Shown one piece after another: positions 1 through 64,000 of a DNA stretch of 64,000 nucleotides. Origin of the DNA: Naegleria gruberi (Eukaryota); assembly GCA_000004985.1 (NCBI GenBank), contig GG738851.1. The stretch is one strand, 5' to 3'. The notes under the pieces were generated by a model. It saw only the letters and a program-made list of their open reading frames with translations, had not been told where the DNA came from and ran no database searches. Numbering within the stretch: the stretch's first letter is position 1; each line of letters starts with the position of its first letter. Position numbers and translations under genes: made by a program.

Positions 1-776
1 AAAACAGCAGCATTGGTATAATAGAGCGAGGAAGATACATCATGATGATGGTGATCATGATCAGCATCCATTTCAAAGCTCTTCTCCGTATTAAGCGACC
101 TTGGCTTGCAACAACTGAATGCAGCTGCAACTACCAGCAGAAGAACAATTCCAATCACAACCATTAATAGCAAGGAGAGGAAGGATATGGCTCCTCCTGT
201 GAGTGAATATTCGGAAATTAGAATCCTCAATGAAACTTTCAAATCTCTTGTTTCCATCAGCATTGTTGCATTGGAGTGAGGAATGGCCAAGATGTAAATA
301 TTAGAAATTTCCTGTGAAGACAAAGCTGAGGGGGATGTTATTCTCGTAGAAGTGTGCTTTTCCAAGAGTGAGTGCTTGTATTTCCCTTTCACTGATGATA
401 TATCTTCATTGTTCACATCAATATAGAGTGAAAATCCCGAAGATTTGAGCAATACATCAATAGAGTATTTGAATGAAGAAGTACTCGAATTAAGCTCAAT
501 GCAGAACAAGAAGGTTTCATTGAGCATGATGGTGTGGGTATATAAATTTTCGTGATTCAGAGCCAAATCATATCCCTTAATATGCATTTGATGATGCAGG
601 TGATGATGATGAGTAGTTTCGTTGTTACTTGTTTCCATCTGCACAATATCCTCGGCATTGTTATTCTTCATTATGAAACTCTCCCTTCCGACCACACAAT
701 AGGATAACAAACAAATCGTCATCATCATCAATACTATACTACACAACACACTTTCACTCCTCAGATTCTTCATCAT
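1..776 (-). CDS. Hypothetical type I membrane protein, 3' end outside window. It has an N-terminal signal-like hydrophobic segment, His-rich stretches and a TM segment near the C-terminal end.
   Basis: An open minus-strand frame runs from ATG at 776..774 to the window edge with no stop. The N-terminus reads MMKNLRSESVLCSIVLMMMTICLL, which is signal-peptide like, and there is a late hydrophobic helix. It is absent from the ORF track because it has no in-window stop. Confidence 0.4.
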   Translation of the reverse strand, partial: MMKNLRSESVLCSIVLMMMTICLLSYCVVGRESFIMKNNNAEDIVQMETSNNETTHHHHLHHQMHIKGYDLALNHENLYTHTIMLNETFLFCIELNSSTSSFKYSIDVLLKSSGFSLYIDVNNEDISSVKGKYKHSLLEKHTSTRITSPSALSSQEISNIYILAIPHSNATMLMETRDLKVSLRILISEYSLTGGAISFLSLLLMVVIGIVLLLVVAAAFSCCKPRSLNTEKSFEMDADHDHHHHDVSSSLYYTNAAV

Positions 777-916
777 TTAAGAGAGCAACTAATAAGACTA
801 TTTTAAGGTACAAGAGCAAATGAGCCCAATTTTTTCAAACAAATTGCATCTGTACTGCCCCAACAACAATGGTGCGTCCATTTTACTGTTTACAGTACTT
901 CCAGAACGGGATTTGA

Positions 917-1699
917 ATGAGATTGTTGTGGTTGACTGCAATGAGAAAAAAAATGGCAACACAACAACTAGAGTACACTTTTTTTATCGATCCAGCAGTC
1001 ATTCGTTCATTTCTGTTGCCGTTTCTAAATTTTAATGATTTTAGGAATTTAATGCAAGTGTCGAAGGAGTTTGCTCAGATTTTAACAAATCACGATGATC
1101 AAGAGCTTTGCTTTTCATGGAATGTAAATGTTGGAGATTTTGCAGTAATTGAAATACTGAGAAGGTATTCGGAGGATCTTGATGCAAATACAATTACTGG
1201 ATCGATGATTGGTGGAGCGAGAGGAGTTAACATTTCTTCCTTTTGGTCAATCTGCCCACAGTCACTCAGTTTCTTTTCAAACAATTGTAAAATTATTGGA
1301 ACATTCTTGCAGAGAATTGGAAAAGGAAAGGCAACTTTCTTGGAACTTCCTCCAGAATTTGATATTCAAAAATTGGTATTGATAACCAATTGGTGTGAAT
1401 GCCCAATTCAACGCCTGACAATTACTCACTCTGTAGTGGATTCGGTTTTTGATTTTAAAGGTCAGACACCCATGACCCAATATGTAATCCACAAGTCTGG
1501 ATGTAAAGAGCTGGTCATTAAATTGTCAGAAATAACTCAAGCATCTACCACTTTTTATTTGAAATGTGGAGAATCATGTGAAAAAATCAGTATGAAGAAG
1601 ATTAACCGTGAGAAACATGTAGAGCAATTTCATGAATATTCAAAAACAAAGGATGGTCTTTGGACGAGCAACACAGTCGATACTCCACCTTTTAAATAA
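917..1699 (+). CDS. Hypothetical protein with an F-box-like N-terminal region
   Basis: A 260-aa ORF. The N-terminal segment FLLPFLNFNDFRNLMQVSKEF resembles an F-box. The ATG at 941 is an alternative start. There is no other recognisable domain. Confidence 0.4.
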   Translation: MRLLWLTAMRKKMATQQLEYTFFIDPAVIRSFLLPFLNFNDFRNLMQVSKEFAQILTNHDDQELCFSWNVNVGDFAVIEILRRYSEDLDANTITGSMIGGARGVNISSFWSICPQSLSFFSNNCKIIGTFLQRIGKGKATFLELPPEFDIQKLVLITNWCECPIQRLTITHSVVDSVFDFKGQTPMTQYVIHKSGCKELVIKLSEITQASTTFYLKCGESCEKISMKKINREKHVEQFHEYSKTKDGLWTSNTVDTPPFK

Positions 1700-1905
1700 T
1701 TGAGCTTGCTTGAAATGTGTTAGAATAATAGAACCGATACGAAGCTACCACTTTATTTGTTACATTATTCGAAAGTACAACAGAAACAGATGAAGGAATT
1801 GATGATCAACCTGTTTCACATATTCCAATTGTAATCATTGAAAAACAAGGGAGAAATTTAATTAGCCAATTTGAATAAACAATTTCTTTAATAAAATTTA
1901 AAAAA

Positions 1906-2778
1906 ATGGCTAAAAGCAAATCAACAACACCACAAAAATCCGGTGGCAACAAGAAGTCGACACCATCATCAAAAAAGACATCATCCTCTCCGGTACCACC
2001 ACAACCAGAATTTAACTGGAAACGATTTTTAATTTTATTCGCAATTTTTCTATTAATTTTAGGCTTGATGAAAACAATCGAGTTTTTCAGTCCAGCCTTG
2101 GAGAAGACCGAAGGAACACTTGATATGAGATCACAGGGTTACTTTAGTGAGCCTCCAGAAATTGAAGTTTTTGAATTGTTGGAAAAGTTGGGATCGGATG
2201 GAAGATTTTCTCACTTGATTATTCAATTTATTGATGCTTTTATGTTTGTTCCTATTTATTGTATGGTCTATTCATATTTGTGGCTGTTGCTTGGTGAAGG
2301 AAGTTGGAAACCATTGATGATTATTCTTGTTGGTTTGAATGCTTTGGTGGACACTGCTGAAAATTTGAGTGTCATTACCTTGTTGTTGTGTTATCCATTC
2401 TTTAGTGGTGTGATGAATGTCAAGACACTTGCAGAGTCAACTGAACCAATTATGAGTTTATTGAGTAAGAAAATTAGTAGTGGAGATTGGCAAAGCATTG
2501 GACAAGTTATTGTGAAAGGTTTGGCCAGAAGTTTACATTCATTGACACCAACCAAGTTTATGCTTGTTGGCTTATTCTTTACAGTCTTGATGGTAATGAC
2601 AATTTTATCACATTTAACTCATCAAGCAAAGGAGGAAGAAGAAGAGGAGGCAAAACAAGCCAAGGAAGAGGCTGAAGCAGCCAATAAGGAACTTCCTCCT
2701 ATTAAAATTAGGTTGGCAAAGGGAAGTACAAGATTCGAGGAAGTCATAGATGAGGATAGCTCTAAAAAGAATGATTAG
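1906..2778 (+). CDS. Hypothetical membrane protein with a Lys/Ser-rich N-terminus, several TM helices and a Glu-rich C-terminal tail
   Basis: A 290-aa ORF. Hydrophobic helices are visible, for example ILFAIFLLILGLM and LMVGLFFTVLMVMTIL, and there is a poly-E tail. Confidence 0.5.
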   Translation: MAKSKSTTPQKSGGNKKSTPSSKKTSSSPVPPQPEFNWKRFLILFAIFLLILGLMKTIEFFSPALEKTEGTLDMRSQGYFSEPPEIEVFELLEKLGSDGRFSHLIIQFIDAFMFVPIYCMVYSYLWLLLGEGSWKPLMIILVGLNALVDTAENLSVITLLLCYPFFSGVMNVKTLAESTEPIMSLLSKKISSGDWQSIGQVIVKGLARSLHSLTPTKFMLVGLFFTVLMVMTILSHLTHQAKEEEEEEAKQAKEEAEAANKELPPIKIRLAKGSTRFEEVIDEDSSKKND

Positions 2779-3187
2779 AAATTGATGTTGTTGTTGGAGA
2801 AGTACTACCCAAAGAGGAGGATGATTGATCTAGCTCTGAATTATTATTCATAATGAAGCTCAATGACATTGGATAAACTTTGTCAAATATTGGTAAATGC
2901 CTAATTTCAAAAAAGTATTGTGGCCATTTGACTAGACCAAATTCGTCTTTCAATTCATAGAATCGTCTCTTGAGAGTGGATAGACTACAATTGAGTGCTT
3001 TACAGGCCTGTTGTTGAGATAAATGCAATACTTGGAGCATTTGCTTTTCAGATATTGTCTTTCTAAAGACAAATTCCTTCTCACCCGAAGTTGTTGGCAA
3101 TGGTTTACAATATTCTCCCTTCCATATCATAGTGACATACTTATTACTCTTCTTGGTTCTTCTATCTACACCTTGAGATTCTCTCAT
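2762..3187 (-). CDS. RWP-RK domain protein (NIN-like putative transcription factor)
   Basis: The motif ISEKQMLQVLHLSQQQACKALNCSLSTLKRRFYELKDEFGLVKWP matches the RWP-RK consensus. It has the HL...A.K.L..S.TTLKR.CR..G..RWP pattern in the relaxed form LVKWP. The 3' end overlaps the convergent neighbour by 17 nt. Confidence 0.55.
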   Translation of the reverse strand: MRESQGVDRRTKKSNKYVTMIWKGEYCKPLPTTSGEKEFVFRKTISEKQMLQVLHLSQQQACKALNCSLSTLKRRFYELKDEFGLVKWPQYFFEIRHLPIFDKVYPMSLSFIMNNNSELDQSSSSLGSTSPTTTSISNHSF

Positions 3188-3753
3188 TATTAGTTTGAAA
3201 TGGTTTTTTTGTATTATTTTATATCAAAATACATCCAGAAATTTGGCAGATTTTAAACAAAGTTTGAGATTGTCACAATGTTTAAAATCGAATATTTCTA
3301 GAATTACTTTCTTAAAATGTTCATAGTAATGCCTTAATCGGTGCGTATCTAGCAATGCTCGATTTCGATTATCTCCTTGACATACTTTTGTTTTCAACGC
3401 GTGTAAATGGAATAGAAAAAGAGATAGAGAACTTTCTGGGCATGATGTGTTTCATTACAAATTAATCTAAGGAGATTGATATTTAAAGGAATGATGTCAC
3501 ATCATGTCCCATTCGAATACATTTAGACAAACTTATGTACATTTTTGGTTTCGTATTGAGATTTGAATGAGGTTCGAAACACGAATTCAGACCCAACCTA
3601 ATTTGTCCATCGTTTCACGATATTTATCAACAACTTTCCAATACTTAATCTCAACTGCCTTATTTCTTAATTTTCAATAATTGCAATCGATAATAATTCT
3701 ATTTTTAAACCAATTATTCCATTTCAATACAAGACAAATCAATCTTAAAAAAA

Positions 3754-5496
3754 ATGGGAAAAAACTTTCGTAACAAAACATTGCCATCGGCCAATACCAG
3801 TCATTCGATGGCCTCGCCATTGCAAATCCCCTTTTCAGCTCGTACTTCAAATCAAAAGTCGCCAAAACATTATCTCCTTCCTAAACATTATCAAGAGATT
3901 GTCAAGTATTTTGTATCGAAGGAGAATACAAGTGATTTGGCTTTGATCTTGTTGAAAAGGTTATTCTCTCCTTCCGATTGGAAAATGTATTATTTTGATT
4001 ATAAAGAGTGGAATGAAAATGTTACAGAGTGTAGGAAAGATCTGAGAAAGATGATTCAAATGGGAACATTGCAATCACTCTTGAGAGGAAAGTATTTTGT
4101 GGAGGATTTGACTATAGTTCCTGTTGAACAGGTTGAGGAGGAGACACAAATTCCTATTCATGAGAGAGTGTTCGTGAGAAAGCCATACGTTCCGAGGAAG
4201 AAGGAAGAAGAAATAGTTGAGGAGGAACCAGAAACTAAAAAGAAAAAGAAGAGGAAGAATAAGAAGGTTGATCCAGAGGCTGAATTTGAATTGACTGCTG
4301 AGGAATTGGCGCATGATGGAACATTTGAAGGATTTGAAATTATGGGAGAGGAAGACAGACCACCTTTGGATGAAATTATCATGTTGAACGAAAGAAATTT
4401 GAAAAAGGATCCTAAAAAGGATAAAAAGGATAAAAAGAAGGTCACCAAACCAACATCTAAAAAACCTGAGGAAGAGGAGGAAGAAGTTTTCTTCTTTGAT
4501 GATGGAATTCCAGAAAAAGAAATTCCAGTCACTACAATTCATTTGGATTTTAATGCCATCAAGAAGATTTCAAGCTCTACCGAGCTCATTGATTGTGCAG
4601 AATTGGAATCTGTTGTACAAATATCTAAAAAGATGAATACAAAGGAAAATCAAACAACCAAAACAATATTCCAAGTAGTTGAAGGAGATATTTTGGAAGC
4701 AGCATTGGCCTTGAAGAAAAACTCAAAGGTCAATCCACTCGTGCTTGTCAGTGCAAGCCAAAATATCCCAGGTGGTTTATATGATAAGGGAGGAAATACA
4801 CAGGAAGAGGATATGTGCCGAAGAACTTCTCTAGCACTTTGCTCTGCTGATCCATATAGAATATCAGGTCGTACGTGGTTTTATCCATTGCCAGAGTTTG
4901 GAGGAATCTATGTAAACAATTGTCTCGTGATTAGAAAATCAAAATATGAAGGATATGCATTCTTGGAAAAGCCTACCAACATGTCAATGTTCTTATTGAG
5001 TCCTATAATTAATCCTCCAACAGAGAAGAAGAAATTAGTGGCAACAGAAAATTCTGGAGATGCAACTTCTGAGCCAGAATATGAATATTTCCTTCCTGCT
5101 AAACTCACAACCACAATGAAAAAGAAGATTGCCTCCTATTTGGAAGTTGCACTCAGTAAGGGACATGATGCTTTGGTACTGTCTGATTTTGGTTGTGTGA
5201 ATTCACATTCTAATCCTTCCTATCACATTGCCTCACTCTTTAAGGAAGTTCTAATGAGCGACTTGTTTAGAGACAAATTCAAGCATGTCTTATTTGCCAT
5301 TACTCTAGACACTGAACCAGACAGCAGATTGACCAGTATTATTGAAGATGTCGATGAAAGCTCAACAGTCGTCAGACAGGAAAGTTATGAAATTCAAAAG
5401 AAGAACAATCTCACCATCTTTTCTAAAATATTCAACAATAGTGAATCTGCACCAACTGTAGATGAACATTTCAAAAAGATCAAAGAATCATTGTAA
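3754..5496 (+). CDS. Macrodomain-fold protein of the bacterial-type PARG / DUF2263 family, with a long Lys/Glu-rich N-terminal extension
   Basis: The C-terminal half contains LVLVSASQNIPGGLYDKGGNTQEEDMCRRTSLALC. This fits the PARG signature GGG-x6-8-QEE as GG-x8-QEE, and the following EE-x-CR-S-L pattern is typical of DUF2263. The N-terminal part is low-complexity K/E-rich. Confidence 0.55.
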   Translation: MGKNFRNKTLPSANTSHSMASPLQIPFSARTSNQKSPKHYLLPKHYQEIVKYFVSKENTSDLALILLKRLFSPSDWKMYYFDYKEWNENVTECRKDLRKMIQMGTLQSLLRGKYFVEDLTIVPVEQVEEETQIPIHERVFVRKPYVPRKKEEEIVEEEPETKKKKKRKNKKVDPEAEFELTAEELAHDGTFEGFEIMGEEDRPPLDEIIMLNERNLKKDPKKDKKDKKKVTKPTSKKPEEEEEEVFFFDDGIPEKEIPVTTIHLDFNAIKKISSSTELIDCAELESVVQISKKMNTKENQTTKTIFQVVEGDILEAALALKKNSKVNPLVLVSASQNIPGGLYDKGGNTQEEDMCRRTSLALCSADPYRISGRTWFYPLPEFGGIYVNNCLVIRKSKYEGYAFLEKPTNMSMFLLSPIINPPTEKKKLVATENSGDATSEPEYEYFLPAKLTTTMKKKIASYLEVALSKGHDALVLSDFGCVNSHSNPSYHIASLFKEVLMSDLFRDKFKHVLFAITLDTEPDSRLTSIIEDVDESSTVVRQESYEIQKKNNLTIFSKIFNNSESAPTVDEHFKKIKESL

Positions 5497-5558
5497 AATA
5501 ATATCATCCATCATAGTAATTGATGACACACATGTAAAGAATCCTCACACATAAAAAA

Positions 5559-7868
5559 ATGTCTCACTATCTCAGGTCAACACCATTATTGTTGCCCTCT
5601 CTCAACAGCAAACCATCAACACTATTAAAACAATTGGTAGCCAAGGAGGATTCTGCAACATTATATCTTCATCCTCCGAATATTATTACCACAACAACAA
5701 CAGAGAGTGATGCATCCGAAACCCTTCTCGATGTTTACAAAATTAAACAAAAATTGGGTGAAGGATCTTTCGGTCAGGTTTATCTTGCAAAGATAAAATC
5801 GACAAAGGAAAGATTAGCACTCAAGAGAATTGTGACGAATTTGAGTGGAGATGAAACTGAGGATGAGACCGAAAAGATTATTTATGAAAATTTGCAGGAG
5901 TATTATACATTGCGTGATTTGAAAGATCATCCAGCCATTGTGAAGGTAAAGGACGTCTTTCTAATGAAGGACAAAGCATCACAACAGATTGGTCATGTGA
6001 GCTATTCTATGAAATTATATGAACATGGAAGTTTATTCGAATGGATTACTAAAAGAAAGGGAAGTAACAAGAAGATGGATTTTAGAATTTTAAAATCAAT
6101 CATGATTCAATTGTGTCTAGTATTGAAATTTATCCATCAAAAGGGTTTACTTCACAGGTGAGTATTAAAATTATAGAAAAATGGATGTTAATTTACTGTG
6201 TACAGAGATATTAAACCAGCCAATATCTTTATTGATTACTTGAAGACGGAAAAGACCTTCCTTCCAGAGGAATATTTCAAAGAGGAAGAATCTTCAATAG
6301 TTGTAATTTTGGGAGATTTTGGAACTGTTAGAAAGTACAATGAAGGATCTATGGTTCAAACTACAGTTGGATCCCAAATGTACATGTCACCTGAGATTTT
6401 ATATGGTGAAAATTATCAAGTGGATGCAGATGTTTGGTCTCTGGGAGCTTCTCTATTTGAACTTGCTACTTACAAGCCAAAACCAATAGCAATGATGCTC
6501 TACAAGAGAGAAGGTCCCACAATTAAAAAGAATTTGGAGGATGCTCTGCTCTTGAATAATGAATATATCAAGACAGAACAAGATTCTAATGATTGTTTGG
6601 AATTTATCAATTTAATAATGGACATGTTCACTCTGGAAGTTTCTAAAAGACCAACCATTGAAACCTTGCTCTCCTCTCCATGTTTAAAACCTCAATTAGA
6701 TAGAGTACTACTAATCACTTCCCAATACACCTCCCAAATGATTCAGGAAGAGAATGAGCTATTAGTGAAATTGGTAGAAGATTTGAAATACAATGTCACA
6801 TCAACTTCCTCTCAAGGATTGAAAACATTTATGAAAAAGAACCTTCTGGCAACCACAAAGGATAATGATGGCAAAAAGAATAATCTCTTACTTGTGGCAA
6901 GTTGGTGGAGTTCTAACTTGAGAATATTCCCGGTAGCTCCACAAAATGAAAATTCGCCTTTGGAAATATCTAATGTTCCCTACATATTGGAATTGAAATC
7001 AGATATAACCTGTGAACAAATGATGCCAGTAAGTGAGAGTGAGGTCATTCTTGGATTGCAATCTGGAGAAATTGTTAAAATTAGAAGAGAGGGCTCTCAT
7101 TCATTCAAGGAAATTTCCAGATTGAATGCACACAAGCATCGATTGAAATGCTTTAGACAACTCAATGATCAATATTTTGCTTCTGGTGCCTATAACAAAT
7201 CGGTAAAAATTTGGGATCTCACAAACTTGGAATGTGTTCAAACATTTAAACACGAAAGTGGACACGTCTTTGCGTTGGCTAGTACTAACTCATCAAGGAG
7301 TATACAAGAAACGTCCTTGTTCAGTGTTGGAGCAGATATGAGTATTTATGAATGGGATTTTGAAAAGTGTTTACAAAAGAGAGAAAAAGCTCACTCTGAT
7401 GAAATTTACTCCTGTCTCTACAATTCAAACAGTTCAATCCTCTTGACAGGATCTTTCAAGGAACTAAAAGGATGGGACAAGAGACAACATCAACCAATTA
7501 TCAACTTTTCACCTCATTCAAACTATATTAACAAAATTGTTGAAATTGAAAAGAGCTATGACGGACAGGAATTTAGAGATGGAAATCATTTCATTACATG
7601 CTCTAATGATGGATTTATCAAATTGTGGGATGTTAGAAAGTTACCAAGCAATAGCTCCACTTCATCTACCGACCAAGAATGCAAGTCGTTCAAAGTCAAC
7701 CTGGATGCTATCAAGACACTCCATGTTTATTCCAATACTATTTTCTATGGAACTAAGAGAGGTAGGATGGGAACACTTGATTTGAAAACTTTCACATCTA
7801 TCAAAACCTACAATGCCATTAAGGGAGTCGTTGGTGTAGTAGATGTTTCATCCATACAAATGTTGTGA
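5559..7868 (+). CDS. Ser/Thr protein kinase with C-terminal WD40 repeats; two exons joined across a 48-nt intron at 6158..6205
   Basis: The Gly loop is LGEGSFGQVY and the beta3 Lys lies in LALKRI. The catalytic loop LLHR|DIKPANIF is rebuilt only after removing the GTGAGT...TACAG intron, which is phase 2. DFG (ILGDFG), SPE, and the WD motifs SVKIWDL and GFIKLWDV are present. Confidence 0.8.
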
Positions 7869-7869
7869 A

Positions 7870-8877
7870 TTAACCACCAAAAGTCACAGTACTGAGAAGG
7901 AAAACCATCACTACAACTGAAATGGCAACGTAGAGGAGATTTCTTTTCATTATTCTAACAAAATCATGGTAATCCTTTGACATTTCAACAGGTTTTTTGA
8001 AAATCTTGAAAATTCTCAAATAATATATACACATCAATACATAGGGAACATCAGAAAATACCAATGCAACATCACGCAGAAATAACAAACGACCTAAATG
8101 ATCCAAACCTTGATCATGAATAACTTGCACAATATGAGTCAAACTAAAACTCAAAACAATCCAAAGCAAGTAATTCATTGCCTTAACCTTGCACTGCATT
8201 AAGGATCCATCCTGTTGAACAATCTCTGAAATGCTATTATTGAAAACTGATCGATTCCACTGTTTATCCAACAACATGCATGTAGTGAACAACATGACAC
8301 ATTCAGAAATGGTGAAATAGAACTGGTGCCAACTCAAACTATGAAAATCGTCATTGAAATAATTAAAGTGAGCTCCATATCCATAATAGACTCCAAACCA
8401 TCCGAGAATATAAATTGGAATGAGGGAGTAATTACAATTTCCACTCCAAATTAATTGAATTAAATTATTCAAACTCTGGTAAAATGAAATGACCATAAGA
8501 ATCGACACAAATACCAACCAAAGAGTCGTTCCTTCCACTTGATAATAGATATATTTGAAATTTCCTCTTGGATAAGGACCCTTAGCTCTTCCATCCCAAC
8601 AGTTACAAGAACATGTATTTCGCCATGTTGGATCATAGAAATCACTCTCCGATTCCAAAAGAGCATCATTGCATGCTGTACATGAGCCACCCTTAGTAAA
8701 TGGCTTAAACCACCCAAGACAATAGGGAACAATAAAATAAATAACATAAATACAGAGCATAATGATGCTAATTACTAGTAAGGTTCTCATCATGGCTATT
8801 AAGGAGGATTTTAAATTACTTGGCTGCTTATCGTGATGATGAGCAATTATCTCGTGTGAAGAATTTTCTGCTAGCAT
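7870..8877 (-). CDS. Hypothetical multi-pass membrane protein with a Cys-rich extracellular loop
   Basis: A 335-aa ORF with at least 5 hydrophobic helices and a cysteine cluster (CTACND...CSCNCWDG). Confidence 0.45.
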   Translation of the reverse strand: MLAENSSHEIIAHHHDKQPSNLKSSLIAMMRTLLVISIIMLCIYVIYFIVPYCLGWFKPFTKGGSCTACNDALLESESDFYDPTWRNTCSCNCWDGRAKGPYPRGNFKYIYYQVEGTTLWLVFVSILMVISFYQSLNNLIQLIWSGNCNYSLIPIYILGWFGVYYGYGAHFNYFNDDFHSLSWHQFYFTISECVMLFTTCMLLDKQWNRSVFNNSISEIVQQDGSLMQCKVKAMNYLLWIVLSFSLTHIVQVIHDQGLDHLGRLLFLRDVALVFSDVPYVLMCIYYLRIFKIFKKPVEMSKDYHDFVRIMKRNLLYVAISVVVMVFLLSTVTFGG

Positions 8878-8930
8878 TTGGAGGTAATTTTTTTATAGGT
8901 CATTATGCAATAATCAAGAACCAAGTTTAT

Positions 8931-10304
8931 TTAAAAGTTAATAGAGGCAGAACATCCCTTAGTAAGTAAGACAATGATTGGATAAACTGGCAATTGGAGT
9001 CCTTGTAAGGAAAATCTTTGTTGTGCTCCTTGCCTTATGGTGAGGGTTTTTGTGTTGCAATCAACTTCACAAAATATTTCATTAGAGTCAACAAAGTCCA
9101 ATCCTCGCAGAGTATTATTGAGAGTCTTGTCAGAACAAGAAAAGACATATCTATTACTTGTGAGAACGTCATAGTTGTGGTTGTTGAATGGAGATTTAAA
9201 ACATGTAAAATCCTTATTATCAAATACAGACTTTTGACAAACACCAATACCAATCCATTTACAAATATTTTTCAAGTCAACTCTCCACTCTACAACTCCT
9301 TCACTAATCTTCATTGAACTAATTACTACAGAATGTCCAGAATATGAGGTTTTGGTAAATAAATTTGCTTCTTTTGTAACATTATCTCTGTCATAGTAAA
9401 ATTCATCAGGAATAATATCTTGGATTGGATCTAAATGGCGATTGAGAAGGTAAGTAGTTGATGGAATATTAGCATTCACTCTTCCCAAATTTTCAATTGA
9501 ATCCAAAATTACTTTAAGCTTGTGTTTGTCACTTTCCAAACAAAAGTTGTTCAATTGTTCTGCACTACTAAATCTCAAATTGTTTTCCATCTTGTCATAG
9601 GTGCTATAAATTTTCTTTTGTAACAATATCTTGTTTCTAATCAGATCAATCTTTGACATTTCTTCAATTTTATCAATATTAATAAGAGCTTCCTTTTCAA
9701 TTACTTGCTTCATTTCTAAAATCTCTGTAATCAAGTTAATTCTTTCCACGGCCATGTCATTTAATGACTTTTTCAAGTATTCTCTTCTACTATTGGTCTT
9801 GTTAATTACTTCATCGAAGAGTTCATCAATTAAATCCATCTCAGCAATTTTTCGAATTTCAATTTGATGTAGTGTTTCATCCAATTTTGCACTCCCACCA
9901 ATCAAGTTATCAAATTGCAAAACTCTCTTTTGCAAGGTTTCCAAATCGACTCGGAATTTAATTTTCTCTTCATTGTAAATTTGATCAATCAAGAAACAAT
10001 CATGCAATTTATGCATCTCCAAACCACAAGCAGAACAAATAACTTGTTGACAATTTTTACAATAAGTATTGATCGGACAAGCATGAACATGACAAATTTC
10101 ATGATGATTCAAAATTAAATTATTAATTGGTAATGATGATGAATTATTATGCATCAATTCTTCCACAACGTGATCGGGATGTTTCTTTGCATGTCTCTTT
10201 CCATCACCAGAACAATAAAACAATCCACAATCATTGCAACGATATTTAGCCTCCACATGTTCACTCAAATCATCCAAACAAACCGAACAACTTTCTACTC
10301 GCAT
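8931..10304 (-). CDS. Zinc-finger (B-box-like) coiled-coil protein, TRIM-like without a RING domain
   Basis: The N-terminal C/H-rich modules are CSVCLDD...CNDCGLFYC...H..H and CHVHACPINTYCKNCQQVICSACGLEMH. A long heptad-rich coiled coil follows, then a beta-rich C-terminal domain. Confidence 0.5.
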   Translation of the reverse strand: MRVESCSVCLDDLSEHVEAKYRCNDCGLFYCSGDGKRHAKKHPDHVVEELMHNNSSSLPINNLILNHHEICHVHACPINTYCKNCQQVICSACGLEMHKLHDCFLIDQIYNEEKIKFRVDLETLQKRVLQFDNLIGGSAKLDETLHQIEIRKIAEMDLIDELFDEVINKTNSRREYLKKSLNDMAVERINLITEILEMKQVIEKEALINIDKIEEMSKIDLIRNKILLQKKIYSTYDKMENNLRFSSAEQLNNFCLESDKHKLKVILDSIENLGRVNANIPSTTYLLNRHLDPIQDIIPDEFYYDRDNVTKEANLFTKTSYSGHSVVISSMKISEGVVEWRVDLKNICKWIGIGVCQKSVFDNKDFTCFKSPFNNHNYDVLTSNRYVFSCSDKTLNNTLRGLDFVDSNEIFCEVDCNTKTLTIRQGAQQRFSLQGLQLPVYPIIVLLTKGCSASINF

Positions 10305-10509
10305 TTTTTACTATTAGAAACGTTCTAACTTCTTCTTGCGCTTTCATCTTTACACCAAGTTCTTCTTAATCTTCTTTTTCAAATTGCAAGTTTCATTTAA
10401 AAGCCTTAAATCATCTGTTGCACATGTTGAATTTATTTTTTTTTGAAAATCGTAAATAACAAAATGGCGGGAAGTTGCAACGTCAAGTTCATCTCAAAGA
10501 TTAAAAAAA

Positions 10510-12219
10510 ATGTTTGACAAGCCAAGTAATCTCTGCTCTCAGTCTTTTGATATTGAAAAACAAGTTTGCTTTTCCAACTCCTCTGATACTGATGTGGTCG
10601 ATTTGTTTTGGATTGATTATTCGGGTGCTGAGGTTTTTATTAGTACCATTGCTCCAAAGCAACAAGTTGGACAGAAAACCTTTGCTACTCATCCCTTCCT
10701 GATGAGAAGTTTATTGAGCAGAAAGATTGTGGGCTTGTTTGTGATTGATGAGCAATTGCCCGATCGATCAACATTGAAATATGGTGAAAATAATTATAAT
10801 ACAAGTGGCAACAGTAAAAGTAGTGGTGGAATGATTCCTACACCTGGTGATGCTCCACCTCGTTTGTTTGAAAAGATTACTTATAGAAATAGTATTGTAG
10901 GAAGTCAAGATCAATATTATGGTTTGAAATCAGCAACTGGAACTTGGCCTGCAGAGCTACATGTAAAGAATAGAACTGGACATAATTTGGAGTCTTATTG
11001 GATTGATTTTGAAGGTAATTTGAGAAGTTATGGAATTTTGGATTCTGGAAAGAATTTTGATAGTATGAGTGGACATGGTCATATCTTTCTTTTCAAAACT
11101 CCTGATGGTTCCTATCAGAAGATAATTACTGCCTCATCTGAAAAACCTTCTCAATTCCTCGATCCTGATGAAATTGAAATTACTGCCTCAGTGATAGATT
11201 CACCTTCAGAAACTAGTTGTCACTCTATTCTTGAGAAGCATATTCAAGGAAGGTGTGGACGTGCACTCAAGTTTTTCACTGAACCTCACATTGATCGGAT
11301 CATTTCAGAAATTGAAACCAAACTCAAACAAGAAGGAAAACGATTCATTGATGAAGACTTTTTCCCAGGAGATAATTGGAAGAGAGCTAGTGATTATTTC
11401 AAAAATCAAGCCAGTATTTTCAAAGGTGATATTTCTCCAAAAGCACCAATACAAGGAGGAGCAGGTGATTGTTGGTTAATCCAATCAATGAGTGGAGCAG
11501 CCACCTTACCAGACAAGATTAAGGAAGTATTTTGCAAGTGTGAACATATTGATCCATCATTGGGATTGTTTGTCTTGTCTTTCCATTCAACAGATGGTTC
11601 AAAAATATTCATTCTCTTGGATGATTACTTTCAATTTACATCAACCAATTTTAAATGTTCAAGGAGTAGTACAGTTGGAGAATTGTGGGTTCCGTTAATT
11701 GAGAAGGCATTTGCAAAACTGTGTGGAAGCTTTGAATCCCTTCATCCAGTTGTTGGAAATCATGGTATTAATCCTGCTGAAGTGTTGTTGTACTTATTAA
11801 GCGGCAAAAATGGTAAAAACATTCAATGGTACTCTGCTGAGGGGAAAACTATAATCTCTCAGGGAAAATTCTATCCACTCGTGGAGAGTTTATTGGACAG
11901 TAAAAAGAGCGTACCAGTCTGTACCAGTAATGCTAATACCAAGGAGGGCTATGTTGATGAGTATGGAATTGTTCACTATCATGGATATTCCATGTTGGGT
12001 TATAGAAAATATCCTCAACACGGCATCAATCTTCTCCACATAAGAAATACATGGTCCAAACAGGAATGGAATGGTTTGTGGTCTGATAATTGTGTACAAT
12101 GGGCCAAATATCCTGATATTGCCAGTGAACTGAGAAGTGTTTCAGAAGATGGATGCTTTTGGATATCATATGATGATTTTGTAAATCACTTTTGTGTACT
12201 TTGGTGGAATGAATTTTAA
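10510..12219 (+). CDS. Calpain-like cysteine protease with two N-terminal VHL beta-domain-like repeats
   Basis: The catalytic Cys motif is QGGAGDCWLIQSMSGAA, the His lies in VHYHGYSMLGY and the Asn in IRNTWS. Upstream are two repeats, SNSSDTDVVDLFWIDYSGAEV...THPFLMRS and KNRTGHNLESYWIDFEGNL...GHGHIFLFKT. Both fit the VHL beta pattern N.S...V.L.W.DF.G....Y......H.WLFR. Confidence 0.75.
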   Translation: MFDKPSNLCSQSFDIEKQVCFSNSSDTDVVDLFWIDYSGAEVFISTIAPKQQVGQKTFATHPFLMRSLLSRKIVGLFVIDEQLPDRSTLKYGENNYNTSGNSKSSGGMIPTPGDAPPRLFEKITYRNSIVGSQDQYYGLKSATGTWPAELHVKNRTGHNLESYWIDFEGNLRSYGILDSGKNFDSMSGHGHIFLFKTPDGSYQKIITASSEKPSQFLDPDEIEITASVIDSPSETSCHSILEKHIQGRCGRALKFFTEPHIDRIISEIETKLKQEGKRFIDEDFFPGDNWKRASDYFKNQASIFKGDISPKAPIQGGAGDCWLIQSMSGAATLPDKIKEVFCKCEHIDPSLGLFVLSFHSTDGSKIFILLDDYFQFTSTNFKCSRSSTVGELWVPLIEKAFAKLCGSFESLHPVVGNHGINPAEVLLYLLSGKNGKNIQWYSAEGKTIISQGKFYPLVESLLDSKKSVPVCTSNANTKEGYVDEYGIVHYHGYSMLGYRKYPQHGINLLHIRNTWSKQEWNGLWSDNCVQWAKYPDIASELRSVSEDGCFWISYDDFVNHFCVLWWNEF

Positions 12220-12704
12220 ATGGATTGTTATGGTGTAACCGTACCAATCACAAGCCTGTCTCCAACCTTTGAAATGCTATCATTGAAACTCAGATCGCGA
12301 TCCAACAAAATTATCAATGAGTTGTATACAATGACTATAATTGACATAATTGCACTCTCCTTCTGGAGAAACTCTCTCTTGTCTTATTATCAGCAAAGAC
12401 TCCTCTACTTTAATCTCCACCACTCAATTATAGGATAGAATTTGATGGTCAACCCATAATGGAATTCTGAATCCAAATCCATTGTTAAATCATCAAACTT
12501 TTGAAGAATATTTTGCAAAGTTTAACAACAGTTTACATTTTAGAAAAGAGAAGTGTACCTCCAAATATTTGGCGTAGTGAAGATTTCCAAAAGAACAACA
12601 CTCAAACGCTGAACCGAAACTTATTGTTGGTTGTAGACCTCGTCTCTCAGGTCTTTACGATACAAGAGACGTTAATAAATATTACAATTTATATGTTAAA
12701 CTAG

Positions 12705-14534
12705 TTAAATGGATTGTTGATCCCATCCTTGCCCCTCTACATCATCCCAATCTTGTCCCATATATGCAGCAACTTTGTTATGATCATCCATCACTTTATC
12801 GTATTTTTCTTCAAACTCTTTTCCAAATAATTCCTTAATAACTGTTTTATGCGTTTCCGGTAAATATGAAAAGGAAGTCAGACTATCAACATTGAAAGAA
12901 TCCAATATTTCTTGCTTTCCAAATAATTCAATTAATAATTGATACCATTTTCTTGAATCAAAACTCTCTCTATAAACTCCACCACCTTAGAGAACAAATT
13001 TGTTTGTTCGCTAATCAAAATATTTTAAATACTTACCTTCCATTATTTCAGTGCCAATATTGGTTTCATAGCCATTAAGCTTAAAATCAATTGTCAGATA
13101 TAGGGTTCGAAGAAAATTAATGATTGTATCTGATGGTTCATCAATGCATATAACGCAATACATAAGAAACGAGTTGTGCATACTAATTGCTTCTCTGATT
13201 CGTTCCATCGCCACAGGAGTGAGATATCGTTCTAAAAGTTCATTACTTTCCAATTTCACAATATAATGATAAATAGATGTATCAGAGAAAATACATTTGA
13301 GTGTTGTGAAATACTCTTCGTGTAACTTCATGCAACGATCTAGAATTGCAACAACCCTTTCAAATTTTTCTTCTCCTATTACATCCTCTCTTCTGGGGAT
13401 GCAATATTGGCGATATTTTACGCATTGACTCAATGTGATTATAATACTGTCAATTAAATTAATGTTGGCTTTCGGCTCACCACGAATAGCTTTCTTCTTG
13501 TACATGAACAAGTTCTTTTCTTGGTATTCTTTGAAAATCTTACTCCCTAATCTTGGTATAATTTCTAATATTTTCTCGATAATGTCTAATAAATCATCAA
13601 TAGGTATATTTGATCCCTTTCCATAAATTCTCTCTGGTGCTTTGAGAATTAATAATCGGGATCCTAGCTTATCTCTATAAAATTTCAATTCGTCCAACAA
13701 AAATTCACGATATTGGTATTTCCATAGTATTTTCCATTGAACATTATTTCTTTCTTTGAGTTTCTTCTCCCGTATTTCAATAGATTTCTCCCTTCTGTCC
13801 AAATCCCAAATCTTTGGTTTGTTTGGTTTTCTATTCAATAAATAAAAATTTTCCTTGATAATTTCACTAATTACTTGTCCATTTGAAAGCTTATCGATAT
13901 GAGTACATGCCTTGATAGATTTCTTCAATGCCCCATCAATTTCAATCTTAAATTCCTCATATAAGTGTGGAAAATAGTTTAAACTAAACTCTATCAATCG
14001 TTTCAGTTTCTTTCTGAGCTTGGCCATTGACTGTCCACACGGTTCTGCATTCACTCTCGAATAAGAATGTACCTTTCTTGGACCGGTTTCCATGTCCATA
14101 TCTGTAGCCGTAGGATATGCATACGCAGTACCATTATTATTATTGCCCTTTCTACTATACAATTCGTAATCATGATTATTCCTCGCTTCATCAAAATCAC
14201 CCACCGAATACATAAAGAATCGTCTTGCCATTATTCTCTCGATTGTCTTTCCAATAAATTCCCTCGCCAAACATTGACACAGAATTTTGTAGAATAAACC
14301 TCCTGTTCCATCCCCATCATATTTGTTCGTTCTATGATTATGATTATTGTCGTGTTGTAGAATTTGGTGATCAGCAAATTCTTCATCGACTACAAAGTCG
14401 TGATGATCAAGAAAATAACGAAGGAAAGGCTTGGAGAGGAGAAAAAGTTGTGAATTTACCAAATCATCAATTGGAATAAATGATGAAATTTCAAACCAAA
14501 TTTCGGTAGGAAGTTGCATCAATTGGTGGACCAT
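12705..14534 (-). CDS. Hypothetical F-box-like protein; two exons, complement 13037..14534 and 12705..12985, with a 51-nt intron at 12986..13036
   Basis: The 507-aa minus ORF ends with ...TEIMEG and then a GTAAGT donor. Removing the GT...CTCTAAG intron joins it in frame to the downstream 66-aa ORF, which continues ...GGVYRESFDSRKWYQLLIELFGKQEILDSFNVD. The N-terminus, EIWFEISSFIPIDDLVNSQLFLLSKPFLRYF, is F-box-like. Confidence 0.55.
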
Positions 14535-14625
14535 TTTTTTTTTACAAAATATTTAAATATTTAATATTAATTTAATAGTAAGAAACCTAACATAATCACT
14601 TTTTTTGATTTAATTGAATTAATTT

Positions 14626-15519
14626 TTATTGTACATTGTTGGAGGTGTAGTATTTTGAATCGTATTCTGCAAAATATTTCGGAAGAGGCTTCTTACTTGT
14701 TGGAATATTCAGAAAGTTACTGTATGCCTTTAACAAAGGGTCTTTGTTCTTAACTGCTGCTGATTCACGTCTACTTTGGAAGTATTTGTTATATATGACT
14801 AATTGATCAATAATTGATGTTTTGAATTCTGGTTTTCGTATCTCACTATTAGAATTGATATTCATCTTTAGTAATTCAAAAAATACAAATGCAAATACTT
14901 GTCCAGAATCTTTCTGACCAAGTTTTTCCCTTTGTTGAGGAGTTAAGGTAAATGTTTTACCATTTAATTCAATGGAAAAGCTTTCTTCATTGTTGAGTGC
15001 TTTTGAATGAAATTCTTCTGGAATGCGATCATTTCCAACCAATTGACAAGTTTCCATAATAGCATATTCTGGTTTTACATATTTGGAGGAGTGGGAAACA
15101 ATATCGTTAAATATTTGACTGAGATATTTGGACTTTTGATTTGATTCTACAGTTTTAAAGTCAAGTTTCATTTTCAAGTCTTCTATTTCCTTGCTTTTCT
15201 TGGCTGATTCGGAAGCAAAATAGTTTTGCATACGATTGGATTCTGCTAATTTCTGCTGGAGTTCTGCAATTTCTTTCTTCAAAAGATCAACATTCTCTTT
15301 AGATGATGTTGAATAATTGTCATCAATAGGAGAAATTTCGGAATCATGGATTTGTCTTTTTCTTTTGTTATTGGTATGAGTGGTTGAAGTAGAATCAGGC
15401 ATTTGAAAGGTTGGTGATTGGTTCCCATTACTTACAAATTTTAAACCAGAAATCCTTTCAAAATCTGTTGCAAATTTTGCAAAAGCGTGTTTGACCATTT
15501 TTTTGGTTTGGAAAATCAA
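14626..15519 (-). CDS. Hypothetical coiled-coil protein
   Basis: A 297-aa ORF. The central heptad region is KENVDLLKKEIAELQQKLAESNRMQNY, with a basic patch. No confident domain is recognisable. Confidence 0.45.
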   Translation of the reverse strand: MIFQTKKMVKHAFAKFATDFERISGLKFVSNGNQSPTFQMPDSTSTTHTNNKRKRQIHDSEISPIDDNYSTSSKENVDLLKKEIAELQQKLAESNRMQNYFASESAKKSKEIEDLKMKLDFKTVESNQKSKYLSQIFNDIVSHSSKYVKPEYAIMETCQLVGNDRIPEEFHSKALNNEESFSIELNGKTFTLTPQQREKLGQKDSGQVFAFVFFELLKMNINSNSEIRKPEFKTSIIDQLVIYNKYFQSRRESAAVKNKDPLLKAYSNFLNIPTSKKPLPKYFAEYDSKYYTSNNVQ

Positions 15520-15685
15520 ATGTTTTACAACAATCTATAAAAAGATCATATGTGTTTTAAATAAATTGAACAACAATTTTCTATTTTTCAACATGGAAAA
15601 TAGCAATGTAACTTGAATCAAAGTCAAGCAACAGTTCTTCTGAAGAAGAAAGATAAGCATGATAGTTAAGAATTTGTAAAAAAAA

Positions 15686-16063
15686 ATGGCAACAATAGAA
15701 GCTTCATCATCTTCAACATCCGAACAACAACAAAAATTTGATCTCCAATCAGATATAATTCTCTTCGATTGCATGTCCTCAGTCGTTCCAATCTCCCACT
15801 ACAAAGCCTTCTCCATGTTGAATATGCATGTCGTTTTGAAACAAGAGGCTAATGTTACTCTTCCAATTGATGATATCGAAAGACGTGTTGGTACATTCTA
15901 TGATTTGAAGGTTTTGGGAGAGGCTAAGGATGTTCCTCCCATCATACAAAGTAGAAAGATTGAATACTTTAAATTACCAGCAGATATTATTGGACAGTTT
16001 GAAGCAAAGGAGGAAGGAACAAGTGGAAAGGCTGAAAAACAAAAGAAGAAGAAGAAAAAGTAG
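15686..16063 (+). CDS. Hypothetical small protein with a C-terminal Lys tail
   Basis: A 125-aa ORF with no overlapping alternative frame. The function is not recognisable. Confidence 0.4.
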   Translation: MATIEASSSSTSEQQQKFDLQSDIILFDCMSSVVPISHYKAFSMLNMHVVLKQEANVTLPIDDIERRVGTFYDLKVLGEAKDVPPIIQSRKIEYFKLPADIIGQFEAKEEGTSGKAEKQKKKKKK

Positions 16064-16376
16064 AATTTCTTCTTGAAGAATTATTTGGTGATGGTTTTTA
16101 GGCTTTGATGATGAGCAAAATTTAATATTTAATTAATTTGATCATGATGGTGATTATATTGTAATAGTATTAATATTAATATATGATGGAGGAGAAAATT
16201 TTGATATTTTGGTGCTAGGAATAATATTTAGTTTTTATTTACATATCCATAGGATAGAATGTAAATAAATTATCATGATATTTACCGAATTGATGATGAA
16301 AATTGTTTTCGATTTATTTGGCCCGAAAACTTAAGCGCGGATGACTGTGGAAACAATAATTGGATGAGTGGAATCA

Positions 16377-16856
16377 TTAATCTTCATCTCTTTCAAATCT
16401 TCTGGATAATCCAACAATATATCTATATACTCTGGAATTCTTCTTCAACCAAAAATAGAGCACTAGGTGATTAATTGGAATTAGTAAAAAGACAAGACTA
16501 ATAACTCCAAATTGTGTATAAGTAAAAGGTAATACTGAATCAAAAGCGGTGAGACCATTGGTAAGCATGCCCTTAATGCATTCATTTGACAATTCGGAAG
16601 AAAGTACTAGTGTGAACGAAAGTGAAATTATTCCAGAAACTATTCTACACAAGGTCAAGCCACTAGAAATGATAAATAACAAATAGTAATCCTCTTCCAA
16701 TCTGGTCCACAAAGATCTTTCCTTGATTTTGTAATTTGAAGTTGGTAGTTGTCGTTGGTGAAGAGACATTTTTTGAAGATTGTTATTAGAATGTATTAGA
16801 TTCGATTTCTTTGATATGCAAATAGTGCATTTGTGTTGATGTTTCGGTATGTACAA
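16377..16856 (-). CDS. Hypothetical small membrane protein, probably starting at an internal Met
   Basis: Two or three hydrophobic helices are visible, YYLLFIISSGLTLCRIVSGIISLSF and FGVISLVFLLIPI. The 5' part of the listed ORF is probably UTR read-through. Confidence 0.35.
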   Translation of the reverse strand: MYIPKHQHKCTICISKKSNLIHSNNNLQKMSLHQRQLPTSNYKIKERSLWTRLEEDYYLLFIISSGLTLCRIVSGIISLSFTLVLSSELSNECIKGMLTNGLTAFDSVLPFTYTQFGVISLVFLLIPINHLVLYFWLKKNSRVYRYIVGLSRRFERDED

Positions 16857-17049
16857 ATTGTTTAATTATTACTTTCAAAAGTACTTTGTAGGTTGGTGTG
16901 AGTTCCAGAATTCACTAGAAAACAAATGTTTCTGTTCTGCCTATTCTAACAAGTGCGCTAGTTTTGTTTGCAAGCTTTTTTCAGCAACAAAAAAAACGCG
17001 ATAGAACACTTCCAGTTAACAAGAACAAGAACAACATAACCCTAACGTA

Positions 17050-17514
17050 ATGCCACCATCATCAAAACAATCATCATCATCGCCATCAGTAGGAAAGAAA
17101 ATCAAGTATTTTCCTCGTGTTGAAAAGGCAGAGCAATTAATCACCAAAGGACATATGGCCCAATTCGGTGCCCTCGTTGGAATGAAAATGAGAGAAGAAT
17201 TAAGAGAACAAATCCGTGAGTACGAATTCGATGTAATTCGAAGACTAATGAAAAAGTCCATTTTGCTGGTAGCCGTAGATGAGGTTGGAAAATCAACAAC
17301 TTCTAATGGCATTTGGAACGTCGATGGCAATACTATGAGAATGTCATTTAGATCAGAATTGTCATACAAGTTGATGGGTGTGTCAAGTAATGACCAAGAG
17401 GATGAAGATTATCACGATGAAGAGGAAGAAGAATCTGAAGTAATAATAGTGAGTGATGATGAAGATTTTGAAAATTATGTTGATGAAGAAGAAATTGAAG
17501 AGGAGGATGAATAA
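17050..17514 (+). CDS. Hypothetical acidic protein with an Asp/Glu-rich C-terminal tail
   Basis: A 154-aa ORF. The acidic tail reads DDEDFENYVDEEEIEEEDE. Confidence 0.45.
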   Translation: MPPSSKQSSSSPSVGKKIKYFPRVEKAEQLITKGHMAQFGALVGMKMREELREQIREYEFDVIRRLMKKSILLVAVDEVGKSTTSNGIWNVDGNTMRMSFRSELSYKLMGVSSNDQEDEDYHDEEEEESEVIIVSDDEDFENYVDEEEIEEEDE

Positions 17515-17862
17515 TTTTCTTCTTCTTATCAACATTTTAATCTTAATACTCTTGTAAATATTAATAAATTTATTGTATTATATATATTAAATATGGTAAT
17601 TTGCCTACAATATCAAGTTGACTATTCGCTTACAAAATATGGCTATTGAACACCTTTTTTATGCTAACAGCCAGCTTCACTGTGTTGTTTCATGTTCATC
17701 CGTTGATGAACTTACGTTAAAAAAGTTTCCCGCCAACAAACTACAAGTTCTAAAAACAACAAACTTTAAAAAAACAAACACAACCCTTACCGTAGTTGTT
17801 TTTTCTTTTGAAACATTTTCAGCCGTTTAAATTGAATATTTATTTATACAAATAGTATCATC

Positions 17863-18323
17863 ATGAGATCTGCCGGAGTTGTATGTACTGTTTAATTAGT
17901 TGTAATTCCGTTATTAATTATCATCATCCTTAATATTTTCATCATTGTGGTCATGATACAATTATACAATGAATTTTATCATAAAAAAACCATATCAACA
18001 ACCAATAGGCCTATCTTTTATGGTTATTATGCTGTGTTGGCTTTTGTGGTATTCATAGATTTTATCTGGATTCACTCATTCTCGGAATTGTTAGTTTCTT
18101 AACGTGTGGTATCTTTGGTATTTTGCAGCTAATTGATTTGATTTTGATTCCTGGCATGGTTGATGTATGCAATGCCAAATTTATGCAAAAGACAACAACT
18201 GTTGTTGTTCAACCAGTGCAAACACAAGCAGGTGTAGTTGTTGTACAAAATGCTCAACAACAACAATTCCATTCATCTACTCAACAAGTTGTTACAACAA
18301 CCACAACCACTACCACCAACTAA
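17863..18323 (+). CDS. TM2-domain-like small membrane protein; exon 1 at 17863..17880 (MRSAGV), a 128-nt intron at 17881..18008, and exon 2 at 18009..18323
   Basis: Exon 2 opens immediately after an AATAG acceptor. It encodes AYLLWLLCVGFCGIHRFYLDSLILGIVSFLTCGIFGILQLIDLILIPG, which matches the TM2 core GxHRFYLG...G..QL.T.G..GIW.LID.I. The upstream ATG is followed by a GTATGT donor in phase 0. The ORF track shows only the non-ATG tail starting at 18123. Confidence 0.45.
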
Positions 18324-18560
18324 TTTTTGTACAAATCAAGATTCCAATCCAAAATAAAAAAGAATTATTTCAGAAATTGGACATTTTAGATTTCCCATTA
18401 AAGAGATTCTACATTTTAAGGATTTGAGTCAGACCAATTTAAACGAATCAAAGTGAAACTATACCGAATCAAAAACAATCAAAAACAAATTGATATCATT
18501 CAATCAGCTACCTTTCCAATCAAACTAACCAACTAACTGTCAAATAACCTGTTCGAAACC

Positions 18561-18911
18561 ATGAAAAAGATACTCTTCATTGTTCTGGTTTGCATTCTGG
18601 CTGCCCTATTCTTCAATGCTGATAAAGCTGATGGACAATTAGTGTACAGCTACCGTTATGCATATAGTTACCCTTACTCCTATGGTTACTCGTATCCATA
18701 CTCATATGGCTATTCCTACCCATATAGTTACGGATACTCATATCCATACAGCTATGGTTACTCATATCCATATAGCTATGCTTATTCCTATAGTTATCCT
18801 TACTCATACGGTGGTTATGGTTATCCTTACTCATATGGTGGTTATGGCTACCCTTACTCCTATGGTTACAGTTATCCTTATTCTTATGCTTATTCATACC
18901 GTTATTGGTAA
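18561..18911 (+). CDS. Secreted Tyr/Ser/Pro-rich repeat protein made of YSYPYSYG octapeptide repeats
   Basis: The signal peptide MKKILFIVLVCILAALFFNA is followed by about 12 tandem YSYPYSYG/YSYPYSYA units. Antisense ORFs over the repeat are artefacts. Confidence 0.6.
   Translation: MKKILFIVLVCILAALFFNADKADGQLVYSYRYAYSYPYSYGYSYPYSYGYSYPYSYGYSYPYSYGYSYPYSYAYSYSYPYSYGGYGYPYSYGGYGYPYSYGYSYPYSYAYSYRYW
18643..18900 (+). repeat. Coding tandem repeat with a roughly 24-nt unit, TAYCCWTACTCNTATGGNTACTCN, encoding YSYPYSYG
   Basis: Direct tandem periodicity is visible in both the DNA and the protein. The boundaries are approximate. Confidence 0.7.
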
Positions 18912-19540
18912 AGAAACCAATCAATGTAATTTTTTCGAAACTCTTAGTGAGACCTTGTGAGACCATCATATACCAATAAAAAAAATTAATTTGTGTGAAA
19001 CAACAATCGCTTCATTTTCAATTATTGGACTAAACATGGACCGTCCAATATGAAGTCGACATTCTGTCAAAATTATGCAAAGATAAAAGTGGACCAAATT
19101 GTGATATCAAGGCATTTTCCATATATCAATCGAAACCGATCATTTTCTATTCTGTTACGTTGTGATTACAGTAAAATGCAAAGCTCTATTTTAGATAGGA
19201 TAAACCTTTCAAATTTCCTATGGTGGTCTTGTCTTTCTTGTGAATGGAACAACAAAATTCATCGTTGCATTCAGGGGTTTATTCACAACAACGTTGAACA
19301 CTAGTTTTGGCAAAATGAAAATTTGTGGATTAGGAAGGAAATATTTCCAACTTTTGAATTGGAAAAGATAACCAACTAGATTGAGAATTTTGTAAAGATA
19401 ACACTTCCAATTCAATAACTCCCTTCATGGAAAATGAATTCAATAATTCAATTCCCCAACCTGATCATTTTCCATTTTTAGAAAATATTCAAATAGATTT
19501 TTCCAAAAACGAAACTTAACATTATTCGAAAAAAAATCAA

Positions 19541-20692
19541 ATGAAACAAAAACTACCTTCCAACATTAAAGTACTCATACTTTCTCTCCTTCTGGTCCTA
19601 CTACTCTACTGTAATCTTTCACATTCGGCCAGTTTACGTGGAGAATCTAGTACGAATCCAACCGATTCAAATCCGAAATCACCATTAGCTCCAGTTCAAG
19701 GTGGCGCCTACATTATCAGTAGCCAACAACCATCCACAGCCACACAGCAACAACCTACTCAAGGATCTGTCACTCAACAAACTCAAATCGATCCAAATTC
19801 TCAAAACCAAGTCGTGTCCACAACCTCGTATCCAGCATCTGCAAATCCAACTTCGATTACGGTTATTTATCCGAGTGGAGCTACTCCTAGTAGTCAAAAT
19901 CCAGTAATTCCTAGTCAACCTACTCAGACACAACCTACACAACCTACTCAGACGCAACCAACACAACCAAGTCAACCATTGCCACAGCCACAGCCACAAC
20001 CAATTCCAAATCAAAATCAACAACAATCATATCCACAATATTCACAACAAAGTACCTATAGTCAATATACAACTGGTCAACCACAACAACAGCAACAACA
20101 ACCTTATTATGGAAATAATCAACAACAACAACCTGTCTATTCACAACAACCAGTTTATAGTCAACCACAACAACAACAACAACCTTATTATGGAAATACT
20201 CAATATGCTCCACAACAATCTTATCCTCAAAATCAATATGTCCAACAGCAACCAGTGTATAGCCAACCAGTCCAACAACAACAACAACCTTATTATACTT
20301 CATCACCTCAATATGCTCCTGTCCAGAGTGGTCAACCAGCTTATTATCCACAAACACAACAGCCATACTATGGAAACACTCAATATGTCCAACAACAGCC
20401 TCAATATGTTCCACAAACTCAATATGTCCAACAACCTTACAATGGTGGTGCTCAATATTATTATCCACAACAATCTTATCCTCAAACTCAATATGTCCAA
20501 CAACCATACTATGGAACAACTGGTTATGCTGCACAACCATATGTATCGGGTGGATATCCTGCAACCACAGCTGTTGCGCCTGGCTATGGCTATGCTGCTC
20601 CTGCTGCAACTGCTGGATATGGTTATGCAGCTCCTGCAGTTGCCTATCAACCACAAGCTGTTTATTCTTCCTATCCTGCTTATTACTATTAG
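19541..20692 (+). CDS. Secreted Gln/Pro/Tyr-rich low-complexity protein, possibly extracellular matrix or wall protein
   Basis: The signal peptide is MKQKLPSNIKVLILSLLLVLLLYCNLSHSAS. PTQTQ repeats follow, then repeated QQQPYYGN(T)QY / QQPVYSQ units, and a Gly/Ala/Tyr-rich tail. It lies next to the YSY-repeat gene. Confidence 0.6.
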   Translation: MKQKLPSNIKVLILSLLLVLLLYCNLSHSASLRGESSTNPTDSNPKSPLAPVQGGAYIISSQQPSTATQQQPTQGSVTQQTQIDPNSQNQVVSTTSYPASANPTSITVIYPSGATPSSQNPVIPSQPTQTQPTQPTQTQPTQPSQPLPQPQPQPIPNQNQQQSYPQYSQQSTYSQYTTGQPQQQQQQPYYGNNQQQQPVYSQQPVYSQPQQQQQPYYGNTQYAPQQSYPQNQYVQQQPVYSQPVQQQQQPYYTSSPQYAPVQSGQPAYYPQTQQPYYGNTQYVQQQPQYVPQTQYVQQPYNGGAQYYYPQQSYPQTQYVQQPYYGTTGYAAQPYVSGGYPATTAVAPGYGYAAPAATAGYGYAAPAVAYQPQAVYSSYPAYYY

Positions 20693-20795
20693 ACAATGAT
20701 TTGAAAAAATGTAAATTAGATTTGAAATTGTAAAATTGTACAGAGAGAAGTGAAATTCAATGGATTTTGTGTGAGAAATAAAAAGAGTTTGTTTT

Positions 20796-22712
20796 TTATT
20801 CCTTCAATTCAATTTCATTCCTATGTTCCTCTTCAAGGATTGGTGTTTCATTGTGATGAATGGTTGTTGGTTCGGCTGCTGCATCAAAGTGAAGTTCATG
20901 AGCTGGTTCAATTTGATCATGAATTGGAACTGGTTGACCATTTCCTGTATCCTGAGCACGAGACAATCTAACACAGAAAATCATGAATGAAGATAGTACT
21001 TGGAGTGATGCACCAAGAGCGTACAATAACAGGTAGCCCATTCCAACAACATCTGGTGCAATAGCATCACCAATTAAAATGATCAATCCTCCCAAAGGTA
21101 CACCCAATAATTCAGGAACTGTACCAGAAATATTCCACAAGGCCAAATCCTTTCCAGAATCATCTTTGGTAATCAGAACTGAATTTACAAGTGACAAGTC
21201 CACACTAATAAATGATCCAATACCCAAACCATAGAGAATGGAGCAACACAGAATCATTACACTGTAAGATCTGAAAATGATTAAAATAATACTGGCAATA
21301 CCACAGCCCAAGGCACCAGCACTGTACACATATCTTCTTCCAATAAGCCCGGCTATTTTTTGTGCAAATAATGCACTAACAAATGTAAAAGCGAAAACAA
21401 TTCCAAGGAATAAACTCAAAGCTTCCTCATTATTGGTTGGGAATTTGTTGGTCAAGATGAAATTATATGGAGTCAAAACTTCTTGAATAAAATAGAAAAA
21501 GTAATTTCTGGCAGCAGCATTTGTCAATTGAATAGTGAAACGAGTAATAAAAACCCAAGTAAAATTCCTATTCTTGAATGGAACCAAAAATGCAAGAGCA
21601 TAATTGAGGGCTCTCTTGTAGAATCGTGGTTTTGGTGCTTCTTGTGCAGGTTCTGTAGTGAGTGGAACGTCTTCAAATTCTCCTGGTTTCTTGGCAGCTT
21701 CCTTTTCAATTTGTTTGACCTTTGTCTTTCTAAGCTCTCTATGGAAGAGCATGAGAGGTACACAAACAATTGAACACAGAGCTGCATATCCCAAACATAC
21801 CCAAATCAAATCAACATGACCAATTATCACACCTCCCAAAACAACTCCCAACATGACTCCAATCAAAGTAAAAACACCAACAAGTGCTGAAACCAAATTG
21901 ATTTGTTCTTGTGGGAACAAATCTGTTACCATTGCAGTCACAATAGCTTGTGAAGTGACATATCCACATTTTCCGATACACAGCACAGCTCCATACATGA
22001 CAAATATGAAAACATAATACTGTGGAAACTGTGTATGCATCATTGAACAAATAGATTGCAGAATAATCATCAATGCCCACACCAGAGTAGTAACCACAAC
22101 AATTGGAATACGTGATTTCCTACCAATCCTATCAGAAATATTACCAACTATGGGACTAACAATCACTCCGATAACTGTTGCAATAGAAACAACAATACTC
22201 AAGTAGAGTTCCTTATTTTCTGATCCCAACATTTGAACGACAAGTTTTGGCAATAACAATCCAAGTACAAACGAACTTGTTGAACCACTTCCTATATAAT
22301 ATATAGAATATCCAATTGTTTTGTAGAGTGGTTGTCTTTGTAATCCATCATGATGAAGATTTTGTGGAACTTTCTCATGATGTTGACTATCAATTGTGTT
22401 GTTATCATCATTGTGAGGAGTTGATGGTGTATCTAATCTTGCCAATTCCTCTCCCATTACATCTAACATGGGTTTTGCAATGGTTCTCTCTGGATGTTTA
22501 ATGTCTATTGGTTCCAAGTGAAACGAGGAGGTCATTGGATTGTATTCGGTCAGAATGCCAATGCCTTCATTAGAATGATGGCTATGAGAAGAAACGTGGG
22601 AGGAGAAGGAAGCAGTATGGGCTGATGTAGGTGTTTTCTGTTGTTGTTGTTGTTGTATTGGATGAGAGGCGATATCTTCATTGTGAGGATTCCCTGATGA
22701 TGATAGATTCAT
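20796..22712 (-). CDS. Major facilitator superfamily (MFS) transporter
   Basis: About 12 predicted TM helices. The MFS signature GNISDRIGRK lies in the TM2-TM3 loop, and the protein has hydrophilic termini. Confidence 0.7.
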   Translation of the reverse strand: MNLSSSGNPHNEDIASHPIQQQQQQKTPTSAHTASFSSHVSSHSHHSNEGIGILTEYNPMTSSFHLEPIDIKHPERTIAKPMLDVMGEELARLDTPSTPHNDDNNTIDSQHHEKVPQNLHHDGLQRQPLYKTIGYSIYYIGSGSTSSFVLGLLLPKLVVQMLGSENKELYLSIVVSIATVIGVIVSPIVGNISDRIGRKSRIPIVVVTTLVWALMIILQSICSMMHTQFPQYYVFIFVMYGAVLCIGKCGYVTSQAIVTAMVTDLFPQEQINLVSALVGVFTLIGVMLGVVLGGVIIGHVDLIWVCLGYAALCSIVCVPLMLFHRELRKTKVKQIEKEAAKKPGEFEDVPLTTEPAQEAPKPRFYKRALNYALAFLVPFKNRNFTWVFITRFTIQLTNAAARNYFFYFIQEVLTPYNFILTNKFPTNNEEALSLFLGIVFAFTFVSALFAQKIAGLIGRRYVYSAGALGCGIASIILIIFRSYSVMILCCSILYGLGIGSFISVDLSLVNSVLITKDDSGKDLALWNISGTVPELLGVPLGGLIILIGDAIAPDVVGMGYLLLYALGASLQVLSSFMIFCVRLSRAQDTGNGQPVPIHDQIEPAHELHFDAAAEPTTIHHNETPILEEEHRNEIELKE

Positions 22713-23499
22713 TGTATTTGTATTTGTATTATATATAATAGATGATGAAACTTTTTGTATTTACACTGAGAAAATAATTTGAAATTCAATTATCCAATAT
22801 ATAAATCGGTACTATCAGTACTAGTAGTAGTTAAATAAAATCGCAATATAGTCTAATTCTTATTAAATATATAATAATTATATATAATTAATTGTTCTAG
22901 ATGAAAAGATGGTCGGGATCAATGATGATGGTTCCTCCTTTTTTTAAAGCTTTGTCTAGAGAATTAATTCTTCCGTGATGAACCAACAAAATAATGAACA
23001 GCAAGGATCTTGTTGACTTCCAACTGTTATTCAATATTGAATCTTTTTGCTAATTCTTTCGAGAAGATGATTTGAACTCAATATTCTCTCCAACAAGAAT
23101 CCAATTCGATAATTTCTTTTTTACCTCAAAAAATGAAGGAATTAATATCCGCTATGAATCCGCTTTGAACCTCGAAGTGCAAAGTAAGCCTTGGATGAAA
23201 GAGTTTGATGAAGAAGAATAAAATCCAAGCTGCTCAAGGTTGTGTTTTGGTTGGTGTCGCTTCCTCGTAGTGAGCAAAGATCAGAGAGGTGTTATTACTT
23301 ATGTTTGGAGGAAGGAGTAATAGAGAGGGTTACACTGTGATGGTTTGTAACGGAATTTGGAAAGATGTTGGAAGATGAATCAAGACCAAATGAACGAATA
23401 GTTTAATGTCAATCATGTGTAAATGAATATTGTAAAATTTAGTTAAAGATCATCTAATTTAATTAAGGCAGAATTATTCAGATTTTTAATTATTATTAT

Positions 23500-25536
23500 T
23501 TACATTGTCTTTTTGAAGAGAACTTCCGAAACATCAATTCCTAACTGTTGTTTACAATTATCGTAGAGTGTTCTCATGGTTTGATTTTTAGAGAGTGGAG
23601 GCATCTGATAGTCAGTCAATTCAGCCCTTTTCAGTGCTGCTAATAATCCATTATGATTGAGGACGGCCAACTTTTTACAAGCTACATTCCATACTAATTG
23701 AGTATTCAGAATTCCAACCATATTTAACATTTTCAGTTCAATGTATCTCGTCCTGTTATTGTCCAACTTTTGAAGGAAACGAGAACCAACGAGAGGAACA
23801 CGAACTCTTTCTCTTTCTGCTAAGTCACCTGCCAAAACATTATCACATGATTTCATTAGACACATACAGTCCATCATTTCTCCACCCACGAATGAGGCTT
23901 GACTGGAGAGAACCATTTCGAGAGCTCTCTTTGGCATGAATGAAGTTGGTTCAAAATCTGATGACATATTTGCAAGGGCATATTTGGATTTTGAACTGGA
24001 CGTGTCAATCTTTCCATATTCATGATAAACGATATTCTTCAAGATGAATTGCAAGTGGTCATCATAGTGAAGCGCATTCACACTATTCTCCAAAGATATT
24101 TCAATTTTACCAATCATTTTCATTGTCTTGGCTCCCAACTTGTCCACAGAGAAATCAGATTTGGTGCACCACTGAATGAGCTCACCACTTTGCTTTTTGT
24201 ATGTCAAGTACCAATCTGGCATGAATTCTTTGGTTAAAAAGTTGACAAATTTCCAATCTCTATCAATAACATATTTCAATGCCAAATCTTCTGATGAAAG
24301 TTTCAATTCCTTTTCAGCTTGTCTGAATAATTCTCTCTTTTTCAGAATGATATCAATGGCCATTTTTGGAATCTTACTGGAAGAACTGTCAACGGATTGA
24401 GCCAACCACTTTTCAACAAACTTGTGAGAATGATCCTGGAAGAGAAGGAACCAATCTTCCAATTCATACAAGAACATTTGTGAAATAACTTGCAATTCGT
24501 CAATAATTCCCATTCCCAAACTCTTATTTTCCAAATCAGTGAACAAGTGAGGTGTTAAATTCTTTTCAATATTTTCATGTTGTCTTGTGAGAAATTGTCC
24601 CAACCTCTCATGAACAAAGAGTTTCTTCAAAGTACTCTTCTTTTCATTACTGACCTGGATGTGTTTCACAATCTTGACAAGGAATGGAACACTGTCCAAT
24701 CCATTTTTCTGTAAAGTGCTAATACTCAATTCTGCAGATTGTTTCTTTGTATCAGTTAAATCACATTCAATTGCCAAATCATGACAAAACTCTTCAATGA
24801 CTCTATTAATCAATTCTTGATGTCTTTCAAAGGCAGATTTCACTTTCATTGTTGAAGGATTCAAAAACTTTCCCAAAAACATTATTTTCACTCTCATTTC
24901 ATGACTTGTGGCAGAATCTTGGTGTTTCTCCAAATAAGCCAAAAATCTTTCTCTCAATTCGTCTAAGAGAGGCGAATTTGAATTTCTCAACTTTCCCAAA
25001 TTGATTGCCATTTGTTGCTGTTGCTGATATGCTTGTAATGTAGATTCAGATAGAGAATTAGTGGAAGAACTGCCACTGCTATAGTTGGAACTGCTAGTGA
25101 GAGCATCATCTTCATCGTCTTCTATTTCGTTTCCATTATTTGTGGAGCCATCGTCTTCTTGAAGTTGTGGTTTGTCAAGGGAAACTTTATCAAGAGGTTT
25201 TGGAGAGGACATATTCGAAAGTGAGTTACTAGAGGAAGATGAAGAAAGATTTGATTTGCTTGGTGAAAGTGGATATGGTACAGGAGATGATGACATTGGA
25301 GAGCTTGGTGAAGTGATGCTCACCTTTCGAATAAGTGCTGGAGAGGAAGGAGAAAGTGGGTTAGTGCTAATTGAAGAAGAAACTGAATGAGCAAAGCTTG
25401 CCATTATATTCCTGCTCGTTGGAATCTCAACTGCAAGAATAGCCACCGGCAGAATAGTGTGTTTAGACATGATTCGAATATAAATACAAGTAGTGGTGTT
25501 GAAAGAATGTTTTTTTTCTAATGATTCTCCAACCAA
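23500..25536 (-). CDS. Hypothetical large protein with a Ser-rich N-terminal region, possibly a GEF-like regulator
   Basis: A 678-aa ORF. The N-terminal third is poly-Ser/Pro and the C-terminal two thirds are helical. No confident catalytic motif is present. Confidence 0.45.
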   Translation of the reverse strand: MVGESLEKKHSFNTTTCIYIRIMSKHTILPVAILAVEIPTSRNIMASFAHSVSSSISTNPLSPSSPALIRKVSITSPSSPMSSSPVPYPLSPSKSNLSSSSSSNSLSNMSSPKPLDKVSLDKPQLQEDDGSTNNGNEIEDDEDDALTSSSNYSSGSSSTNSLSESTLQAYQQQQQMAINLGKLRNSNSPLLDELRERFLAYLEKHQDSATSHEMRVKIMFLGKFLNPSTMKVKSAFERHQELINRVIEEFCHDLAIECDLTDTKKQSAELSISTLQKNGLDSVPFLVKIVKHIQVSNEKKSTLKKLFVHERLGQFLTRQHENIEKNLTPHLFTDLENKSLGMGIIDELQVISQMFLYELEDWFLLFQDHSHKFVEKWLAQSVDSSSSKIPKMAIDIILKKRELFRQAEKELKLSSEDLALKYVIDRDWKFVNFLTKEFMPDWYLTYKKQSGELIQWCTKSDFSVDKLGAKTMKMIGKIEISLENSVNALHYDDHLQFILKNIVYHEYGKIDTSSSKSKYALANMSSDFEPTSFMPKRALEMVLSSQASFVGGEMMDCMCLMKSCDNVLAGDLAERERVRVPLVGSRFLQKLDNNRTRYIELKMLNMVGILNTQLVWNVACKKLAVLNHNGLLAALKRAELTDYQMPPLSKNQTMRTLYDNCKQQLGIDVSEVLFKKTM

Positions 25537-26410
25537 TACAAGTGTGGTTTTACGAAGAGTGATGACTTCTCAATAATTTTTCATTTTCATGCAACCTGAT
25601 TTTGTGAGCACTTTCCTACCATGTCAATGCTAGCCAAAATAGTTTTGCTTTTTCCATTGATGCATGATAGTTGACGGATTTTTTTTTGTTAAATTTCATT
25701 CTCGGCAAGTGTAACACCAGCATAGTTTGAGCGATACAGTGAAGAGTTCTGAAATTGTTGTCGATTGCCGAGTGTGAAGATTTAGAGTTCATGAAATTTT
25801 CACAAAATTTCTCTTTAAATTGTGTAAAATGACAAGAATGAGAATTGTTATCTTGGTTGTGAATGGATTTTTGGTGTAATGAAGAGGAAGATGAAATGGT
25901 TTTGAAAAGTTGATGTTCTGGTTCACCAAGTGGGAAGAAAAATACGCCACTTTTCAAGAGATGTCATGTTGATGAGAATCTTTTTGAATTTGGAAAGAGA
26001 ATACGTTATGTATTAAGGTTTAATAACCACGTGGAATCTGAATAAAGATTCGTTTAAAGTGTTCGACATTCACATTTAGGGTTTTTGAGTACAGATTTGA
26101 ACGATTGTAAACATCTACGGATGGAAATAGATTATCCCAAACTTCAATTTTAAGGCTCTTTCCCAGTCGAAACGAAACTTCACATTTTGAATTGATTGCT
26201 GTTCGTTTGACATTTTGGAAAATACAACACCATTAAGTAGTCTTTCTTCTACCCTTTTAATTCTGCTAAAACTTCACAACTTTTATTTTACAGCAGTTTT
26301 GATTTGAACTTAATCAAATCAATATTTACTGCATTTTCGTATATTGATGAGGAGTGTTTTCTCTTCTTCCTTTCTAATATTTTCATTGTTTTCTTCACAT
26401 TGGTAAAATC

Positions 26411-27061
26411 TCAATTAATACTGTTGCTGCTGCTCATGCTTAGAAAATCATCAAACGAATGATCATATTCCTTGCAATGTCTCTTTTTGATATTTGAGAT
26501 TAGTTTAGTTTTCTTTTCCTTGGAAGGAAATTTAAACTGGTCGAGCTGAAATTTCAGAATTTGAGTTTTCAATTCATCTTCAACCTCTTTCAATCCCAAA
26601 GAAGCATTCTCACTTTCTGGTTTTGGATTTCTGGCATGGATTCTAGTTTTCTGCTCAATTGGCTTTTTTGGAATTGATTTTTTCTTTTTTGGAAATTCGT
26701 ATCTGGTGGAAAGATAATACTGAGCCACACATTGTTTCCATTGTTGATCTTCTACAGATGATACTTGAGAAATGGGTATTGGGTTCATTGGAATGGCTGG
26801 TTTTTGGTTTCGTCTTGGAATGACTTTTAATTGATCATGCAAATCGAATAGAACTGTATTTTGAGTTGGTTTCTGGTCATTTCTACTTTCGATTTGAATT
26901 GAATCGATGGTGAAATCATTGAAGTAGCGTTTCGTCTTGGTTGGTTGCTTATTTCCCATTGTTGTGTTTTTTTCGACTTGTTTCGAATAGCCAATCGATT
27001 TACAGTTTGGTGCTTTGTTGTCATCGGTCAGTGATGTGTTCGTTGAGTATGTATTATGCAT
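26411..27061 (-). CDS. Hypothetical basic protein
   Basis: A 216-aa ORF that is lysine-rich. There is no recognisable domain. Confidence 0.3.
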   Translation of the reverse strand: MHNTYSTNTSLTDDNKAPNCKSIGYSKQVEKNTTMGNKQPTKTKRYFNDFTIDSIQIESRNDQKPTQNTVLFDLHDQLKVIPRRNQKPAIPMNPIPISQVSSVEDQQWKQCVAQYYLSTRYEFPKKKKSIPKKPIEQKTRIHARNPKPESENASLGLKEVEDELKTQILKFQLDQFKFPSKEKKTKLISNIKKRHCKEYDHSFDDFLSMSSSNSIN

Positions 27062-27382
27062 ATGAAGATGGAGCTATTGATTTTGGAGTAAACCATTACT
27101 TGGATATCTCTTACCAATGTTTATCAAGTCCATTTTAGGAAGTTTGAGGCTGAGTTTGGAATTTTTTATGATAGTCATGCACATTTGTATGGTCAACTCA
27201 CGAATAAGAGAAAAAATTAAGTAGTGGTTTGTATTGTAAAACACACATGTCACTTGTAGTGTTAATCTTATTTCCTTCAGTGTTGACAATTCTCATTTCA
27301 TCATCCTCACAGATTTGTCAATTTTAAAGCAATGTAATCCTTTTTAAATTGTTTTCTGATTATGCAACTTCATCAAGCAAAA

Positions 27383-28006
27383 TCATTTAAGTTTCTTCCA
27401 GTAAAGAATATTTGAATTAAGCAAATAGTTTCCATAAATTTCCTCTTCTTTCAATGATTTCTTCATTTCAAAATCGATAAAAATTGAAGAACAGTGTGGA
27501 CATTTGAATGGATTAAAGAATGAGAAATCTTCCCAACCAGTGGCTCTAAGCTTTTCATCAATTTCCTCAGGTGTTTTCCCCAATTTTCCATGAGAAGCAA
27601 CCAAAGTTCTATTTCCACTTGCATAAAAGTAATCAATGTGTGGTTGTGAGCTATTGAAATGTTTCAATGTAAAGCTCTTTCTACATTGATCACAGGAACA
27701 AATACTATTAATATTGGTTGGAGTTGGAAAACCCTTCGAATAAATTCCTCTCTTAATTAATCCCTTTCCGATAAATTCCAAATTCCTTGCATTCTGTCCT
27801 GGCAAGAAGAAGGGTTGAAATTTCAATCCTTGACATTGAGAGTCTTGATATGGTTTTCCGTGATGAGTTTCAGAATCAGACAATATACCCTCCATCAATA
27901 CCAATTCATTAGGAAGAGTCTTGACAGTCAAGTGTAAATATTTTGGTGTGGAAGAAATTCCTTGATGAAACTCTACATCATGTTCAATATTAAAAGTTCG
28001 GAGCAA
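27383..28006 (-). CDS. Hypothetical protein with C2H2-like Cys/His pairs
   Basis: The pairs are CSCDQCRKSF...H and FKCPHCSSIF. The start site is uncertain. Confidence 0.35.
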   Translation of the reverse strand: MLRTFNIEHDVEFHQGISSTPKYLHLTVKTLPNELVLMEGILSDSETHHGKPYQDSQCQGLKFQPFFLPGQNARNLEFIGKGLIKRGIYSKGFPTPTNINSICSCDQCRKSFTLKHFNSSQPHIDYFYASGNRTLVASHGKLGKTPEEIDEKLRATGWEDFSFFNPFKCPHCSSIFIDFEMKKSLKEEEIYGNYLLNSNILYWKKLK

Positions 28007-28329
28007 TTGATCATTTTCATAAACAGAAAATGTAGATTCCCCAAGATTATTTAATGGTAAAATTATGTCCTTTTCTATTGTTGTTGTATTATTGATGATG
28101 TTAGAATCGGAATGATTTTCAATTCTTATTAAATTATTATTTTCAAAATTAATATTAAACTAGATTAGTATGAATGGGATTGGATATATAATGATTGTGT
28201 CATACCTTTGCATGGTGATAACATCGGTGATGATAAAGTGTTTGGAAAGATTTGAAAGGTTTTGAGTTGAGTTTTTGCATTTTTTATTTTTATTTTTAAA
28301 TACAGTGGAAAATCCGATGTTAAGAGAAG

Positions 28330-28374
28330 GTCATTTATTTTTAATGGGGACGTCATTTTTAATGTGAACAAGAA
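28330..28374 (+). promoter_or_regulatory. Conserved 5' flank of the tRNA-Lys gene, also present at 37760..37805. It may be an upstream Pol III element or part of a duplicated unit.
   Basis: The block ATTTATTTTTAATGGGGACGTCATTTTTAATGTGAACAAGAA matches the sequence upstream of the second tRNA-Lys copy at about 40 of 45 positions. It contains the palindrome GACGTC. Confidence 0.45.
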
Positions 28375-28447
28375 GCCCGTCTAGCTCAGTCGGTAGAGCG
28401 CAAGGCTCTTAACCTTGTGGTCGTGGGTTCGACCCCCACGGTGGGCG
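28375..28447 (+). tRNA. tRNA-Lys (anticodon CTT)
   Basis: The sequence is GCCCGTCTAGCTCAGTCGGTAGAGCGCAAGGCTCTTAACCTTGTGGTCGTGGGTTCGACCCCCACGGTGGGCG. It folds as a cloverleaf with a 7-bp acceptor and the anticodon loop CTCTTAA. No CCA is encoded. Confidence 0.9.
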
Positions 28448-28788
28448 ATTCAATTTTATTTTTCAACTTATCATTCATAAGGCAATTATTATATCTTGAT
28501 CCTATTGTGGATGTGAAACGTCTATTGGTTTAGTGGTGGGATCAATTAGCAACCATGTAAAAGGTTTGTTTACAATTAAACCACAAAACATCCATGAACT
28601 TGCATGAACCAACAATTTCCGCGCCAAAACCCTAATCTACAACAAACAAACATAAAAAAATAGGTAAAGAATCCCTTCCTTATTATTATATTGGTTGCTA
28701 GATTCAAGTTTTTTGTATTTACGCGCAGAATTTGAGAATATTAAGCCTTCGCTGTCATCACAAGATATAATTATTAAGAAATCTAACA

Positions 28789-31700
28789 ATGACCACCAAG
28801 GTACAATTAGTAAGGGATGCTTCTCTGGCTTTTCAACAAAAAAAGTACGATGAATGTTTGAAAATAATTTCGCACGATGAACATCATGAATCATCATTGC
28901 CTTGCTCGGAAGAGTTGGGGATGGACATCAAGTTAGGAACCATTGTGGGAATGTGTCATTATAACAATGCTGTTATTCAAAAAGAAATGGCAAAGGAATT
29001 GTTTGATAAGGCTTTGATTCAATTTGATAAGGTCATTTCTCAATATAGGGAATATGAAAATACTGTACATCAAGATCAAGGAAATGTCAAATCAATTGTT
29101 GAAAATAACATTGGATTGGAGGTTTTTATATCTACAACAAAGGTTAATTATTTGGCAGGTCTTTGTCATTTATATAGTAACAGGTACAAGGATGCTATAC
29201 CTTATTTTAGTAGTGCTGCTCTTATGGCCTCAACCTTACAGAGTAATATTGGATATGTGGCCAATAAGGATCATGCCAAATCTTTCCTTAAAGAGTCACC
29301 AAAGTACTATTTAAATCGAGGAATCTGCTACAATGAGTGTAAAAATAATGAGTTGGCAGAGAGGGATCTTGTCAAATATGTGGCACTAATTGAAACATCT
29401 GATTTGAGTCCAGACACTCAAGCACCTCTCTTATTTGTTGCGTTTACTAGTTTAGCAAGCACAAAATTAAACAAGAATCAACAAGAGGATGCAATCAAGT
29501 ATTTCAATAAGGCCATCGATTCTTTCAACGTAATGGAACCGGATGCCCAACAGGTACATTTTGAAAACTGTGTTAAGGCTAAACTCAAAAGAGCCACAAC
29601 ACTTCAAAAGTATATTAGTTACCATGTGTATAACTGTAAGGAAGATGCAAACCTTATGAAAGTAATTGAAAGTTATAGAAAAATGGCCTCTGATGATTTG
29701 GAAACCGCAAGAAAATACAAGAGACTCGAGTTTTATTACTTGTACCAATATGTAAAAATGATAGTGATGTTCTGCAAACATGTGGAAGGACTCATTGAAA
29801 AAGATGAATTGGTACCTCTCTATCAAGATGCTGCAGACAAGTTGCAAGAATGCATTTCAATTCAACCAAAGAATGCAAAATTGTACGGGGACTTGGCATT
29901 GTGTAAGAGCAAGATTGGGAAAGAAAAATTGGAAGAAATTTTAGATTTGTACAATAAGAGTTTTGAATTAACCAATGGGGAACCTACGGATAAGGTATCT
30001 AAGCAAAAGTTGGCCAGGATTTATTTCGAAAGATCTGTCATTTATTTCAAATTATCCAATACTGATAAGGCCAAACAAGATTTGGATAGAGCTATTCGTT
30101 TGAATCCATACTTTTCAGATGCTTACTACAATAGAGGTTTTTTATTGAAGGATTCCGAAGATGATATTGAACAAACTTTGGACGATTTGGGAGCAACCTG
30201 TGAAATGAACCTTGAGGACACTGAGTGTGCATTTCTTACGTAAGTTGATTGGTATTGTTCAGTTTGATTGTAATTATATATAGTGCCATTATTTTAGCAA
30301 AACAAGAAAACAAGGAAGGTAGTCGTTCCATTGTCGAAGAATTCATCAAGTTTAACCCTAATGATTCCAATTTGAAAGATCTTTTATTAGCTCTTAATAA
30401 CGAGGGCAGTTTGGATGCATTTGAATCCTTACCTAAATTCAGAGAATCCCACAAGAAGAACAAACTCTGGACACCTAATAGAAAAACAAAACCAAGTCTA
30501 GACAGAGCATCAATTAGAAATAGAGTTACAAGTGCCAAACTCGACGAACAAGACACTGATGATGGCTATTATTGTGATCCAACCTTCCCAGCAGTGTCAA
30601 AATCAATCTACGGAACAGAGGATAGTGATTTACCATCTGAATTGACTTGGTACAGAACTTGGGACTTGTGTTTCCTCAGAGAAGAGTCCCAACTTTTTGT
30701 TGATGGTACAAGCAATACTGATATCATGCAAGGTGGTATAGGTGATTGTTGGTTACTTTCTGCATTTTCAATTGTTGCTGACTATCCAGATATCATGAGT
30801 AAGATTATATTGGAGTCAAAATCAGATCCAGATAACGGAAAGTATGTCTTTTCCATTTTCGGAAAAGAAGGCCCCACAGAAGTAGTTATTGACAATAGAT
30901 TGCCATGTTTTTCTGATTCGGGAAGTCTTGCATTCTCCAGGAGTGGAACCTCAAACGAAATGTGGATTTCCTTATTAGAGAAGGCATATGCTGCGTATTA
31001 TGGAAGCTACCAAGCACTTCAAAGTGGTTACATGAGGGATGCCCTTGTTAGTTTAACAGGTGGAGTTCCTTTCACTCTTGATATCAGTGTAGAAAACAAG
31101 GAGGAGGTATGGGAAATCTTAAAGACTATTAAAAAGAAGAGCACTGATCCCTCATCATACTGCTTAATGGGATGTAGATCTGACAAGGCACCAGCCAGAA
31201 CTGGTATTCAAACTCACCATGCCTATGCAATTCTGGATTGTTTCGACTGTCCTCTTGAAATGACCAATGGAAAGAGAACTCGTCTTGTCAAACTTAAGAA
31301 TCCATGGGGTTATGGTGGTGAATTAGAATCTGGAGATTACTCTGATGATAGTAAGTGGTGGACTAAGGAGCTCAGGAAATATGTTGGACATGAATCAAAA
31401 ATTGATGGCATTTTCTTCTTGACTTTGGGGGCACTTGTTAAATATTATACGCAAATTCAAGGAGTAAGGATTTTTGATGAGGAGCATTGGAGTATAGCAC
31501 GTTTTGTGGATGAATTCAAGCAAAAACCTGGACATGACTTGGATGACTGGGGCCTAGATATTTGTTCTTTCTCGTCTCATTATGTTATTCACAACACCCA
31601 CGAAGACAACAAGCTAGTAATTGAACTTTCTCAAAAAGACACCAGATTTACAAGAGATCAAAAAGAAGAGTTCAAATGTGTTGCCATTTATGTATTTAAA

Positions 31701-31946
31701 TATCCTGAAAGTCAATTCAATGGCGAAGAAAGCACCAGGTTAGCAACAATTGGTGAAGAGAATGAAACTGTCGTTCAGGGTATCTACGACGGTTGTTACA
31801 GTGAAACAAGCATTGAGACAACACTACCTGTTGGCCATTATGTTGCAATTCCAGCTGAGCTTTACTCTAAGACACCAACAGAGAAACTTTCACTCAAAAT
31901 TATTTCAAGAAAACCTGTCACTATTGTTAGATTGCCTGTTCAATAA
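28789..31946 (+). CDS. TPR-repeat / calpain fusion protein; exons at 28789..30239 and 30284..31946, with a 44-nt intron at 30240..30283
   Basis: The 484-aa TPR-like ORF ends in a stop created by the GTAAGT donor. Splicing to the TATATAG acceptor joins it in frame (...ECAFL-T-AIILAKQENKEG...) to the calpain ORF. The catalytic triad motifs are QGGIGDCWLLSAFSIVA, HHAYAILDC and KNPWG. Confidence 0.7.
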
Positions 31947-31979
31947 ATATTGTCTACATCATTGATGTATAAATGAATT

Positions 31980-32800
31980 AAAATCCATTACTGGTTGTCA
32001 ATTTCAAAAGACCCATATCACCAACATATTTCGCTCCTTCATTACCAATATTGTTGGTCCGAATATTGAGGAATAATAACTGTTTAGTTCACTAATGTAT
32101 TTTGCACCTTTAGAACTATCATTGTATTATTGATTAAGATTAGTTAATTACTTTTTTTCACAGATAAGTTCCTTCGTCACCAATCCTATTTGAACAAATA
32201 TTAAGCTCAGTTACTTGTTTCAATATACTAATATATTTAGCTCCTTACTTGCAAAGATTATTAAAACTAATATTAAGGTTAGTTAATTGCTTCATTTCAG
32301 TGAGATAGTTAGCTCTGTCTTTATTAATATGATTTCAGCTAATATCGAGATTAATCAATTGTTTCAGGTTAGTAAGAAGCTCAACTCCGTCATCAATACT
32401 ATATCCACAAATAAAAAGTTCAGTCAATTGATTCATGCTGCTGATAGATTTAGCTCCTATACAACCATCAGGATTACAAGCAATATATTAAGACGCGGTA
32501 AAGATTTCATTTCGCTGCTGAAATATTAAAGTCCTTCAGCACCTATATAGTTATTATCAAGTATAGTTAAACGGATCAATTTGCTTATAAATTGAGCTCC
32601 TTCATTAACGATATCATTGAATCCAATATCAAGACTAATCTATTTATCCATTTTGATTACCAATTTAGCTCCTTTTGCTCCAATCGTATTTCCAATAGAA
32701 AGTTGCATATTTGTGAAATGAAACATCGTAAAGAAACTAATGCACAATCCATTATCAATAAATTTAACATTATCCTAATGAAAAATTAAAATTTCATAAA
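31980..32800 (-). pseudogene. Degenerate F-box-like/LRR gene remnant, inverted relative to the intact family member at 32948
   Basis: Minus-strand translation gives repeated LRR units of the same family (IG.EGAKYISEL / N.LT.LNIS) every 72 nt. These are interrupted by many stops and frameshifts. The N-terminal-like remnant lies nearest 32800. Confidence 0.5.
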
Positions 32801-32947
32801 GGATATCATCGGGTAGGAAATTGTTAAATTCTGAAATGCAAGTTGAAAAATTATTTGATGATTTTTCAAGGGTTTCGTCCAGTGATTTTTACAAGAGTTT
32901 TGGTCAACCGAGTTTGTTCAGCAATACGAAAATAATAATTAAAAAAA

Positions 32948-34504
32948 ATGGTAAATTCTGCAAGGGAGCATCAAGAAGGTTTATTTTCCAACGACGTTTG
33001 TTTTGAAATATTGTCATTTCTTGATGGTTGGACTATTATTCGAAACTGCGCTTTAATTTCTAAACAGTGGTTTGAAATTATTAGAAATTATTCGAAACTT
33101 GATCTTGAGGTAATGAGTAAACTTTCCACGGAAAGAATCACCATGTTATCCGAAAGTCAATTCTTGAATAGAATTATTGGCTTCAAAGTTGGAAAGTATG
33201 CAGCTTCCGAATTTGTATTATTCGAAAGCTCAAACCTTGAACAATTATGGGAAACTATTGGTTCAATGTCTCAATTGACTAAACTTGATGTTGGCAAGAC
33301 TGGATTACATACTTTTCCCATTTCAATTTTACCTAATTTGGAAAATTTAACAGAATTAAACTTGACATTTTTGGAAATATTTGACCAAGGAGCAAAAATA
33401 ATAAGTCAACGATTGAAATTCATAACCAAACTCAGCGTCGATTATTGTGGAATTGGAATTGAAGGAGTACAAGCAATTGGAAATATGAAACAATTGACTT
33501 TTTTGAATATTAGTGAAAATGAAATGAGAAATGAAGAGATTGAATTGATTGGAACACTTGATCAACTCAAATATTTGAGTATTCGAAATATTACACGTGA
33601 GAATAACAGTGTTGATGATTATCTAGATTTTAATTCTCTGAAAAATCTGAAATTGTTGACCTACCTCAATATTGGTGAAAATAGAATTTCAGATGAGATT
33701 GGTTTACAATTTTTGAGAGAAATGAAACAATTGACTCATCTCAATGTTGCAAACATGGAAATTGGAAGTATTGGGGCTAAAATAATCAGTGAAATGACAC
33801 ATTTAGTTAAACTAAATATTGGACGAAATGATATTGGAAGAACTGGAATTGATTATATAGGTGAAATGAAACAATTGACCTCATTGAATGTTCAAAACTG
33901 CAATTTAATGGAATGTAAATTTTTATGTGGAATGAAACAATTACAATATTTGAATATTAGCGAAAATACAATTAGAAATGAAGGAGTGGATTTAATTTGT
34001 AAAGAACTATCTCAATTGAAATTTCTGAACATTTCTGAAATATTGTCAAGACCCTATCAATTTAGAAATGTACTCCCCATAAAATTGGAGAATTTACCTC
34101 GCCTTAATCAATTAACTGAGCTCGATCTTAGTAGTGATCGAGTGAATGAAGAAAGTTTGATTTTTCTTCTTGAATTGAAATGTTTAACCTCACTGAATGT
34201 CAGAAGAAATAGCATTACTTGTAATTGTGCTAAAATCATTAGTGGAATGAGCCAATTAACCAAACTGAATATCAGTGAGACACAAGTTGATGAATTGGTG
34301 ATGGAATATATTTGTGGAATGAAAGAGTTGCGAGTGTTGTATATGCAAAAGAATTATTTAGAAAATGATTCAGAGGTTGTTGACTTGATTGAGAAAATGG
34401 AAAGTTTGACTGAACTTGATATTAGTGATTGTTATATCAGTATTGAAAATGAAACCAAATTAAGAGAAATTAAGAAATTAAGGAAGCTTGTATTATTTGC
34501 TTAA
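32948..34504 (+). CDS. F-box-like / leucine-rich repeat protein (RNI-like LRR family)
   Basis: The N-terminus FSNDVCFEILSFLDGWTIIRNCALISKQWFEII is F-box-like. It is followed by about 15 LRRs of the L..LN(I/V)..N.IG.EG type. Confidence 0.75.
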   Translation: MVNSAREHQEGLFSNDVCFEILSFLDGWTIIRNCALISKQWFEIIRNYSKLDLEVMSKLSTERITMLSESQFLNRIIGFKVGKYAASEFVLFESSNLEQLWETIGSMSQLTKLDVGKTGLHTFPISILPNLENLTELNLTFLEIFDQGAKIISQRLKFITKLSVDYCGIGIEGVQAIGNMKQLTFLNISENEMRNEEIELIGTLDQLKYLSIRNITRENNSVDDYLDFNSLKNLKLLTYLNIGENRISDEIGLQFLREMKQLTHLNVANMEIGSIGAKIISEMTHLVKLNIGRNDIGRTGIDYIGEMKQLTSLNVQNCNLMECKFLCGMKQLQYLNISENTIRNEGVDLICKELSQLKFLNISEILSRPYQFRNVLPIKLENLPRLNQLTELDLSSDRVNEESLIFLLELKCLTSLNVRRNSITCNCAKIISGMSQLTKLNISETQVDELVMEYICGMKELRVLYMQKNYLENDSEVVDLIEKMESLTELDISDCYISIENETKLREIKKLRKLVLFA

Positions 34505-34606
34505 CATGAAATAACACTCAATTTCAAAATATTTCTCAACAGCTTAGATTATTAAACTATCTGGATTAGATTTATAATCTTATTCTAAACAACACAAACA
34601 ACACAA

Positions 34607-34677
34607 GGGGCGGTGGTGTAATGGTAACATCGCAGCCTCCAAAGCTGTGGCCGGGGGTTCGATTCCCCCTCGCCCCC
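34607..34677 (+). tRNA. tRNA-Trp (anticodon CCA)
   Basis: The sequence is GGGGCGGTGGTGTAATGGTAACATCGCAGCCTCCAAAGCTGTGGCCGGGGGTTCGATTCCCCCTCGCCCCC. The anticodon stem is GCAGC/GCTGT and the loop is CTCCAAA. The variable loop is 4 nt and the T-arm is GGGGG/CCCCC. Confidence 0.8.
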
Positions 34678-34924
34678 TGTCATTTTATTTTCCCAAATTA
34701 AGTAAACAAGATTTGATAATACAGGTTAAAGAGTAAAAAATTGGATGCTGTCAATGCGTAACAAGATCTTATTTAAGAAATTTTTAATTACAAGCCAGCT
34801 CGTTGTAAACATTTATTTGACTATTCAAAATTTGCCAAATTAGTATGTATGACATTTTTAAATCAGGTTGACTTTATTGGAAAAATGCTAATGCCTCTAA
34901 TACTGAAAGGTTTGTTAAACAAAA

Positions 34925-36403
34925 ATGCAGAATGACACATCCTCATCTATTCCATCAGTACTTACCAATGTTTTTCGGATTGACCCTCTCATTGTTTCAT
35001 ACATTGAAATTTCTTTGGCAATCGCTGCACTTTTCCTCTCGTTGTCACTTGTCGTGTATATCATCTACTTTTATCTCAAAAAACATCACACAATCACAAA
35101 GAACCACAAGAGAATGATTATTGGAGTGCTCATCATGTGTATTATGGAGTGTTTCGTCTTGATTTTCAGAATTATTTACGATAGTTTGAGTATTTCCTTT
35201 GGATTGAGATTTCAGAAATATGCTTCCACACTTGCATTGAAAAATTCCACAACTCTGGAGGGATTTGATACCTTCTTGTGGTATAACAATACTCTGGGAA
35301 TTACTCCATATGATGTGGGAATAAGTATGGAAGAAATTGTTATTTTCATAATTTCTGTAGCAGCCGAATTATTCATTGTTCTTATGGATATTCAAGTGAT
35401 GGTCATTATTGTTTGGTTTGTTACACTGGTCTTTGTGGAAACGTTTAGATTGTCGAGTGGATTGTTAAATTCAAGAAAAGTGCACTATTTTGTAAATATT
35501 GTCACAATTTTCACAATTATCAACTCGATTGGATTGTTGGTCATTAATTTAGTGACGACAATTCTGACCATTGTACAGAGATTGGGATATATCAGTGCCG
35601 AATCCATTACATATGTCTATGGATTGTGTCTATTACTGTTCCTAATTGAAATTCTCTCCCAAATAACCTTATTAATTGTAAGTAATTCAACAATATGACC
35701 TAGTTCAATATTGTGTTAAATCCGAATCAACAATTCCAATATTGTATTAAATCCGAATCAGATTGCTGCAACAATTGTTCTCCAAACAATTTCCAAAATC
35801 TCCATAGAAAATCAAAACAAGAGAAGAACCATCATTAAAATTCTCATATTACAAAGTGGATTATTTGGTTGTTTCCTATTCGAAGCTTTTGCAGCAGCCT
35901 CTGGAGTACTCGCCCAAGGAGTTGAAGCACATTTTGCTTTAGGCTACTCAACTGGTAATTCTCTTGGAATCTTGATATTTGCCTGCACTGCTCTGACTTT
36001 GTATACTCCTTTCCGAGCCCTGAATACAAAGGCCAATAGTGAAGATCATCAAGTGAATGATTCACTTCATAGTAGGTTAAAGTCATCATCATCAAATAAT
36101 AATTCCATGATGATGATGGAAAAGAAACAATATAGTTCGCTGAGTAATGGAACAACAACTACAACACCTACATCTTTAGTGAGAGTAGGAGAAATACCTC
36201 CTCGTTTGATGATGATAGAATTGGAGGAGGCTGGTATGAGCAATGATTGTTGTATTCAAAGCAGCTCCGGAAATGATGAAAACATGTTGATGGAAAAGGT
36301 TATTGTTGTTGATGAAAAGACAAAACAACAACAACTACCACAATCAACATTAGTAATTACTACCATTCCATGCAACGAACTAGAGAGCATGATCTTGAAA
36401 TAA
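34925..36403 (+). CDS. Seven-transmembrane receptor-like protein with a Ser-rich cytoplasmic tail; exons at 34925..35677 and 35762..36403
   Basis: Exon 1 encodes 6-7 TM helices and ends at a GTAAGT donor in phase 0. An 84-nt intron at 35678..35761 contains a 25-nt internal duplication. The AATCAG acceptor continues in frame (IAATIVLQ...GILIFACTALTLY) into the 143-aa ORF listed at 35972. Confidence 0.5.
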
Positions 36404-36732
36404 TGTAATAATCTTTTTGTATCTCCATTTTGGGAGCATCCGAGAGAACAAATAGAAAAGAAATTACATTTACTCCCAGTTTGCTTTATTTTTTTAATTT
36501 TTTTTTGTTTTTTAAAAAAATTGTAAAAATTATCTTTTCTAATTTCAAATATTTTTATCGGTATTTCGGATTGAACAGTTTCAGATTCGTTCTGAAGAAT
36601 TTATGTGTTAATCTTTTGCTTGCTTCAATTGCAACGGGTATTGTAAGATTAGATCATCACCCAAACATCATGTGGGTGATGTGATGAAATATCATCTTTC
36701 GAATAAAAATTATCGTTCGAAATTAAAAAAAA

Positions 36733-37608
36733 ATGCAAATCCAACAACGACACATTGTTGCTGCTGCAGTTACCATCTTTCTCTTGGTGATTGTCTTTTC
36801 TCTAATGCCAAAAGCCACCGATGACAACTCCAAATACAACAATCATCATCAACAACAACCACAAATCTTGAATGCCAAACAATGTCCTCCATGTCCAACA
36901 ACAGCTGTTCAACAACAACAACAACAGACTTTCAAATCAGGTTCTTGTCCACCTGTTCAAGAATGTAAATGTTACTCTCTGACAGATGCCCCACCAACAG
37001 AACATGGTGATGGACAAGTTACAATGGCCACAACATTTGGTAAAGCACTTAACAAACTTGCTAAACAAGATGATGTGAATACAGTATTGGAAATTGGTAC
37101 TTGGTTTGGTGGTGGTTCTACTCAATGTATTGCCAAGGGATTGAAGGAATCAGGCTCTCATAAAAGATTATACACATTGGAATTATACGAACCTGCTTGG
37201 CAATATGCTAGAAAGACCTATTCACACATGCCAATTTACTTTATTTTGGGAGGAACAGTGCCAACTGATAAATATTTGGCACCAGATGAAATTCCACACA
37301 AGGACGATCACTTTAAATTATATTATCAGAGAGATATTGAATTATCAAAGAAGAATATTCCATGGTTGATGCCATTGTGTTTAGCAACTAGATTTGATGC
37401 TGTTTTGATTGATGGTAATGAATATACTGGTTGGGCTGAATATGAAATTGTTAATGATCATTGTAAACCAAAATATTTAATGTTGCATGATGTTGGTACT
37501 TTAAAGACAAATAAGATTGAAAAGGTTATTAAACAAGGTGGAACTGTTTGGGAATTGATAGATGAAGGTCAAGATGCTGCCAGATGGCAAATTTATAAGA
37601 GAAAATAA
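36733..37608 (+). CDS. Class I SAM-dependent O-methyltransferase-like protein (family 3 / Methyltransf_24-like) with an N-terminal signal anchor
   Basis: Motif I is VLEIGTWFGGGSTQCIAKGL, post-motif II is FDAVLIDGNEY, and motif III is LMLHDVG. The N-terminal hydrophobic anchor is VAAAVTIFLLVIVFSLM. A Q-rich linker is also present. Confidence 0.5.
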   Translation: MQIQQRHIVAAAVTIFLLVIVFSLMPKATDDNSKYNNHHQQQPQILNAKQCPPCPTTAVQQQQQQTFKSGSCPPVQECKCYSLTDAPPTEHGDGQVTMATTFGKALNKLAKQDDVNTVLEIGTWFGGGSTQCIAKGLKESGSHKRLYTLELYEPAWQYARKTYSHMPIYFILGGTVPTDKYLAPDEIPHKDDHFKLYYQRDIELSKKNIPWLMPLCLATRFDAVLIDGNEYTGWAEYEIVNDHCKPKYLMLHDVGTLKTNKIEKVIKQGGTVWELIDEGQDAARWQIYKRK

Positions 37609-37805
37609 TTGATAAAATTATTATGAAATAAATCCAAGAATAATATTAATTATTGACAATGTCTTCTATTAACAATTTTAGGTAATTTTAATTGTGATGT
37701 AGCTGCTTGGATTTCATGGCTAAAATCTGTGAAATAGAAATGTTTCCTTTGTTTAGAGGCAGTTATTTATTTTTTATAGGGACGTCATTTTCAATATGAA
37801 CAAGA

Positions 37806-37878
37806 AGCCCGTCTAGCTCAGTCGGTAGAGCGCAAGGCTCTTAACCTTGTGGTCGTGGGTTCGACCCCCACGGTGGGC
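37806..37878 (+). tRNA. tRNA-Lys (anticodon CTT), second identical copy
   Basis: The 73-nt sequence is identical to 28375..28447 and the roughly 45-nt 5' flank at 37760..37805 is shared. The 3' flank differs. Confidence 0.9.
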
Positions 37879-37977
37879 GTTTCCTTTTGGTTTAATTTTT
37901 TTTTGCTCTATTTTGCAGAGTGATTTTGAATTAATTGAGACAAGGTCCTCAAATCCTGAAAATAAGGTATCTACATA

Positions 37978-38600
37978 GCTAGAAAAAGCAAGGCTTCTGC
38001 TCCGAATACATCAACAAGCTTTTTTCCACTTTAAATGCAACACTCCAAAACGATACAAGTGATGAAGCCCTTGGTCTTCGTACACAACATGATCCAGAAG
38101 CTAGTACATCATTAACACCAGAAGAAGATGAGGATGAACTTGAGGGGGATGAGGAAAACTCTCCAATATCACAACCAACACCTTGGACAAGACCTAGGCA
38201 TCCAAACTATGGAATGAAAACAGTTTCATCTAATAATCCAAATGAAAAACGAAAAAGAAAGCAAAGGTGGCTTCAAGAAATTCGAAAATATCAAAAATCA
38301 ACTTGGAATCTCATTAATCTAACAAGTTACTGCTGAATTATCTGAGAAAGTTCCATACATTAGACAGCATGTTGGTGAAGGTGCAATTCGATGGAGAAAG
38401 GATGCTCTTGCTGCTCTCCAGCAGCAGAAGATTATTTACATGAAGTTTTATCACTCGTGTTGGTTGTTCTTCTTTATTGACCACCCGAGTATCTTGTTCA
38501 TTAATAATTTCAATAACTTCTTGTGGGTGAACATTTGGAGAAGTGTTTTCTCTATTGTTGGATGGGGTATTTCTAAGACAAGTAGTTTCGTCTAGATCCA
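37978..38600 (+). pseudogene. Histone H3-like (possibly CenH3-like) remnant or frameshifted gene
   Basis: Frame A reads ...KRKRKQRWLQEIRKYQKSTWNLINLTSY and then a stop. Canonical H3 has [25 protein letters not shown] at this position. A +1 frame continues with AELSEKVPYIRQHVGEGAIRWRKDALAALQQ, which is H3 alphaN/alpha1-like, and then degenerates. There is no in-frame ATG upstream, and the region lies immediately downstream of tRNA-Lys copy 2. Confidence 0.35.
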
Positions 38601-38979
38601 ATAACTCCATTTCGTATCCTCGGCCTGACTGCAATATTTTCTTGGTTAATAGTAGATCTATTTGTAGGTTGTTCAAGATTTTCATTTCTTCTATTCTCAG
38701 TGCTAATTTTGTTCAAGATTCCCATTTACAACATTATAATTCCATACAATCGGATTTGGAATCTTTAATAACCAGTTGACCTCATTAAACAATATCCAAT
38801 ATATGATTCCAATCAATTCAATTGCACTTCTTTTAAAATAAAACATGTATTATTATTTTAGAACATGACGGAACTTCAATTATTGTACAACATGTTTAAT
38901 GTAAAGTGGCATGGTATTGTTGCTTGTGATATTAATCAGAAAAAACTGCCAATATTTCAGCTATCATCAATTATCATCA

Positions 38980-40326
38980 TTATGATGGAGGTAAAACAAG
39001 AAGGTTGGTATTTTCGAATCGATATTTTCAAAATAATAATAATAATTAATGAATTGAATTGTTAATTAATAGAGAAGGTTATATTTTCGGATGATGTTTG
39101 TTTTGAAATTATTTCCATGATTGATGATTCGTGGTTTATTTTGAATAATTGTTCTTTAATTTCAAAACAATGGTTTAATGTGATCAAGGAACGTTCAAAA
39201 CTTGTTATTCAATTTAAAAAACAATTAACAGAAAAAAGAATTGAATTGTTAATGAAAAGTCAATTCATGAATAGTATTGTAAATGTTAAGTTTTATTATG
39301 GGTTGCTTAACTCTTCAGATAAACTTAAATTCATAAGTGGAATGAAATCATTAACATCACTTAATATTGGTCATAATGAAATTGGTGTAGAAGGAGCCAA
39401 ATTCATAAGTGAAATGAAACATGTAACATCACTTTATATACATTACAATGAAATTGGTGTAGAAGGATCCAAATTTATAAGTGAAATGAAACAATTAACA
39501 TCACTTAATATTGCTGACAATGAAATTGGCGTAGAAGGATCCAAATTCATAAGTGAAATGAAACAATTAACATCACTTAATATTGATTACAATGAAATTG
39601 GTGTAGAAGGAGCCAAATTCATAAGTGAAATGAAACAATTAACATCACTTAATATTGCTCGACAATGAAATTGGCGTAGAAGGATCCAAATTCATAAGTG
39701 AAATGAAACAATTAACATCACTTAATATTGGTGGCAATGAAATTGGTGTAGAAGGAGCCAAATACATGAGTGAAATGAAACATTTAACATCACTTGATAT
39801 ACATCGCAATGAAATTGGTGTAGAAGGATCCAAATTCATAAGTGAAATGAAACATTTAACATCACTTAATATATATTACAATGAAATTGGTGTAGAAGGA
39901 TCCAAATACATAAGTGAAATGAAACATTTAACATCACTTAATATTGGTGATAATGAAATTGGTGTAGAAGGATCCAAATACATAAGTGAAATGAAACAAT
40001 TAACATCACTTAATATTGCTGACAATGAAATTGGCGTAGAAGGATCCAAATTCATAAGTGAAATGAAACATTTAACATCACTTTATATATATTACAATGA
40101 AATTGGTGTAGAAGGAGCCAAATTCATAAGTGAAATGAAACATTTAACATCACTTAATATTTCTGGCAATCAAATTGGTGATGAGGGATCCAAATTCATA
40201 AGTGAAATGAAATCATTAACATCACTTAATATTGGTGATAATGAAATTGGTGTAGAAGGAGCCAAATTCATAAGTGGAATGAAACAATTAACATCACTTA
40301 ATATTGATGACAATGAATTGGTGTAG
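38980..40326 (+). CDS. F-box-like / LRR protein built from near-identical 24-aa repeats. It has a probable 5' micro-exon and an internal +1 frameshift near 39659, so it may be a pseudogene or contain a sequence error.
   Basis: Candidate exon 1 is ATGATGGAG (38980..38988) with a GTAAAA donor. Candidate exon 2 starts after AATAGAG, about 39070, and encodes KVIFSDDVCFEIISMIDDSWFILNNCSLISKQWF, matching the N-termini of the 32948 and 40532 genes. About 14 repeats of NIGDNEIGVEGSKFISEMKQLTSL follow. An extra C in GCTCGACAATGAA shifts the frame, where the other units read GCTGACAATGAA. This is why the ORF track splits the gene into 39117..39668 and 39655..40326. Confidence 0.55.
39340..40320 (+). 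repeat. Tandem array of about 14 near-identical 72-bp coding repeats, the LRR units of the gene above
   Basis: The unit GGAATGAAA(C/T)ATTTAACATCACTTAATATTGGTGATAATGAAATTGGTGTAGAAGGA(G/T)CCAAATTCATAAGT repeats head to tail with only a few substitutions per copy. Confidence 0.85.
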
Positions 40327-40397
40327 AATAAAACGTGAAACTTTATTAATGTCTCTTATATCAATAACAGCCTTGATGACATTTGGTAGGTCTCATA

Positions 40398-40431
40398 TCT
40401 TAAGGTCGTGAGTTCGACCCCCATGGTGGGC
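40398..40431 (+). pseudogene. tRNA-Lys(CTT) 3'-half fragment running from the anticodon loop to the acceptor 3' strand
   Basis: The sequence CTTAAGGTCGTGAGTTCGACCCCCATGGTGGGCG, followed by the flank ATTCAATTTT, matches the 3' half and 3' flank of the tRNA-Lys copy at 28375. About 6 nt are deleted and there are 2 substitutions. No 5' half is present. Confidence 0.55.
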
Positions 40432-40531
40432 GATTCAATTTTTGTTGATCACAATTATCGTAGTGGTTGCTGATGATGAACTTTGTCCTATTATTAGGTT
40501 CACTAAGTCTTTCTAATTATTTAAAAAAAAA

Positions 40532-41884
40532 ATGATGATCAATTACGAATCAGTCTCCAATTCCATCAATTCCTCCCATTCCACAATATTCTCTGATGAT
40601 ATTTGTTATGAAATTCTATCCTATTTCCATGAGGAAAATGATGGAAAATTTATTCTACTAAATTGTTCGTTAATTTCCAAACAGTGGATGATGAATGTGA
40701 AGAAATTCGGAAAGATTTCAATTAATATTCGAAATAGAGTTTCGGATTCATTGATAGAACCAATCAAGAGAAATCAATTTTTGGAATGTTTTGTGAAATT
40801 TGGAATTTATTCGCAAGATTTCAAGTTTCATGAAATAATTAAAATGATGAAGAATTTAAAAAGTCTTTCTATTGGAAATTGTTCTATTGGAGAGGAGGAT
40901 TTGAAATTTATCGGAGAAATGAATCATTTAACTGAACTTGAATTGTGTGAATGTTTGACTGGAGATAAAGATATTAGACCAATTAGTAGAATGTCTCAAT
41001 TGACTAAATTAAATATTAGTAAGAATGCAAAATACCATTTAAGCGATATCTTTGACATGAAGCAATTAAAAATACTAGAAATTGGAGAAAATTTCATAGG
41101 AGATGAACAAGCTGAACTGCTTTCCAATCATTTGAAACAATTGACCATTTTACGAATTAATAACAACTTAATTCATTCTCAAGGTGTTAAACATTTGAGT
41201 AAATTGGATCAATTGACTGAATTAGATTTAAGTGGAAATGCTTTTAATGATACAATTGGCTCTGAAATTGCAAAAATGGAACAATTGAAAACTCTTCACG
41301 TTAACAAACTTGCAAGACATCGAATGGGATCACGGTTGGGTTCACAATTTGGAAACTTATTTCAATTGACCAGTCTTAGTATAAGTAATAATTATATTGG
41401 AGATGAAGGAGCCAACGAAATTAGTAATTTAACACAATTGACTGAATTATATGTACATGGAGCTGAAATTGGATATAGAGGAGCCAGATCATTAAGTGTT
41501 TTACACCAGTTGACCAAACTAGATATCAGTACAAATCATATTGGAGATGAGGGAGTTAGATTATTCAAACAATTATCAAAATTAACAGAACTTGTTGTGT
41601 TTAATAATAGAATTGGAGATGTTGGAGCACAACTTATTAGTGAAATTCCTCAATTGACCTCTCTTGTTGTTAGTAGCAATCAAATTGGAAACGAAGGGGC
41701 AAAATCAATTAGTCAAATGTCAAAATTGAAATATCTTTCGATTAATGGAAATCAAATTGGTGATCAAGGAGCTAAATTATTAAGTGAAATGAATCAATTA
41801 AGAAGAATTGAAGTTTATGGAAATAATATTAGTAATGAGATATTTCAATTATTTGGAATTAAAATTCAAAATAAATTGAAATAA
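40532..41884 (+). CDS. F-box-like / leucine-rich repeat protein (RNI-like LRR family)
   Basis: The N-terminus IFSDDICYEILSYFHEENDGKFILLNCSLISKQWMM is F-box-like. About 14 LRRs follow, for example LTELDLSGNAFNDTIGSEIA and LTSLVVSSNQIGNEGAKSISQ. Confidence 0.75.
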   Translation: MMINYESVSNSINSSHSTIFSDDICYEILSYFHEENDGKFILLNCSLISKQWMMNVKKFGKISINIRNRVSDSLIEPIKRNQFLECFVKFGIYSQDFKFHEIIKMMKNLKSLSIGNCSIGEEDLKFIGEMNHLTELELCECLTGDKDIRPISRMSQLTKLNISKNAKYHLSDIFDMKQLKILEIGENFIGDEQAELLSNHLKQLTILRINNNLIHSQGVKHLSKLDQLTELDLSGNAFNDTIGSEIAKMEQLKTLHVNKLARHRMGSRLGSQFGNLFQLTSLSISNNYIGDEGANEISNLTQLTELYVHGAEIGYRGARSLSVLHQLTKLDISTNHIGDEGVRLFKQLSKLTELVVFNNRIGDVGAQLISEIPQLTSLVVSSNQIGNEGAKSISQMSKLKYLSINGNQIGDQGAKLLSEMNQLRRIEVYGNNISNEIFQLFGIKIQNKLK

Positions 41885-41954
41885 AGGAAGTGATTACAAT
41901 AAACAAAAGTGGAATATTATATCCAAATGATTAAGGATGTTAAGGTAAAATGAA

Positions 41955-42027
41955 GCTGGCGTAGCTCAGTCGGTAGAGCGTTGGTCTAATAAGCCATTGG
42001 TCGCCGGTTCGATCCCGTCCGTCAGCA
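41955..42027 (+). tRNA. tRNA-Ile (anticodon AAT)
   Basis: The sequence is GCTGGCGTAGCTCAGTCGGTAGAGCGTTGGTCTAATAAGCCATTGGTCGCCGGTTCGATCCCGTCCGTCAGCA. The anticodon loop is CTAATAA. There is one mismatch in each of the anticodon stem (27-43) and the T stem (50-64). Confidence 0.7.
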
Positions 42028-42135
42028 GCTGTTTTATTGCCATGTTTTGGAGAGTGTAATTTGATCATTCACAGAAATCCGCATCAGAAAGCAAACCATG
42101 AGAGATTCACTCATCGATAAAACAAGATCCAAATT

Positions 42136-43544
42136 TTGCAACCACCCTTCATATGTGATGCTGATCATTTCGACCTTTTAACATATTCTCTCGATGTAAC
42201 ATTTACCAATTATCCAACCATTACGAAAACAATTTCAACCATTCGAAAATTATTATTAAACGAGACGAATAGGGAAATAATGATTCGAGTTGGTATTCCA
42301 GAAAAATTAATGCAACTATTGGATCAGGCATGTGTTTCTAAAAGTTACAAAAATTCACATGGATGTGAAATTTCCAGTGAGAAATTGAATTTACTTTGCA
42401 TACAGTCAATTAGAACACTAAGTTCCATAGCATCTAGGCCTAATCAATCAGAATATTTAGTTTCATTAGGCTGCATTCCAATGATCAATTCTCTATTGAA
42501 AAATTCTTTATTGAATTCAGTTATAATATATGAATGTTCTAAATTATTGTCTATTCTCATTTCTGATTCATTTTCAGTGAGATTGCAAATTTTGGAGGAA
42601 GTTTTACCAACATTATTGAACCATTTGAATAATTGCGAGAGAATTCCAATGGAAATTGTAAAATGGGGTAAGTTTATTGTCAGTTTGAATTGAATTTTCA
42701 ATATTTGAGAAGAAACAGAGTTATTGGCTGGTTTTATGAGAAAGAAGGAAAAACTTCCTGTTGAATATTTGAAAATAATGTTGCCTACTGTTGGCAAATT
42801 ATTGTTGGCACTTGACACTTCTGATGTTGGTTTTTTAACACAGATTATGTTTTGTCTGAGTGCTATTACGAGTGAAGCTGAACTAGTTCCAATATTTATG
42901 GAAATGAATTTAACGAATCGAATTATATCTTTATGTCGTAACCAGGATTATTTGAATCTCTTAATAGTGTAAGTAATCATCTGATTTGGAAATTTGAAAG
43001 ATATTGGAATAGAGTTTCGTATAAGACCATTAAGAATGTCATCATGACAGAAAAAAGGAATTATATCAAAATAATCCTTAATCAAGAATTTTTTTCAATA
43101 TTGAAACAATTACACTTTCCAACAAGAATTCAATTTCATGTCAAGGAAGTTTGTTGGTATATTTCCTTTTTTATTTCCAAGAATTTCATCAAAGAGTTGA
43201 AAGAATCCGAGTTGGTTCCATGGCTATTTGATTCCATTCTCAAAAAAGTGGAAAATCTTCCAGCAAAATCAGAAATGATTACCAGCATTATAGATTGGTG
43301 CAAGGATGTCACAAATGTGGAGATAATGAACTATTTATTGGAAATGAATATTGTCCAAGTGATAGGTGAAGAAATTAGAGAAAATTATGTATTGAGAGGA
43401 ATGTGTGGAAAAGTTTTATTGCAATTCCTGAAATTCAACAAGGAAAAAGTATCACTCTTAATGAATAATTTTGAAATAATTGAATTGGAAGATTTACATT
43501 ATCAACGTGAAAGATATGATAATAGAAAGAGAGTGGAATACTAG
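42136..43544 (+). CDS. Armadillo/HEAT-repeat-like protein; three exons at 42136..42667, 42719..42968 and 43013..43544. The 5' end is unresolved because the first codon is not ATG.
   Basis: The donor at 42668 is GTAAGT in phase 1 and the acceptor AAACAG ends at 42718. The donor at 42969 is GTAAGT in phase 2 and the acceptor GGAATAG ends at 43012. Both splices fuse the three listed ORFs in frame (...VKWG-E-LLAGFMRKKE... and ...NLLI-V-VSYKTIKNVIMTEKRNYI...). The helical repeat composition resembles ARM repeats. Confidence 0.5.
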
Positions 43545-43853
43545 AATCATGGTTTCCTTTCTGAAAATATAACCAAAATTCCAGTACATATTCAGGAGCT
43601 CTTTTCTGAAACCATCTTCCATCAATATCATTTTAATCAAGTAGTAACTTGAAACTGCAGACTCATTGGCAGAGATGAACATTCTATCGGTCATGTAGCC
43701 CATCATTGGAGAAATTAACTTTTTCCACCACAAATTCTTGGAATATTTTGCAAAATCATATCTCATATCAGTAGTGGAACACAACATCCATGGAACGCGA
43801 TTGGAATTCCTGACAGAATGACGATCTAAATACTTGTTGAGGAGTTGCAACAT
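43494..43853 (-). other. Out-of-frame ORF immediately 3' of the monooxygenase gene, possibly its true C-terminal extension after a 1-nt frameshift
   Basis: A 119-aa hydrophobic ORF lies in the +1 frame relative to monooxygenase exon 3. No GT-AG intron connects the frames. Related monooxygenases usually carry 100-150 residues after the GD motif, whereas the spliced model has only about 58. Confidence 0.25.
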
Positions 43854-45313
43854 TCTTTTTCAATTCATCCTTAATCATTTCATCATGAAGGAGTACTGAA
43901 TCAACAGCCATGGTAACACCCTGTCCATAAATAGGATTAAGACTTCCTATTTTGTTTGTTAATTAATCAATTATCACATTCGAAATATTAATCCAACAGT
44001 GAAATACTTTAAATACAACTTACCAACGACATCTCCAACAGCAATGAAATCTCTCACTCCCTTCAATTTCTCAAAGTGAACATATTCACTGCCACTCTTC
44101 TCAAAGAATGGAATAATTTTCTTTGGAGTATCTTTGAACTTTTCAAGAACAACCTTAACTTGTCTCTCCATTCTTGGATTATACTTTACAAAATCCATGA
44201 TTTGTTCCTTAGCAGTTTCGTATTGAACTGGGTCAATTTTTTCATTGTAGGTTGTCAATAAGAAAAGGAAGGTATTACCACTGTATGGCATGGCAAGGAA
44301 ACCTCTTCTATGTGGATAGGATAACAAATAATAGAGGAGATAGTAAGGATCATTGAGTTTTCTATTTTCTTGCTCAGTTTCGGATAAATCTTCTCTGTAA
44401 ATGGCAACTTTACCTTCACTATCATAGGAAGAATCTTTTGGTTCCAATAGAATGGTTTGGTAACCAATCTTACAGTCAATTGAAGATTTTGTGAGGAGTT
44501 TCTTGTTTGGTGAAATTTCATTTTCCAAATTTTTCATCAAATTACTTGAGCCAAGTCCTGCACAATTGACCAACAAATTACATTCGATTGTCTTGCTGGA
44601 ATTATCAGAAACATTGGAGATTGTAACGGATTTAACACGAGTAACCTGTTGTCCATTCTCTGAAATACTTTCAACCTTAATTCCACTCGATGACACCTGA
44701 TAGCCATCAAGGAATTCAATAGACTTGGACAACTCTTTCTCAATCTTATCTCTCAAAACAGTTTCAACCTGTGCTCTCGATGCCATAATATTCGGAGTCT
44801 TTCTATATTCCAAATGATTAGAAACTCCATACCTCTCCTTATAGTAATATTTCACTTGAGAGGCAGGAAGAACCATTTGATTGAGTTTGCTTGTTTTCAA
44901 ATGCTCTTTCAATTCATTCAAGAATCCTGGAAGTAATCTATCCCACACCAACATTGAACGATAGGAAATGAGGTGAGCTTGTTCTCCCTGTCTGCTCTTC
45001 ACAATGGATTCATCTCGAATGAATTTGGAACGTTCCACAATGATTACTCTTTTATAATACTTGCTGAGGATGATGGCAGAGGTGAGACCTGCAAATGAAC
45101 CACCAATGACAATAGCTGTTTCACCGAGTGATGCTTTCCTATTTTCCTCCTTAAGGACGCTATCAATCCTCCTATGTTTGTATGCAATCTAGAATTAGAT
45201 TTACAGTAATTTCACAATTATTTAATCCCGAGGGAGGAAGAAATTTTAATGCTGATAATTACCTCAATAAAAATCGATTCTTTTTTATTGAGTGTGGACC
45301 ACACTTGTAACAT
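43768..45313 (-). CDS. FAD-dependent monooxygenase (PHBH-fold flavoprotein); exons at complement 45263..45313, 44024..45188 and 43768..43946
   Basis: Exon 1 is MLQVWSTLNKKESIFIE, followed by a GTAATT donor and a 74-nt intron. Exon 2 begins after a TTCTAG acceptor and carries the Rossmann motif IVIGGSFAGLTSAIILS. It ends ...FIAVGDVVG before a GTAAGT donor. A 77-nt intron follows. Exon 3 encodes GSLNPIYGQGVTMAVDSVLL. This restores the flavin-monooxygenase GD-x5-NP-x2-GQG motif, which is split in the unspliced ORF. Confidence 0.6.
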
Positions 45314-45355
45314 TCCAAAATGAGGCAATTTCTAAAATTGCCAAGAAATAGAAAA

Positions 45356-47683
45356 TTAAACTTCAATTGCATTTTTCTGTTGCACTCTGAAAGTTTCCTC
45401 CCAAACGGTGTACTCGTTGGTCAACACTAATCTGCTGAATGTGTCCATAATGTTCATTAAGAGTGGGGAAAGGAGAATATCATTCAAATTTCTTAAAGTG
45501 ATGGTTTCGTCTCGCTTCTCTAACTTTTCATAAAGAATATTGAATTGCTTTCTCACATCGGATGGAATGTTGAGCTCGTGAATGGATCCAATCTTGATAA
45601 AATCACTTTCCAATTCACTCAATAATTCGCTATTCAATTTTCCTTCACTTCCTCCAACTTGATTTGTAATTTTCATTATCAATTTGTAAGCATTGATATT
45701 TTCCAAAGACATTTCCTTTTCTGAATAATCTTCAAAGAGTTGCATAAAGTCATTGTTACTCAAATATTTTGTAATTTCCACATCTTCATCCTCTTGTCTG
45801 ACGATATTATCCTTCGATTTCCTTCTAAATCTAATCTTGTTAATCAGCTCTATAATCATTGCAGAACCTCCACAAATCATGATAAAGAAACAATTAATTA
45901 AGAATCTTGGAATTGGTTCAGCAGCCCTTCCTGGATTGTTTTCGCTAGTGGTGGATACAACGATTATATTAATAATAACCAGAATGAGAATGGCCACCAA
46001 TTGAATTAAATCAATTCTGATATGGAATGGATCGTCGAAAAACATAAACTTTCCAAGACCATTCTTTTGAATATTCTTATAATTCATAACAGAATCAAAG
46101 ATGATGCACAAGACACCCACCAAAGTTCCAAATAAAAGGTAGGCAGCAATGGATTCATTGTGAAGAAAAACACCATTCGAAGTAACCATCGCCACACCAT
46201 GAATGGACAGGAATATGGACAAGACAATCGAAAAGAGGCCTGTAAATAGGAATCCAAACCTTACAGAGGCCAGCATTTTGAAAATCTTGAAATGTTTCTT
46301 ATACTTTCTAATTAAGGAATACAAATTCTTCAAATAGTAAAATCTAATAATAGTAAATGAATAAATACACACACATGTGCATATTAAAAACATCTCAACC
46401 CACACAAAAGCACTACTACAAACATTCTTCCACACATTCAAATGGAAGAATTCATACCAAATAATTAAAACTGGAAGATAGGCCATCAATAATCTTCTTA
46501 CAATAAATGGTTTTAAAAATGATTTTGAAATGAATAAACAGCCAAAGTAAATGACCACAATTAAAATATTGGGAATGTACCAATAGTCACCATCCTTGAA
46601 ATTCATTTCAGTGCAAGTGCTTGATAGACACCAATGGCAAGAGGAAGGAAGAAGTAAATTACCAATTTGATCGTATGATCTTGGTTGATTGAATGTGAAA
46701 TTATGAAATTCTTTCCAGAGAGATTCCAAATTTTCTCTAAGAGAATCATTGAAAGATGCTTTAACTCCATACAAATCGAATACATATTCCATAAATTGTC
46801 TTTCAATCTTGCTAATCTTTCCAAAAGAAGAATACAAATTAAATGTTACCATATCTGAAGTGAATCCTTTGAATTCTGTATCAGTAATATAACATTCACC
46901 TGGTTTAGCATAACTTGTCGTAGCATTATTAATTTTGGTATAGTCCATCAATACTACATCACTTGGAAAAAGTGGAACAAAGAAGAAATCACTCGTGTTG
47001 ATGAATTGTCCACTCAATTTCCTTCCTCCACTAGTTTGAGCATCTCTATAATATCTCACATTATAACTGAGAAAATAACCTGTTGTGATGATAATGTCAA
47101 ATTCCTCAAAAACGTTCATAGGTCTACATTGTTCGTAATAGAAGCGAATTGGTGAAAGTTTCTGGTTGACTGCACTTGTTAAATTATAAAAATTGGTGAT
47201 GAAGGCGAATGTTGTTGATTCAATGGCAGTATCAATGGCAATCTTTAGATTCGAATACTTGTTAGTGTAGAACAACAAGTCCACTGCCAATTTTCTCATA
47301 CTGTCAATGGCATCTTCATCGAGAATGGAACTACTATTAGGTAAGAGTTGATTCCTCAGAGCATCCAGAGATTCTTTCACCTCTGACATGTTTCGTCCAA
47401 AATTATTGAAGGCCAATCCCTCTTGCGAAAGAGTCATATTCTTCCACATGAAGAGAAATACTCTATCTCTAGTCATGGCCACTTGATTATTACTACCAGT
47501 AAAGATGCTCTTATCGAAATTATTGAAAACAGTCTTGTAGAGTACAATTTGGCCATCATCAGAAGTTTGGCCATTGACTAGCAGCTGCAAGGAAACATGC
47601 AAGGATATGAGAACAATAATGAAGGTTACCAACCAATTGTTGCTGTTGTGGTGGTGGAAGAATCTCATTCCAATTATTCTCAT
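45356..47683 (-). CDS. Seven-transmembrane protein with a large N-terminal ectodomain and a C-terminal RGS-like domain (7TM-RGS architecture)
   Basis: The signal-like N-terminus is followed by about 250 aa of hydrophilic sequence and then about 7 hydrophobic helices (YWYIPNILIVVIYFGCLFI ... FLINCFFIMICGGSAMIIELI). The C-terminal region FMQLFEDYSEKEMSLENINAYKLIMKI...KQFNILYEKL fits the RGS fold pattern F..F...EFSEENL.F......yK. Confidence 0.55.
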   Translation of the reverse strand: MRIIGMRFFHHHNSNNWLVTFIIVLISLHVSLQLLVNGQTSDDGQIVLYKTVFNNFDKSIFTGSNNQVAMTRDRVFLFMWKNMTLSQEGLAFNNFGRNMSEVKESLDALRNQLLPNSSSILDEDAIDSMRKLAVDLLFYTNKYSNLKIAIDTAIESTTFAFITNFYNLTSAVNQKLSPIRFYYEQCRPMNVFEEFDIIITTGYFLSYNVRYYRDAQTSGGRKLSGQFINTSDFFFVPLFPSDVVLMDYTKINNATTSYAKPGECYITDTEFKGFTSDMVTFNLYSSFGKISKIERQFMEYVFDLYGVKASFNDSLRENLESLWKEFHNFTFNQPRSYDQIGNLLLPSSCHWCLSSTCTEMNFKDGDYWYIPNILIVVIYFGCLFISKSFLKPFIVRRLLMAYLPVLIIWYEFFHLNVWKNVCSSAFVWVEMFLICTCVCIYSFTIIRFYYLKNLYSLIRKYKKHFKIFKMLASVRFGFLFTGLFSIVLSIFLSIHGVAMVTSNGVFLHNESIAAYLLFGTLVGVLCIIFDSVMNYKNIQKNGLGKFMFFDDPFHIRIDLIQLVAILILVIINIIVVSTTSENNPGRAAEPIPRFLINCFFIMICGGSAMIIELINKIRFRRKSKDNIVRQEDEDVEITKYLSNNDFMQLFEDYSEKEMSLENINAYKLIMKITNQVGGSEGKLNSELLSELESDFIKIGSIHELNIPSDVRKQFNILYEKLEKRDETITLRNLNDILLSPLLMNIMDTFSRLVLTNEYTVWEETFRVQQKNAIEV

Positions 47684-49806
47684 AAGTTGTTTGTTGTTGT
47701 TTTTTGTTGTGAATTATGTGAAAGTCCAAATGGTGTTCTACAAGTCAATCAGAATGTTGGCATCACGAGCTGGAACCTAAAACTCTCAAAAGGGATATTG
47801 GACCAATTAGCTTGGTTGTAAGATATTCCGCTGTGGAAAAGAGATCACGCTCAAGTAAATCAGGATTTTCAATCAACTCCGAAGTTGCCATATTATTGAC
47901 TGTCAAAAGAATCTGCTTGTTCAAGTTGAATAATCCACGTTCCTAATTACAATAGGTCATCAGCTATTAAATTAACCTCCAAGTTATTATTTTGATGATA
48001 TTTATGATGGCACGGAACTGTTGAAAGCAATTATGTTACTATCACTTATCACGATACGGGTAAATGGCCACGTTTGACTTGAAGCTAACAATGTGATAAT
48101 TTATAGTAACTATTATCAATTTGTTGTGGCTGCATTAAAAACGATTAGGTTGCAGATTTTTTTTTAATTTTTTTTGCTTTTTATTTTTGGAGGGAAATGG
48201 TGTTAGATATTAGTTGAAAGTTTATAGGGGTCCATCTTCGATTGAAAACGATACTTTGTTTGTACCTGTTAAAATCAAATCTGATCTGTGATGATTGTCA
48301 ATATCCAACATGTCTCTATACCATCATATGAAAAAGAGAGTATGTGGTGGAAGAGTGATTTGGTACACTTGCTCTTCGATATCGATCTTGTAGAGTTGTT
48401 TTCAACTTTAATACACAAATCATTATCATCTTGATCATAGTAATTGGACTGTACCCATCAAAAGAAGTTAATTGTATGACCCTATAATGCCAATAAAGCG
48501 GATGAGCATTGACAATTATTAATAAATATAATCACTTGTTTTTGTTGATGGAAATTTGATGATGAAATATTTTTAATCACACAAAAATATTTTACTTCAC
48601 ACCAGTTATACATCCAACTAAAGATCTATTTGATCAACAATAAGAATGGCAAATAAAAGATGTTAGAATATATACAATCTTTATTATTCAAATACAAATT
48701 GGTACATCTAGAAAACTATTCAAAGTTAAATAATTGTTTTTCTCCCGAGAAATGAAGAAGGTTCTCCACATATTTGCTGCCTCTTGGGGAGTATAGATAA
48801 CCTGCAACCAATACGTTATCTATAGAGGGGGTGGAAGGAATTTCAATTTGTTCACGGACAGCAAAAAAAGCATTGAATTCTGACATTTTTTAATTAATAA
48901 AAACACAATGGATTTACAACGAAATAAGGCCATTGTTTAGTGATGTATCTATTGGCTTAGGAACTTTGAAAGTTGTAAACTGTTTGAAACGTGAAGTTAA
49001 AATGGACCAAATAGATATGGGTGTTTTATACAACAGGTTTTTAAGGGCAAAATATCTGTTTGGAAATGAAACACTAAACTTGCAAATAAACCTAATTGGT
49101 AAATTGGTGATTTCAATTGGGAGTATGAAAACACGAATAGTAATTTCATGGAGAGTGAACGATCTTCTTTATTGATTTTGTTGATTCACAGACACAGACT
49201 CGAAGAAATTGGTATGTTTCAATATACACTGTTAATATGTACAATTTACAAGAAATCGTCTCTGATATTTAAGAGTAATACATCTATATGAGAACAGAAG
49301 AAAAATATAGTAGTAAATTGGCTGCCAACACACGGTACACACAAATTCATCAAATGATGATCAATAGGTTTTTTATTAAATTATAAATATCAAAAATTGT
49401 TTGAAAGACTTCGTTCTAAGTAGATTCAAGGCGATACTTTATAGGATCTGTTTGAATGGTGTTAGACTGTGTATTTAAACAACATAATAGCTGATAATAT
49501 TGGCTCCGAATTTCTATGGATCATTGGATCATCATGATGAATAAATTTTTGCAATCCACAAAACTTTCTTTTTTATTTCCGATAAATGTTTCTAGTACCG
49601 TAATAACAGCAACGATGACAAAACTTGACAATAATTGATCAAAACTTGATAAATAGGACTGTAATAACAACACGATAGAACAATGGAATAAAACTTTTAA
49701 TTAATATTATTTATACACAATTGTTATTGAGTGTGTACAAATTCGGAAGCAAAAACAGATTAAACAGATTGAATGACAAGAAAGATATGAAACAACGTTA
49801 CTTTTA

Positions 49807-50115
49807 TTAATCTTCTTCATAATTAAAAACCACAGGAAGGATACCAATTTCCTCAAATTGACAGTAGTCAATTTCATTCAGCAAACATTGGTAAAATAAC
49901 CCAACGTTTGCTAATTCCCTATCAATTTTCAAAAAAGTTACAACATGAGCAGCCAATATGTTGTAATATTCAATGATTCTCCTTTCATTTGGTCTTCTTG
50001 CAAGTACCGAGAGATTCTTATCGTGATCAAAAAAAATGTTGTCTTTTGACAACTGGAGAGAATGATCACAAGAGTGACAAAATCCACTGAAGAAGCAGAA
50101 AGGGCAGGGTGTCAT
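49807..50115 (-). CDS. Hypothetical small Cys-rich protein
   Basis: A 102-aa ORF in an otherwise ORF-poor 3-kb region. The N-terminal motif CPFCFFSGFCHSCDH could bind metal. No family is recognised. Confidence 0.3.
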   Translation of the reverse strand: MTPCPFCFFSGFCHSCDHSLQLSKDNIFFDHDKNLSVLARRPNERRIIEYYNILAAHVVTFLKIDRELANVGLFYQCLLNEIDYCQFEEIGILPVVFNYEED

Positions 50116-51060
50116 GTTGTTGAGTATTTTTTGTTGTATGGAATGTTCAGTGTCGCACGTTTGAGCACCGTTTGAATTTACCGAAAACGCTTGTTTGTAA
50201 AAATGAAAATTCGTTTGACGAAGTAATCAGTTAGTGGAAAACTCTCTCGCTGTTTTTGTCTGTTGTCTATCAGATTTTAGTTAATAGTAAATATTGTTTA
50301 TAATAATGATCAAAGAAAGCAAGCAAACTGTAATAAGACAAACATGCAAGCAAGACAACACGTTGTTGCTCGAATTCCTAACCATTCAATAGCAAGGAAG
50401 AAACAAAGCATACCCGTTTTCAAATTGATATTACTTATTTAAACAACAATGATCAAAATTGCTCCTTTTCAACTTATTTCAGTAAGATTTTTTTTTTCTA
50501 GCTTTTTTTCCATAAAAATTTTTTTTTTAACCATTAAGCAAAACTTTTTCCTTATTCCATTGAACACCTTATGGCTTTGGCGGTTATTCGTTAAAAATTG
50601 AAGGAATTAATGTGATGAAGATATAGCTGCTGTTGAATGTATTTTGAATTTCACAGTAGAGAGTGCATTGTAATGATTCATAAAAGAATTGATGATTTCT
50701 ACTCATGCGTTACCCAATAAATTTATTAGGATCAATAAACACCTAAATCAAAGAGGTTTGAGAATTCTGACAAGAGCAGTAACAATCTACTAATCTGAAT
50801 CCATTTCTAATTATTTATTCCAAATAATTTTTTTGATTCCTCCTTCTTGAATTGTACAGTGCGGTCATTTACTATTCATTACCCGTAGTGATAATCAGCA
50901 AACGAAAAAAAACTAAACTTTCCAAATATAATAACAATCGGGATTTTCAATAGAACTCACTCATGGCAAAGAAGTGTCTTTAGGACAATTATTTGGAATA
51001 AACCACTCAGCATTACTCTGTTATGGATTCTTTTCATAATCAAAAAAAACGAAACTCCTC

Positions 51061-52581
51061 ATGAAAGCCACTTCAAGCAGCACTGATTTAGTGATTTCAC
51101 CTTCAACCAATTCAACAAATATTCTGACAACAGTTTCTTCTTCACAAGATGTCGCAACATTCATTGAAATGACACCAACCTCTCCAACCAGTATTGTAAA
51201 ACAAAGCAATTACTCAACTGGAATACAAAAAAGAGATTCTCTTCATAAATCTGTAACTGGAAAGAGTTTACCATCCTCCATGAAAACGCCAATGACCAGT
51301 TCGGTGACTGGTTTTCATTCAAAAACCTTCAAAATTTACACTTGTTGCGGAGTATTGGAATTGAACTGTCTCAAGTTGACCAGTTTTGCTGCACTTGGTA
51401 TTAGTATCTTTGCCTTTCTGTGTCTAATCATTATCATTTCCATTAACTTTTCCATTGTAAACTTGCTTCATACCAAGCTCAATCATTTGGACACTTCAGG
51501 AACCTTTGACAGAGATTTAATGATTTTGGCATGTCGAGTTTCTGTCACTAATCAATATAACAGAAGTCTATCATTGGAATATGCCAAATTATATAGTGAA
51601 TATTCTGATAGATATTACGAATCTTTGAATAATTTGGTTGCGAATGTGCCTCCTGAAATACTTTACTGGAATCAACATGGCATGTCAAGAGAAGATGTCA
51701 AATCAAGAAGAGCTGTCAAACAGGAACTTGCCATGATTGAATTAGTCAAGAGTGGCAATTATTCAAGTGCAATTTCAATTTTAGATTCAAGTCAATATAA
51801 GGAATTACTCACTGGATATCAAGACGAAGTTCAAAGTATTTTTGATTATGTTGAGAGTTTGAAACAAGAAAATTCTGATTTGGATTTGGCAACGACTACC
51901 ACTTCATTGATTATTATTTGTGTTTCACTTGTTGTAGTGATTCCTGTATTGTTGGTATTTGTCATGTTGAGTATTCGAAAGGATAATTCGAAAGAGAAAC
52001 AATTGAGACTTGTTAGAAAGTATATGATTATGGACACTATCAATGATGTGAAATTATCCGAACAATTCAAAGAGTTTTGTAAACAAGAGAGAAGTGAAGA
52101 TAACTTTGTGCTATTGGAAAAAATCAACGAATATAAGAAACTGTGCGAAAGAAGTTATGATATTCAGGTGTTTTTATACGATACAGACATTTTGAGTAGC
52201 TCAGCTTCCTCATCTACCTCAAGTACAGACGATTCTTCCAAAAAGAAGAATAAGAAAGGTTTCTCTGAAAAGGATGTAGTAGAAATTGAAAAGAAAAAGT
52301 TTGAAATTGCATTCGAAATCTTTACCGATTTTCTCGATGTTACTGGTGATAGATCAGTGAACATTAGCAAGCACTTGGCAGATTTTGTCAAACAACACTT
52401 GGATTTCTTTGCTAAAGGAGAGAATGAGTCCATGCCAGAGAATTTATTCGAAACAATTGAATGTGAAATGTGTGTCTTGATGATGGACACGCATCATAGA
52501 TTCAAGCAGTTCATTGAAACTCAATTAAGAGAAAAGAAGATGAAAATTCGTTCCGTTCACATTGTTTCAATAAAGAAGTAA
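51061..52581 (+). CDS. Membrane-anchored RGS-like domain protein with two TM helices and a Ser/Thr-rich N-terminus
   Basis: The TM segments are FAALGISIFAFLCLIIIISINF and LIIICVSLVVVIPVLLVFVML. The C-terminal region LSEQFKEFCKQERSEDNFVLLEKINEYKKL...FVKQHLDFF...FETIECEMCVLMMDTHHRFKQF is RGS-like. Confidence 0.5.
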   Translation: MKATSSSTDLVISPSTNSTNILTTVSSSQDVATFIEMTPTSPTSIVKQSNYSTGIQKRDSLHKSVTGKSLPSSMKTPMTSSVTGFHSKTFKIYTCCGVLELNCLKLTSFAALGISIFAFLCLIIIISINFSIVNLLHTKLNHLDTSGTFDRDLMILACRVSVTNQYNRSLSLEYAKLYSEYSDRYYESLNNLVANVPPEILYWNQHGMSREDVKSRRAVKQELAMIELVKSGNYSSAISILDSSQYKELLTGYQDEVQSIFDYVESLKQENSDLDLATTTTSLIIICVSLVVVIPVLLVFVMLSIRKDNSKEKQLRLVRKYMIMDTINDVKLSEQFKEFCKQERSEDNFVLLEKINEYKKLCERSYDIQVFLYDTDILSSSASSSTSSTDDSSKKKNKKGFSEKDVVEIEKKKFEIAFEIFTDFLDVTGDRSVNISKHLADFVKQHLDFFAKGENESMPENLFETIECEMCVLMMDTHHRFKQFIETQLREKKMKIRSVHIVSIKK

Positions 52582-52683
52582 TGCTATGTAAATTTTGTAC
52601 TGTTGTTGGACAAGTGAAAGCTCTGATGGAAACCTGTTAAATCTGAATTTAATATTTCTAGTCTTAAAAAAGTTACGCCGTAA

Positions 52684-52757
52684 GGGAGTCGAACCCTTGA
52701 CCTTCAGCGTGTAAAGCTGACGATCTAACCAACTGATCTAACGGCGCTTGATGAAGC
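52684..52757 (-). tRNA. tRNA-Val (anticodon TAC)
   Basis: The minus-strand sequence is GCGCCGTTAGATCAGTTGGTTAGATCGTCAGCTTTACACGCTGAAGGTCAAGGGTTCGACTCCCTTACGGCGTA. The anticodon loop is TTTACAC. There is a G1-U72 wobble. Confidence 0.85.
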
Positions 52758-52955
52758 AAAAGAAAGAATTAAGGAGCAGTGTTGATAATTACCAGTTTAC
52801 ATGTTGGCCAACTCTGATTTTTAACAATTCAATGCATACCATACTGTACTTTGAGTTTATTGAGAATCCCTTTTAACAAACAAAAATGGAAACAGATTAC
52901 AGTCATTACAACGTTTCCAGGCATCAATTTTGAAAATAATTGATTTTCGATGAAA

Positions 52956-53027
52956 GGGACCATGGTCTAGTGGTATGATTCTCGCTTTGGGTGCGAGAGG
53001 CCGTGGGTTCGATTCCCACTGGTCCCC
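52956..53027 (+). tRNA. tRNA-Pro (anticodon TGG)
   Basis: The sequence is GGGACCATGGTCTAGTGGTATGATTCTCGCTTTGGGTGCGAGAGGCCGTGGGTTCGATTCCCACTGGTCCCC. The anticodon loop is TTTGGGT, and the core is almost identical to metazoan tRNA-Pro-TGG. Confidence 0.85.
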
Positions 53028-53095
53028 ATTTCCTTTTTAAATTGCAATTGTAATTTCCTTTCTTTGGAATTGAAACAGTTTGAATGCAAAATCTT

Positions 53096-53118
53096 GGTGC
53101 GATTCCCACTGGTCCCCA
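53096..53118 (+). pseudogene. Partial duplicate of the tRNA-Pro 3' end (T-arm half plus acceptor 3' strand)
   Basis: GGTGCGATTCCCACTGGTCCCCA lies about 70 nt downstream of the intact gene and matches its last 18 nt exactly. Confidence 0.45.
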
Positions 53119-53590
53119 ATCCATTTTATTTTGTTCTACATTATCTATTTATCAAAATTGGTATGAGTATACCACTCACCAAATGATTAGAATTAAAAGG
53201 AAAACTACCAATAGAGAATCGAATTAGTGGGAATGATTCATACATATTCACCCTTTTCGAGCTTCCTTTTCACACTCAAATTCAAATTATCAACAAATGT
53301 CAAAAGGTGAAATACATTTCTTGAATTTCAGCTCCTTCACTCATCAGCGACAACACTTTCCAATTCGACTTCTCATAAACGACATTCCTTGTATCTAAAA
53401 GCGCGCAACGAAACTAACACTCAAAACAAAGTACATGCGCTCATTCCTTCTTCTTACCATTTAAATTGCATCACCATTTCGCTCAACATTTTGAAAAAAA
53501 CAAGACAACAATATCACTGAGACAAATCTCAATAACAACAACAACAATACTAGTTTTACATCTAGTTTTTGAAAAAAGAACAGAAACAAT

Positions 53591-54238
53591 ATGGCTATTA
53601 GCACAAATTTAAAGAATCTCGTTCAAAAGTTGCCACTGGTTGGTCAACATGCTCAACATGCATTGGATGATCTTGGTATTGGTGGTGGAAATCATCAAGA
53701 AAAGAGAAAGTCACAAGCCAAAATTGTCATTATTGGTTTGGAAAATTCAGGAAAATCAAGTATTCTCTCCAAACTTAGAAAGATGAAGAAACAATTGTGG
53801 AACAAGTTGAAGAAACAAAAGAATGAATTGCCAGAAACTAATCCAACTCTTGGTTTCAATGTTGATATGTTCAAGTATCATGACACTTCATTTACTTGCT
53901 TTGAAATTGGTGGAAAGTTCTTGAAAACTAAACAATTGGCAAAACATTACTTTGAAAATAATCATGCAGTGATTTTTGTGATTGATTCAACTGACAGAAA
54001 TAAGATTCAAGAAGCTAGAGATACTATTCATTCAGTAATGCAAGATCCACTCCTTTCTGGTTGTAAATTATTAGTCTTGGCTAATAAGCAAGATTTATCC
54101 GAATCTATGGAAATGGACGAAATGGTCAAACAATTGAAATTGAACGATATCAAACAAAAATGGAATATTTATGCAACAAGTGCCAAGAATGGAATGGGAT
54201 TATTTGCAAGCTTTGATTGGATTTCTTTGGCCGATTAA
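53591..54238 (+). CDS. ARF/ARL-family small GTPase with the catalytic Gln replaced by Lys and no N-terminal Gly2
   Basis: G1 is VIIGLENSGKSSIL and G2 is TLGFNV. G3 reads EIGGKF where ARFs have DVGGQ. G4 is LANKQDL and G5 is TSAK. There is an N-terminal extension and a basic insert. Confidence 0.8.
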   Translation: MAISTNLKNLVQKLPLVGQHAQHALDDLGIGGGNHQEKRKSQAKIVIIGLENSGKSSILSKLRKMKKQLWNKLKKQKNELPETNPTLGFNVDMFKYHDTSFTCFEIGGKFLKTKQLAKHYFENNHAVIFVIDSTDRNKIQEARDTIHSVMQDPLLSGCKLLVLANKQDLSESMEMDEMVKQLKLNDIKQKWNIYATSAKNGMGLFASFDWISLAD

Positions 54239-54803
54239 GAATTTCACAAATTTCCACAAACAAATCCTTCGATTATGGAATTGTAATTTGGCCTTAAACT
54301 CTGCAAATCAAGAAAACTCGAAATTATTCAGGAAATTATCAAAACAACAACTTGATACCAAAAATTGATATGCAAATCAATTCATCAATCATTTCAATTA
54401 CCTTAAAAACGAATAAATCATGAAATTGTAACAATTCTCAAAATGTTTAGTTCTTTGTTTGAAAAGGAGTTCAAAAACTTCCTTATCTATTTCCTATCGA
54501 TCAATTTCCATTCTTAATATTCCTTCCTTCCATTCAATATTCCAAAATATTAAATAATCTTTAAAAATATTTAAAAATTTTGTAAGAAAAAATAGCTCGT
54601 CATCAACATCACCCGACTTTTATGGAAACTCTGCAAAATAATCAATCATCAGAGTTGGGATAAAGTTCTGGAATGGACCATTCCCCATAGATATTGTGTT
54701 CAACATTTCCCTCTCTCGTTCAAATTCCTTTTATTATTTTGATGATGATGAATTTTAATATTACACTAATTGAAAAAGAAGGAGAACACAGGTCGGATCA
54801 TAG

Positions 54804-56942
54804 ATGAAGAATCAATCAGGACCAGTAGCTACCATAGTAGGGCTGATACTACTTTCAACCTCCTCCTCTCCGAGTCATAATTACAAATCTATTAATTATT
54901 ATTATAAGAGTTTGATAATTTATTTAATATTTACGATTTTTCAAAGTTTAATAACAGTACATGCCCAACAAACATTTCCACCAACGTTAAATTATCAAGG
55001 CTATCAACTACTCCTTTCCAAGAATCAACTCCTCATCAGAGCAACTACCTCCACTCTACTCACTTCCAATAATTTGGGAGCAAGTCTTTCATCACCATCC
55101 GAAATTCAAGGTGGTTTTGTCATTCAGAATACTGTGTTTTATGTACAGAATGTTATTGGAGGAAGTTTTGAATTGGTAACTACCACTACTAGTGGTACAA
55201 ATAGTTCGAGTGTTGTTACATCCTTTTCTTCAGAGGCTATTCAACAGGGAAGAGTTTACTTTGTGCCAAATGTTGGATTGGATATTAATTTGAAACCTTC
55301 GTATAGTGTTTGGGCTCAAGGCTTGTTGGTCAATTCATCTACCTTACTTAGTGTTGCATTGTTAAATAGTACAACAATTTCGAGTGCTCAAGTGACCTTT
55401 ACGAGATGGAATACAGGATTGATTGGAGCTCCAAAACCAGTTGTGTTCAATAGGTCAAATTCAACTCACGTCATTATTGAAGTGAACATGTTCAAGAGAA
55501 ATATCGATGGACCTCCAGCTTCTTCCTTTATGGTTGGTCTAGCCAACAGTGCTACTTGTACCAGTGATTATAATACTGTATTGAACTCTCTGTCTGATGG
55601 TTTTGTAAAAAGTGCAGAGACTGAAACGTATCAGACCTTTGTCCTCATTCAGACAATTGCTGCTCACTTGGCCAATCCAAATGTTGTCAAGATTTCTAAG
55701 GGAATTTACATTGATGTTAGGGTTTCTGTATTTATGACTTATATGATTACAAATCCAGGCAGTTCATGTCAGAGAATTCAATATACGGAAGATTTAATTA
55801 CTCAAGCCAATTTGATAGCTCAACAGAATGGTAATTCTAATACTCCTCAAATGAGTCTCACTCCAACACGATTGATAGTTTCAGATTCGAGTCAGTTGCT
55901 ACTTTCACTTCTTCTCACTGTTACTGGTTTGAATACTGCAAATTTATTCAATTGGCAACTCACTGGTCCTAAAGCATTCACTCTCAATTATCCAATTTTG
56001 GCTGATGTCCAAGGAGATACCAAATATTGGCAATTTTCATTCGCATCCAACTCTGTATCAGATGGTGAGGATTTTAGTGGAACGTATACATTTAAATTCG
56101 AGGCACAAGTGAGTGGTGAAGCTACATCAAAATTTTACCAGCTCTCAATTACTCTGCAATATTCTATACCAGATGGTGAAGGTGTTTCAGGAGGAGGTGG
56201 ATTACCATTCGACACTGAAATTAACACTTATTATGATAATAATTTTGGTACAAATCAACCCCAGACTCAGATCAAGAAGACACAGCAAGCATTTATCAAA
56301 GTTTCCACAGTGCTCATTTCAACATCGTTGGGTACTGTCTCACCAATTCCAAGTTCAAAACAAATTGCGCCATACAACATATTTATTTGTTGCACCAAGA
56401 ATTTCCAGGCAATGCCATCCAATCAATGTAGACAATACGATGCAACCGTCATGACCTACCAGAAACAGCTGATGATCAATGGAACGATAAGTTCAGACTC
56501 TGATGTTGTTTCTAAATTCAAACTGAAATCTCCAGAGACTATTAAAGGAATCACAGATTGGGGTACTCTCAGACACATTTATGCATTCAGTATGTATATG
56601 ACTGCTCTTGTAACAGGAGTGGATAAGAGATGCTATCTTGCCATAGATACCTATTTGGTGAATGCTGACCTACCAGTTCTTAGAGGTTTGCAAGCTAACA
56701 CTCTCTCTGCAGCCTCTAACATTTCTACCTCAACCAGAGCTTTTGATTTGATTGAAGTGATTGCTGCAACTTCATCCTCCAAGAAACCACAAAAGAGTGT
56801 GCATGCATCTGCATCGAAAAAGAACGGATTTGGCTCTGTGGACTACATTTGTGATAGCAGTGCTCCATCTACCATGAGGTATAATTACCACATTGTAGTT
56901 GTGATAATCTTTACTTTGATATTGGTAAACGTTATCACTTAA
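54804..56942 (+). CDS. Hypothetical Ser/Thr-rich surface glycoprotein with a signal peptide and a C-terminal hydrophobic anchor
   Basis: A 712-aa ORF. The N-terminal signal contains VATIVGLILLSTSSS, there are many N-x-S/T sites, and the terminal helix is HIVVVIIFTLILVNVIT. Confidence 0.5.
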   Translation: MKNQSGPVATIVGLILLSTSSSPSHNYKSINYYYKSLIIYLIFTIFQSLITVHAQQTFPPTLNYQGYQLLLSKNQLLIRATTSTLLTSNNLGASLSSPSEIQGGFVIQNTVFYVQNVIGGSFELVTTTTSGTNSSSVVTSFSSEAIQQGRVYFVPNVGLDINLKPSYSVWAQGLLVNSSTLLSVALLNSTTISSAQVTFTRWNTGLIGAPKPVVFNRSNSTHVIIEVNMFKRNIDGPPASSFMVGLANSATCTSDYNTVLNSLSDGFVKSAETETYQTFVLIQTIAAHLANPNVVKISKGIYIDVRVSVFMTYMITNPGSSCQRIQYTEDLITQANLIAQQNGNSNTPQMSLTPTRLIVSDSSQLLLSLLLTVTGLNTANLFNWQLTGPKAFTLNYPILADVQGDTKYWQFSFASNSVSDGEDFSGTYTFKFEAQVSGEATSKFYQLSITLQYSIPDGEGVSGGGGLPFDTEINTYYDNNFGTNQPQTQIKKTQQAFIKVSTVLISTSLGTVSPIPSSKQIAPYNIFICCTKNFQAMPSNQCRQYDATVMTYQKQLMINGTISSDSDVVSKFKLKSPETIKGITDWGTLRHIYAFSMYMTALVTGVDKRCYLAIDTYLVNADLPVLRGLQANTLSAASNISTSTRAFDLIEVIAATSSSKKPQKSVHASASKKNGFGSVDYICDSSAPSTMRYNYHIVVVIIFTLILVNVIT

Positions 56943-56946
56943 TAAA

Positions 56947-58767
56947 TTAGTCAGTTACTACTTTATTCCTTTGGTTAAGCAATGCTATGCAACAGCGGTA
57001 AAGCAAAGCCAATCGTTCCTCAGAATCAAGAGCACAATTTTGAAAATCCAAACAATCAGGATATTTCTCGTAGAACGTTTTGCAATGTTCTTCAAATGGC
57101 ACACCATTGATTTGGATGCATTTGATAGCAAATTCAAATGCATCCCATTTTTCTTTAGTGATTCTGTTTGAATCAGTAATTATATCTGTGCATAAATCCT
57201 CTATTGTTGAAGCTCCCAAAATTGAAGGTTTGAAACATTTGACAGCAGTTTCTAGGATTCTTTCAAATTCCGAACTATTAGCATACCAATAAATAAATAA
57301 TGTTCTAATAGTCGACCTAACATGCTCTGCATAATAACTTATATCTCTATTTTTCTCATTCAATTTTTCCATCAACTTTTCCAAATCAAATGGCCCATAT
57401 TCCTCATAGAAATCCTTAAAATAATACATAATATTGCAATTGTAGGTTTTAAAAAACGATTCCACAAAATGTGAAGGTCCTACAAGTCCTTCAAAATATT
57501 CTAGCTCGTAAGGATCAAAATCGTTCACCAATTTGATTAATTTCATTGGATTTGCCTGTCTAAAAGTATAAGTATGCAAAATTCTCTTAATATCTGTCAT
57601 ATTTATCAATCCATGTTTGTATAACTCTTCTATTAACTCATAATCATTGACATTTCTGCATATTAAAAAAAGAATATTCTCTGAGAATAGTTCCATCTTG
57701 TCCACTTTCACAATCTCACAATATTTTCTTACAAATTCAAAGTTAAGATATGATGATGATTCACTTAAGTGGACAAGTCTGTTATTATGTCTATAACCAA
57801 AATTCTTCGTGCAACTGTCAAATATTTTGACGGACAAACCAGGATAAATAATTTCCATACAATTAAACCAACATTCCAATCCCAGCAGAGAACTTGCAAT
57901 ATGATGGAGAGGTATTTGAAGTTTGGATATGTCATTTGATTTTTCTACATTTCCATCAATGGAAATATATTCTTGGATGAATTTCAATAATTTTTCTTCG
58001 TCTTTGTGAATGACAATGTAATTAGCCAGCGAGTAATCATCCATTATCGGTTTGAATTTGTTGATAAATTCGATCGAATCATCGTATGTGAGTTCAGAAA
58101 TAGCAACATTGAATATGGATTTTGAGAAACGTTTCCAATAGTCTTGAGCTCTCAATCCTTCCATCACTCTGCCATCTTTTGTGAATTTCTTGGCATGCGA
58201 CAAGAAATATTGGGCTATAACTCCCGTGTGTATATATTCTACAACACTGGGTTGAAAATCTTTTGAGATTTCTTCTAATCCTTTGCTCATCATTAATGAA
58301 AAATTAGCATTCAAAGCAGACGGAATCAATTTCTTAAATCTCGTTCCAAAAACTGTTGATCTTTCCATTTCATCCTCGTCTCTATCCATAAACTCCATAA
58401 ACGAATGCTTGTTCACCTTCTTTTCATTCAAAATCTGAGTAGTGTGAAACTTTCTCGTCACATCCGCAAGATTCCTATAAATTTTGTATTGTGTAGAGTT
58501 TTTAGCACAAGATTCCATCATCTTTTCATAATAATCAATTTTTAATAGCAACCAATTGGATAGCAGTGTTTTCCAGACCATTTCAAACCGATCCAATTGA
58601 TACCAATTTTTACAAGTCAACACACAGGATAGACCGTCCTTCAAACCAATATATTCCATCACGTGAAAGAGAGTGTCCGGGTGAAGTTCATGTTGTGGCA
58701 TTTTTTTTTTCTGTTGTAAATGATTTCTTCCACTGGTCAACCCAAAACCAATGCAAATTGTCTGCAT
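56947..58767 (-). CDS. Hypothetical F-box-like domain protein
   Basis: The N-terminus PDTLFHVMEYIGLKDGLSCVLTCKNWYQL fits the F-box pattern. The remainder is helical and unassigned. Confidence 0.5.
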   Translation of the reverse strand: MQTICIGFGLTSGRNHLQQKKKMPQHELHPDTLFHVMEYIGLKDGLSCVLTCKNWYQLDRFEMVWKTLLSNWLLLKIDYYEKMMESCAKNSTQYKIYRNLADVTRKFHTTQILNEKKVNKHSFMEFMDRDEDEMERSTVFGTRFKKLIPSALNANFSLMMSKGLEEISKDFQPSVVEYIHTGVIAQYFLSHAKKFTKDGRVMEGLRAQDYWKRFSKSIFNVAISELTYDDSIEFINKFKPIMDDYSLANYIVIHKDEEKLLKFIQEYISIDGNVEKSNDISKLQIPLHHIASSLLGLECWFNCMEIIYPGLSVKIFDSCTKNFGYRHNNRLVHLSESSSYLNFEFVRKYCEIVKVDKMELFSENILFLICRNVNDYELIEELYKHGLINMTDIKRILHTYTFRQANPMKLIKLVNDFDPYELEYFEGLVGPSHFVESFFKTYNCNIMYYFKDFYEEYGPFDLEKLMEKLNEKNRDISYYAEHVRSTIRTLFIYWYANSSEFERILETAVKCFKPSILGASTIEDLCTDIITDSNRITKEKWDAFEFAIKCIQINGVPFEEHCKTFYEKYPDCLDFQNCALDSEERLALLYRCCIALLNQRNKVVTD

Positions 58768-58777
58768 CTAAAATTGC

Positions 58778-60121
58778 TTATAATTGAGTTGGTGGCGAGG
58801 AGGTCTCTGGAGTGAAGAGAGTATTTATAAAGTTATTCCTATTACTGGGAAGAGAATTTGAAAGCAGTTCTTCATTGCTGATGATTGAAGAGGGCGAGTT
58901 GAGTGTTGAAAGATAATAGGGCGATATTGGTGTTGTTGATTGCTTTGATTGATTTGCCAGTTTGAGGACACCACTATTGGTAGAAGATTTTGGTTCCTTG
59001 TAGGTTGAAACTGTGGTTATAGTATCAGTTTCTTGTTGTTTCTTTTTCATTTCGAATGAAATATTGTCAAGTGGTCCAAATGCAAACGTTACCAGAAGGC
59101 ACAATATTCCAATAGATACTTTGTGGATAATAGAGGAAGCAAGAAGGATTTTGGCTGGAGAGAATATAATTTTCAACATTAGTATTATATTTGAAATAAT
59201 ATTCAAGAGTGAAGTTAATAATTGTCCTATTGAAAGTGCAATCAATTTACGACAAGCTGTTTTTCTCTCCTTAGAGATGGGTCTATTTTCTGGCAAGAGT
59301 TTCCTTACCAGAGCCCCTACGCTTACTACATTCAAAATTGTGAAATATAACATTCCTAATGAAACAAATAATCCTAATGTAGAACTGACAGTCTCGGCCT
59401 GTTCACTTATCAAGATGGTCATTGCTGTTTCTGCATATCTTAGCATGAATAGTGTGCATACAGTTACAATAAAGAGCAGCAGTAAAATGTTTAGAATAAT
59501 CACAAGAGAAATACTCGAAATTTTGACAAACTTTCCCCAAGTTTGATTCATTCGATTTTTCCTCATCCAAGATTGTGTCTTATTGAAATAAATATTGTAA
59601 ATTATCTTTGCTATGGTAGCCTGACTGTTCATACACAGAGTTACAGAAATCATCATGCCAGACGTTTCAAAGGCATGAAAAAATGTCCAAAACCAACCCT
59701 GCATTGCAGTGATTAATCCAACCGTGTATGTTATTCCAAAACATTGAAAAACTATTTGATTAAGACAAATAAGTATCAATAGAATGTACAACAATCTCTT
59801 ATTAAATACCATATGCTTCCACTTTGATACAAGTAGAAATCCCATCGGCAATAGAAGAACCATAAAGAAGAGAAGACCTGTAATATGCACTCCGAGAATT
59901 CCATAAATACAATCGTCGATTGATGATGGTTGTATCATTACGGAGCTATTGAATCCATATTGTGATGAATTAAAGAATGAAGAAGATAATGATGATGATG
60001 GCGGTTGTGGCAAATTGATAGAAATCAACATTAAATTTCTTTTTAAAATTCTTTTTAATTTGATTTGTACTAATATTGACAAAAAACTTACAGAGATATT
60101 GACTGGTAGTGAAGACCTCAA
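58778..60121 (-). CDS. Seven-transmembrane receptor-like protein with a Ser/Thr-rich C-terminal tail
   Basis: Seven hydrophobic helices lie between residues about 70 and 350, followed by a long S/T/P-rich tail. The true start may be the internal Met of MIQPSSIDD. Confidence 0.5.
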   Translation of the reverse strand: MRSSLPVNISVSFLSILVQIKLKRILKRNLMLISINLPQPPSSSLSSSFFNSSQYGFNSSVMIQPSSIDDCIYGILGVHITGLLFFMVLLLPMGFLLVSKWKHMVFNKRLLYILLILICLNQIVFQCFGITYTVGLITAMQGWFWTFFHAFETSGMMISVTLCMNSQATIAKIIYNIYFNKTQSWMRKNRMNQTWGKFVKISSISLVIILNILLLLFIVTVCTLFMLRYAETAMTILISEQAETVSSTLGLFVSLGMLYFTILNVVSVGALVRKLLPENRPISKERKTACRKLIALSIGQLLTSLLNIISNIILMLKIIFSPAKILLASSIIHKVSIGILCLLVTFAFGPLDNISFEMKKKQQETDTITTVSTYKEPKSSTNSGVLKLANQSKQSTTPISPYYLSTLNSPSSIISNEELLSNSLPSNRNNFINTLFTPETSSPPTQL

Positions 60122-60151
60122 ATTATAAGAAAAATAATATCAAAAAGCACA

Positions 60152-60226
60152 TGCTACCCGCGCGGATCGAACGCACATCTTCTTACTCCCGATAAGCAAG
60201 ACGCCCTACCATTAGACCAGAGCAGC
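60152..60226 (-). tRNA. Atypical tRNA-like gene with an 11-nt region between the anticodon-stem halves. The anticodon is ambiguous; TAT (Ile) with a 4-nt insertion is one reading, and a 6-bp stem with a 9-nt loop is another.
   Basis: The minus-strand sequence is GCTGCTCTGGTCTAATGGTAGGGCGTCTTGCTTATCGGGAGTAAGAAGATGTGCGTTCGATCCGCGCGGGTAGCA. The acceptor, D arm and T arm (GTGCG-TTCGATC-CGCGC) are canonical. The anticodon stem is TCTTG/TAAGA and encloses CTTATCGGGAG. Confidence 0.5.
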
Positions 60227-60262
60227 TAACGAATAATTTCTAAAAATAGGTGGATACTTCAT

Positions 60263-61615
60263 TCAAGCATTAAGATACTCCATCAAAAAGAAAAACCACA
60301 GTGGAACTGTGTTGTGCTCCAATAATTTGGAGCTAATCTCAATATAGGGAACTGTGTGTGTAGCCAATCGATTGTAGAGTCTTTGATTTGTAATCTTGTA
60401 TTCTGAACTGTGATCTGACTGCATACCAACAATGGCCATGATACATGAGGGGACTAACTTTCTAACCTGCTCTATAAAGAAACGAATATTTAGTAAGGTG
60501 GCTTTGCTTGTCAAGTCAAAAGCAATGATGCAATATTTGGAATCATTCAAAAAAGAATTTCTTGGTACGTATATTTGTTCTCCTCCTGCCCAGTCCCATA
60601 ATGCAATGTTCAAGCTTTCAGTCTGATTCAATTGTGTTGACAAATTGAAAACTGAGACAGTACAACCAATGGTTGGTAAATACTTTTGGTGTGGTTTGAA
60701 TTTTGAAACATCTAAGGATTTACAAAATGTTGTCTTGCCAACTGCACCACAGCCCAAAACACAACACTTTGCCAACTTGATATCCTTCCACTTGGAAAAG
60801 GTTTCATCGGTGAGTGAAAATTTTCTAACTCTAAGGAGAGCTGCTTCCTCTTCCACAATCTTCTTACCACTATTCTTCAGGAAGGATTTGTAAACTTGAA
60901 ATTGTTTCATCAAACTCTCGAATAATAATAAATCATCGGGTTGATGAGTCTTATCTGCCACTGTGGATGATGATGAAGAATTATCATCCTCTTTCAAATT
61001 CAAGACAATGTGTTGCCATAGACCCTTTTCACTCCACTCCTTCTCACACTCCTTCAACATGTTCATAACATATTGTTGAAAGCAAAATTCGTAGAATCCA
61101 ACTTTTTCTGCAGCCAAGTCTAGGAAGGATTCTGAAGTTGGTGGCTTATTCTCTTCAAAATCATCATCACCATCCTCTTGATATTTCATCAATGCTAGCC
61201 AATATAAATCACTCTCTGTATAATTAATACTAATATTCAATGATGTCTTATGGTTCTGCAACTTGATGATTTTCCTTTGGATATACTCTTCGACAAGTCT
61301 TCGGGAAAGCTTACAACACTTGGAGATGCCAAAAAACAAATCCAAAGGATTGAGAAACTCCAATATTGAAAACAACCATACATCATTATTAATTCCCATC
61401 AATTCGTGTTGTTCATCCTTTTCCTCGTTGTCGGCTTTTATTCTTAAGCTTGATTCTGTATTGTTCTTGTTATTCATCCTCCTATTTTTTAATGCAAGCT
61501 TGAAGGTTGTGGATTTTAAGAGGAGGTGTGAGATTGCCAAGTTGTTGTTGGTGTTACATGGAGTGTTGATGAAGAATTCTTTTTTGTTGAATTGTTTCTT
61601 CTTTTTCACCGCCAA
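60263..61615 (-). CDS. Protein with an F-box-like N-terminal region and a C-terminal Ras-superfamily GTPase domain with a degenerate G4 motif
   Basis: The N-terminal region is DVWLFSILEFLNPLDLFFGISKCCKLSRRL. The GTPase G1 is CVLGCGAVGKTTF, G3 is WDWAGGEQ, and the G4 position reads VGMQSD instead of NKxD. Confidence 0.55.
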   Translation of the reverse strand: MAVKKKKQFNKKEFFINTPCNTNNNLAISHLLLKSTTFKLALKNRRMNNKNNTESSLRIKADNEEKDEQHELMGINNDVWLFSILEFLNPLDLFFGISKCCKLSRRLVEEYIQRKIIKLQNHKTSLNISINYTESDLYWLALMKYQEDGDDDFEENKPPTSESFLDLAAEKVGFYEFCFQQYVMNMLKECEKEWSEKGLWQHIVLNLKEDDNSSSSSTVADKTHQPDDLLLFESLMKQFQVYKSFLKNSGKKIVEEEAALLRVRKFSLTDETFSKWKDIKLAKCCVLGCGAVGKTTFCKSLDVSKFKPHQKYLPTIGCTVSVFNLSTQLNQTESLNIALWDWAGGEQIYVPRNSFLNDSKYCIIAFDLTSKATLLNIRFFIEQVRKLVPSCIMAIVGMQSDHSSEYKITNQRLYNRLATHTVPYIEISSKLLEHNTVPLWFFFLMEYLNA

Positions 61616-61768
61616 ACTAACCGTTAGACCGGTTATTAAATATTTTAATTTTTAAAATAAAAAAAATGTAAATGTATCATCACTTCCTAATGGAAGTAAT
61701 ACTTCAATTGTCATTGAGCGGATAGTTTGCTCATACCGCACGACAATGCAAATAACAAAGAAGAAAAA

Positions 61769-63586
61769 ATGTTGATGATCCTATTGGTGGCCTTGATGGT
61801 CATTGTTATTTCTCTGATGATCAACATTGCCTTCAAACTTTATAATAATTATAAGAAGGGTATGTTGTTTTTTCTTTTCAAAATTTAATGATGATTAATT
61901 TTACCAAAATCGATTGGTTACCACAGTTGCTCATATTCCTGGTACTTTTCAATTGACATTTACTCCGTGGAGAATTCCTTTAATTTCACCTGTTTGGTAT
62001 TTGGGAAATGTTGGTACAATTGTTGATGATGTTAGAAAGTATGGTGATGCTGAGAATAAAATCATGAGAATTACTTATCCTGATGCTAATATGGTGCTAG
62101 TTTCTGATCCAGACATGTTGAAAGAGTTCTACCTGACCAAGGGAAATACATTTGACAAGTCGAGTTATGTCTATGACATGTTCAATGTTTATGGAGAGAG
62201 TATCTTGTCAGCTAAAGATACCGAAACATGGAGAAAGCATTTCAAGTAAGTTTTACAATTTTTTACAACAATTTGTGTAATTAACTGATTATAGAGTTGT
62301 TTCACCTGCATTCTCTCCAAAGAATTTGCAATACATGTGTAAGGTTTGCATTGACAGTTCAAAATTATTATTCAACAGATGGGAATCAAAATTGAAAGGA
62401 AAGGAATATTTCATATTGGATTTAGGTGATTTCCCAGATGTTACATTGGATGTTCTTGGAACTAGTGCTTTTGGTATTGATTTTGGCACTTTTTCAGGTG
62501 AACACAACACATCAGAATCAAAATTCAGAAGAGCAATGGAAAAGGTAATTTCACATCAATTCCTAATTAGAAGATTCTTTTTAGAGGTTCCATGGCTTTG
62601 CAAGTTTTTGGAGAGTGTTACTGGAGCAGGAGAAGCAACCAAGTTTTGTGGAGATTATTTGGATAAGGTCATTAAGGATAGAACAAAATTGGTAGAGAGC
62701 TATACTTCATCAACAACTGACGATGAGAAAAAGCATGATGTGTTTACATTGTTAGTGGAGGCTAACATTCTTGACAAGCAATTGACAGATGGAGAATTGA
62801 AGAGTAATGCCTTGATTTTCTCGTAAGTATTATTAATATTTGTATATTTATCAAATACGTATAGAGCTGCTGGACATGAAGTAAGTATCAATTAGATTTC
62901 ACATTCTCATTTTAAATACCATAATAATAGACAACTGCAACCTTACTAAAGTGGACCTTTTATGAAATCTCTAAAAGACCTGAAGTTCAAAACAAAATGT
63001 ATCAAGAAATTGTGGAAAAAATTGGTGATCGTCCAATAGAATACGAAGATTTTGGTAAGATGGACTATGTTTACTCTACCATTCTAGAGGTGTTGAGATT
63101 TAACCCTCCTGTCGTTTGGGTCTCTCGAGAATGTAACAAGAGCACAACTATTGGAAAGTATCACATTCCAAAAGGAACCAGAGTAAATGCTCTCATCAAA
63201 CAAGCTCACAGTAATGAAAAGAATTGGACCAGGCCAGAAGAATTCAATCCAGAACGTCTCTTCAACAATCCAGAGCTCAGAGACAAGGTTCAACAGGATA
63301 TGTCATTCATTGGATTTTCTATGGGAAATCGTAAATGTAAGTGTTTAGATTATCATATTTTTTTACTAATTTAAACAATCCAAACAAATGGACAAATACC
63401 ACATCTCTAGGTATTGGATATAAATTTGCTTTATTAGAAGCAATGATGCTTATTTGCACATTCTTAAAGAGCTATGAATTTAAATTGGAAAATGATGAAA
63501 CTATTGATCCAGTCCTACCAAAGAAAGGTATCGTAAATGTTCCAGGTGATAACATGAGAATCAGAGTCTTCCACAGAACCAAATAA
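61769..63586 (+). CDS. Cytochrome P450 monooxygenase with six exons, at 61769..61859, 61927..62245, 62295..62822, 62865..62880, 62931..63336 and 63411..63586
   Basis: All five introns have GTAAGT or GTATGT donors and YAG acceptors, and each restores the frame. The lengths are 67, 49, 42, 50 and 74 nt. The I-helix motif AAGHETT is assembled from exon 4 (16 nt) plus exon 5. The K-helix reads EVLRFNPP. The heme-binding motif FSMGNRKC|IGYKFALLE spans intron 5. The N-terminal membrane anchor is MLMILLVALMVIVISLMI. Confidence 0.8.
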
Positions 63587-63739
63587 ACCAAATTTAAATT
63601 TCAACAACTATTACAATAATTGTACTCTAAATCCAATCACCAGCCACAATCCACGTAAAACACGTGTTCTTCCATTGTTATTCCAAATTAAAAGCAACCA
63701 TTGTTAACCATTTCTTAATTATTCCAAATATCAAAAAAA

Positions 63740-64000
63740 ATGAAACCCAACTTGTTTCTTCTGGCAATCTACCTGTGTGGTGTCTTGCTATTCGTATCAT
63801 CCATTGATCCGAGTGAAGAAAAGCCAACCATGATCCTATTCCACACTGATCTCAATTCATCCGATTCAAGATTGGTGTTACATGCCAATGGATCAGCCAC
63901 TGTTGAGAGAATATTTTCCATTAACGACATGGAAATGATTAAAGCCTTTGTTGATCAAGATAGGATGCAAATTAGATTGGATGGATTATCATCATGGATT
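63740..64000 (+). CDS. Hypothetical secreted protein, 3' end outside window
   Basis: The ATG at 63740 is followed by the signal-like MKPNLFLLAIYLCGVLLFVSS. The frame is open to the window end. Confidence 0.35.
   Translation, partial: MKPNLFLLAIYLCGVLLFVSSIDPSEEKPTMILFHTDLNSSDSRLVLHANGSATVERIFSINDMEMIKAFVDQDRMQIRLDGLSSWI

What the first reader, a model, noticed from the sequence alone, without database searches (positions are those of the whole stretch)
60152..60226. tRNA-like gene with an oversized anticodon region
The acceptor stem, D arm and T arm (GTGCG/TTCGATC/CGCGC) are textbook. However, 11 nt (CTTATCGGGAG) lie between the anticodon-stem halves TCTTG and TAAGA instead of 7. Three readings are possible. 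The first is a canonical tRNA-Ile(TAT) precursor with an unusually short 4-nt intron at a non-canonical position, giving C37. The second is a 6-bp stem (TCTTGC/GTAAGA) closing a 9-nt loop. The third is a decaying pseudogene. Any functional version would be non-standard.
Basis: seen in the sequence. Interest (0 to 1): 0.55.

Follow-up and report, generated by a model that had tools for sequence, protein, structure and literature searches.

The report
Naegleria tRNA gene with blocked anticodon loop
A transfer-RNA gene in the amoeba Naegleria gruberi is intact everywhere except its anticodon loop, which has four extra bases; it is most likely a disabled spare copy in a genome with about 900 tRNA genes, not a new kind of tRNA or a record-short intron.

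Summary
On the minus strand (60226->60152) lies a 75-nt tRNA-like gene. All four stems pair (21/21), the conserved tertiary nucleotides and the B box are present, and a T5 Pol III terminator lies 5 nt downstream. Eleven nt (CTTATCGGGAG) sit where 7 belong. The window is Naegleria gruberi nuclear DNA. Rfam's tRNA model scores the gene 39.4 bits, against 57-70 for its six neighbours. ARAGORN gives conflicting calls: Pro-GGG, or Pro-CGG with a 2-nt 'intron'. No 4-nt excision gives a standard loop. Removal at the canonical 37/38 site leaves C37. Every excision that keeps C32 leaves a C32-G38 Watson-Crick pair. The extra bases extend the anticodon stem into a continuous 8-bp helix with a 5-nt loop (-25.9 kcal/mol). 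The bulged geometry that the splicing endonuclease needs costs about 9 kcal/mol more (-17.0) and has zero ensemble probability. A metagenome contig from a relative about 2% diverged carries the same 3' 31 nt and terminator at the same locus, but it stops just short of the loop. No paralogue could be retrieved. N. gruberi has about 883 tRNA genes plus 41 called pseudogenes. The best reading is a decoding-disabled tRNA gene copy (about 0.55). A real mini-intron remains possible (about 0.17). Interest is low to moderate.

The parts
60152..60226 (-). 75-nt tRNA-like gene: a class I cloverleaf with a 7-nt D loop and a 4-nt variable region.
   Evidence: ARAGORN. Rfam RF00005, 39.4 bits. Structural parse checked against the sequence.
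60186..60196 (-). 11-nt segment CTTATCGGGAG lying between the canonical anticodon-stem halves, where 7 nt are expected.
   Evidence: Read directly. The Rfam alignment places 7 nt where the model has 3 positions.
60181..60201 (-). Anticodon arm, predicted to fold as a continuous 8-bp helix (UCUUGCUU/GAGUAAGA) capped by a 5-nt loop AUCGG. The three extra pairs are C-G, U-A and U.G.
   Evidence: Minimum-free-energy fold. Energies are -25.9 kcal/mol for 8 bp against -18.6 for the open 11-nt loop. Pair probabilities are 0.59-0.61.
60160..60176 (-). T arm GTGCG/TTCGATC/CGCGC, containing an intact B-box-like GTTCGATCC.
   Evidence: It is 100% identical in the relative's contig L005.
60203..60219 (-). 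Positions 8-24: U8, G9 and the D arm GTCT/AATGGTA/GGGC. This is the A-box region, with A14, G18 and G19 present.
   Evidence: Read directly.
60142..60146 (-). T5 run 5 nt downstream of the discriminator base, a Pol III terminator like those after the six normal tRNAs in the window.
   Evidence: It is conserved in L005.

Best explanation
This is a tRNA gene copy that has lost its decoding function. It has an otherwise intact class I tRNA body, possibly of the Ile(UAU) lineage, with 4 extra nucleotides in the anticodon loop. The extra bases pair with the 5' side of the loop, so the anticodon arm becomes a continuous 7-8-bp hairpin with a 5-7-nt cap. That structure has no U33 turn, no purine 37 and no 7-nt loop to present an anticodon. 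The gene can probably still be transcribed by Pol III and end-processed, because the A and B boxes, the cloverleaf and the T5 terminator are intact. This step is inferred, not shown. The product is unlikely to be spliced by the tRNA endonuclease or to function on the ribosome. The copy is tolerated because N. gruberi carries hundreds of redundant tRNA genes. Shown here: the anatomy, the energetics, the failure of every excision to restore a canonical loop, and the organism. Inferred: the lack of decoding function, and redundancy with normal copies.
For: 1. The lesion sits in the one element indispensable for decoding, and everything else is intact.
2. No contiguous excision of 1-6 nt restores a canonical loop. 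The 4-nt excisions give CTTATCG (C37), CTTATAG, CTTAGAG, CTTGGAG or CTGGGAG, and all of these keep a C32-G38 Watson-Crick pair.
3. The endonuclease rules (ruler-defined 37/38 site, an anticodon-intron helix starting at position 32, and a 3-nt 3' bulge) are not met. The bulged model costs -17.0 kcal/mol against -25.9 for the continuous helix, and the C32:G(-3) pair has probability 0.0 in the ensemble.
4. The model score is 39.4 bits, against 57.5-69.9 for the six neighbouring tRNAs. ARAGORN's calls are unstable.
5. Base rate and redundancy: N. gruberi has 924 tRNAscan-SE hits, of which 41 are pseudogenes and 883 are tRNA genes (PMC2888827 supplement).
6. A review states that short insertions found in one of many synonymous eukaryotic tRNA genes are taken to be pseudogenes (PMC4090602).
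7. tRNA gene decay is visible in the same window: a relic of the 3' half of Lys-CTT at 40380-40433.
8. A loop-length-free pattern for this anticodon arm found no other copy in the metagenome, prokaryote-genome or viral collections. This is weak evidence against an abundant family with this arm.
Against: All 21 stem pairs are kept, with 6 G.U pairs and no mismatch. The conserved tertiary nucleotides, the B box and the terminator are also intact. An old pseudogene should show mismatches, so either the lesion is recent or the structure is still under selection. The three extra pairs that the insert forms with the loop would arise by chance only about 5% of the time (0.375^3, own estimate). They resemble the way real introns pair with the anticodon loop. 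The gene is not a recent copy of any of the six other tRNAs in the window (45-53% identity), and no normal parent copy was found. Redundancy is therefore assumed, not shown. ATA makes up 17% of Ile codons, so a tRNA-Ile(UAU) is needed somewhere in the genome, and none was seen in the 64 kb.
Confidence: 0.55

Rival explanations
1. The gene encodes a real pre-tRNA, most simply tRNA-Ile(UAU), with a 4-nt intron. The intron is removed either at the canonical 37/38 site (GGGA, leaving C37 and G38) or one position upstream (CGGG, leaving A37 and G38). The intron would pair with U33 and U34 before splicing, for example to guide pseudouridylation of the anticodon, as happens in yeast tRNA-Ile(UAU).
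For: The Rfam model aligns CUUA to positions 32-35 and places the surplus after the anticodon. Excision of CGGG or GGGA gives a 71-nt tRNA that ARAGORN calls Ile(TAT). A C32:G(-3) anticodon-intron pair with a G-A-G 3' bulge can be drawn, and it is the same C32:G pair seen in human pre-tRNA-Arg(TCT). The body, promoter boxes and terminator are intact. ATA codons are in regular use. In yeast, tRNA-Ile(UAU) needs its intron for pseudouridine 34 and 36 (PMC4090602). Insertions of 3 nt in Guillardia nucleomorph tRNA genes are removed in vivo, as shown by RT-PCR (PMC4090602).
Against: The canonical cut leaves C37, whereas cytosolic tRNAs have a purine at 37 and ANN decoders need A37 for t6A (established knowledge). 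The alternative cut is off the ruler position. Both products have a C32-G38 Watson-Crick pair. The anticodon-intron helix could be only 1 bp long, against about 4 bp in known substrates. The required bulged fold is about 9 kcal/mol worse than the continuous helix and is absent from the ensemble. The body has a 7-nt D loop and a 4-nt variable region. This differs from the window's Ile(AAT) gene, which has 8 and 5.
Confidence: 0.17
2. The RNA is made and kept unspliced as a tRNA-shaped RNA with a long anticodon hairpin. It would serve something other than standard triplet decoding, for example as a source of tRNA fragments or a decoy for a tRNA-binding enzyme. Less likely, it could be a decoder with an expanded 9-nt loop on a 6-bp stem, or a 7-nt loop UAUCGGG on a 7-bp stem.
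For: The cloverleaf is fully maintained, with G.U pairs but no mismatches. The hairpin is stable. Transcription signals are intact. The gene is present with an identical 3' part and terminator in a close relative.
Against: There is no precedent in this lineage and no second copy. The 7-nt-loop register has A33 instead of U33. A 7-8-bp anticodon stem would displace the anticodon. The conservation in L005 carries no information, because the relative is only about 2% diverged.
Confidence: 0.12
3. The four extra bases are a sequencing or assembly error in an ordinary tRNA gene.
For: Only one assembly covers the loop. The second contig (L005) begins 3 nt after the loop ends, inside the 3' strand of the anticodon stem.
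Against: A heterogeneous 4-nt insertion (not a homopolymer slip) is not a typical error. Removing any 4 nt still leaves a non-canonical loop. The rest of the locus agrees at 97.5-100% with an independent contig.
Confidence: 0.03

Closest known systems
tRNA pseudogenes and 'undetermined' tRNA-like genes in eukaryotic nuclear genomes (tRNAscan-SE category; 41 reported for N. gruberi, PMC2888827)
   Same: It is a single copy with a lesion in an essential element. Its covariance-model score is lower than those of bona fide neighbours. The genome has hundreds of redundant tRNA genes.
   Different: Apart from the loop it shows no decay: all stems pair and the promoter boxes and terminator are intact. 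No parent family was identified.
Canonical eukaryotic intron-containing pre-tRNAs (TSEN/Sen substrates such as tRNA-Ile(UAU), Tyr(GUA), Arg(UCU))
   Same: The extra nucleotides lie 3' of a U33-NNN motif and pair with the 5' side of the anticodon loop. A C32:G pair can be drawn 3 nt before a putative 3' splice site.
   Different: It has 4 nt, against roughly 11 nt or more in the examples retrieved here: C. merolae 11-69 nt (PMC3728597), and the 15-nt human Arg-TCT intron inferred from the residue numbering in PMC10539383. There is no 3-nt bulge and no 4-bp anticodon-intron helix. The canonical cut leaves a pyrimidine at position 37.
Tiny non-canonical tRNA insertions of the Guillardia theta nucleomorph (3-24 nt; Kawach et al. 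2005, as summarised in PMC4090602)
   Same: The insert is very short, cannot form a bulge-helix-bulge motif, and lies in an otherwise good tRNA gene.
   Different: The nucleomorph inserts were shown by RT-PCR to be excised. By recollection, not checked here, they sit in a minimal genome where most tRNA genes are single-copy. Here nothing is known about excision, and the genome is highly redundant.
Natural or engineered tRNAs with expanded (8-9-nt) anticodon loops, such as frameshift suppressors and yeast mitochondrial tRNA-Thr(UAG) (own knowledge, not tested)
   Same: The loop is larger than 7 nt on a normal body.
   Different: Those keep U33 and an open loop. Here the surplus is predicted to be absorbed into extra stem pairs.

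Membership tests
tRNA (Rfam RF00005, cytosolic class I) | Cloverleaf with 7/4/5/5-bp stems, scoring above the family's gathering score. | tested here: met
   39.4 bits against a gathering score of 29. 21 of 21 pairs form.
tRNA (Rfam RF00005, cytosolic class I) | Conserved tertiary nucleotides: U8, A14, G18-G19, A21, G53, T54-T55-C56, A58, C61. | tested here: met
   Read directly from the parsed sequence.
tRNA (Rfam RF00005, cytosolic class I) | A 7-nt anticodon loop with U33, a purine at 37 and no Watson-Crick pair between 32 and 38. | tested here: not met
   The loop has 11 nt. The predicted fold is an 8-bp stem with a 5-nt loop.
Eukaryotic intron-containing pre-tRNA (TSEN/Sen substrate) | An intron between positions 37 and 38 whose removal leaves a canonical anticodon loop. 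| tested here: not met
   Removing GGGA at 37/38 leaves CUUAUCG, with C37 and a C32-G38 pair.
Eukaryotic intron-containing pre-tRNA (TSEN/Sen substrate) | An anticodon-intron base pair from position 32 to intron position -3, heading a short helix. | tested here: not met
   A C32:G pair can be drawn. It has probability 0.0 in the ensemble, and the helix could be only 1 bp long.
Eukaryotic intron-containing pre-tRNA (TSEN/Sen substrate) | The 3' splice site lies in a 3-nt bulge between the anticodon stem and the anticodon-intron pair. | tested here: not met
   The predicted structure is a continuous helix. The bulged model is -17.0 kcal/mol against -25.9.
Eukaryotic intron-containing pre-tRNA (TSEN/Sen substrate) | A spliced mature product is observed. 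| not testable with these tools
   No RNA data are available.
Bulge-helix-bulge introns (archaea, Cyanidioschyzon merolae) | Two 3-nt bulges separated by a 4-bp helix. | tested here: not met
   A 4-nt insert cannot supply this motif, and the fold shows no bulges.
tRNA pseudogene | A lesion in an element essential for function. | tested here: met
   The anticodon loop is disrupted, and no excision restores it.
tRNA pseudogene | It is one aberrant copy among intact synonymous copies. | not testable with these tools
   The N. gruberi assembly could not be fetched. Only the genome-wide counts are known.
tRNA pseudogene | Relaxed constraint, seen as sequence decay or loss in relatives. | tested here: inconclusive
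   There are no stem mismatches. The 3' 31 nt are identical in a relative, but that relative is only 1-2.5% diverged.

The most novel reading that the evidence does not exclude
The 4 nt are a genuine, excised tRNA intron in the nuclear genome of a free-living eukaryote. It would be far shorter than any nuclear tRNA intron I could document. It is incompatible with the known bulge-and-ruler recognition by the splicing endonuclease, so it would be removed by an unknown or relaxed mechanism, as with the 3-nt nucleomorph inserts. It would yield the organism's tRNA-Ile(UAU).
Probability: 0.15. Interest if true: 0.7.

Novelty: new member of a known kind. Interest (0 to 1): 0.25.

Why it matters
If it is a disabled copy, as seems most likely, it matters only as an annotation caveat. 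ARAGORN labels it tRNA-Pro, and Rfam's default filters skip it altogether, so automated tRNA inventories of Naegleria will misreport it. If the four bases are excised in vivo, it would be a minimal nuclear tRNA intron that breaks the recognition rules established by the recent TSEN structures. It would then be a compact natural substrate for asking what the eukaryotic tRNA splicing machinery really requires.

Tried and rejected
- Yeast or social-amoeba origin was rejected. The flanking Rab gene is 100% identical to an N. gruberi protein.
- ARAGORN's Pro(GGG) and Pro(CGG) calls were rejected. They need a 3-bp D stem, or a shifted anticodon stem with a 2-nt 'intron' at 33/34. The body shares no anticodon-stem base and only 2 of 7 acceptor bases with the window's Pro(TGG) gene.
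- A recent damaged copy of a neighbouring tRNA was rejected: identity to the other six is 45-53%, and there is no repeat in the window or the fetched loci.
- A metagenome scan with a loop-length-free pattern gave one hit, which is a chance match with no tRNA around it. The same approach on prokaryote genomes and viral contigs found nothing.
- Fetching the N. gruberi assembly through its proteins failed four times.
- Synteny handles were tried. The Rab neighbour has no orthologues. The P450 neighbour led only to a non-syntenic W. magna locus. The Arf neighbour led to short contigs without tRNAs.
- Relatives of the membrane-protein neighbour in N. fowleri, N. lovaniensis and W. magna lie in non-syntenic regions that hold only ordinary Glu-CTC and Lys-CTT genes.
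- The one true orthologous contig (L005) stops inside the 3' strand of the anticodon stem, just after the loop.
- A literature search found nothing on Naegleria or heterolobosean tRNA introns. The N. gruberi genome paper is not held.
- Origin of the insert by tandem duplication was considered and rejected on reading the sequence: there is no 4-nt repeat. Origin by hairpin template switching was also rejected: the 3' arm is not the exact complement of the 5' arm.

Full report
**What is there**

The region 60152-60226 holds a 75-nt tRNA-like gene on the minus strand. Read 5'->3' it is GCTGCTC TG GTCT AATGGTA GGGC G TCTTG CTTATCGGGAG TAAGA AGAT GTGCG TTCGATC CGCGC GGGTAGC A.

- All four cloverleaf stems pair completely: 15 Watson-Crick and 6 G.U pairs, with no mismatch.
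- U8, A14, G18-G19, A21, G53-T54-T55-C56, A58 and C61 are all present.
- A T5 run follows 5 nt after the discriminator base, as it does after the six ordinary tRNA genes in the window.
- Rfam's tRNA model scores the gene at 39.4 bits (E = 3.7e-7, gathering score 29) when the region is searched on its own. Its alignment puts 7 nt where the model has 3 anticodon-loop positions.
- Both whole-window Rfam runs missed the gene because of the speed filters.

**Where it comes from**

The window is 34% GC and gene-dense, and it carries eukaryote-type tRNAs. The ORF immediately upstream of the odd gene is 100% identical to a Rab-family GTPase of Naegleria gruberi NEG-M. N. gruberi has an unusually large tRNA complement: 924 tRNAscan-SE hits, of which 883 are called tRNA genes and 41 pseudogenes (PMC2888827). 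The window itself holds six normal tRNA genes and a relic of the 3' half of a Lys-CTT gene at 40380-40433.

**What the extra bases do to the structure**

The predicted minimum-free-energy fold extends the 5-bp anticodon stem by C-G, U-A and U.G. This gives a continuous 8-bp helix capped by AUCGG. With the rest of the cloverleaf held fixed, the energies are:

| Anticodon arm model | Energy (kcal/mol) |
|---|---|
| 5 bp + 11-nt loop | -18.6 |
| 6 bp + 9-nt loop | -22.2 |
| 7 bp + 7-nt loop | -23.9 |
| 8 bp + 5-nt loop | -25.9 |

The three extra pairs each have a probability of about 0.6, the same as the canonical closing pair.

**Is it an intron?**

The cryo-EM work on human TSEN gives explicit rules (PMC10539383; bioRxiv 2022.09.03.506465):
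- The splice sites are set by distance from the mature body, and the intron follows position 37.
- Position 32 pairs with the intron base 3 nt before the 3' splice site, heading a helix of about 4 bp.
- The 3' site lies in a 3-nt flipped-out bulge.

Applied here, the canonical intron would be GGGA. A C32:G(-3) pair and a G-A-G bulge can be drawn. However, that helix would be a single pair, the model is about 9 kcal/mol worse than the continuous helix (-17.0 against -25.9), and the pair has zero probability in the ensemble. The product would have C37, whereas cytosolic tRNAs have a purine at 37 and ANN decoders need A37 (established knowledge).

I enumerated every contiguous excision of 0-6 nt. 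The 4-nt excisions give the anticodons GGG, UGG, UAG or UAU. All those that keep C32 leave G38, a Watson-Crick 32-38 pair that normal tRNAs avoid. Only the off-ruler excision CGGG gives A37.

ARAGORN's own calls change with its settings. It gives Pro-GGG with a 3-bp D stem, or Pro-CGG with a 2-nt intron at 33/34 and a shifted stem. No standard model fits.

**Isotype**

The first five loop bases (CUUAU) and A73 suggest Ile(UAU), and that is how the Rfam model aligns them. The body has a 7-nt D loop and a 4-nt variable region. It is only 45-53% identical to each of the six other tRNAs, including the window's Ile(AAT). Resemblances to Arg and Ile(UAU) tRNAs of other eukaryotes are from my memory only and were not tested. 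The isotype is unresolved. ATA makes up 17% of Ile codons in the window's ORFs, so a tRNA-Ile(UAU) is needed somewhere in the genome.

**Comparative evidence**

The N. gruberi assembly could not be fetched. A loop-length-free pattern for this anticodon arm found only a chance hit in the metagenome collection and nothing in the prokaryote-genome or viral collections.

An exhaustive HMMER search with the downstream membrane-protein ORF found a 96%-identical protein. It lies on an ENA metagenome contig, ERZ929261 k127_30365 (L005). That contig begins inside the tRNA. Its first 31 nt are identical to the last 31 nt of the gene, and the T5 terminator follows. It starts 3 nt after the loop ends, inside the 3' strand of the anticodon stem.

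The relative is only 1.1-2.5% diverged in the coding sequences and the main spacer. The identity therefore confirms the locus independently but says nothing about selection.

Family members in N. fowleri, N. lovaniensis and W. magna lie in non-syntenic regions. Those regions hold only ordinary tRNAs: Glu-CTC, Lys-CTT and Asp-GTC.

**Weighing the readings**

*Points favouring a disabled copy:*
- The lesion is in the one indispensable element.
- No excision restores a canonical loop.
- The endonuclease geometry is not met.
- The model score is 18-30 bits below the neighbours.
- The genome is massively redundant and has dozens of called tRNA pseudogenes.
- A review states that short insertions in one of many synonymous eukaryotic tRNA genes are regarded as pseudogenes (PMC4090602).
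- tRNA decay is visible 20 kb away in the same window.

*Points against it:*
- The rest of the gene is unblemished. The six G.U pairs with no A.C mismatch suggest either continuing selection for structure or strand-biased C-to-T change in a transcribed gene. The second possibility is my inference.
- The insert's complementarity to the loop has a chance probability of about 0.05 (own estimate).
- No parent family was found.

Tiny 3-nt insertions are known to be excised in Guillardia nucleomorph tRNAs by an unknown mechanism (PMC4090602). A real mini-intron therefore cannot be excluded.

*Probabilities assigned:*

| Reading | Probability |
|---|---|
| Decoding-disabled gene copy | 0.55 |
| Genuine mini-intron | 0.17 |
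| Stable non-decoding or expanded-loop RNA | 0.12 |
| Sequence error | 0.03 |

The remaining probability is unassigned.

**Verdict**

The anomaly is real and was accurately described. It is most likely an ordinary kind of thing, a crippled tRNA gene copy in a tRNA-rich genome. It has a modest chance of being an unusually small intron. The decisive tests are a whole-genome paralogue census, the orthologous loop sequence in close strains, and tRNA-seq. All three are simple but lie outside these tools.

Noticed in passing
window 40380-40433 (+): A relic of a tRNA-Lys(CTT) gene. It has the 3' half with point changes (TTGGTAGGTCTCATATCTTAAGGTCGTGAGTTCGACCCCCATGGTGGGCG) and the same downstream flank (attcaatttt) as the intact copy at 28375-28447. 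There is no recognisable 5' half. Neither ARAGORN nor Rfam calls it.
   Followed up: partly
window 28375-28447 and 37807-37879 (+), plus about 45 nt upstream of each: The two Lys-CTT genes are 100% identical and share a similar upstream block (ttatttattttta/tatggggacgtcattttt/caat...gaacaagaa). This is either a duplicated unit or a conserved upstream promoter element.
   Followed up: no
window 41955-42027 (+): The tRNA-Ile(AAT) gene has two non-standard pairs: T.T in the anticodon stem and C.T in the T stem. Rfam flags both, and it is the second-lowest-scoring normal tRNA in the window, above only Trp-CCA. It may be a slightly degenerate copy.
   Followed up: no
window 60152-60226: Rfam cmscan misses this 39.4-bit tRNA hit, which is above the gathering score, when the whole 64-kb window is searched in either gathering or E-value mode. 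It finds the hit only in a 281-nt sub-search. This is a filter artefact that matters for any window-wide RNA census.
   Followed up: yes
window 58778-60121 (-) and L005 158-1420: This multi-pass membrane-protein ORF appears to have no annotated N. gruberi NEG-M protein, because its 90% cluster holds only the ENA sequence. It is intact and 96% identical in the relative, and it belongs to a Naegleria/Willaertia-specific family with several N. gruberi paralogues. It is probably an unannotated gene.
   Followed up: partly
window 61914-63374 (+): A cytochrome P450 gene split into at least three ORFs by short introns. The protein search returned no N. gruberi entry for it, and the best hit was a 32%-identical W. 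magna protein. It may be unannotated or mis-modelled in the reference.
   Followed up: no
L005, L004 (ENA ERZ929261, run ERR1078381, PRJEB11402); P0008 (ENA, sample not looked up): The ENA metagenome assembly ERZ929261 contains low-coverage contigs of an organism about 98% identical to N. gruberi NEG-M. It could serve as a second strain for comparison across this window. P0008, a 99%-identical Arf protein from an ENA assembly, may come from the same organism.
   Followed up: partly
L006 17734-17806 (-) and L008 19316-19388 (-): N. fowleri and N. lovaniensis keep a tRNA-Glu(CTC) gene at the same place, upstream of a GH63 glycosidase gene, within a collinear gene block. tRNA gene positions can therefore be conserved between Naegleria species, which makes the synteny test proposed for the odd gene feasible.
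   Followed up: no
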